From an uncultured Bacteriovoracaceae bacterium (lineage in GTDB: Bacteria; Bdellovibrionota; UBA1018): DNA of 28,358 bases. The stretch lies in NCBI GenBank assembly GCA_964485835.1, contig CAZAKW010000003.1:1-28358 (forward strand). The letters run 5' to 3'. Within the stretch, counting starts at the first letter, position 1, and every line of letters begins with the position of its first letter. Position numbers and translations under genes: made by a program. The notes below the pieces were generated by a model. It saw nothing but the letters and a program-made list of their open reading frames with translations. It was not told where the DNA came from and made no database searches. Shown in pieces: positions 1 to 28,358 of the stretch.

Positions 1-134
1 CCCGGAATGCGGTCCCCTCCCGTGGCGTGGGCCACCCCCGCCGTGCCGGCGAGCGCGGCGAACGCGAGCACTCCGGCTGCAACAATCGTCGCAATCGAAG
101 CAGTGGCGGGCGATGGGGAGAAACGTCGAATCAT
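1..134 (-). CDS. N-terminus of a secreted protein (partial, runs off the left edge)
   Basis: ATG at 134 on the minus strand reads MIRRFSPSPATASIATIVAAGVLAFAALAGTAGVAHA|TGGDRIP with no stop before the edge. It has a basic N-terminus, a hydrophobic core and an AHA signal-peptidase site. Not in the ORF track because it is truncated. Confidence 0.6.
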   Translation of the reverse strand, partial: MIRRFSPSPATASIATIVAAGVLAFAALAGTAGVAHATGGDRIP

Positions 135-190
135 CGTTTAAGCATCCTTGCTGAAGCCGCGGGTTACGCGCCTTCCTAGATCCTTTCGGC

Positions 191-208
191 GGATCCACGC
201 GTGGAACC
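191..208. promoter_or_regulatory. Palindromic site GGATCCACGCGTGGAACC in a divergent intergenic region, candidate operator
   Basis: Perfect 12-bp palindrome TCCACGCGTGGA (194-205), extended by GG/CC past one mismatch. It lies between two divergent starts. Confidence 0.35.
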
Positions 209-219
209 GATAGCGAGAA

Positions 220-237
220 TTTTCCCAGTCGGGAAAA
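220..237. repeat. Inverted repeat TTTTCCC-N4-GGGAAAA upstream of the HD-GYP gene
   Basis: 7-bp perfect arms with a 4-nt spacer, read directly from the sequence. It could be an operator or a 5'UTR hairpin. Confidence 0.4.
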
Positions 238-271
238 CTCGGAACCGTCAAAAAACTTTCGGTGAATTCCG

Positions 272-946
272 GTGGGTCTCGCGCCGATAAGCAGAGGCAT
301 GGCTTGGGACGATATTCCAGACTGGGCTGAAAAAGTGATGATGAGCCTGCTCGCGGCCTTGAAGGAGCGGGATCCTTACACTTATGGCCATTGCCGACGA
401 GTCGCGCGAAACGCGCGCTTGCTCGCGCATGCGGCCGGCCTGAACGAATACGAGCAGAAGGTGATCGAGTACTCGAGCATCTTTCACGACCTAGGGAAAA
501 TCGCGATTCCCGACTCGATCCTTTTGAAACCGGGACGCCTGACGGCGGAAGAACAAGCCGTGATCCGCGTCCACCCGATCAAAAGCGCTGAAATTCTCCA
601 GCCGCTTTCGCTGATTCCTTTCTTCCGGGATATTCTTCCCGGAGTCCGCCATCACCACGAACGACTGGACGGGAAAGGATACCCGGACCGCATCCGCGGG
701 GACGACATCCCCGTGTCCGCTCGCGTGATTTTGATCGCCGATACGTTCGACGCCATGACCACGACCCGCCCCTATCGCGCGGGTCTTCCGAATTCGATCG
801 CGTACCGGGAACTCCGGCAATTCGCGGGGCGCCAGTTCGACGAGCAGCTGGTGAAGACGTTTTGCGACGCCCATCGGACTTGGGGCGACGTCGAAGAAGA
901 GATCACCGAAGAGTTCGTCACCGCGAACTTCAAGCGCGCCGCCTAA
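272..946 (+). CDS. Stand-alone HD-GYP domain protein, probable cyclic di-nucleotide (c-di-GMP) phosphodiesterase
   Basis: Motifs RDPYTYGHCRRV, HDLGK, HHERLDGKGYP and IADTFDAMTTTRPYR are all intact. There is no sensory domain. The start is GTG 272 or ATG 299. Confidence 0.92.
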   Translation: MGLAPISRGMAWDDIPDWAEKVMMSLLAALKERDPYTYGHCRRVARNARLLAHAAGLNEYEQKVIEYSSIFHDLGKIAIPDSILLKPGRLTAEEQAVIRVHPIKSAEILQPLSLIPFFRDILPGVRHHHERLDGKGYPDRIRGDDIPVSARVILIADTFDAMTTTRPYRAGLPNSIAYRELRQFAGRQFDEQLVKTFCDAHRTWGDVEEEITEEFVTANFKRAA

Positions 947-964
947 CTCCGCCTGCGATACACG

Positions 965-1642
965 CTATTCCTCGTATTTATAGCCGACGCCGTAAATTGA
1001 GATGATGTGTTTGGTCAGCGAAGGAATTTTCTTTCGAAGGGCCCGAATATGGACATCGATCGTGCGGTCGTTCGTCTTGCCGGCTCCGTCCTTCCAAACT
1101 TCCTTGAGGATCGCATCGCGCGAGACGACGTTTCCGAACTGACTCGCCAGAAATCGCAGGATATCGAACTCCGTCAGCGTAAGGTGGGCCTTCCGGCCGC
1201 CGTAACTCACATCTCTCGTGTCGGGCTCGATCCGGAGATCCCCGATCTCAATCGGCGCTACTTCGACCGACGCCGCTTTGCGAAGCCTCGCTTGGATTCG
1301 CGCTTCCAATTCGCGGAAATCAAAAGGCTTCGGAAGATAGTCGTCCGCCCCGACGCTGAGACCCTTGGTGACATCGGACTGCGTGTTCTTCACCGACAGC
1401 AAAATCAGCGGGACGCGCTTGGTCTTTTCGTCTTGCTTCATCAATGAGCAAGCATCGAGTCCGGAAAGGATCGGCAGTACCACGTCGAGCAAAATCAAAT
1501 CGGGTTGGCGGTTTCTCGCATAGTCGATTCCGATGACCGCGTTTTCGGCGGTCAAAATCTCGTATTCTTTCGACAGCATCGTTTCGAGAAATTTTCTCGT
1601 TTCGAGGTGGTCTTCAATAAGGAGGATACGTGCTTTCTTCAT
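965..1642 (-). CDS. OmpR/PhoB-family response regulator (receiver plus winged helix)
   Basis: Receiver motifs LIED, DLILLDVVLP (phospho-Asp), LLS and DDYLPKPF. C-terminal LTLTEFDIL...VSRDAIL...VW...RTIDVHIRALRKK...IYGVGY. Confidence 0.95.
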   Translation of the reverse strand: MKKARILLIEDHLETRKFLETMLSKEYEILTAENAVIGIDYARNRQPDLILLDVVLPILSGLDACSLMKQDEKTKRVPLILLSVKNTQSDVTKGLSVGADDYLPKPFDFRELEARIQARLRKAASVEVAPIEIGDLRIEPDTRDVSYGGRKAHLTLTEFDILRFLASQFGNVVSRDAILKEVWKDGAGKTNDRTIDVHIRALRKKIPSLTKHIISIYGVGYKYEE

Positions 1643-1714
1643 TTAAACTCTGTAAAGAAAAGCTAACACGGCCAAGGAACTTCGGTAAAGAAGCAGACGA
1701 AACTCGACATAGCG

Positions 1715-3769
1715 TCAATTCCCTGACGGCCCGCCGCTCGGGGTACGTTCGCCATGGCGTCGCGGACGGAGGTTCGATTGCACCTGCTTGGTACGGTTTT
1801 TTTCCACCTGCAATGCGATTTGATCCTCAAGATCAAGCGTAGCGTTGTAGAGCTGCAAGCTGATTTTTCCCGTCGGAACCGGAAGCATTTCAAAGGGCGC
1901 GTACTTTCGGCCCCAATACGTTCCATCGACGAAAATTTTCGTGTCCGCGCCTGGAGTGGATCGTACGGTGAGATAACCGCGGTTATCCCCTTTGATTACC
2001 ATCGTCGGCTCACGGCCGCGCTCCGGCTCCAGATTGATTTGTTTCAAATACTCTCCGGTCGAACCCAAAGAGCGGGAATCGATTTTGAATTCGCTGCGAA
2101 ACGATTCGAATCCGGGCCGCTGCACTAAGAGATCGAGCGGCGCATCGGTGGGAACTTCGATCACCGAACTTCCCGCCTCCGCGAATTTTCCATTCACGGA
2201 AATCCGCGTATCCGTCCCTTCCGGGAAAATATTCAAACGAAGCTTGGCCGGCGGAGTTTTGGGGGATTCCGATCCCGGCGCCTGCTTCGTACGCGGATCT
2301 TCGGTCGGCGTGTCCGCGGCGGGAAGCCGATTGGTGACTTGTGACCCGAGCATGGCCGAAAGGAGCGGGACCTGATATCCGAACTTTGGAGAAAGCCATG
2401 CGGCGCCCAAAACGACCGCGACCGTGGCGGCCACCCCTTTCCACCCGAAGCCCGAACGGGGCGGGTTGTACCCGATCGTACCGGCGCGGGTCAGATTAGT
2501 TCGGGAAAGATGGTACGCCCCTGGAGGCGTAGACGTTCCTAGGGTGCCGGGAGAACCGATGACGGTGCCCCCGCGGGAGGTCGGCGCCGGACGAGGCGGG
2601 ACTCGCACGGGAGGACGCTCGATCGCCAGCGGTGCTTGATGCTTGGGAAGATCGACTTTGAATTCCGCGGCGGCTTTTGGGAGCCCCGGCCGTGCGACGA
2701 ACGTCGTGGTCTCTTCGCGTCGTCCGGACGATCCTTCCCCGTTTTGAGGATTGATGTCGGGAATATCGTTTTGAAGAAGTTGTTCCACCCGGTCGTTCAG
2801 TTTTTGGATCTTTTTCCGGTCTTCAACGATTTCACGCTGGAAAAGCTCTTTGGTGACGTGTGAAAGATCGCTTCCCGAGAACTCGGGGGCGTAGGCCGCG
2901 AGAAACCTGCGCAAGGTGCGCTGAAGTTCGTCTCCGGTATTGAATCGTTTGTCCGGAGACTTCGCCAAAAGCTTCATCACAATCGCATCGAGATCCTTCG
3001 GCACGTTCGGATTGAGCTCGGAAGGGCGCCGTACCGAAGTACTGCAGCTCTCGATCATCTTCAAGACCGCCAGGTCGTTTTCCCCGGAGAAAAGCTTTCG
3101 CCCCACGAGAAGTTCCCAGAAAACCGCCCCCAAGGCGAAAAGATCCGTGCGCCCGTCGAGAGGATCTCCGGAAATCTGTTCGGGCGAAAGATAGCTCGGC
3201 TTGCCCTTGATCACGCCGGCCCGCGTGTTCTCGCTATTCGTCGTCGCTTTCGCGATTCCGAAGTCGATGATCTTCACTCCGCCTTCGTACGATACGAGAA
3301 CGTTCTGGGGACTGATGTCGCGATGGACGACGTTTAGCGCGTCTCCGCTGATTTTATCTTTATACGTATGGGCGTAATGCAGACCGGCGGCGGACTGCTC
3401 GATGATGTGCGCGGCGAGCTCGACGGGAAAGGGCTGGCCCAATTCCTTGAACCGGTTCAAGAGTTGGCGTAAATTTTTCCCGTCCACCAACTCCATCGCG
3501 ATGAACGGTTGGGCCTGCTCTTCTCCGAAATCGTAAACCTGCACGATGTTCGGATGATTCAGTCCCATCGTGACCTTAATCTCCGAACGGAACATCTTGA
3601 GGAATTCGTCGTTGCTCCCAAAACCCGCCTGGATTCGTTTTACAACGACCAAACGGCCCGCTCCGTCCTTAGCGGCGAAGCGTGCACGATAGATTTCGGC
3701 CATTCCACCCTGCGCGATCAAATCGAGCAGAAAGTAGCGACCGAATTTTTTGAGAACCTCGGACGACAT
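1715..3769 (-). CDS. Hanks-type Ser/Thr protein kinase with one TM helix and two extracytoplasmic PEGA-like domains
   Basis: Kinase motifs IAQGGMAEIY, VVKRI, HRDISPQNVL, DFGIAK and GKPSYLSPE. A Pro-rich linker leads to the TM helix GVAATVAVVLGAAWL, then PEGA-like LRLNIFPEG...VNG and GYLTVRSTPGAD..IFVDG. The start was moved to ATG 3769 (MSSEV), which has a GAGAGG SD; about 684 aa. Confidence 0.93.
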   Translation of the reverse strand: MSSEVLKKFGRYFLLDLIAQGGMAEIYRARFAAKDGAGRLVVVKRIQAGFGSNDEFLKMFRSEIKVTMGLNHPNIVQVYDFGEEQAQPFIAMELVDGKNLRQLLNRFKELGQPFPVELAAHIIEQSAAGLHYAHTYKDKISGDALNVVHRDISPQNVLVSYEGGVKIIDFGIAKATTNSENTRAGVIKGKPSYLSPEQISGDPLDGRTDLFALGAVFWELLVGRKLFSGENDLAVLKMIESCSTSVRRPSELNPNVPKDLDAIVMKLLAKSPDKRFNTGDELQRTLRRFLAAYAPEFSGSDLSHVTKELFQREIVEDRKKIQKLNDRVEQLLQNDIPDINPQNGEGSSGRREETTTFVARPGLPKAAAEFKVDLPKHQAPLAIERPPVRVPPRPAPTSRGGTVIGSPGTLGTSTPPGAYHLSRTNLTRAGTIGYNPPRSGFGWKGVAATVAVVLGAAWLSPKFGYQVPLLSAMLGSQVTNRLPAADTPTEDPRTKQAPGSESPKTPPAKLRLNIFPEGTDTRISVNGKFAEAGSSVIEVPTDAPLDLLVQRPGFESFRSEFKIDSRSLGSTGEYLKQINLEPERGREPTMVIKGDNRGYLTVRSTPGADTKIFVDGTYWGRKYAPFEMLPVPTGKISLQLYNATLDLEDQIALQVEKNRTKQVQSNLRPRRHGERTPSGGPSGN

Positions 3770-3813
3770 ATCGCCTCTCTCGTGGCCCGTTAGGGACAAG
3801 CACGTCTTAGATT

Positions 3814-3840
3814 CTATCGGAAAGTTCCTGAAGAAAGTTA
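3814..3840 (-). promoter_or_regulatory. Sigma28/FliA-like promoter candidate for the kinase gene
   Basis: The minus strand reads TAAC-N15-TCCGATAG, against the FliA consensus TAAA-N15-GCCGATAA. It is about 45 nt upstream of ATG 3769. Confidence 0.35.
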
Positions 3841-3922
3841 AAGGAAGTGGAAGGCTTCCCGTAAAAGAAGGCGCGCCGAACCGCGCCACAACCGTAAAAC
3901 TTTACTGAGTCAAATCAAGCCA

Positions 3923-5407
3923 TTAGGCCAAGGCCCGTGTTTTCAGCCGCTCCAGCAGCTTCGGTATAAAACCGCCGAAACCGCCGTTTGAAAGCACGGC
4001 GACTAAATCGCCCTGTTTTGAAGCGTCCGCCACGCGCTTGACGCCTTGATCGACATCCTCGAAAACGTCGGCGTCGCGACCCCGGCGACGAATATCTTCG
4101 GCGAGTTGCTGACTCGAAAACTGATCGGCGACATCGATTTGACTTTGATCGTAGGGAATAGCGATCCATCCGCCGTCGGCTTCGGCGAACGCATCGACGT
4201 ACTCTTGTTGGAAGATTTTCCGCCGAGAGGTCGCGCTGCGGGGCTCGAAGACAGCGACCAAACGCCGTCCGGGATATCGAGAACGCAAAGCGCGGAGCGT
4301 TTCACGCACCGCTGTGGGGTGGTGGGCGAAATCGTCGATGACGAGGACGCCGCCGAATTCGCCGCGTTCTTCCTGACGCCGTTTGATCCCCTGGAACGCG
4401 AATAGGCCCGCGGCGATCTCCTTGTTTGTCAACCCAAGCTCGCGCGCTTCGATCCACACCGCGATGGCGTTGAGCACGTTGTGATTCCCCGCGAGTCGAA
4501 GTCGAAGTGAGCACGCGGATCGAGTCGCAGAGCCGGTATTCTCGAGGATTTCGAACTGGGTTACGCCGTCCCCGTCGACGGTGATTTCGCTCGGAACGAA
4601 TCGAGCTCCGCTCTCTTTGGACCCGTAACTGATCACCGGGACCTGGGCCTCCGTCGCAAGTTCCTTCACGGACGCGTAATCAAAACAGGCGATGAGTCGG
4701 CCGCCAGGTCGAATCCGGCGCACGAGGCCCGAAAATGCGCGTTGGACGGCGGAAAAATCGGCGTAAATGTCCGCATGATCGAATTCGACGGAAGTGAGAA
4801 TCACATCGTCCGGAAGGTAGTGATTGAACTTCGGAACCTTATCCCAAAACGCGGTGTCGTATTCGTCGCCCTCCAATACAAACGGGCTCCCTGCTTCCCA
4901 TCGACCGACGTGAAAACTATTGGGAAGATCCCTGGAGACTCCGCCGATAAAATAGGAGGGGTCGCGATTCGCATGGGAGAGGACGTAAGCGAGGAGACTC
5001 GACGTCGTCGTTTTTCCGTGGGTTCCTGCAACCACCAGATTTCGGGTACGGGAAAGCAACAAACGCTCCATCGCCTCCGGGAGGGACGTATAGGGATATC
5101 CGCCTTCGATCGCCGCCTGCGCTTCGACATTTTTCTTCGTAATCACGTTCCCGATCACGACGAGATCGGGCCGACGCGGTAGATCCCGAAGATTCTCCGG
5201 CCGATACCCCGAGTAAAGTTGAATGCCCGCTTTCTGCAAAACATCGCTCATCGGCGGATAAACGTTCAAGTCGCTGCCCGTGACTTCGACCCCGCTGCGT
5301 TTTAGAAACGCGGCGAAAGCCCCCATCAAAGTGCCGCAGATGCCGATGATGTGGACGGATTTCAATTCAGAAAATGCTGGGATGGGAGCCGTGATGGAAA
5401 CGGACAT
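3923..5407 (-). CDS. mpl: UDP-N-acetylmuramate:L-alanyl-gamma-D-glutamyl-meso-diaminopimelate ligase (murein peptide ligase)
   Basis: HIIGICGTLMG, P-loop VAGTHGKTTTSS, EGDEYDTAFWDK, DDFAHHPTA and FEPRSATSRR. These are Mpl-type rather than MurC-type signatures. Confidence 0.9.
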   Translation of the reverse strand: MSVSITAPIPAFSELKSVHIIGICGTLMGAFAAFLKRSGVEVTGSDLNVYPPMSDVLQKAGIQLYSGYRPENLRDLPRRPDLVVIGNVITKKNVEAQAAIEGGYPYTSLPEAMERLLLSRTRNLVVAGTHGKTTTSSLLAYVLSHANRDPSYFIGGVSRDLPNSFHVGRWEAGSPFVLEGDEYDTAFWDKVPKFNHYLPDDVILTSVEFDHADIYADFSAVQRAFSGLVRRIRPGGRLIACFDYASVKELATEAQVPVISYGSKESGARFVPSEITVDGDGVTQFEILENTGSATRSACSLRLRLAGNHNVLNAIAVWIEARELGLTNKEIAAGLFAFQGIKRRQEERGEFGGVLVIDDFAHHPTAVRETLRALRSRYPGRRLVAVFEPRSATSRRKIFQQEYVDAFAEADGGWIAIPYDQSQIDVADQFSSQQLAEDIRRRGRDADVFEDVDQGVKRVADASKQGDLVAVLSNGGFGGFIPKLLERLKTRALA

Positions 5408-5441
5408 AGACCTAAATTGTCACCTTGATCGAACCCAATGG

Positions 5442-6596
5442 TCAACCGGGCTTGCGCGCGAAAAAATCCTCCGCGAGTGCGTCATGAAATCGCCCTCGGA
5501 AGGCTCGGATCGCCGTAGGGTGGCGGTTGGGATGGACGCGATTGGTAAGCAAGGTCACGACGACTTCCGAGACCGGATCGATCCAAATCGACGTTCCGGT
5601 GAAACCGACATGGCCAACGGAGCGCGGTGAAAACCGTCTTCCAAAAGCGGGCGCGTCGCCGCTAGGCGTGTCCCACCCTAGCGTACGGGTACATCCTTCC
5701 GGGATTCCCACCGGGCTCCAAGCTTCTCGGAGAACGTCGCGAGCGACGAAACCTTCAAGCAGACGCTTGCCGAAGCGTAGAAGGTTTTCCGCCGTCCCAA
5801 ACGCACCGGCGTGACCCGCATAGCCGCCGGATGCCCAACAGTTATCGTCATGAACCTGACCCTGCAAAATCGAATGGCGCCACGGACAGTCTTCCGTTGC
5901 GGCTACGTCCTCACGCCGCACGCGAAATGCCGGATCCACCGTACGCACGAAAAACGGGCCCGTGCCGACGCCCTCCGCGAAAAGCCCCATCGGACGCCAT
6001 ACGAATCGTTCGATGGCGTGATCCAAGGGAAGACCGGTGACCGCCTCCAGGCAGAATCCAAGAACCATGAAACCGACATCGGAATAAATCGCTTCCGTCC
6101 CCGGGCGTCGATCCAGATCCAACGAGAAGACAAGCTCCCGCAGAACCCGCTGCCGCTCCTCGACTTCAATCCGCTCGAGTTCGTCGGTCGCGAAAATCTC
6201 CCGTAGCTTCTCAAAGAAGGGTGCCCACGCCGGCAAGCCCGAAGTGTGGGCGGCGAGTTCGCGCAGCGAAATTTCGGCATGGCGAAATTCGGGCAAAATC
6301 GTCCGAACGGGCGTCGTCCACTCGATCCACCCGCGCTCGACCAAAACCATTGCCAATGCCGCCGTGCCGAAGACCTTCGTCACCGAAGCGAGATCGAATA
6401 CCGTTTCACGCTCCATCGGCAGCGCCGAAAAACCTTTAAGGGCTAACCGACGCTCTCCTCCCCATCCGAAATGAAAGACGTCCGGATCTCTCCGCGACCA
6501 GATGCCGGCCACCACGCCGGGAAAAACTTTTTCCGTAAGTCCGTCTTCTAAAACTTGGCGGGCGCGTGGAAATTCGGAAAACCCTTGAATTCCCAT
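5442..6596 (-). CDS. Beta-lactamase-family (SxxK) serine hydrolase with no signal peptide
   Basis: FDLASVTK (SxxK), YSD, HVGFTGTS and LLTNRVHP. The real start is ATG 6596, overlapping the upstream stop (TAATG); about 384 aa. Confidence 0.88.
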   Translation of the reverse strand: MGIQGFSEFPRARQVLEDGLTEKVFPGVVAGIWSRRDPDVFHFGWGGERRLALKGFSALPMERETVFDLASVTKVFGTAALAMVLVERGWIEWTTPVRTILPEFRHAEISLRELAAHTSGLPAWAPFFEKLREIFATDELERIEVEERQRVLRELVFSLDLDRRPGTEAIYSDVGFMVLGFCLEAVTGLPLDHAIERFVWRPMGLFAEGVGTGPFFVRTVDPAFRVRREDVAATEDCPWRHSILQGQVHDDNCWASGGYAGHAGAFGTAENLLRFGKRLLEGFVARDVLREAWSPVGIPEGCTRTLGWDTPSGDAPAFGRRFSPRSVGHVGFTGTSIWIDPVSEVVVTLLTNRVHPNRHPTAIRAFRGRFHDALAEDFFARKPG

Positions 6597-7825
6597 TAAA
6601 TCACCGCTGTTTCTTGGACCAAGCGCTGGGTTTCGAAACGGTTCGCCCCGAACGGCTCCAGATCCAGAATCTGGCTCCGCCCTTTCAGAATCCGCTCCGC
6701 GAGAGCAATCCCGCAGGCGTAACTGTGCATGATTCCGTGCCCGGAATAAGAATGGGATTCGAAAACACGCCCCGTGCCGCCGAGATTTCCCGTTTCGACC
6801 TCGCCGATGATCGCCGATTCGTCGGGCGAAACTTCGTACAGCCCCCCCCACCCGTTCAAGTGACGAAGACTTTCAAATCGACTGGAACGTTCGGCTAAGG
6901 GCATCCAGATTTTTTCTTGGAAATACTCCTCGCCGCCATAATCGAAATTTTGTCCGTGCGGCTCTCCTCTTTCGGCGATACCACCCAGGATATAGCCGGC
7001 CTCCGGATGGAAATAGACTCCCGACGTGTCCACGATCATCCCCTGCCCCGAAAGATCAACCTCGCGGCAGTCGAACAAGGAGACCTGCCGACGGACGCAG
7101 TAGGAGGGGGACTCATACCCAAGCATCCTCGCGATGTCCTTCGCCCAGGGACCCGCGCAATTCACGACGCGATCCGCGCGCACTCGGACCGCACCCGACC
7201 GCGGCTGTTCGAACGACCGATACATCGCTTCTTTTTGCTCGCGACTCGAAGACGGCGAAACGGCCTCAAATCCGAGCTCAACTCCGGCGGGCGCGACTCG
7301 CGCGTCCCGTAGCGCATGCCCGTTGACGAATATCGCGCCGGCCGCCTTCGCGCGATTTCGGAAATGGAGCTTGAGCAGATTCGAATTCAATAAACCGTCG
7401 CGAGGGGCGAACACCGCTCCCGCCAGGTCTTCCGCTCGGTCGATGAAAGGAGCGTGGGCCACTAATTTCGCTGGATCCCAAACCTCAAACGGCCACCCCG
7501 CTTTCTCCCACCGGGGAAAAGCTTGGCCCGTCCGCACTAAATCGTCAGGGGTCTGCAGCCATAAATATCCGACCGCGCGGTAGCCGACCTCGTCGGCGTG
7601 CTCCGCGAAATAATCGATCGATCGTTTCGAACATTCGATGTTCGCCGGATGATGGAACGTCGCTCGAACTCCGCCCGCGTTCAATTCGGTGCTGGAAAGA
7701 ACTCCTTCCAGGTCGGGATCGTATACGACGACTCCTTCCGCGCCTTGCTCGGCAAGGGCCATCGCGAGTGCGCTTCCGATGACGCCCGCGCCGATGATCG
7801 CTATTTGTGCGTCGGGAGTGGACAT
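6596..7825 (-). CDS. FAD-dependent oxidoreductase, DAO / sarcosine-oxidase-beta / FOXRED1-like family
   Basis: IIGAGVIG dinucleotide-binding motif, SSTELNAGGVR, VVNCAGPWA, YEVSPD and SGHGIMH. The substrate cannot be determined from sequence. Confidence 0.88.
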   Translation of the reverse strand: MSTPDAQIAIIGAGVIGSALAMALAEQGAEGVVVYDPDLEGVLSSTELNAGGVRATFHHPANIECSKRSIDYFAEHADEVGYRAVGYLWLQTPDDLVRTGQAFPRWEKAGWPFEVWDPAKLVAHAPFIDRAEDLAGAVFAPRDGLLNSNLLKLHFRNRAKAAGAIFVNGHALRDARVAPAGVELGFEAVSPSSSREQKEAMYRSFEQPRSGAVRVRADRVVNCAGPWAKDIARMLGYESPSYCVRRQVSLFDCREVDLSGQGMIVDTSGVYFHPEAGYILGGIAERGEPHGQNFDYGGEEYFQEKIWMPLAERSSRFESLRHLNGWGGLYEVSPDESAIIGEVETGNLGGTGRVFESHSYSGHGIMHSYACGIALAERILKGRSQILDLEPFGANRFETQRLVQETAVI

Positions 7826-7829
7826 AACA

Positions 7830-8822
7830 TCACCACATCAACGTCGTATACGTCTCGGCGATGATCTTCGGCTTGCCGGCCTCTTCGGCCACGTAAAGGA
7901 TCTTCGTGCCGCGCGAACGATGCCCCCAGCCTCCCCCTTTTAATTTAGAGCGGTAGTTCTGGGTAAACGTGATCATCCAATACTTGGGATGCCGATAATA
8001 AAGGATGTCTTCGGGTCCGATCGAAATCTCCGAATAGCGGGAATTTAAATTGGATTTATAAGTGCGCCATGCGTCCCGATCTTTACCTTGAGCGGAAAAA
8101 TCGGAATGATAGGAATCGATGTACGCTTCGATGTCGCGGTTTTCCCATGCGCGGATCCACGCGTCGAAAAACGTCCGGATCGACGGGTCTTTTCCGGGTT
8201 TTCGATACTCGTCAGTCAGATTCGGGAAGATCAGGATCGGCGTTAACCCGAGTCGGATCGACTTGGCGAGTTCGAGGACTTCCGCGTCCTGGCAAACGAC
8301 GCATCCTTCGCTGTCGTAATTCTCGTTTAATCGCGCCGGCTCGTCGGTGGCGTGAAGCCAAATCCCGTGCCCGGTGCGGCCGGCGATTCGGTCGTAATCG
8401 TTCGGGTAATTGAGCACGATCGCCATGGCGCCGTATTTTCGAGGAAGTGACGGTGGGCGCTTGATGCTGGTAAACGTGTAGATTCCTTCGGGCGTCTTCA
8501 GGTCGCCCTCTTCCTGCTTATCGCCCTTCACTTTTCCGAGTGTCGCGTGGATCGTCTTCAGGGTGACGTACTCACCCTCTTCAAGTCTCGCCAATTCGAT
8601 TGCGCTCGTCGCCTTATCCACCAATACGACGGAATAAAATTTCTTATTGGCCGGCGTGTCCGCGGAAGGCGTGCTCGTGTTCGCCACCGATGGGCTTGGC
8701 GACGGAGCGGGCGAAGTCGCCGAAGAAAAAGAACAACCGCTTCCGATCGCCGCCCAAATAGGGAGAACGAGGACTGCGAGTCGGGCCGAAGCCAATCGAG
8801 AGATGAACCGCTGCATTCTCAC
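7830..8822 (-). CDS. YkuD-family L,D-peptidase with C-terminal NTF2-like domain (Csd6/Pgp2/Bd1075-type L,D-carboxypeptidase), probably a lipoprotein
   Basis: GDKQEEGDLKTPEGIY, YPNDYD and GIWLHA...SEGCV (catalytic His/Cys). C-terminal WIRAWENRDIEAYIDSY...FTQNYRS...GTKILY...KIIAE. N-terminal hydrophobic stretch ending IGSGC, then an S/P/T-rich linker. Confidence 0.85.
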   Translation of the reverse strand: MRMQRFISRLASARLAVLVLPIWAAIGSGCSFSSATSPAPSPSPSVANTSTPSADTPANKKFYSVVLVDKATSAIELARLEEGEYVTLKTIHATLGKVKGDKQEEGDLKTPEGIYTFTSIKRPPSLPRKYGAMAIVLNYPNDYDRIAGRTGHGIWLHATDEPARLNENYDSEGCVVCQDAEVLELAKSIRLGLTPILIFPNLTDEYRKPGKDPSIRTFFDAWIRAWENRDIEAYIDSYHSDFSAQGKDRDAWRTYKSNLNSRYSEISIGPEDILYYRHPKYWMITFTQNYRSKLKGGGWGHRSRGTKILYVAEEAGKPKIIAETYTTLMW

Positions 8823-8826
8823 TAGT

Positions 8827-9570
8827 TTAGTGAGCGTCAGCGGACCCCGTCAAGAACTTGCGGGAATGAACGCGGAATCCCCAGACCCGGGCCAACGCCT
8901 CAAAAACGATTCTTTTGTTCATCTTCGATTTTCCGACCTTCCGATCTTCGAAAATAATCGGGAACTCCTGGATCCGAAAACCCCTTAAAAAAGCGCGGTA
9001 TTTCAGTTCGATCTGGAACGAATATCCGTCGCTTCGCAAGGACCCCAAATCGACCGCGGAGAGAACGGGACGTCTCCAGCCGTTAAAACCGCCGGTAAAA
9101 TCACGAATCGTCGCGCCAAGAATCAGTCGGGAGTAAAGGCTGCCGCCACGAGAAAGAATTTTTCGGCCGATTCCCCAATTTCGAGTGCCCCCCCCGTCCA
9201 CGTAGCGTGAGCCGATCGCGACATCCGCGGTCTCCAGCGTGGCGAGCATGGTCTTGAGGTACGAAGGGTGGTGTGAAAAATCGGCGTCCATTTCGATGAA
9301 CGCCTCGTATTCCGGACGGGCAAGCCCCCAGCGAAATCCGTGTACGTAAGCCGTACCAAGACCCATTTTTTTTTCGCGGTGAAGGACGTGGACCCGCGTT
9401 TCGTAGCGAGTCGCCAGGACGTCGATGATTGCCCCGGTGCCGTCTGGCGAATTATCGTCGACGACCAGGACGTCGACGGTAGAAGGGGTGGAGGCGAGAA
9501 TCGCCTCCACCAGAGACTGAATATTTTCGACTTCGTTATAGGTCGGTACGACGATCAGTGCGCGCATCAA
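8827..9570 (-). CDS. GT2 polyprenol-monophosphomannose synthase (DPM1/Ppm1-like)
   Basis: [53 protein letters not shown] and [11 protein letters not shown]. Confidence 0.85.
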
Positions 9571-10052
9571 AATGGAATATCGTCTTCCGTAAACGAAGGC
9601 TCGGCGGGAGCGCCCATGCCGAAGCCGGATCCGCCCATATTTCCAGGATTTGGGCCTTCATTGAAGCCACCGGAAGATTGAGCGCTTGGTCCGGGCGAGT
9701 TCGCGCGGCCTTCGCTTGCACCGGCTTGTCCGTTCAAGAATTGAATCGTCTGCGCCTGAACTTCGGTTGAATACTTTGTCTGGCCGTCTTTGTCCTGCCA
9801 CGAGCGCGTCTGCAAACGTCCTTCGACGTAGCATTGGCGCCCCTTCGCAAGATACTGATTGCAGAGCTCAGCGAGCTTGCCCCAGACGACGACACGGTGC
9901 CATTCCGTGCGTTCCTGCTTCTGACCACTTTTATCCGTCCAGGCCTCATTCGTCGCGACACTGAAGTTCGCGACTGCGGAACCGCTCGGCGTGTACCGAA
10001 CTTCCGGATTTTGGCCCAATCTCCCCACCAAAATGACTTTATTGACTGACAT
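9567..10052 (-). CDS. ssb: Single-stranded DNA-binding protein
   Basis: [44 protein letters not shown], a Gly-rich linker and the acidic tail EDDIPF. Confidence 0.98.
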
Positions 10053-10114
10053 GCCCCACGGTGTACGGGCTCGGGACCCTGTAGGTCAAGTTCTCGATCG
10101 ATCGGATGCGGAAT

Positions 10115-10666
10115 CTAATCCGCCGATCCGGGCACTTCGCTCCCCGGAGAATCGACTCGCGAAATCCCCTCAATTTTCGAATACGTCGAGGCGCGATCAT
10201 GCGTTATAGACGCATCGCGCTGCTGACGCGACGCGTGGATTCCTATCTTCTCTTCGGGAAACGGAATCCCTTTTTCTTCGAATTTCGTCTTCCAGTGCGC
10301 ACGGACCGCCTGTCGAGCTCGCCCAACGTCTACAAGGTAAAGGACGGGGTCAAATCCGCATTGCCCGCAAATAACGGAACCGCGGACTTTAGTACGATAA
10401 ATGATCTCAAACGCGATCCAAAGAGGAACGAACGCGACTAGCCCCTTGGAGCCAATCCAAGGAAAGAGAGCCCATAGCCCGAGTGCGAAGACGACGGCGG
10501 TCAAACCAATCTGAATAAAGTGTCGCGGACGACCGGGCTCCGGATGCATTCCGAGGCGTCGCGGAACCGAGCACATCGGGCAGAAGAAATTAAAATTTTG
10601 ATTAAATCGCTCTTTCCAGATCGATCGAGAGGCGGCGCGAATGACATCGTGTCGATTTCGTTCCAT
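10115..10666 (-). CDS. Hypothetical membrane protein, CxxC-TM-TM-CxxC
   Basis: FFCPMC, then two hydrophobic helices (FIQIGLTAVVFALGLWALF; GLVAFVPLWIAFEIIY), then ICGQCGFDP. The start was moved to ATG 10666, which has a GGAG SD; about 183 aa. Confidence 0.7.
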   Translation of the reverse strand: MERNRHDVIRAASRSIWKERFNQNFNFFCPMCSVPRRLGMHPEPGRPRHFIQIGLTAVVFALGLWALFPWIGSKGLVAFVPLWIAFEIIYRTKVRGSVICGQCGFDPVLYLVDVGRARQAVRAHWKTKFEEKGIPFPEEKIGIHASRQQRDASITHDRASTYSKIEGISRVDSPGSEVPGSAD

Positions 10667-10718
10667 GATAAAGGTCTCCGTAATCCGATCCCCTCCGGGG
10701 ACCGTCTTAAATTTTAAC

Positions 10719-12008
10719 ATGAAATCCGCGAAATCAATGAACCCCAAGAAAAAAGCCGGGCCTCGTCCCGATCGTGAAAAAAAACGGGTCACCGTCAAAC
10801 TCGGCCGCGGTTCGCCATCCCCTCGGCAAAAGGTGCCTAGCGTCCGCGAAGCCCCAGTCGCTTCGTTTACATTTCCCGTCGCCTGGACCTGGTTCTTTGA
10901 CGAATGTTTGCCGGCCTGGGTGAAAGACCGCTATTCCCCTCGTGAAAGCTGGAAGGGAAAACCTTTTTCCTCCGAAGACGGAAAGTTCTTCCTTCGCGGA
11001 GTGCGTGAACTTTCCGACCTATTCACGGACGCACGCCCCAAGAACTTGGCCGATTATCTGGCGCACGAAAAATATCGCTCGAGTTACCTTCTTTATTTCC
11101 TTCCTCTCCAGGCCGCGAAATTCATCGCGCTTTTCATCCTCCACGCCAAAGCGATCGATGCGGCGCTGGCCCACGGACGCGAAACCGGCACGCTTCGCGT
11201 GGTCGACTTAGGGGCCGGTCCCGCGACCGCTTCCATCGCCCTGCTCCTGCTGCTCCTCGGTCGTAAGGACGAACTCCCCGAGCAAATCGAATTCGTGCTC
11301 TTCGACCAAAACGCGTCGATTCTTCGGGACGGAGAAGACCTTCTGAATCGTATCGGGGAATCTTTTCCCAAGACTCGCGGACGCGTGAAAGTTCGCCGAG
11401 TCGTCGGGGATCTTTGGCATACGATTTACAAAGAAGAAGGCGAAGTCTCGCTTGCGCTCTTCGGACATACCGTAAACGAGTACCTTCCCACGCGAGATGG
11501 TCGTCCCGACCCGCGCCCTTTCACCCACCTCTTCGAACGAACCGCCCGCGGCGGCGGAATTCTCTGGGCGGAGCCCGCCGCCCGAATTCCTTCGCAGACT
11601 CTGTCCCAGCTGCGTGATTTTTTTCTCGAAGAAAATTTAATTGAGTCCTCGCCGTCCCGGATTTGGGGCCCCTGCCTGCACGCCGGTCGCTGCCCGCTCG
11701 CCATTGGTCGCGATTGGTGCCACTTCAGCATTCCTGGAAAAGTGCCCGGAAAATGGTTCGGATTCTTCTCCAAAGGCCTATCGAAGGAAAAAGAGTGGCT
11801 CAAGTACTCCTACTTATGGATCACGGCCGCGGGGGATCCGAATCCCGAGCGCGCGGCTCCCGAAGAACGACTCGTGCTCTCCGATCCGCTTTCGCGCGAT
11901 CCGCGCGCGAAACAGGAAGTCTTGCTCTGCGAGCCGGACGCTCCGAATCGCTACACGCTCAAGCCCCTCGAAGTGGCGAGACGGGGCATGCGGATTCGGA
12001 CTCGTTAG
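10719..12008 (+). CDS. Rsm22/METTL17-like SAM-dependent methyltransferase-fold protein (small ribosomal subunit Rsm22 family)
   Basis: YLLYFLP, SAM motif I VVDLGAGPATAS, WAEPA, GPCLHAGRCPL...DWCHFS, YSYLWI and LLCEP. The start is ATG 10719 or 10737, avoiding overlap with the divergent gene. Confidence 0.75.
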   Translation: MKSAKSMNPKKKAGPRPDREKKRVTVKLGRGSPSPRQKVPSVREAPVASFTFPVAWTWFFDECLPAWVKDRYSPRESWKGKPFSSEDGKFFLRGVRELSDLFTDARPKNLADYLAHEKYRSSYLLYFLPLQAAKFIALFILHAKAIDAALAHGRETGTLRVVDLGAGPATASIALLLLLLGRKDELPEQIEFVLFDQNASILRDGEDLLNRIGESFPKTRGRVKVRRVVGDLWHTIYKEEGEVSLALFGHTVNEYLPTRDGRPDPRPFTHLFERTARGGGILWAEPAARIPSQTLSQLRDFFLEENLIESSPSRIWGPCLHAGRCPLAIGRDWCHFSIPGKVPGKWFGFFSKGLSKEKEWLKYSYLWITAAGDPNPERAAPEERLVLSDPLSRDPRAKQEVLLCEPDAPNRYTLKPLEVARRGMRIRTR

Positions 12009-12011
12009 CGG

Positions 12012-13136
12012 CTAGGGAGCGAGAACCCAGTCCTTTTCTTTTTTGCGACATTGGGCAGTGACGCGTTTAAAGAGAGAAACGTCCATATCGCTTCGCAAAA
12101 AGTAATCGGCCGGGTCTTCGATTGAAAGCATTCCGCTTGAGGCCAAGTCCCGGCTCGCTCCGGACCCGGAAAATTCGGCTTCACCGCTAGAAACGCCGGC
12201 GGTAGCGCTATCCGCCGAGCCGAACCACGAGGGTCCGCGATTCGAGTTGCCGCCCGATGCGGCACCGGTACCGCTACCGGCCGCGTACCCATTCGCCTTG
12301 CCGATTTCCTCGCCCGGTGTCGCGGACGCGAGCTGCGGCCCGTTTGCGGTCGCCGCGTTCGTCGAAGGTTCCGTATCCGACTCGGCCGTGGTGGCCATCG
12401 CCGGGGATCCAAAGTCCGTATTTGGGGATCCAGTGAAGGCACGAGAACGCGTCGGAGGTAAACGAAGATTTGGATTGCCGTTAGCAGCATTCCTGGAAAG
12501 CGTGTTTGGATCGATCATTCCCTCCATTGCCGTCCCGCCGACCGCGTGCAATTGCTGCAAGTTCGGATCGATCTCGTTTCCCCCGGCGAAATGGTTTTGT
12601 TGCTGCTGAAGCATTTGATAACCGAGCGAAAAAGCGCCGCTAGCGTCTCCGCCGTCGGTCTCCCCCGAAGGGGCGTGGGCCTCGCAAACGCTCGACGAAG
12701 GATTCCAAACCAAGCCGCCGGAACAAACCGTGTCCGACTTCTCACACCGGACGGTGCCTTTATGTTCCCAGGCACCTCCGTTTCTTCTAACTTTGAAACA
12801 CTTTGTCACGAACTTATCGGCCACCATGAGCATTCGACCCTGATCGTCCACGGCATCCGAATTGTCGAGGCGGCCCCCGATTCCGTGTCGCGACTCTCTG
12901 GAGACTTTGAAGGAATCGATCCAAGGTTGAAATTGATTCAACTTACAAATCGTCGGCAAGCTTTCGCACCGTGCGCGATTGGTCGAGTTGGTCCCACGAT
13001 TGAAATTCATCACGAAAACTTCCTCGCCACTGCACGTCTGGCCGATCACGAGTCTGCACTGTTCGTCCGCGCTCGCGCCCACGATGGAGAAAAAAATCAG
13101 GGCGGCGAAGAGCGTTTTTTTGAGAGGGTTTTTCAT
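12012..13136 (-). CDS. Secreted protein with a Cys-rich N-terminal domain, a G/S/A/N-rich linker and a charged C-terminal motif
   Basis: Start ATG 13136 (GGGAG SD) gives the signal peptide MKNPLKKTLFAALIFFSIVGASA. There are 8 Cys in the first ~150 aa, a low-complexity middle, and an end of EDPADYFLRSDMDVSLFKRVTAQCRKKEKDW. Confidence 0.75.
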   Translation of the reverse strand: MKNPLKKTLFAALIFFSIVGASADEQCRLVIGQTCSGEEVFVMNFNRGTNSTNRARCESLPTICKLNQFQPWIDSFKVSRESRHGIGGRLDNSDAVDDQGRMLMVADKFVTKCFKVRRNGGAWEHKGTVRCEKSDTVCSGGLVWNPSSSVCEAHAPSGETDGGDASGAFSLGYQMLQQQQNHFAGGNEIDPNLQQLHAVGGTAMEGMIDPNTLSRNAANGNPNLRLPPTRSRAFTGSPNTDFGSPAMATTAESDTEPSTNAATANGPQLASATPGEEIGKANGYAAGSGTGAASGGNSNRGPSWFGSADSATAGVSSGEAEFSGSGASRDLASSGMLSIEDPADYFLRSDMDVSLFKRVTAQCRKKEKDWVLAP

Positions 13137-13138
13137 AA

Positions 13139-14092
13139 TCAGCTCCCTGCACACGCGGACGCCACTCGAGGGAAGGTGGACCGGGCGTGATTTTCCATCC
13201 ATTTAGCGGCCTTGTCTTCGTAACACCGTTGCAAACATGTAGATTCGGCGTCGCACGATTTCCAGCATGGCTGGTAAGCATTCGCTTCAAGCTTTGAGAT
13301 CATGTCCACAGTGGCGGCGCGGTATGCTTTTGCCGAGTTCTCCGCCAATCGGCACCGGGTCACGAACAGATACCCCGAGACGATGCTTTCCCAAGCAGCG
13401 TCGAAATATTTGCGAACACTACAGGCCTGCGTATTACTGGGATCGCAGCGCGGAATCGCTTCGATTCCGGGAATTTTTTTCTGGGCCTCGATCAAATCGT
13501 AAAGCTCCCGACCCTGGACTGCACACCCACTATTCGGATCGATCGAAAGTCGATTGGAACGGACTTCTTCACGTATGGCTTCGGCTTCGTTCGCAACAGC
13601 GAGCGCTAGAAAACTTGCCATCTTCGACGTTTCGGCCGAACCGGCAGTCGATCGAAGCGAGAAGGATCCGCCGTTGAAACTGGTATAGCCGACCCGCGAG
13701 AATGGAAGGCACGCCTCGCCTTTCCAGTTCTTTTTCGTTTCGTTTCCACATGCTTTTTCCCGAAGCGGCAAAACCGAACAGAGCGGTGGTGCGCCGACGG
13801 TTTCGAATTTTTTATTGCTCACCGTAACGCCCTTTCCGTTGGGGTAAAACTTCCCTTCGTAAATGCCGTCGATCATCTCGCCGACCAGGCCGTCGAATAC
13901 GAGCTCTCCCCTCGCGTTTTTTTTCTCTAATACCGTCTTGGGAATTTCGGCGCACGCGAGAAAAGGCGCTTTACCGCAGGGAAGGATGATGACGTTCTTA
14001 AGCTCGCTGGACGCAGCTAGGAGCGTGGTCGCGCTCAAGGCAGGCCCCGCGACGCACGTCACGAATACGATTCGTAAAACGGATCTGAACAT
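13139..14092 (-). CDS. Secreted Cys-rich hypothetical protein
   Basis: Signal-peptide-like N-terminus. There are 14 Cys after the signal, including CWKSCDAESTCLQRC. Its stop is 2 nt before the next start, and it has a G-rich SD. Confidence 0.75.
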   Translation of the reverse strand: MFRSVLRIVFVTCVAGPALSATTLLAASSELKNVIILPCGKAPFLACAEIPKTVLEKKNARGELVFDGLVGEMIDGIYEGKFYPNGKGVTVSNKKFETVGAPPLCSVLPLREKACGNETKKNWKGEACLPFSRVGYTSFNGGSFSLRSTAGSAETSKMASFLALAVANEAEAIREEVRSNRLSIDPNSGCAVQGRELYDLIEAQKKIPGIEAIPRCDPSNTQACSVRKYFDAAWESIVSGYLFVTRCRLAENSAKAYRAATVDMISKLEANAYQPCWKSCDAESTCLQRCYEDKAAKWMENHARSTFPRVASACAGS

Positions 14093-14178
14093 AACCCCCC
14101 GGTTTCCTGAGAACGATCCCGGTGTGATTCTCCGCCAGCGGACCCCTCCGCCGTAAGCACACCTGAGATCTCCTTTCT

Positions 14179-14208
14179 ATTTTACAAGGACGCAACGGCA
14201 GTGACAAT
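14179..14208. promoter_or_regulatory. Overlapping bidirectional sigma70-type promoter
   Basis: Minus strand: TTGTCA(14207-14202)-N17-TAAAAT(14184-14179). Plus strand: TTTACA(14181-14186)-N16-GACAAT(14203-14208). Confidence 0.55.
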
Positions 14209-14245
14209 ATGCATTAGTGAGGTCTTTTCCCTTTTAGGAGGCGAA

Positions 14246-14782
14246 GTGAAGGCTAGGTCAAGTCTGACATTCCTGATTCTTCTCATGATTTTTCCCTCCG
14301 GCGTTTTCGCGCGTGAAAGCGTAAGCGAGGCGGACTTCGCGAGCCTCGAAGCGGAGTATGCGGCCGCGAAGCAGGAATTCGCCACCGAGGTGAAAAACCG
14401 GAAAGACATCAAGCCCTCGGAGCTTCAAGCGCTTCGCGAGAAAATCGTAGGACCAAAAAAACAGGCGCTGGACGAAGCCTACAACAAACGCGCGAACGCG
14501 CGGCGAATCGACCCGAAAGAAATGGGTGTCGAAAATCCGCGGGATCGTCCTTCTACCCACCAATCTCCTCCCATCACGCGGGAAAATTCACGTGAAGATC
14601 CTTCCGTCGCACTTCCGAATGCCGACATCCCAAGCGAGATCCACTATGGGAATAAAACCGAGGCTCCGACCGCCGAGCCCGGGTCCAGCGAGGGAACCGA
14701 ACCCTCGCCTTCCCCTCTCGGCGCGGGCGTTTCAGAGATCCGGTATCCGAAAGCGAAGCCGCTTAAAAAATCGGCGCCCTAA
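14246..14782 (+). CDS. Secreted hypothetical protein with a helical N-terminal domain and a Pro/Ser-rich tail
   Basis: GTG 14246 follows an AGGAGG SD and gives the signal peptide MKARSSLTFLILLMIFPSGVFA. It has a coiled-coil-like segment and two SEIxY motifs; about 178 aa. Confidence 0.72.
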   Translation: MKARSSLTFLILLMIFPSGVFARESVSEADFASLEAEYAAAKQEFATEVKNRKDIKPSELQALREKIVGPKKQALDEAYNKRANARRIDPKEMGVENPRDRPSTHQSPPITRENSREDPSVALPNADIPSEIHYGNKTEAPTAEPGSSEGTEPSPSPLGAGVSEIRYPKAKPLKKSAP

Positions 14783-14810
14783 ACTCGTTCGCTTGCGTAG
14801 AAATAATTCT

Positions 14811-14836
14811 GGAACTTTGCGGCGAAATGCTTCGTT
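14811..14836 (+). promoter_or_regulatory. ECF-sigma-like promoter candidate
   Basis: GGAAC-N17-CGTT lies about 70 nt upstream of ATG 14905. A TAGAAT at 14891-14896, 8 nt before the ATG, is an alternative near-leaderless -10. Confidence 0.3.
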
Positions 14837-14904
14837 CATGCGCGCAAACTCAGGAAATAAATGCCGAGCGCGGTCAATGAAAATCTGCTCTAGAATAGTC
14901 GAGT

Positions 14905-15723
14905 ATGTGGGACTGGGCGCGGATTCCATTTTTGTTTTCATTTTTTATCATTTCGCCGGCCGCGGCCGAACGATTCATTCTCTTCGATGAGCGTGGCGCC
15001 CAGGTTGAAACTTACGACGCGATTGTGCAAAGGCTTCGAAATGGCGATCGCGTCGTTTTTAGCGACGGCGTCGAGTATTCAATCTTAGGCGTCTTGGGCA
15101 ACGGAAATACGACCAAGATCCTAAAAATCGAAGGCGGCAAGGCATTAAGAATACCGCTAAAAAGCGGTCGATTCATAAATGAAATGGGACAAGAAGGCCC
15201 CCTTTATCGTGATTTTATCAACGAATTCGAAATGGGTTGGCGCTCTGCCAACGCCAACGGTGTAAAAATCATCCATTTTTACCCATACGAGTATAGGGCT
15301 GGCGAACGGGCCGTAGTTGACGCAATTGATGTAGCTTTCACGCTGGAAGATTTTTTATGGAAGAGAAATACGCTCAATCTAGATACCGTCTCCATCGAGG
15401 CGGTGACTAAGGAAGTGGTTGAATGGTTTTCTAGCACTTTTAAATATACTTATTTGGGCGATTTTAACGAGTCTCAAGTTTTATTCGACCTGAGAACACG
15501 AAAATTTATTCTAGGCGATATTACTGGGCATAACGTAGATGTCGTCTCTTTCATGATCAGAAACGAGATACGGCATTTGCCTGTGGAAAATATTTTGGTT
15601 CGTGAGGATCTGACTCAGGCGTATCCAGATAAACTCGATGATCAAATTTTCGAAGCGATTGAGACCGCACGCAGGTCTTGGACTGGGAGTTCGGAAATGT
15701 TTTGTCCGCTACTTTTAAAGTAA
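14905..15723 (+). CDS. Signal-peptide protein with a degenerate protein-kinase-like fold, low GC
   Basis: Signal-like MWDWARIPFLFSFFIISPAAA. Kinase-like motifs occur in the expected order: LGNGNTTKI, KALRIP, FINEF, KIIHFY, TLEDFL, LGDFNESQVLFD, FILGDI. Sampled 60-nt lines are 19/60 and 24/60 G+C. Confidence 0.7.
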   Translation: MWDWARIPFLFSFFIISPAAAERFILFDERGAQVETYDAIVQRLRNGDRVVFSDGVEYSILGVLGNGNTTKILKIEGGKALRIPLKSGRFINEMGQEGPLYRDFINEFEMGWRSANANGVKIIHFYPYEYRAGERAVVDAIDVAFTLEDFLWKRNTLNLDTVSIEAVTKEVVEWFSSTFKYTYLGDFNESQVLFDLRTRKFILGDITGHNVDVVSFMIRNEIRHLPVENILVREDLTQAYPDKLDDQIFEAIETARRSWTGSSEMFCPLLLK

Positions 15724-15724
15724 T

Positions 15725-15870
15725 GATTTCAGCGCGACCGCCACTCGCGATCTTTTGCTTTCGATCGACCAGAGCTTTCGGATCACGAGTTGAAAAGCGC
15801 GGCCGGCAGCGCCTAGATCGCGTGGTTCTTGGCGTCGAGCGCGGGACGACTGGATCCGCTTATGGGGATT
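15725..15870 (-). ncRNA. Candidate structured small RNA, convergent with the kinase-like gene
   Basis: A near-consensus sigma70 promoter lies upstream and there is no credible ORF. A ~110-nt multi-segment hairpin spans 15732-15842 (CGCGATCT/AGATCGCG, GCCA/TGGC, GAC/GTC, GCGC/GCGC). The boundaries are estimates and no family was recognised. Confidence 0.35.
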
Positions 15871-15876
15871 CTTAAA

Positions 15877-15905
15877 AAAATACGGTTGCAACAAGGAGTT
15901 GTCAA
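15877..15905 (-). promoter_or_regulatory. Sigma70-type promoter firing leftwards
   Basis: TTGACA(15905-15900)-N17-TATTTT(15882-15877). The -35 is embedded in a tandem 8-bp repeat GTCAAAAC x2 (15901-15916). Confidence 0.5.
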
Positions 15906-15909
15906 AACG

Positions 15910-16035
15910 TCAAAACAGGAAAGGGCCGACGATTTTCTCCCGGATCCGTGTGGGTTTAAAAAGCTTCACATACTCAGCGAGGAAGCGGAGATAAGCTTTT
16001 CCGGTCAAACATCGCTTCGGATCAGACATCTTCAT
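15910..16035 (-). CDS. Possible small protein of 41 aa, MKMSDPKRCLTGKAYLRFLAEYVKLFKPTRIREKIVGPFLF
   Basis: Translated by hand; it is below the ORF-track cutoff. It has an amphipathic helix-like core and no clear SD. Confidence 0.3.
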   Translation of the reverse strand: MKMSDPKRCLTGKAYLRFLAEYVKLFKPTRIREKIVGPFLF

Positions 16036-16098
16036 CGTCTTTCGCCACGGCACGAAACGCGGAAATCGTCGCCCATTCACCTGACAAAGTTCCGTGAT

Positions 16099-16125
16099 CG
16101 TCCACCGCTAGCGGTGGACGGTGGA
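16099..16125. repeat. Perfect 22-bp palindrome CGTCCACCGCTAGCGGTGGACG plus an extra copy of the right arm
   Basis: 16099-16120 is self-complementary. CGGTGGA is tandemly repeated (16112-16118 and 16119-16125). It lies about 60 nt downstream of the rsmB stop. Confidence 0.7.
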
Positions 16126-16182
16126 TTGGGAGGACTTTCAGTTCAATTCCGCACAACAGCCCGGTCAACGAGGCGGTCTCGT

Positions 16183-17451
16183 TCAGATTTTTTCCAAGAT
16201 TGCGCCGTAAAACCCATCCGTGGACGGCGTCTGATGGGGACCCAGTTCAAACTCCTCAAGGAGGCGAACGGCAGGAACCTTCGCATGTACCCATTCCCGA
16301 ACCCGCTCCCGCCCTTCTTCGGCAAAGAGCGAACAGACACTGTAGAAAACTAATCCGGAAGGCGTCACGGATTCGATGGCCTCGCCTAAGAGCTTGCGCT
16401 GGATTTCGACCAGCGCGACAAGATCCGCTTCCTTGCGAAGCCAACGAACATCCGGATGGCGACGAAGAATTCCCGAACCGCTGCACGGCGCATCGACCCA
16501 AACGGCCGGATAGGGAGCGTGGTTTCCAATTTCATTTTCCGAGAGGATCGCTACGCTAGGAGCCGCTCGCGATATCGTCTCCTCTAGAATTTTTCTCCGA
16601 GCGTCGCTTGCGTCCGCAGCGAAAACTTTCGTCCCAAGCCACGCCATCGAAACACTTTTCCCGCCGGGGGCCGCGCATCGATCCAAAATGGTCGGCTCGC
16701 CTCCTCGCTTCCGAAGCGCCTCGACGAACCGATTCACCAGCGTCTGACTTGCGAGATCCTGAACGATCCACTGCCCTTCGGAATAGCCTGGGAACTGGGC
16801 GATGCCGCCTGATTCCGTTGCGTCTTCCGCCAAACGGGCCGAATGCGGGATCGGCCCCGGCTGGAGAAAAGACGGACGTTTGCTTTCTTCACGCACCCGA
16901 AACCAGATTTCAGGACGCTCAAGCGATGCGCTGGCGATCTGGCAGGCTTTTTCGTAGCCGTGAGCTGTTTCCCACTTCTTCCACCACCACGCCGGCAAGC
17001 TTGCCCACGCGGACTTCGTATCGAGGCTCGCGGAGACGCCGGGATCGCGGGGATGCTTCCATTCCGAGCGCGCCTCACCCACTTTACGCAAAAGGGCGTT
17101 CGCGAATTTCGCCGGAAACTCGCCCTCTTCCGCTTTAATAAAATCTACGGTCTCGGAAACGACGGTCGCTGGAAAAACCCGGTCTTGGTAAAGAAGCTGA
17201 TAAACGGCGAGTTGAAGAATTTTACGGATTTTTCCGGCCGGTTTTTTCTTGAGGGAATAGGAGTCGATCACCAAATCGAGCCTCCGCAGAGTGCGAAGCA
17301 CGCCACTTGTGATTTCTGTCAGCCAGGCTCGGTCCGGCACGGCCACGTTATGGCGAGAACACGTCAGCTCAATTGCGTCGTCCAATGTCCGGGAGTTCGC
17401 AAGGACATCGGTCAGAATCTGGAGCGCGGCTTTTCTAGGTACGATTCGCAT
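16183..17451 (-). CDS. rsmB: 16S rRNA m5C967 methyltransferase RsmB/Sun (NusB-like domain plus methyltransferase domain)
   Basis: NusB-like N-terminus (LQLAVYQLLY...VSETV...FANALLRKV), VQDLASQ, LDRCAAPGGKS, VDAPCSGSGILRRHPD, YSVCS and DGFYGA. Confidence 0.9.
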   Translation of the reverse strand: MRIVPRKAALQILTDVLANSRTLDDAIELTCSRHNVAVPDRAWLTEITSGVLRTLRRLDLVIDSYSLKKKPAGKIRKILQLAVYQLLYQDRVFPATVVSETVDFIKAEEGEFPAKFANALLRKVGEARSEWKHPRDPGVSASLDTKSAWASLPAWWWKKWETAHGYEKACQIASASLERPEIWFRVREESKRPSFLQPGPIPHSARLAEDATESGGIAQFPGYSEGQWIVQDLASQTLVNRFVEALRKRGGEPTILDRCAAPGGKSVSMAWLGTKVFAADASDARRKILEETISRAAPSVAILSENEIGNHAPYPAVWVDAPCSGSGILRRHPDVRWLRKEADLVALVEIQRKLLGEAIESVTPSGLVFYSVCSLFAEEGRERVREWVHAKVPAVRLLEEFELGPHQTPSTDGFYGAILEKI

Positions 17452-17463
17452 CGGCTAGCCCTA

Positions 17464-18537
17464 TCAGAGCGCGCCTTTCCAGATCCAGTAGATTCCCGGC
17501 TCAAGCAAGGAACGGACGGGATCGAGGCCGACAGCTTTTTGCAAGGTCGTGACGATTCGGCCGTCCCCAGCCCGGGACTCTGTCGCCTCTCGATCGGGAT
17601 CGTATCCCATCTGTTCCTCGATGAACTCGAGGATACCGCGTTTCTTTTTCTCTTCTTTGATGATTCGAGGCTTCCCCGTGATGTTGCCCAGCTTTGCGGC
17701 GGCGGCGATGGCAGCATCGATCCCTCCCAGATGGTCGACCAGCCCGGCGGCGTGGGCTTGGGCGCCGGAAAAGACCCGTCCATCCGCAAGCGGACCGACT
17801 TGCTCGAGACTCATTTTTCTCCCGGCCGCCACGGCGGTTTTAAACTGGAGAAGGACATCGTCCACCATGGCTTGTAGCAATGCACGCTCTTCGTCCTGCA
17901 TTTCCCGGTATTCGGCGCCGGCGTCCTTGAACTTTCCCGTCTTAATCGAAAACCGCTTCACTTTCGCCCATTCGTAAAGTTTTTCGAGATTGGCGAATTC
18001 CATGATCACCCCGATCGAGCCGGTAATACTTCCCGCATTCGCAAAGACCTGATCACCAGCGACTGCGATGTAGTATCCACCGCTGGCCGCGACACTTCCC
18101 ATCGAGGCGACTTTTGGTTTCGGAAAGGCTTTCAACGCATCGTAAATCTCCTGGGAAGGCGCCACGGCGCCTCCCGGAGAATCGATTCGAACGACGATTG
18201 CTTTGACATCGGGATTCTCTTTGAATTCTTCCAGGGACCGCAGCGTTTTCTCGGAACTCATAATCACGCCTTTCACCGTGAGCAGACCGATGCCTTCCTT
18301 CCCAAACAAGGACTTTCCCGCGACCTTGTTCGTTCCGTCCAAACCGCGTGAGAAGAATACGAACGAACCCAAAACGAACAAGACAAAAAACAAACCCGAA
18401 ATCACGAAGACCAGAATCAGCGGACGCCAACTCGTCTTTCCACGAGAGGGAAGGTCCGCGGTACGGGTGGGCGGCACCGACGCCGCCGCGGTCGAGGGAT
18501 CCGAAATCAAAGAAGGTTCGTTGTCGTTCGGGTTCAT
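17464..18537 (-). CDS. sppA: Signal peptide peptidase SppA (S49, short form)
   Basis: N-terminal TM helix, VRIDSPGGAV, SMGSVAASGGYYIA (catalytic Ser), GSITGSIGVI, KTGKFKD and DGRVFSG. Confidence 0.92.
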   Translation of the reverse strand: MNPNDNEPSLISDPSTAAASVPPTRTADLPSRGKTSWRPLILVFVISGLFFVLFVLGSFVFFSRGLDGTNKVAGKSLFGKEGIGLLTVKGVIMSSEKTLRSLEEFKENPDVKAIVVRIDSPGGAVAPSQEIYDALKAFPKPKVASMGSVAASGGYYIAVAGDQVFANAGSITGSIGVIMEFANLEKLYEWAKVKRFSIKTGKFKDAGAEYREMQDEERALLQAMVDDVLLQFKTAVAAGRKMSLEQVGPLADGRVFSGAQAHAAGLVDHLGGIDAAIAAAAKLGNITGKPRIIKEEKKKRGILEFIEEQMGYDPDREATESRAGDGRIVTTLQKAVGLDPVRSLLEPGIYWIWKGAL

Positions 18538-18573
18538 CCTACTAAATCTCCGTTTGGGGAATGTGCAACCCTA

Positions 18574-19170
18574 CTAGAATCCGAAGGCGATCCCGGCCAT
18601 GAGGGCGTAATCACGAGTCTTGCTCGATCCCGCGGACTTATCGAGATCTTTCAAACCAAAATTGTAATTCAGATCGACTAAGAAATCTGTAAGGGGTGCG
18701 AGCGGAAAATGGGCTCTTGCGCTCAGTTTCGCGCCCAGGTCCGTCGTTTCGCCGGCAGTAGTGCGCTTACCATTGGGAACGAGCACGGAGTTCGATTCTG
18801 TTACTTCGATTTCGTCACCTAACATCGCGTAATAGAGTCCGGCCCCCACGCTCAAAACCGGAAGCGCCGTGAAGCGCAACATGACGGGAATTTCCCATCC
18901 GCGTGAAGAGGCGACGTAACCGGATCCCGCCGCCTCGAACTTCGACTTTTTGCCAACGGACAAGATCCCGGCTTCGATATCAAAGAGAGGCAACATCGGC
19001 AGCTGGGCGGTAGCCCCGTATGAAAATGCGGCTTTTGAAGAAACCACGCTGCCGCCACTGGTGCTCTGGTCCGCGAAATTCACCCCCCCCAGGACGTTCA
19101 CCTTCACCACCGCGTTCGCATTAACCGAGCTGAGGGCGACCCAACCGAGAACCATAAGCATCTTTTTCAT
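18574..19170 (-). CDS. Small outer-membrane beta-barrel protein
   Basis: Signal peptide ending ANA, alternating hydrophobic strands (WEIPVMLRF, DLNYNFGL) and a C-terminal beta-signal YALMAGIAFGF. AGGAG SD. Confidence 0.85.
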   Translation of the reverse strand: MKKMLMVLGWVALSSVNANAVVKVNVLGGVNFADQSTSGGSVVSSKAAFSYGATAQLPMLPLFDIEAGILSVGKKSKFEAAGSGYVASSRGWEIPVMLRFTALPVLSVGAGLYYAMLGDEIEVTESNSVLVPNGKRTTAGETTDLGAKLSARAHFPLAPLTDFLVDLNYNFGLKDLDKSAGSSKTRDYALMAGIAFGF

Positions 19171-19231
19171 TCTGTAATCTCCTGTGCGCTGATCTTCGGA
19201 AGGATCGTCCCAAATGACAAGCCGTTTTCAT

Positions 19232-19270
19232 CAAAAGAAAACGCCCCGGAGGATTCCTCCGGGGCGTTTT
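19232..19270 (-). terminator. Rho-independent terminator of rpsA (potentially bidirectional)
   Basis: AAAACGCCCCGGAGG-att-CCTCCGGGGCGTTTT is a 15-bp perfect stem (19238-19270), followed on the minus strand by TTTTCTTTT. It lies 25 nt after the rpsA stop. Confidence 0.9.
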
Positions 19271-19295
19271 GATTCAAAGACTTTTAACTTTTGAG

Positions 19296-21110
19296 TTACT
19301 CGCCTTTTTTATCTTTATCGAGAGCAGCCTTGAGCTTGTCGCCCAAGAGATCTCCCATGGAGGTCTTCTTCGAAGCGTCGCCGGCGTACGAGGTGTACGC
19401 GCTGCGCTCTTCCGTACGTCCGAGTTGCTTGATCGAAAGACCGATGCGGCGCTCCTTCGGCTCGATGGAGAGAATCTCCGCGCGGACGTTGTCGTCCACT
19501 TTGAGCACGTCGGCAGGCTTTTCGATCCGGTGATCGGCGATCTCGGAAACGTAGATTAATCCTTCCACGCCTTCTTCGATCTCAACGAACGCGCCGAAGT
19601 CCGTGAGCTTCGTCACTTTACCTTCGATCGGCTGGCCGACTTTGTAGCGGGCTTTGAGCGAATCCCAAGGGTCTCGCTCAAGCTGCTTCACGCCGAGCGA
19701 GAACTTCTCGTTGGCTTTGTCGATGCCAAGAACGACGGCTTTGACCTTGTCGCCTTTCTTGTACTTTTCGGAAGGATGGTTGAATTTCTTCGTCCAAGCC
19801 AAATCCGAAACGTGGATCAAGCCGTCGATGCCCATGCCGATGTCCACGAACACGCCGAAGTCGGTAACCGACTTGACTTCCGCTTCTTCAACCATGGATC
19901 CGATCGGGAACTTGATCTCGAGTTGGTCCCAAGGATTTTCTTGGAGCTGCTTGAGGCCCAAGGAAATACGCTTGGCTTTGGTGTCGACTTCGAGAACTTT
20001 GCATTCCACTTCGTCGCCCACGTTGAGGACTTTGGAAGGGTGCTTCACGCGCTCGGTCCAGGACATTTCGGATACGTGAATAAGTCCTTCGACTCCACCT
20101 TCGAGCTCCACGAATGCGCCGTAGTCCTTGAGGGAAACGACTTTCCCTTTGACGATCATGGCGACCGGATACTTGAATTCGGCATCGTCCCATGGGTTTG
20201 CGGAGATCTGCTTCAAGCCGAGCGATACGCGTTCTTTTTCGCGATCGTACTTGAGGATCTTCACTTTCACTTCGTCGCCCACCGCGAACATTTCGCTTGG
20301 GTGCTTGATGCGGCCCCAGCTCATGTCGGTGATATGGAGAAGTCCGTCCATGCCGCCGAGGTCGATGAACGCGCCGTATTCCGTGATGTTCTTCACGGTA
20401 CCGGCGACGACCATTCCTTCTTGGAGGTTGGCGAGGGTTTCAGCCCGTTGCAGTTCACGCTCTTGGGCAACGACAGCACGGCGGGAAAGCACGATGTTAC
20501 CGCGCTTTTTATTGAACTTGATGATCTTAAACTTCAAGCGTTTGCCGACAAACTTGTCCAGGTTCTTGACTGGCTTCGTGTCGAGCTGGGATCCCGGAAG
20601 GAATGCCTTCACGCCGATGTCGACGGAGAGCCCGCCTTTCACCTTCGCGATGACCATCCCTTCGACGAGCTGGTCTGCTTCGCAAGCGGCCGAGATCTCG
20701 TCCCAAGCGCGGATGATTTCCGCTTTGTCTTTGGAGAGAAGCATGAAGCCGTTTTCCATCTCCATCCGTTCGATGTAGACGGGAACGACGTCGCCGACGT
20801 TCACTTGCGCAACGCCTTGGGCGTCTTTGAATTCCTGAGTCGGGACAAGGCCTTCGCTCTTGTAACCGATATCGACGGTAATGTATTCCGAGCTGATCGA
20901 AATGACGGTGCCGTCAACGACTTCGCCTTCTTTGATTTCTCCGGTTTGTTCCGTCGCCTTGAACATCTCTTCGAAGTCTTCAGCGGTGTTTAGTTTTTTC
21001 GCGGTCGTTTCTTCTTCGCCTAGGAAAGCGGAGAAGTCGTCCATCCAAGATTGGTTCTTAGGTGGGTTTTTCTTTTGGGTATCGTTACCCGTCGTTTGCT
21101 TAGTGGCCAT
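19296..21110 (-). CDS. rpsA: 30S ribosomal protein S1
   Basis: Six S1 repeats (VDIGYKSEG; FLPGSQLD; DYGAFVELEGGVEGLIHVSEMSW; DFGVFVDIG..IDGLIHVSDLAW and others); 604 aa. Confidence 0.98.
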   Translation of the reverse strand: MATKQTTGNDTQKKNPPKNQSWMDDFSAFLGEEETTAKKLNTAEDFEEMFKATEQTGEIKEGEVVDGTVISISSEYITVDIGYKSEGLVPTQEFKDAQGVAQVNVGDVVPVYIERMEMENGFMLLSKDKAEIIRAWDEISAACEADQLVEGMVIAKVKGGLSVDIGVKAFLPGSQLDTKPVKNLDKFVGKRLKFKIIKFNKKRGNIVLSRRAVVAQERELQRAETLANLQEGMVVAGTVKNITEYGAFIDLGGMDGLLHITDMSWGRIKHPSEMFAVGDEVKVKILKYDREKERVSLGLKQISANPWDDAEFKYPVAMIVKGKVVSLKDYGAFVELEGGVEGLIHVSEMSWTERVKHPSKVLNVGDEVECKVLEVDTKAKRISLGLKQLQENPWDQLEIKFPIGSMVEEAEVKSVTDFGVFVDIGMGIDGLIHVSDLAWTKKFNHPSEKYKKGDKVKAVVLGIDKANEKFSLGVKQLERDPWDSLKARYKVGQPIEGKVTKLTDFGAFVEIEEGVEGLIYVSEIADHRIEKPADVLKVDDNVRAEILSIEPKERRIGLSIKQLGRTEERSAYTSYAGDASKKTSMGDLLGDKLKAALDKDKKGE

Positions 21111-21125
21111 GGAGTTTGAACTCCC
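21111..21125 (-). promoter_or_regulatory. Hairpin sequestering the rpsA Shine-Dalgarno sequence
   Basis: The minus strand reads GGGAGT-TCAA-ACTCC-ATG. GGAGT pairs with the ACTCC immediately before the start codon. Confidence 0.5.
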
Positions 21126-21215
21126 TTTTCGACTCGCATCCCGGGCCCTGCCGCCTCATTCCGCAAAGCAGAAATTAAGAGACGAACTCGAGCAGATTCG
21201 GGTGGAGAGAGACTT

Positions 21216-21244
21216 GATATAGGAAGGATTCCGCGGAATGTCGA
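21216..21244 (-). promoter_or_regulatory. Sigma70-like promoter candidate for rpsA
   Basis: TCGACA-N17-TATATC, which would give a leader of about 100 nt. Confidence 0.35.
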
Positions 21245-21369
21245 GAACCAATCTCCTTGGGAATATTGAGCTTTCTGCCGCCAACTCAAATATAGCCGCC
21301 TTATAGGACCTTTTAATGCGCCATGACATTAAGGGTCTGACAAAATCAAAAAAAAGAGAGGTTGGTTTT

Positions 21370-21398
21370 TTGACAGAATTTTAGATCGCGGTTAGCGT
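21370..21398 (+). promoter_or_regulatory. Sigma70-type promoter for the metalloprotease gene
   Basis: TTGACA(21370-21375)-N17-TAGCGT(21393-21398), with an A/T-rich upstream tract. Confidence 0.55.
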
Positions 21399-21418
21399 TT
21401 TTTCTGGCGCTGTAGCCA

Positions 21419-21438
21419 ACGTTCCACTGATGGAACGT
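21419..21438. promoter_or_regulatory. Perfect inverted repeat ACGTTCCA-CTGA-TGGAACGT in the metalloprotease leader
   Basis: 8-bp arms with a 4-nt spacer, between the predicted promoter and the SD. It could be an operator or an mRNA hairpin. Confidence 0.45.
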
Positions 21439-21455
21439 CGAAATTGGGGGAACAA

Positions 21456-22385
21456 TTGAATAAAGTACTCACCGGCATCCTTGCCGCAGTGACCGCATTT
21501 CCGGTTTCTGTAGCAATGGCATGTACGTCTAATGGTAAAGAGGGCATTTTTCCAGAGAACGACCTTTATATCCCAGCGAGCCGCTTCGCGGCATACTCGA
21601 CCACGAAGGAAGAGTTTCACAACGCGGTAGCCAAGGTTCAAAGAGTTTATGAAAGCTCGTTCACCAGCCGCGGACGCCAATTCAAAATCATCGCGGACTG
21701 GGAAGACGGGACCGTCAATGCGTACGCCAATCAAAAAGGCAATGTTTCCGAAGTCCACATGTTCGGCGGCTTAGCCCGGCACGAAAAAGTCACCAAAGAC
21801 GGCTTCATGCTCGTAATCTGCCACGAAACCGGTCACCACATCGGCGGAGTGCCGAAAAAAGGCGGCATGTGGGCAACGAACGAAGGCCAGTCCGACTATT
21901 TCGCGACCCTTAAATGCGCACGCGAGATCTGGAAAGACGAAGACAACGTAGCGCTCGTCGCCGCGATGGAAATTCCGCAAGTCGTGACGGAACGCTGCCA
22001 AAAAGGCTTCGATACCGCCGAAGATCTCGCGCTCTGTGAGCGCGCGGCCGTGGCCGGTAAGTCCCTTGCCGACACGCTGGCTTCGCTTCGGAAGACGGGC
22101 GATACCGATTTCGAAAAACCGGATCCAAAACAAGTTCGTACGACCGACTCCAACCATCCCGCCGCCCAATGCCGGTTGGACACCTATTTCGCAGGCGCAG
22201 TTTGCCCGAAATCCAAAGACATAGCCGTGTCCGACAGCGATCCTAAAATCGGGACCTGCGCAGCGGAACTGGGTGAAGTACTGGGGGTTCGGCCCCTCTG
22301 TTGGTACGCGCTTGAAGGCAGCACGCCGCCTCCGGGGCCAGAGCGTCCGGGCTCGAAATGGCCGACTCTCGGCGCTCGTAAGTAG
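21456..22385 (+). CDS. Secreted zincin (HExxH) metalloprotease-like protein, Cys-rich
   Basis: TTG 21456 follows a GGGGGA SD and gives the signal peptide MNKVLTGILAAVTAFPVSVAMA. Motifs VNAYA, FGGLARH, CHETGHHIGG and NEGQSDYFA; 9 Cys. Confidence 0.82.
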   Translation: MNKVLTGILAAVTAFPVSVAMACTSNGKEGIFPENDLYIPASRFAAYSTTKEEFHNAVAKVQRVYESSFTSRGRQFKIIADWEDGTVNAYANQKGNVSEVHMFGGLARHEKVTKDGFMLVICHETGHHIGGVPKKGGMWATNEGQSDYFATLKCAREIWKDEDNVALVAAMEIPQVVTERCQKGFDTAEDLALCERAAVAGKSLADTLASLRKTGDTDFEKPDPKQVRTTDSNHPAAQCRLDTYFAGAVCPKSKDIAVSDSDPKIGTCAAELGEVLGVRPLCWYALEGSTPPPGPERPGSKWPTLGARK

Positions 22386-23673
22386 TCGTTGATTTTCCCT
22401 CATTAACCAGGAAGCCCGGTCGCGCATCGCCACCCGGGGTCCCGGTTTTTAAGTCGGACTTATGAAAAAAATTATAATTAAGCGTTCCGCGTTTATCGAA
22501 CGCGCGCTCGTAAAGTTCCAAGGTTCGCTGCAAGCGCAACCGGCGATCGTACTTCGCCTTCACGTGTAAACGGGCACGCTTTCCCATGTCCAATCGCGTC
22601 GCTTCATCTTCGATCAGCACGCGAAGCCTCTGCTGCAAATCGAAAGCGTCGTCCGGCCGCGTAAGCAGTCCGAACTCCTCCTGCCCGACGATTTCCTTGG
22701 CGCTCCCGCCGCTGGAGATGACGATCGGGCATTCCATCGCCATCGCTTCGATCGCGACCAACCCGAACGCTTCCTGCTTCGAAGGCATTACGAAAAGATC
22801 GAACGCCTGCATCACTTCCGGGATATTCTCCATGTAGCCGGTGAAAAGCACGGACTCTTCCAAATGGAATTGTCCGACCATCGCCTTCAATTCCTCGAAG
22901 TGGCCGTCTTCGCTTCCCAGCGTTTCTTCGCCGACGATCACGAACTTGAGCTTCTTCTCGCTTCCAATGCGTTTCATCAATCCCGCGGCCGCCTTGATGA
23001 ACGTGCCCTGTCCCTTCGCCGGGTCGATTCGTCCGACCAAACCGATGACGACTGTCTCCGGATCCGCACCCCACTCCGATCGTTGCCGGCGAGCATCGAC
23101 CTTATCCGGATCAAAGCGTTCGAAATCCAAGCCAAGATTGACGATATCAACCCTTCCGTCGTCCACCGGATGGGTGGCTAATACGTTATCTCGCAACGAA
23201 ACACTCATTACGACGAGCGAATCAACGCGTTGGTAGATCAGCGCGTGGAGCCAATTGCGTTTGTCGTGATTGCTCATGATATGTCGGGAAGCGATGAGCG
23301 GAATGCGTTTCCGTTTCCAAATCCAGGGAGAAATCGATCCCAAGAGAGTCGTTTGGTGGGTATGCACCAGGTTCACGTCGCCCGAATCGATCCAGCGTTC
23401 TAAATCGTTTCGAAAATGGAAATCAAGCGTGTCACGGGGCCGATACTTCAGCGGCAGAACCACGATTCCTTTCTTATTCGCCAGCGTGCGATGGATTGGC
23501 GAATCTTCAAGCACAGCGACTTGCACGGGGAGTTCGTACCGGGCGAATTCCTGGGCGTCGAACGCGACGGTCTGCTCAAGCCCGCCCCACGACTTCGAGA
23601 GGCAAATCAAAAGCGGACGGGAATGGGGGCGAAGTCGGTTTGCTCGCTCAACGAGCGATTTTTCTAATTCCAC
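22243..23673 (-). CDS. GT4 (GT-B) glycosyltransferase with an apparent read-through C-terminal tail
   Basis: WGGLEQ, VGRIDPAKGQ, FTGY, FVMPSKQEAFGLVAIEAMA (EX7E). The start was moved to GTG 23673, which has a GGAGGAG SD. The last ~75 codons look non-coding and overlap the protease gene by 143 nt. Confidence 0.88.
   Translation of the reverse strand: MELEKSLVERANRLRPHSRPLLICLSKSWGGLEQTVAFDAQEFARYELPVQVAVLEDSPIHRTLANKKGIVVLPLKYRPRDTLDFHFRNDLERWIDSGDVNLVHTHQTTLLGSISPWIWKRKRIPLIASRHIMSNHDKRNWLHALIYQRVDSLVVMSVSLRDNVLATHPVDDGRVDIVNLGLDFERFDPDKVDARRQRSEWGADPETVVIGLVGRIDPAKGQGTFIKAAAGLMKRIGSEKKLKFVIVGEETLGSEDGHFEELKAMVGQFHLEESVLFTGYMENIPEVMQAFDLFVMPSKQEAFGLVAIEAMAMECPIVISSGGSAKEIVGQEEFGLLTRPDDAFDLQQRLRVLIEDEATRLDMGKRARLHVKAKYDRRLRLQRTLELYERAFDKRGTLNYNFFHKSDLKTGTPGGDARPGFLVNEGKSTTTYERRESAISSPDALAPEAACCLQARTNRGAEPPVLHPVPLRRSRF
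22471..22499 (-). promoter_or_regulatory. Sigma70-like promoter candidate pointing antisense into the metalloprotease gene
   Basis: TCGATA(22499-22494)-N17-TATAAT(22476-22471). The -10 lies in the palindrome AATTATAATT, so TATAAT is present on both strands. Confidence 0.3.
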
Positions 23674-24748
23674 GTCGAATCTCCTCCCATACCGTGTTCG
23701 CCTGGATGCCTCGTAAACACTGAATCTTTCGGTCGGGGCCTTGCGAGCAAATATTCCGTTCACAGGGCCAACACTCAACTGAATTCAACGAAATCTGCAC
23801 CAGCCCCGGCCCCGTCGGTTTCGTTCGCCTCGGATCGGCTGCCCCGCACACAATCTGCGTAAAAGATCCGCAAAACGCTGCGACATGGGCTAGCCCGGAT
23901 TCGTTGGTGACGGTGAATTCGGCTTCGCGAAACAATCGCACGAGCGAAGTCACCGGTCCGCGCGCGGTGTAATCAATCAGTCGAAGTTCTTCGTCCTGAC
24001 ACAAGCGTTCTGCGAGGGGGGCTTCCTTCGGGCCACCGACGATGACCCCGGTTAGATTCGTCGCTTCCGCGATCGATTTCGCCAGTCCCACGAAGTAATC
24101 CACCGGCCAGCGTCGAGATTCCGCCGTGGCGCCGGGAGCCAGTACCCAGTAATACCCCGAGGGAGGAGCAAGCCTTTCTCCCGGCCAATCGCGATCGGCA
24201 TCGAATTCGGAGAGTTCCCCGGGGATAGGATCATCGAGGTCGTTTTCGGGAAGACGATCCCAAAACTCCCTCACCTCCCGTTTGGGTTGGGCTTCGCGGG
24301 GAAGCAGATCCACGTAGGCCTGGGCCCGGTGGTGAATACCGAATCGTTCGCCCGGGACCTGAACGCCCTGATTCAGGAGAAATCCTCGTCCGTCGGCGGC
24401 GTAACCGCGCCGGATACTCGCTCCGGCTCGTTTGAGAAACCAAGCCGCGGAGAAAGAATTCGGAAGCGAGATTCCAAGATCCCACTCTCGTCCTGCGGAA
24501 AGCGCCAAGGCCTGGCGGTCCAAACTCCGAAACTTCGACCAAAGACTGCCGGGCGGTGCACGATCCAACACGACGACCTCGTCGACTAGGCCGCGAAACT
24601 GGATATCTGCGACCCACGGGACGCAGACGACGGAGATTTTCGCCCGCGGATAGGCCTTTCGAAGGTAATGAAAAAACGGAAAGGCCAAGACTTGGTCGCC
24701 GATCCAATTCGGAGCTCGGACGAGAATCGACCGAGGCGAATCAGCCAT
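23648..24748 (-). CDS. waaF: GT9 LPS heptosyltransferase (WaaF-like)
   Basis: ILVRAPNWIGD, LPNSFSAA, RRGY, LAPGA...RRWP, NESGLAHVAA and C.PC...C in the tail. The WaaF-versus-other-GT9 assignment is tentative. Confidence 0.8.
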   Translation of the reverse strand: MADSPRSILVRAPNWIGDQVLAFPFFHYLRKAYPRAKISVVCVPWVADIQFRGLVDEVVVLDRAPPGSLWSKFRSLDRQALALSAGREWDLGISLPNSFSAAWFLKRAGASIRRGYAADGRGFLLNQGVQVPGERFGIHHRAQAYVDLLPREAQPKREVREFWDRLPENDLDDPIPGELSEFDADRDWPGERLAPPSGYYWVLAPGATAESRRWPVDYFVGLAKSIAEATNLTGVIVGGPKEAPLAERLCQDEELRLIDYTARGPVTSLVRLFREAEFTVTNESGLAHVAAFCGSFTQIVCGAADPRRTKPTGPGLVQISLNSVECWPCERNICSQGPDRKIQCLRGIQANTVWEEIRRGIRKIAR

Positions 24749-25808
24749 TCGGTTTCCCTTTTTCGGACGAGGCGGGTTCCGCGGTCGGCCGCTCGCCGGG
24801 TTCGACCTCTTTCAAACGCGCGGCAACCGATCCCACTTTGACTTTTGCTTCCAGGCGAACGACGAAGCGTCGGTCGTCGTCCGTCAGCCAGATATAGCTC
24901 GGACCGCGTTCCTGTTTCATCACGCCTTGGAATCTGGTTTGTGGACGTACGACGATGCATTGCCGCTTGCCCATCGGTGTGTCCATCATTTCCCGCCGAA
25001 TCACCGTGACGACGGCCTCCCAAGACTTTCCTTCACTCACCACGGGAAATGCATAGGTTTTACCCGGAGCGAGCGGCAGCGTGCGCAGATAGTAAAGCGC
25101 GGAAAAGCTATCCTGCGAAAACGGAGTCATATCGAAATACTCTTTCGTTTCCGATTGTCCCTTGGTGACGTGGTTCTTGCGGTCCCAATAAAAAACTTTT
25201 TTCGCGGCCGAGTCGAAAAGCTCAAGGGAATCGCGCTTCACCTTCGTCTGATCGAGCAGCATGTGGAAACGATGGGAAAACAGACCGTCGTAATCCCAAA
25301 AACTTTGGATGGTGTCGTTCAAGCTATAAAAGAGATTCATCACCTTGGAACTCTTCGCGTGAGCCTTGAGATGGTAAACTTTTCTATCGCCAATTTTCTT
25401 CGTCGGCAGGACCTCCGCCGTGAACTCGCCGGCCGCCATGCCAATGTAAGTGATTTCCAAAGTCATCTTCTCGCCAATCCAAAACGGGACCGGCGAAGGG
25501 CGACGGCTCGGATAGACCACCGCGGATTTTGTTTTTGGCGCTGGAGCCGCGGCTTGGTTCTTTTTAGCGACGGCCGTTTTCTTGGGAGCCGGTTTCTTTT
25601 TTTCGGACGAGGAGGGCGGAGTCGGTTTTGGGTCTTCCGGAGACTCGTTCAGAGACGCTTCCATCACTTCGAACTTCGCTTGAAGATCCGGAGGGAGTTC
25701 TTTTGGAAGAGGATGGATGACTTTCGAACTCGTCGAACACGCTCCGAGGCTTGCCGCCAGCACCACGAGCAAGGAAATACGGCCAAAAAGTGAATAAAGA
25801 CCAGACAT
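24741..25808 (-). CDS. DUF3108-family lipoprotein
   Basis: Lipobox LGAC, a Lys/Pro/Ala-rich linker, GEKMTLEITY, QDSFSALYYLR, DTPMGK and IWLTDDDRRFVVRLEAKVKVGSV. Confidence 0.78.
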   Translation of the reverse strand: MSGLYSLFGRISLLVVLAASLGACSTSSKVIHPLPKELPPDLQAKFEVMEASLNESPEDPKPTPPSSSEKKKPAPKKTAVAKKNQAAAPAPKTKSAVVYPSRRPSPVPFWIGEKMTLEITYIGMAAGEFTAEVLPTKKIGDRKVYHLKAHAKSSKVMNLFYSLNDTIQSFWDYDGLFSHRFHMLLDQTKVKRDSLELFDSAAKKVFYWDRKNHVTKGQSETKEYFDMTPFSQDSFSALYYLRTLPLAPGKTYAFPVVSEGKSWEAVVTVIRREMMDTPMGKRQCIVVRPQTRFQGVMKQERGPSYIWLTDDDRRFVVRLEAKVKVGSVAARLKEVEPGERPTAEPASSEKGKPNG

Positions 25809-25817
25809 ATCGGAAGC

Positions 25818-26678
25818 TTATCGGAAAAGCGAAGGAGAGCGGAGAGAAAACGACCTGGGTGCGGGAGGAAGACGCCACTCACCGTCAAAGAGCGGTGAAA
25901 AGTTTGAGTCCGGCCGCATCATCCACCAAGGCCAATCCGCAGGATAAGCCCGAATTTTTTCCTCTAAAACCCCCGCCAACCGAGCAGTATTCACGGCCAC
26001 TTCAAGTTCGGGCTCCGCCAGCATCGCGACCCACTCTAACGAGGGCAAAAACTCGATCCACAAATCGCCGTCTTGGGGTCCGCGGTAACTGATGACGGGA
26101 ACCATCGCCGCACCCGTGACCAAAGCGAATTCGACCGGCGCCGTCGTCATGGACGTTGGAATGCCAAAGAACGGGACTCGAATCTCGGCCGAAGATTTAA
26201 GGGGCGCCGTAGTTCCTTTCGGCCCAAAGAGAACCGCGCTGCTCGCCTCGGGTACGTCCGTTTTTAACCACCGGAACACCCGGTCCGGATTTCCAAGCGC
26301 GCTGACGACTAGAATCGCCGAAGCTCGACGCGAGCCGAGCGATTCCCAATGGGCAAATCCTTTCACGCGCGGCGCCCGATCCGTTCGATTTTCCAGGAGC
26401 GTTCTTAATCTGCGAGCACCGCTTTCGCGGGTAAGACGCTCACGGAGATCCCGACGTTCCGGAGATCCACCGCCGTAGGCTCGGACGAGGTTCGTCTGGA
26501 CGCCCATTCGGAACGCGGCAGACAGCCAAAGTCCGCGGCCGGCAACCAAGAGAATTTTTCCCCGAACGGCTTCTGGCAACCACGAATATACCCAAGCCGC
26601 GAGTCCCATCACCCAATTTAGTAACCTCGCCCCGACCAAAAGCAGCTCCACGCTCACTCGCTTAAGAAGCGGCGCCAT
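25818..26678 (-). CDS. Degenerate LpxL/LpxM-family (lipid A late acyltransferase-like) protein lacking the catalytic His
   Basis: N-terminal TM, NLVRAY, RVKG, VPFFG...ALVTGAAMVPV and EEKIRAYPADWPW match the family. The HLGNWE-type motif reads ALGNPD and the central region is shortened. Confidence 0.65.
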   Translation of the reverse strand: MAPLLKRVSVELLLVGARLLNWVMGLAAWVYSWLPEAVRGKILLVAGRGLWLSAAFRMGVQTNLVRAYGGGSPERRDLRERLTRESGARRLRTLLENRTDRAPRVKGFAHWESLGSRRASAILVVSALGNPDRVFRWLKTDVPEASSAVLFGPKGTTAPLKSSAEIRVPFFGIPTSMTTAPVEFALVTGAAMVPVISYRGPQDGDLWIEFLPSLEWVAMLAEPELEVAVNTARLAGVLEEKIRAYPADWPWWMMRPDSNFSPLFDGEWRLPPAPRSFSLRSPSLFR

Positions 26679-27610
26679 ACGTCCTCTCCTTCGACGAATT
26701 CGATTTCCGGTTCGACGAACTCAACCTGTTCCGGCGAAACGCCAAGCCCTCTCCACTTCACCCAATCCTTGCCCGTCAGCAACACGGTTTCCCCCACCGC
26801 TTTCGCCTCGTTTAAGATGCGCTCCACTTCGGAAGCCTGAAATTCGTGATGGTCAGGGAAAACCGACGTACCCACGATCGCGTACCCCGCTCGAGACAAA
26901 CTGGCACGCGCTTCTTCGGGGTCCCCCAAAGCCGCCACGAAACGGTACCGTCCCTGTTGTGCGTCTGGCGCGGGAACCCGGTACCGAATTCTCGCCTTCC
27001 GGGGGTGGGAGGCGAGCTGCGCAGGAAAGGCATCGCCCTTGGTGAGCACGACGAGATCCTCGGCAGACACGACGGAAAAATCTTCGCGAAAAAATCGTTC
27101 GCCAAACTGGGCGTCGGTCACCGCTACGACGTACCGATCGCACCGGATCTTCCAATGTTGAAAAGCATCGTCCAACAAAACGAGATCGAATCCCCGACCC
27201 GTTCGTAGAGACGCCGCGGAATGGAGACATTCAAATTGCAGAATTCGATTCGCCCCGACCCCGATCCACGCCTCCGGGACTTGGTCTCGAAGCAATGCGG
27301 CTTCGTCTCCGCATAAAGCAGGTGAAGGCGCAGGCTCGCCCGGAATGATCATTCCACCAACCCCTTCCCACTGGGATCGATATCCTCGCGTAAGGACGGC
27401 GACTTGCAACCCCTCCTTCACGGCATCACGAGCGATTCGAATGGTCAGAGGGGTTTTCCCGGTACCACCCGCCTGGAGATTGCCGATGCCGATCGTGCGG
27501 ACCGGAAGGCGTTTGGACTCAATCCAGTCCCGCGCCCGGGCGTAGCGTGCGACTCGATTAATCCCCGACCAGATTCGTGAAACCGCGTATCGAGGGGTGA
27601 TGTTCTTCAC
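26654..27610 (-). CDS. lpxK: Tetraacyldisaccharide 4'-kinase
   Basis: IGNLQAGGTGKTP, LTRGY, GDEA, LLDDAFQH, FPDHH and TGKDWVK. GTG start overlapping the lpxB stop (GTGA). Confidence 0.9.
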   Translation of the reverse strand: MKNITPRYAVSRIWSGINRVARYARARDWIESKRLPVRTIGIGNLQAGGTGKTPLTIRIARDAVKEGLQVAVLTRGYRSQWEGVGGMIIPGEPAPSPALCGDEAALLRDQVPEAWIGVGANRILQFECLHSAASLRTGRGFDLVLLDDAFQHWKIRCDRYVVAVTDAQFGERFFREDFSVVSAEDLVVLTKGDAFPAQLASHPRKARIRYRVPAPDAQQGRYRFVAALGDPEEARASLSRAGYAIVGTSVFPDHHEFQASEVERILNEAKAVGETVLLTGKDWVKWRGLGVSPEQVEFVEPEIEFVEGEDVWRRFLSE

Positions 27611-28358
27611 GAGGGTTCCTTCTCTCGCCTTGCCAACAGGATGGATTCAATCTCCGTAGCGACTTGTTCCGAGGGACTCGACTCGCCTAATTCTCGTCGA
27701 ATATGGGCAAACCCTTCCTGCTGCCGCCGCTTTGGGGCGTCGGAAAAAAGGGCCATCGTCTCCGCGGCCATTCGCGCGGGCGTAAAATCCTCAAGGATCA
27801 ATTCCGGAACGAGCCGCTCGCTCTTCGCGTCACTCGACCCGACGACGAAGGAATGGATCAGGTTCGTCAGGGAAATCGCCGACCGGTATCGCACTAGGTG
27901 CCGAAAAACCCACCGCGATACGGCGTGGGCCTGATAAACGACCACATGCGGACAGTCGAGCAGAGCGGCTTCAAGACTCGAGGTTCCCGATTTGATCAAG
28001 CCGACGTCGGCCGCACGCATGGCGGTCCAGGCGTCGCCTTGGCTGATTTGCAACTCCAGACCGATGGATACCCGCCGAGCCGAGGATTTGAATTCCTCAA
28101 GATCGGCCGTTTCCGGCAAGGGCACTAGGATATGAAGCTTCTGCCCGTCGAGGGTGGTTTGAATCTTACGAGCCGCCTCCAACATCGGTTCCAAGTGATA
28201 TCGAAATTCCGCCGGGCGGCTTCCCACCATCAAAAGTAAAGTGGGCACTCCCGCTTCCAGCCCGAAGTGGCCCCGCGCCGCCTCACGAGTCGTCGTCAAC
28301 GGGAGTTCGTCCATCAAGGGGTTCCCCACGTATTTAAAACGCACCCCCGATCCTTCGT
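27607..28358 (-). CDS. lpxB: Lipid-A-disaccharide synthase, C-terminal part (5' truncated by the window edge)
   Basis: YVGNPL, VGSRPAE, KSGTSSLEAALLDCPHVVVY and VPELI. The frame stays open to the right edge. Confidence 0.9.
   Translation of the reverse strand, partial: EGSGVRFKYVGNPLMDELPLTTTREAARGHFGLEAGVPTLLLMVGSRPAEFRYHLEPMLEAARKIQTTLDGQKLHILVPLPETADLEEFKSSARRVSIGLELQISQGDAWTAMRAADVGLIKSGTSSLEAALLDCPHVVVYQAHAVSRWVFRHLVRYRSAISLTNLIHSFVVGSSDAKSERLVPELILEDFTPARMAAETMALFSDAPKRRQQEGFAHIRRELGESSPSEQVATEIESILLARREKEPS

What the first reader, a model, noticed from the sequence alone, without database searches (positions are those of the whole stretch)
3923..8822. Candidate AmpD-independent peptidoglycan salvage module: L,D-carboxypeptidase, FAD oxidase, SxxK hydrolase and Mpl
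Seen: four genes with gaps of 4 nt, a TAATG overlap and 34 nt. Established: Csd6/Pgp2-type enzymes trim tetrapeptide to tripeptide and release D-Ala; Mpl ligates free tripeptide to UDP-MurNAc; Bacillus AmiE is a beta-lactamase-family muramoyl-L-alanine amidase used in recycling; DAO-family flavoproteins oxidise D-amino acids and related amines. Inference: the signal-less SxxK protein may be a cytoplasmic amidase or peptidase that supplies Mpl in place of the zinc amidase AmpD. The flavoprotein may dispose of released D-amino acids. In a predator this could salvage prey wall fragments.
Basis: partly seen in the sequence, partly recalled or inferred. Interest (0 to 1): 0.68.

Follow-up and report, generated by a model that had tools for sequence, protein, structure and literature searches.

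The report
Serine amidase candidate replacing AmpD beside Mpl
A signal-less, penicillin-binding-protein-like enzyme encoded just upstream of the cell-wall peptide ligase Mpl most likely cuts recycled wall peptides off their sugar inside the cell, the job done by the zinc amidase AmpD, which this bacterium and most of its phylum appear to lack; this rests on comparative genomics, not on an assay.

Summary
Four minus-strand genes at 3923-8822 have exactly the stated junctions: a 4-nt gap, a TAATG overlap and a 34-nt gap.

They encode:
- a Bd1075/Csd6-type periplasmic LD-carboxypeptidase
- a DAO-family flavoprotein
- a signal-less SxxK/YSD/HxG beta-lactamase-fold hydrolase
- Mpl

The conserved core is only SxxK-Mpl. 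In other lineages it is ldcA-SxxK-mpl. The pair is adjacent in nearly all SxxK-bearing genomes of a 301-genome Bdellovibrionota sample. It also recurs, in two gene orders, in at least six other phyla.

The closest relatives of the SxxK protein are domains fused to NagZ and NamZ, the partners of the Bacillus amidase AmiE. This genome has AmpG, NagZ, AnmK, LdcA and Mpl, but no Amidase_2 was found. AmpD passes its cut-off in 2 of 301 phylum genomes. In four genomes an AmpD-type gene accompanies loss of SxxK, and in three of them it lies beside mpl, once in the same slot within one genus.

I read the SxxK protein as a cytoplasmic AmiE-like muramoyl-L-alanine amidase (confidence about 0.65).

The carboxypeptidase and flavoprotein are linked to the pair only within this order. 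The flavoprotein's role is unknown. First readers of this scan noted the same gene arrangement on other DNA.

The parts
5442..6596 (-). Signal-less beta-lactamase-fold serine hydrolase (384 aa; S71-x-x-K74, Y171-S-D, H329-x-G331). Proposed cytoplasmic AmiE-like (anhydro)MurNAc-L-alanine amidase.
   Evidence: - PF00144, E 6e-46.
- Best curated family is PBP4B, 113.9 bits, below the 385 cut-off.
- 28% identity to E. coli YfeW, E 4e-38.
- 36% identity to a NagZ-fused domain, E 3e-72.
- Motifs invariant in 45 homologues.
- No hydrophobic N-terminus.
- AF2 model pLDDT 95.2.
3923..5407 (-). Mpl-type UDP-MurNAc:tripeptide ligase (494 aa).
   Evidence: - Three Mur ligase domains.
- TIGR01081 (mpl) 352.4 bits against murC 302.3, both under their cut-offs.
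- A separate true MurC scores 493 bits on contig C139.
7830..8822 (-). Periplasmic (lipobox-like GSGC) Bd1075/Csd6/Pgp2-type LD-carboxypeptidase with a C-terminal NTF2-like domain.
   Evidence: - YkuD plus Cds6_C domains.
- Best solved relative is 7O21 (Bd1075), E 3.7e-40, then Csd6 and Pgp2.
- The His-Ala...Cys-Val-Val active-site pattern aligns with Bd1075 H141/A142/C156/V158.
- Hydrophobic N-terminus.
6596..7825 (-). Cytoplasmic DAO-family FAD oxidoreductase (409 aa). Substrate unknown. Its stop codon overlaps the SxxK start codon (possible translational coupling).
   Evidence: - PF01266, E 1.5e-41.
- No NCBIfam equivalog is reached; the best is N-methyltryptophan oxidase, 50 bits against a 257 cut-off.
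- Best PDB match is 1Y56_B.
- Nearest atlas clusters are unnamed FAD oxidoreductases of Bdellovibrionota and Myxococcota.
8827..9570 (-). Context: GT2 glycosyltransferase, co-directional. Part of the order-level syntenic block, not of the recycling core.
9567..10052 (-). Context: ssb, first gene of the co-directional array.
1715..3889 (-). Context: Ser/Thr protein kinase (724 aa) 33 nt downstream of mpl. The adjacency is conserved in the order, sometimes on the opposite strand.

Best explanation
The SxxK gene (5442-6596, minus strand) encodes a cytoplasmic serine hydrolase of the AmiE/PBP4B-like branch of the class C beta-lactamase fold. It most likely acts as a muramoyl-L-alanine amidase.

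Proposed route:
1. Muropeptides enter through AmpG.
2. NagZ removes GlcNAc.
3. The SxxK enzyme splits the stem peptide from (anhydro)MurNAc.
4. LdcA trims any tetrapeptide to tripeptide. The periplasmic Bd1075-type LD-carboxypeptidase may already have trimmed the sacculus.
5. Mpl, encoded 34 nt downstream, ligates the tripeptide to UDP-MurNAc.
6. AnmK handles the freed anhydro-sugar.

The enzyme would thus fill the step done by the zinc amidase AmpD in E. coli.

Shown here: gene identities, lack of a signal peptide, conserved catalytic motifs, gene linkage, pathway inventory, and swaps with AmpD-type genes.

Inferred: the amidase activity, its substrate (anhydro or reducing MurNAc), and co-transcription.

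The flavoprotein is co-encoded, but its role is open.
For: 1. Pathway hole. The own genome (84.6% complete) has these genes, but no Amidase_2 match:
- AmpG, 496 bits, over cut-off
- NagZ-size GH3
- AnmK
- LdcA
- Mpl, plus a separate MurC

2. Family.
- Homologues at 36-46% identity over the whole domain are fused to GH3 NagZ and/or NamZ.
- B. subtilis amiE-nagZ-namZ encode the exo-amidase, glucosaminidase and muramidase that act in sequence (PMC8054146).
- AmiE is a PF00144 protein (PMC10653849, Table 1).
- E. coli yfeW, the nearest curated family, lies in the murQ-murP operon (PMC5061867).

3. Tree.
- AmpC and AmpH fall outside (100/99).
- All 23 Mpl-linked proteins fall in one supported clade (96/91), next to the fused group.

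4. Linkage.
- SxxK lies immediately upstream of mpl across the phylum.
- ldcA-SxxK-mpl occurs in Bdellovibrionota families f21, f25, f2 and f7.
- It also occurs in MAGs labelled Binataceae, Myxococcota, Thermodesulfobacteriota and Spirochaetales, and in unclassified 'delta proteobacterium' MAGs. A Nitrospinota MAG has SxxK-mpl without a detected ldcA.
- mpl-SxxK-ldcA occurs in Nitrospirota, and ldcA-SxxK-mreB in Desulfobacterales.

5. Displacement.
- Within one genus, G077 has LdcA-SxxK-X-Mpl and G174 has LdcA-Amidase_2(212 aa)-X-Mpl. The flanking genes are orthologous, mostly at 54-79% identity; the unknown gene X is only 27.5% identical.
- G111 has a true AmpD directly upstream of mpl.
- G114 has an Amidase_2 gene between mpl and ldcA.
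- G009 is the only one of 40 near relatives without SxxK, and it has a true AmpD, 290 bits.

6. AmpD is over its cut-off in 2 of 301 phylum genomes. No Amidase_2 match was found in 26 of 33 ldcA/mpl-linked genomes of other phyla.

7. No signal-like N-terminus was found in 116 of 116 close homologues, nor in 29 of 29 assessable linked loci of other phyla. YfeW and the fused proteins do have one.
Against: - No activity was measured.
- The B. subtilis AmiE sequence could not be fetched. Its place in the tree relative to this clade is therefore untested. The link rests on shared Pfam family, on fusions that mirror its operon, and on YfeW.
- PBP4B is reported as a DD-carboxypeptidase (reference title cited in PMC5061867). 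A peptidase activity is therefore possible for this branch.
- AmpD is rare in the whole phylum, including families where no SxxK orthologue was found at E<=1e-40 (for example f22). Phylum-wide complementarity is therefore uninformative.
- A few genomes have both SxxK and an Amidase_2 protein.
- Five genomes of family f13 carry an SxxK homologue but no Mpl.
- AmiE acts on reducing MurNAc-peptides outside the cell. Use of 1,6-anhydro substrates, and sparing of UDP-MurNAc-peptides, are unknown.
- The genome is an incomplete MAG.
Confidence: 0.65

Rival explanations
1. The SxxK protein is a cytoplasmic peptidase, not an amidase. Candidates are a DD-carboxypeptidase, a D-aminopeptidase or a stem-peptide endopeptidase. 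It would edit free or UDP-linked stem peptides so that LdcA and Mpl receive or produce the right species.
For: - The S12/class C fold includes DD-peptidases, D-aminopeptidases and D-amino-acid amidases among its solved relatives.
- The nearest curated family, PBP4B, is reported to have DD-carboxypeptidase activity (reference title in PMC5061867).
- Adjacency to ldcA and mpl fits a peptide-editing enzyme equally well.
Against: - The gene is replaced in situ, or accompanied in its absence, by Amidase_2/AmpD genes rather than by peptidases.
- The missing step in this genome is the amidase, not a carboxypeptidase; LdcA and a Bd1075-type LD-CPase are both present.
- The closest relatives are fused to NagZ and NamZ, the partners of the amidase AmiE.
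Confidence: 0.2
2. All four genes act as one module, as first proposed. The periplasmic LD-carboxypeptidase feeds tripeptide-rich fragments to the pathway, and the flavoprotein oxidises the D-alanine or another amine that is released.
For: - Tight packing, and a stop/start overlap between the flavoprotein and SxxK genes.
- LDT-DAO-SxxK-Mpl recurs in many genomes of the family and order.
- An LD-carboxypeptidase of either type (LdcA or Csd6-type) precedes SxxK-mpl in different lineages.
Against: - Within the order the whole neighbourhood is syntenic, including ssb, GT2 and an Rsm22-like gene. Linkage there therefore says little.
- The flavoprotein is missing or displaced in several relatives.
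- Neither the flavoprotein nor the LDT was found beside SxxK-mpl in the Bdellovibrionota loci examined outside this order or in the other-phylum loci.
- bd1075 is described as monocistronic in B. bacteriovorus HD100 (PMC8938487).
- The flavoprotein reaches no specific oxidase family.
Confidence: 0.12
3. The SxxK protein is an unrelated esterase or beta-lactamase, and its position next to mpl has no functional meaning.
For: - The best solved structural matches are family VIII esterases and class C beta-lactamases.
- Source annotations call homologues 'beta-lactamase family' or 'CubicO group peptidase'.
Against: - Those matches are remote: at most 24% identity and TM about 0.7.
- The adjacency to mpl and/or ldcA is kept across at least seven phyla and in two gene orders.
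- A cytoplasmic location argues against a resistance beta-lactamase.
Confidence: 0.06

Closest known systems
B. subtilis AmiE (YbbE), exo-N-acetylmuramoyl-L-alanine amidase of the murQ-murR-murP-amiE-nagZ-namZ operon
   Same: - Same Pfam family, PF00144 (PMC10653849, Table 1).
- Same pathway theme, muropeptide rescue.
- Close homologues of the window protein are fused to the AmiE partners NagZ and NamZ.
- The proposed reaction is the same bond cleavage (PMC8054146).
   Different: - AmiE is secreted and works outside the cell after NagZ, feeding MurNAc catabolism.
- The window protein has no signal peptide and is wedded to mpl and ldcA, that is, to peptide re-use in the cytoplasm.
E. coli PBP4B (YfeW), NCBIfam NF002968
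   Same: - Nearest curated family, 113.9 bits.
- 28% identity, E 4e-38. It shares the SxTK, YSD, VHD(D/E), GHAG-F and GH-G-TGT motifs.
- Also encoded in a MurNAc recycling operon.
   Different: - The score is far below the equivalog cut-off of 385.
- YfeW has a signal-like N-terminus.
- It falls outside the Mpl-linked clade.
- It is reported as a low-affinity PBP with DD-carboxypeptidase activity (PMC5061867).
AmpD (1,6-anhydro-MurNAc-L-alanine amidase, Amidase_2, NF008758)
   Same: - Same proposed step, compartment and neighbours.
- AmpD or Amidase_2 genes sit beside mpl and ldcA in genomes that lack SxxK, once in the very same slot.
   Different: - Unrelated fold and chemistry: zinc amidase against serine acyl-enzyme.
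- The window protein has no PF01510 domain.
Bd1075 of Bdellovibrio bacteriovorus (PDB 7O21), with Csd6 and Pgp2
   Same: - The gene at 7830-8822 has the same two-domain build and exported N-terminus.
- It has the same His-Ala...Cys-Val-Val active-site pattern.
   Different: - bd1075 is monocistronic in HD100 and acts as a curvature determinant.
- Here the gene lies in an array with DAO, SxxK and mpl.
- Any effect on cell shape is unknown.
GH3-beta-lactamase fusion RmNag3 of Rhodothermus marinus
   Same: It has the same kind of beta-lactamase-like domain as the fused relatives found here, in an organism reported to lack AmpD and AmpG (PMC6987092).
   Different: - It is exported and fused.
- The function of its beta-lactamase-like domain was not characterised there.

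Membership tests
Pfam PF00144 beta-lactamase / S12 serine hydrolase fold | Domain match over cut-off, with the SxxK, Y-x-(N/D) and (K/H)-x-G motifs present | tested here: met
   157.5 bits against a cut-off of 27. S71, K74, Y171, S172 and D173 are invariant, and H329 and G331 are invariant or nearly so, in 45 homologues.
AmiE/PBP4B-like branch (muropeptide-associated) | Closer to NagZ/NamZ-associated domains and YfeW than to AmpC or AmpH | tested here: met
   About 205-210 bits and 40-46% identity to fused proteins. The tree puts AmpC and AmpH outside with 100/99 support.
AmiE/PBP4B-like branch (muropeptide-associated) | Direct orthology or clade membership with B. subtilis AmiE itself | not testable with these tools
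AmiE/PBP4B-like branch (muropeptide-associated) | Export (signal peptide), as in AmiE and YfeW | tested here: not met
   No hydrophobic N-terminus in the window protein or in 116 close homologues. YfeW and the fused proteins have one.
NCBIfam NF002968 PBP4B equivalog | Score over the curated cut-off (385 bits) | tested here: not met
   113.9 bits.
AmpD / Amidase_2 (PF01510, NF008758) | Amidase_2 domain | tested here: not met
   No such domain in any of the four proteins. No match in the whole own genome.
Mpl (TIGR01081) | Score over the curated cut-off (388.7 bits), and a better match than MurC | tested here: inconclusive
   352.4 bits, under the cut-off but above murC at 302.3. A separate true MurC scores 493 bits elsewhere.
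Csd6/Pgp2/Bd1075 LD-carboxypeptidases | YkuD catalytic domain with the His...Cys pair, plus a C-terminal NTF2-like domain; exported | tested here: met
   PF03734 and PF24125. 7O21 at E 3.7e-40, with the active-site residues aligned. Signal-like N-terminus with a GSGC motif.
LdcA (Peptidase_S66) | S66 domains in one of the four window genes | tested here: not met
   None in the window genes. An S66 gene lies elsewhere, on contig C370.
D-amino acid dehydrogenase/oxidase, glycine oxidase, sarcosine oxidase equivalogs | Score over any curated cut-off | tested here: not met
   Only the general DAO fold, PF01266, is matched. The best NCBIfam score is 50 bits against a 257 cut-off.

The most novel reading that the evidence does not exclude
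A distinct cytoplasmic clade of AmiE-like serine hydrolases is the general, non-orthologous replacement of AmpD. It would act in the muropeptide recycling pathways of Bdellovibrionota, Myxococcota, Thermodesulfobacteriota, Nitrospirota, Nitrospinota, Binatota and some Spirochaetota. It is encoded as ldcA-SxxK-mpl. This would be a serine-based (anhydro)muramoyl-L-alanine amidase that must spare UDP-MurNAc-peptide precursors by a specificity mechanism different from that of AmpD.
Probability: 0.5. Interest if true: 0.72.

Novelty: new variant of a known kind. Interest (0 to 1): 0.62.

Why it matters
Peptidoglycan recycling has been worked out mainly in gammaproteobacteria, where AmpD is the cytoplasmic amidase.

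Here a whole phylum, and many genomes of several others, keep AmpG and/or LdcA and Mpl but mostly show no AmpD. How the stem peptide is freed in these organisms is therefore an open step.

A conserved, signal-less AmiE-like hydrolase locked between ldcA and mpl is a concrete, easily testable candidate for that step. If confirmed, it would:
- add a second, mechanistically unrelated enzyme class for this reaction
- give function to a large set of proteins now annotated only as 'beta-lactamase family' or 'serine hydrolase'
- help to interpret cell-wall turnover in Bdellovibrio-like bacteria, including the possible handling of prey wall material

Tried and rejected
- Phylum-wide anticorrelation of SxxK and AmpD. 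AmpD is over its cut-off in only 2 of 301 genomes, so presence/absence statistics are uninformative. I relied on local swaps instead.
- Solved structures. The sequence search and Foldseek on a pLDDT-95 model gave only remote class C / family VIII esterase folds (at most 24% identity). They do not discriminate the function.
- Promoter and terminator scan. Hits were at or near shuffle expectation, so no operon boundaries could be drawn.
- SxxK as the LdcA analogue. Rejected because S66 LdcA is present in the genome and is encoded directly beside SxxK in many lineages.
- MurQ. It was not found in the own genome or in four relatives; only weak SIS-domain hits appeared. The fate of the sugar beyond AnmK is unresolved, and AmgK/MurU were not tested.
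- Literature searches found no paper in the held library describing an ldcA / beta-lactamase-like / mpl operon or a serine replacement of AmpD.
- RNA-seq evidence for co-transcription was not sought, because the genome is a metagenome-assembled one.

Full report
**Observation**

The minus strand between 3923 and 8822 carries four ORFs of 330, 409, 384 and 494 aa.
- LD-carboxypeptidase TGA, then 4 nt, then the flavoprotein ATG.
- Flavoprotein TAA overlapping the next ATG (TAATG).
- SxxK TGA, then 34 nt, then the Mpl ATG.

The true start of the SxxK gene is the ATG at 6596. The longer ORF listed runs 255 nt into the flavoprotein gene, and database homologues are 374-412 aa and align from residues 2-9.

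The four genes belong to a longer co-directional array: ssb, GT2 glycosyltransferase, LD-carboxypeptidase, flavoprotein, SxxK, mpl, Ser/Thr kinase. Gaps in this array are 34 nt or less, or the genes overlap.

**Identities**

Gene 1 (7830-8822):
- It has a YkuD domain and a Cds6_C NTF2-like domain.
- Its best solved relative is 7O21, E 3.7e-40, followed by Csd6 and Pgp2.
- 7O21 is Bd1075 of Bdellovibrio bacteriovorus. That protein is an exported LD-carboxypeptidase that converts tetrapeptides to tripeptides and shapes the cell (PMC8938487).
- The His-Ala...Cys-Val-Val pattern aligns with Bd1075 H141/A142/C156/V158.
- The N-terminus is hydrophobic, with a GSGC lipobox-like motif.

Gene 2 (6596-7825) is a DAO-family flavoprotein. 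It reaches no specific curated family.

Gene 3 (5442-6596) is a PF00144 protein with SVTK, YSD and HVG motifs.

Gene 4 (3923-5407) scores best as Mpl (352 bits, cut-off 388.7), ahead of MurC. A true MurC lies in a cell-division-type cluster on another contig.

**The genome**

The window lies in a 3.03-Mb, 483-contig assembly that is 84.6% complete. The names that sources give to homologues place it among uncultured Bdellovibrionota.

Found in this genome:
- AmpG, 496 bits, over cut-off
- A NagZ-size GH3
- AnmK
- An S66 LdcA

Not found:
- Any Amidase_2 match
- MurQ

So the E. coli-type cytoplasmic route is present except for the amidase step.

**Linkage**

Within the family and order:
- SxxK is followed by mpl in 30 of 30 loci from relatives.
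- The whole block from the Rsm22-like gene to the kinase is syntenic there. The flavoprotein is missing or displaced in some genomes. Order-level linkage alone is therefore weak evidence.

Across a 301-genome sample of the phylum (coordinates compared by eye):
- 107 genomes have an SxxK homologue at E<=1e-40.
- In about 83 it lies directly upstream of mpl on the same strand.
- In 12 more, one or two genes are inserted (1.4-2.2 kb), and in one the gap is about 0.9 kb.
- Five genomes, all of family f13, have no Mpl.
- In the remaining six the adjacency could not be judged: the two genes lie on different contigs, or the Mpl coordinates were not listed.

More divergent pairs occur in three further families. 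In families f21, f25, f2 and f7 the gene upstream of SxxK is ldcA.

Outside the phylum:
- 17 of 77 loci have mpl adjacent.
- 31 have ldcA adjacent.
- 33 have one or both.
- ldcA-SxxK-mpl occurs in MAGs labelled Binataceae, Myxococcota, Thermodesulfobacteriota and Spirochaetales, and in unclassified 'delta proteobacterium' MAGs.
- A Nitrospinota MAG has SxxK-mpl without a detected ldcA.
- The reverse order, mpl-SxxK-ldcA, occurs in Nitrospirota.
- ldcA-SxxK-mreB occurs in Desulfobacterales.

The conserved unit is therefore ldcA-SxxK-mpl, not the four genes of the finding.

**What the SxxK protein is**

- A full scan of 1.84 billion representatives found 1911 clusters at E<=1e-30. At about 205-210 bits (40-46% identity) the hits include multi-domain proteins.
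- Pfam shows these are GH3(NagZ)-PF00144, PF00144-NamZ and GH3-PF00144-NamZ fusions. The structure-based atlas search gives the same picture.
- This is the trio of the B. subtilis operon amiE-nagZ-namZ. [quoted passage not shown]
- The nearest curated family is E. coli PBP4B/YfeW. YfeW shares the signature motifs at 28% identity and is the last gene of the murQ-murP operon (PMC5061867).
- In a maximum-likelihood tree, AmpC and AmpH are outside (100/99). All 23 Mpl-linked proteins fall in one supported clade (96/91), next to the fused group.
- The AlphaFold model is confident (pLDDT 95.2). It has only remote solved relatives, at most 24% identity.

**Compartment**

- None of 116 close homologues has a signal-like N-terminus.
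- None of 29 assessable ldcA/mpl-linked loci of other phyla has one either, and most have no room for one.
- YfeW and the fused proteins do have one.

**Displacement by AmpD-type genes**

True AmpD (NF008758) passes its cut-off in only 2 of 301 phylum genomes.
- G009 is one of them. It is the only one of 40 near relatives without SxxK. Its mpl is inverted next to the flavoprotein gene.
- G111 is the other. Its ampD sits directly upstream of mpl.
- Within a single genus, G077 has LdcA-SxxK-X-Mpl and G174 has LdcA-Amidase_2(212 aa, no signal)-X-Mpl. The flanking genes are orthologous, mostly at 54-79% identity; the unknown gene X is only 27.5% identical.
- G114 has an Amidase_2 gene between mpl and ldcA.

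Of 33 genomes from other phyla with linked SxxK, 26 have no Amidase_2 match. Most of the remaining matches lie in long multi-domain frames.

**Mechanism proposed**

1. Muropeptides enter by AmpG.
2. NagZ removes GlcNAc.
3. The SxxK enzyme cleaves the lactyl-L-Ala amide.
4. LdcA trims any tetrapeptide.
5. Mpl re-ligates the tripeptide to UDP-MurNAc.
6. AnmK takes the anhydro-sugar.

The periplasmic Bd1075-type enzyme may enrich tripeptide stems before turnover, but this coupling is inferred. The flavoprotein's role is open. Activity, substrate form (anhydro or reducing) and sparing of UDP-MurNAc-peptides are untested.

**Rivals**

- A cytoplasmic peptidase role fits the linkage and the reported DD-carboxypeptidase activity of PBP4B. 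It does not explain the swaps with Amidase_2, or the pathway hole.
- A four-gene module including the flavoprotein is possible only as a lineage-specific addition.
- A meaningless neighbour (esterase or beta-lactamase) is contradicted by linkage across at least seven phyla.

**Novelty**

AmiE, AmpD, LdcA, Mpl and Bd1075 are all known. I found no paper in the held library that describes either of the following:
- a signal-less AmiE-like clade locked to ldcA and mpl in genomes without AmpD
- swaps between that clade and AmpD-type genes

First readers of this scan had noted the ldcA-hydrolase-mpl arrangement on other DNA. Those notes agree with this reading but are not independent evidence.

**Limits**

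- The own genome is incomplete.
- Genomes searched are samples of their groups, and kin are not independent.
- Adjacency counts were made by eye.
- The AmiE sequence itself was not compared.

Noticed in passing
window 1715-3889 (-): A 724-aa Ser/Thr kinase lies 33 nt downstream of mpl. Pfam recognises only the kinase domain (residues 57-319); about 400 C-terminal residues are unassigned. The mpl-kinase adjacency is conserved across the order, sometimes with the kinase on the opposite strand. It might sense wall fragments, but this was not examined.
   Followed up: partly
L056:5410-7515 (G077) and L055:5365-7539 (G174): In family f25 a 701/724-aa protein with no Pfam match sits between the amidase slot and mpl. 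The two copies are only 27.5% identical, while their neighbours are 73-79% identical.
   Followed up: partly
L068:9297-10202 (-) and L068:6893-9214 (-) (G048, family f22): Upstream of mpl lies a 301-aa ORF that matches only the C-terminal third of the beta-lactamase fold (31.6 bits). Next comes a 773-aa protein with a weak Fic match. This may be a degenerate remnant of the SxxK gene in a family where no intact orthologue was found.
   Followed up: partly
L057:6744-8038 and L061:5127-6422 (family f10): A DUF4442 protein and a 266-269-aa protein are inserted between SxxK and mpl throughout this family. The second protein has a weak methyltransferase match in one genome.
   Followed up: partly
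L044 (G009:C28), about 8890-11545: In the one near relative that has AmpD and no SxxK, mpl is inverted and abuts the flavoprotein gene. The rest of the block (ssb, GT2, LD-CPase, DAO, kinase) is kept.
   Followed up: yes
L084, L086, L109, L112, L118, L120, L121, L133, L141, L147 (Acidobacteriota): Two SxxK-family paralogues lie head to head, a few hundred bases apart, without mpl or ldcA nearby.
   Followed up: no
L085, L083, L075 and nine further Desulfobacterales loci: ldcA-SxxK is followed directly by mreB (81-100% identity among them). This places a recycling pair next to the elongation cytoskeleton gene.
   Followed up: partly
own genome and G002, G003, G013, G163: AnmK is present but MurQ was not found (only weak SIS-domain hits). 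This hints at a MurQ-independent fate of anhMurNAc. AmgK, MurU and MupP were not searched.
   Followed up: partly

Follow-up and report, generated by a model that had tools for sequence, protein, structure and literature searches.

An apparently horizontally acquired gene for a predicted Sec-exported protein with a minimal kinase-like fold and an altered active-site cleft in Bdellovibrionota

The stretch of DNA analysed here (28,358 nt; hereafter the window) carries, among housekeeping genes, a coding sequence on the + strand (14905..15723) for a predicted exported protein of protein-kinase-like (PKL) fold. The open reading frame (ORF) pointed out by an earlier, sequence-only reading is open over all of its 272 codons, ends with a TAA stop codon, and bears the mark of purifying selection. 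In the selection test, the gene of the product (referred to as P0001) was compared with that of its homologue P0002 (70% identity at the protein level): the values obtained (dN 0.18, dS 1.03, and dN/dS 0.17) indicate that purifying selection acts on the P0001 protein. With the predicted signal peptide removed, the mature protein is 251 aa long, with a computed mass of ~29 kDa and a computed pI of 5.0. A terminator-like hairpin, seen in a consensus scan only, lies 10 nt past the stop codon (15733..15749, + strand). Among the datasets carrying the gene, no RNA dataset is listed, and the DNA datasets listed are metagenome runs.

The gene is located within an insertion of ~1.4 kb (14753..16198, no strand assigned), which was delimited by a blastn comparison with L031 and by synteny. 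Positions 14717-14752 of the window correspond to positions 8238-8273 of L031, and positions 16199-16599 correspond to positions 8326-8726. The flanks of the insertion are 1446 nt apart here, as compared with ~52 nt in the closest congeneric genome (G003; RsmB 76% identical). The genes for RsmB and SppA and the genes upstream are syntenic in six congeneric species, and the gene is missing at this site in all six of them. The insert DNA found no match in 400 other Bdellovibrionota genomes. The sequence-only reading had quoted a G+C content of 32-40% for the gene against 62% for the resident kinase gene. The ORF is indeed an outlier in composition: its G+C content is 44.7% (GC3 47%), against 55.3% for the genome (sd 3.1% in 819-nt windows), and equally G+C-poor windows of 819 nt account for only 0.28% of the genome. 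However, the contrast is smaller than the one quoted, the lowest 100-nt stretches of the ORF having a G+C content of 37-38% and the resident kinase gene having roughly 51-60%.

The relatives of the gene give information on its mobility. The family copies found in congeneric genomes lie at other sites and are only 26-32% identical to it. The gene for P0002, the only close relative, directly follows an IS3-type transposase at a contig end in a related bacterium (TyrRS 64.5% identical), and its G+C content is 38.9% against 47% for that host. Within the window, no transposase was found; the insert showed no convincing terminal repeats, only short imperfect ones, and the region 14600-16300 gave no Rfam match. 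Because the ORF is a G+C outlier, the site is empty in six genomes, the close homologue is linked to an IS3-type transposase, and the congeneric copies are only 26-32% identical, a recent horizontal insertion of the gene into the source genome is well supported by the sequence comparisons; the earlier reading had likewise supposed a horizontal acquisition.

The N-terminus of P0001, MWDWARIPFLFSFFIISPAAA followed by ERF, has the appearance of a Sec-type signal peptide (residues 1-21; 14905..14967, + strand): a single Arg in the n-region is followed by a 15-residue uncharged hydrophobic core and then by an A-x-A site, with cleavage predicted between AAA and ERF. This assignment was made by reading the sequence and by applying our own simple heuristic, rather than SignalP, across the family. 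Among 115 aligned family members, 103 have the hydrophobic N-terminal core, and the remaining 12 look N-terminally truncated; a small-x-small site is present in 92 of the 115, and in 58 it stands exactly four residues ahead of the conserved Leu26. The signal-peptide-like N-terminus noticed in the single sequence is thus a family-wide pattern by this heuristic. Between the predicted cleavage site and the N-lobe of the kinase fold lies a conserved N-terminal module (14968..15072, + strand), defined from the family alignment and the model, in which Leu26, Tyr37, and Asp48 are nearly invariant. Because proteins that use the Sec route do not fold until they have been exported, any activity of P0001 must be exerted in the periplasm or farther out. 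Periplasmic ATP is scarce, and because of this scarcity outside the cytoplasm, Sec-exported kinase-fold enzymes of Gram-negative bacteria are, to our knowledge, rare. No secretion-system genes linked to the gene were found in its neighbourhood.

The fold was examined with an AlphaFold2 model built from the alignment of 115 sequences (pLDDT 92.8, pTM 0.88); this model was used in place of a single-sequence AlphaFold2 model, which was discarded for its pLDDT of 41. The model is bilobal, with an N-lobe made of a beta-sheet and helix alphaC, a helical C-lobe, and a cleft between the two lobes. A Foldseek search of the PDB gave 500 matches at E ≤ 0.001, of which the 50 listed are without exception kinase-fold proteins; the best match among those listed is Rio1 (E 2e-6), and the TM-scores to solved kinases are 0.42-0.48. 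In VIA-align comparisons, the highest Z-scores were obtained with PRPK/Bud32 (10.4-11.7, the value of 11.7 extending over 190 of 229 residues), followed by Rio1 (10.1-10.5), APH(2'') (10.1-10.4), 5-methylthioribose (MTR) kinase (10.1), HopBF1 (8.9), and WaaP (8.4). The neighbours by shape in the ESM Atlas are the RIO1, Pkinase, InaA/Kdo, and YrbL clusters, with TM-scores of 0.57 for the InaA/Kdo cluster and 0.49 for the YrbL cluster, and the language-model neighbours include the OspG, YrbL, ABC1/RIO1, APH, and Kdo clusters. The kinase fold proposed by the sequence-only reading was therefore recovered by AlphaFold2 and Foldseek.

Profile comparisons reached kinases at the level of sequence as well. 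The family profile matched Stk1 (4eqm) in the PDB with an E-value of 6e-5 and TTK with E-values of about 3e-4 to 4e-4, with the motifs in the correct register, and hhalign aligned it with the resident Hanks kinase of the window at E 0.0012. On the other hand, no model of Pfam (at E ≤ 10), NCBIfam, or PADLOC matches P0001. Across the 115 members, no kinase model of Pfam was found at E ≤ 0.01, and a few members have isolated weak matches. None of the Pfam families RIO1, Kdo, YrbL, and OspG scores above its gathering threshold, and the YrbL model (PF10707) has no match in the whole genome. One long relative reaches 25.7 bits with the YrbL model, under the cut-off of 31.5 bits, and one family member has a weak match to the NCBIfam model of NleH (E 0.007). 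The protein also lacks the marks of a Hanks-type kinase (PF00069), namely, a Pkinase match, an activation segment with its APE motif, and the full set of helices alphaF-alphaI. In the model, only about 65 residues remain after Asp205, and therefore neither an activation segment nor alphaG-alphaI is present. The lack of a recognisable activation segment, which the earlier reading had noted, is in accord with this short remainder and with the best structural matches being minimal kinases. Taken from the model, P0001 is a protein of minimal PKL fold.

The motifs of the active site occur in the order of a kinase, as the sequence-only reading had described: LGNGNTT at residues 64-70, ALR at 80-82, GDFNESQ at 185-191, and GDI at 204-206. 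The alignments with Stk1, TTK, and the resident Hanks kinase agree in placing LGNGNTT at the glycine-rich loop, Asp186 at the catalytic Asp, Gln191 at the metal-binding Asn, and Asp205 at the DFG Asp. In the following, conservation is given for the 115 aligned members, whose mutual identity is only 25-37%. In the glycine-rich loop LGNGNTTKI (15094..15120, + strand), Gly65 is kept in 96 members and Gly67 in 111, and Thr69 and Thr70 are also conserved. In the catalytic loop LGDFNESQ (15454..15477, + strand), Asp186 is present in all members, while position 191, the site of the metal-binding Asn of kinases, is occupied by Gln in 96 and by Asn in 14. In the DFG-like motif LGDIT (15511..15525, + strand), Asp205 is kept in 114. 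A catalytic loop with its Asp retained and its Asn replaced by Gln, together with GDI in place of DFG, is supported by the alignments to solved kinases.

The Lys-Glu pair of kinases is a different matter. Neither the VAIK Lys nor the alphaC Glu is conserved in the family, and the sole invariant basic residue on strand beta3 is Arg82 (15148..15150, + strand; 115 of 115 members), which may be the equivalent of Lys72 of PKA. The model joins strands 70-75 and 79-84 in a tight hairpin, and Arg82 there faces Ile72, a pairing that we take to match that of Val57 with Lys72 in PKA. However, in the sequence alignments the canonical Lys falls 2-4 residues past Arg82, on its downstream side, and the equivalence therefore depends on the strand register of the model. 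Against this placement by the alignments, position 86 is variable in the family and position 84 is Pro. Thus, for the proposal that Arg replaces the VAIK Lys, the invariance of Arg82 and the model hairpin speak in its favour and the sequence alignments against it, and we infer that Arg82 is the functional equivalent of the ATP-binding Lys. The proposal that Glu in FINEF (Glu107) is the alphaC Glu did not hold: this residue is present in only 22 of the 115 members and is not a conserved ion-pair partner. No conserved acidic residue was found in alphaC among the 115 members, position 106 being Asp, Asn, Ser, or Thr. These results show a cleft that is conserved in sequence and yet altered, comprising the glycine-rich loop, Arg82, Asp186, Asp205, and Gln191. 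As to the choice between an atypical kinase and a pseudokinase, which had been left open, the former is favoured over a dead pseudokinase because Arg82 and Asp186 do not vary at all among the aligned members and Asp205 hardly varies.

At the opposite end, P0001 terminates in CPLLLK (15703..15720, + strand), which the alignment marks as a conserved tail carrying the sole cysteine of the mature protein. This residue, Cys267, is kept in 110 of the 115 members, and in 89 of the 115 the mature protein has no other cysteine. The distance of this Cys from the C-terminus is 5-47 residues, and two hydrophobic residues usually follow it, as in CPLLLK, CKGLFGR, and CSRLLSS. In the long forms of the family, the Cys tail is found at the extreme end, beyond an extension of ~200 aa past the kinase domain. 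Because the long forms keep it there, the tail is better regarded as a terminal tag than as a part of the catalytic core, and it is probably a portable end tag separate from that core. Two known types of C-terminal motif were considered and set aside: a CaaX-type prenylation motif, since the conserved Cys is 5-47 residues from the end, and a tripartite sortase-type signal, since in most members too few residues follow the Cys to make a membrane helix.

We also counted the lone-Cys tail of the form C-x-x-hydrophobic-hydrophobic among the proteins of the source genome. It occurs in 9 of 541 signal-bearing proteins and in 10 of 2282 others (odds ratio 3.8, p 0.005). Both the gene call and the signal-peptide rule behind this census were crude, and the rule overlooked an obvious signal peptide in at least one of the "others". 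No Pfam family was found in 6 of the 8 tail-bearing proteins checked. The enrichment is suggestive of a sorting tag among exported proteins. Through this tail, the family may be linked to an undescribed tag that would sort or tether exported proteins of Bdellovibrionota, and such a tag, if real, would define a testable set of effectors.

An exhaustive HMMER search against 1.84 billion representatives gave 297 related clusters at E ≤ 1e-3, of which 91 also pass E ≤ 1e-10. Most of the related clusters are 250-320 aa long and cover query residues 10-210 or more. With the family profile at E ≤ 1e-10, members were found in 57 of 301 sampled Bdellovibrionota genomes (19%), which belong to 40 of 169 genera, with one to four copies each. 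In the set of nearest relatives, 13 of 41 genomes have members, the source genome being counted, and within the same genus, a member occurs in 3 of 8 other species. Judged by RsmB, the named relative nearest to the host is a "Bdellovibrionales bacterium" MAG. The source genome has one paralogue, the distant P0155 (369 aa), which shares the motifs. The range of the family outside Bdellovibrionota was judged from Bacillota genomes, phage records, and plasmid records. The family profile found no member in 301 Bacillota genomes, the search giving only four weak matches (E ~1e-6) to ORFs of about 620-680 aa, whose size suggests Hanks-type kinases; tblastn gave no match in the phage and plasmid records. 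Two metagenome scans, one with P0001 and one with the P0001/P0002 pair, found no relative.

The surroundings of the family genes were also inspected. Across 15 loci no shared neighbour gene was found, and the family genes stand alone. The longer forms, of 420-1029 aa, and the fusions have no informative Pfam domain, and no pointer to a substrate came from a conserved neighbour, from a fusion partner, or from an immunity-like gene. Genomes of the Halobacteriovorax type appear to be among those with long forms. A search of the literature on Bdellovibrio found no description of an exported kinase-like family. As far as sampled, these sequences form an undescribed, fast-evolving family of patchy occurrence, seen here only in Bdellovibrionota. 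Its novelty is that of an undescribed family inside the known PKL superfamily, with an unusual, fixed Arg/Gln cleft.

We assign a probability of roughly 55% to the reading that P0001, judged from its sequence and its model, is a Sec-exported, ~29-kDa enzyme of minimal PKL fold that belongs to this undescribed family and transfers a phosphoryl group. In this mechanism, the mature protein would fold outside the cytoplasm after cleavage of the signal peptide, and its residues Asp205 and Gln191 would hold a nucleotide triphosphate together with a metal ion; Arg82 would sit on the phosphates where kinases usually have the Lys. Asp186 would serve as the catalytic base, and the phosphoryl group would be passed to an acceptor substrate. 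Since it has no activation segment, the enzyme would work constitutively, as do the minimal kinases Bud32, Rio, HopBF1, and OspG. The lone-Cys tail, a separate and portable tag, would probably govern the final location of the protein.

Several findings stand against this reading, and some of them lead to other explanations. The model reaches only modest TM-scores with solved kinases. Its closest structural relatives, Bud32 and Rio, act chiefly as ATPases and less as substrate kinases; the replacement of Lys by Arg and of Asn by Gln and the absence of a conserved alphaC acid are also seen in pseudokinases, and the model has neither an activation segment nor substrate-docking helices. P0001 could accordingly be a nucleotide-binding switch or ATPase, or a silent pseudokinase, that serves as a scaffold, sensor, or binder and phosphorylates no substrate. 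We consider this unlikely: Asp186 is kept in all, and Asp205 in all but one, of the aligned relatives, which are only 25-37% identical, and such conservation exceeds the usual need of ligand binding, and a pure scaffold rarely retains all four cleft positions. The same replacements, being fixed in the family, can also be taken as the sign of another chemistry on the kinase fold, such as AMPylation, another nucleotidyl transfer, glutamylation, or phosphoryl transfer from some donor besides ATP; a different pose of the nucleotide or a different donor would then account for the Arg82/Gln191 pair. The export of the protein into an ATP-poor compartment would suit this explanation, and SelO, SidJ, and NiRAN are precedents for a kinase fold that supports non-kinase reactions. 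Nevertheless, no specific similarity to SelO, SidJ, or NiRAN appears among the sequence and fold matches listed, and the glycine-rich loop and the Asp positions are in the canonical, not the flipped, register, so that we hold this explanation to be still less likely.

A further question is whether the protein serves the bacterium itself. It might be a periplasmic or envelope enzyme of housekeeping nature, acting on the bacterium's own envelope or on a metabolite and having no role in predation, in which case the low G+C content and the patchiness would be incidental. The position among housekeeping genes fits this idea, as do the difference in G+C content between gene and flank, which falls between −0.05 and +0.07 in 12 of the 15 loci, and the presence of the LPS kinases WaaP and InaA/Kdo among the structural relatives. 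However, the family is found in only 19% of the sampled genomes of the phylum and in 3 of 8 other species of the genus, its copy number is variable, its divergence is very fast, and its recent transfer is clear. Patchy presence, variable copy number, fast divergence, and transfer together make the pattern of an accessory gene rather than that of a core gene, and we regard the housekeeping role as the least probable of the explanations considered.

Because the pattern is accessory, fast-evolving, and mobile in a predatory lineage, a role in interactions with other cells is favoured for the protein. Since periplasmic ATP is scarce and the carriers are from a predatory lineage, its most likely site of action would be, speculatively, an ATP-containing compartment derived from the prey or the prey envelope. 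The overall interpretation offered by the sequence-only reading, that of a horizontally acquired enzyme acting in a prey or host compartment or using non-canonical chemistry, thus stands in part: the exported atypical PKL enzyme is supported by the fold and the signal pattern, and the horizontal transfer by the sequence comparisons, while action in such a compartment and a non-canonical chemistry are matters of speculation. The family is a plausible candidate for a protein acting on prey, because it is confined to the predatory lineage as sampled, evolves fast, moves horizontally, and has an altered but fixed cleft. A more complete picture can be drawn, in which P0001 is a predation effector: an exported, constitutive kinase-fold enzyme would use prey nucleotide on a target in the envelope or cytoplasm of the prey, possibly with a non-canonical chemistry via Arg82 and Gln191, and its tail would belong to a system that routes or tethers unrelated exoproteins. 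This picture as a whole is tentative, and we think it doubtful. Kinase-fold families such as SelO, SidJ, Fam20C, and CotH have repeatedly been found to do unexpected chemistry. The present family is a concrete candidate for studying how predators modify their prey chemically, and it allows one to ask what a kinase cleft with Arg for Lys and Gln for Asn does.

Among the known systems, P0001 is most similar in structure to Bud32/PRPK and Rio1/Rio2, of the clan that includes RIO1 (PF01163) and Kdo (PF06293), with Z-scores of 11.7 and 10.5, respectively, over ~190 aligned residues. It shares with them a minimal bilobal fold of ~230-250 residues that has no activation segment, and a catalytic loop of the form G-D-x-x-x-x-N/Q followed by hydrophobic-x-D. 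However, Bud32 and Rio are ATPases that belong to KEOPS and pre-40S particles in the cytoplasm or nucleus, and they carry both the beta3 Lys and the alphaC Glu of canonical kinases, whereas P0001 has a predicted signal peptide, Arg82, Gln191, and no conserved alphaC acid. Its sequence is only 10-15% identical to theirs, and it matches no Pfam model.

A second likeness is to HopBF1, OspG, and NleH, which are also small kinase domains without an activation segment or C-terminal helices and are made for action in another cell. The OspG cluster is a neighbour in the language-model space, HopBF1 has a Z-score of 8.9, and NleH gives the weak match at E 0.007. These effectors reach eukaryotic cells through type III secretion; they lack a Sec signal and retain the catalytic Lys, whereas the family of P0001 has predicted Sec signals and belongs to a lineage preying on bacteria. 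A third group, consisting of APH(2''), MTR kinase, WaaP/InaA (Kdo), and YrbL, is similar in structure (Z 8.4-10.4), but its members are cytoplasmic enzymes in which the Lys and the Asn are canonical; in addition, the helical subdomain with which APH and MTR kinase bind their substrates is absent from the family of P0001.

A precedent for this pattern of change in the active site, with Arg in the position of Lys, is, by its published description, the Lani_1194/NoeA family of Legionella (PMC9758233), in which Arg stands for PKA Lys72 with no identifiable ion-pair Glu, and the equivalents of Asp166, Asn171, and Asp184 are kept. The two families differ in that 94% of the Lani_1194/NoeA members are fused to a SAM methyltransferase and the Asn is kept in them. 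They differ also in that Lani_1194/NoeA has conserved operon partners, is thought to be cytoplasmic, and occurs in many phyla (PMC9758233).

The insertion that carries the gene of P0001, the kinase-fold protein of the window, is flanked by the genes of two exported proteins, family unknown in each case: a Cys-rich protein of 317 aa (13139–14092, minus strand) and a low-complexity protein of 193 aa (14201–14782, plus strand). The two genes are resident, divergently arranged and kept at this site genus-wide; no association of either gene with the kinase-fold family was found at other sites. Within the insertion, the approximately 460 nt on the 3′ side of the P0001 gene (15724–16182) look non-coding and gave no Rfam match. 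This stretch contains a perfect 11-nt palindrome (16099–16120) and, on the minus strand, a sigma-70-like promoter (15905–15877).

The window also encodes a resident Hanks-type Ser/Thr kinase of 724 aa (1715–3889, minus strand; Pkinase E 3.6e-41). Its gene adjoins those of a Mur ligase, a beta-lactamase-fold protein, a DAO protein and a YkuD L,D-transpeptidase: these surroundings are cell-wall-related and have no relation to the inserted P0001 gene. At L019:5515–7714, directly upstream of the gene of P0002, the 70%-identical homologue, there is an HTH/Gp49-type pair resembling a toxin–antitoxin module, together with an IS3-family transposase (HTH_Tnp_1 + rve), and the contig ends 24 nt past the P0002 gene.

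Partial matches to the family profile were found within open frames of 3784 aa in genome G185 (C1:2083792–2084190) and 1029 aa in genome G065 (L041:3629–6718; no Pfam domain in this form). These matches suggest that the domain sometimes lies within giant exported proteins.

A C-x-x-hydrophobic-hydrophobic tail with a lone cysteine, resembling that of the kinase-fold family, ends several otherwise unrelated signal-peptide proteins of the window's own genome, G000 (loci L048–L054; C59:1257–3848, C167:1683–2918, C205:2768–3595, C209:2238–4475, C218:3959–5023, C352:1698–2516 and C1:29341–30690), most of which lack a Pfam family. When signal-bearing proteins and tails in G000 were counted by our own heuristic rules, the tail occurred in 9 of 541 signal-bearing proteins versus 10 of 2282 others (p = 0.005). 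The lone-cysteine tail may be a portable tag for sorting or tethering.
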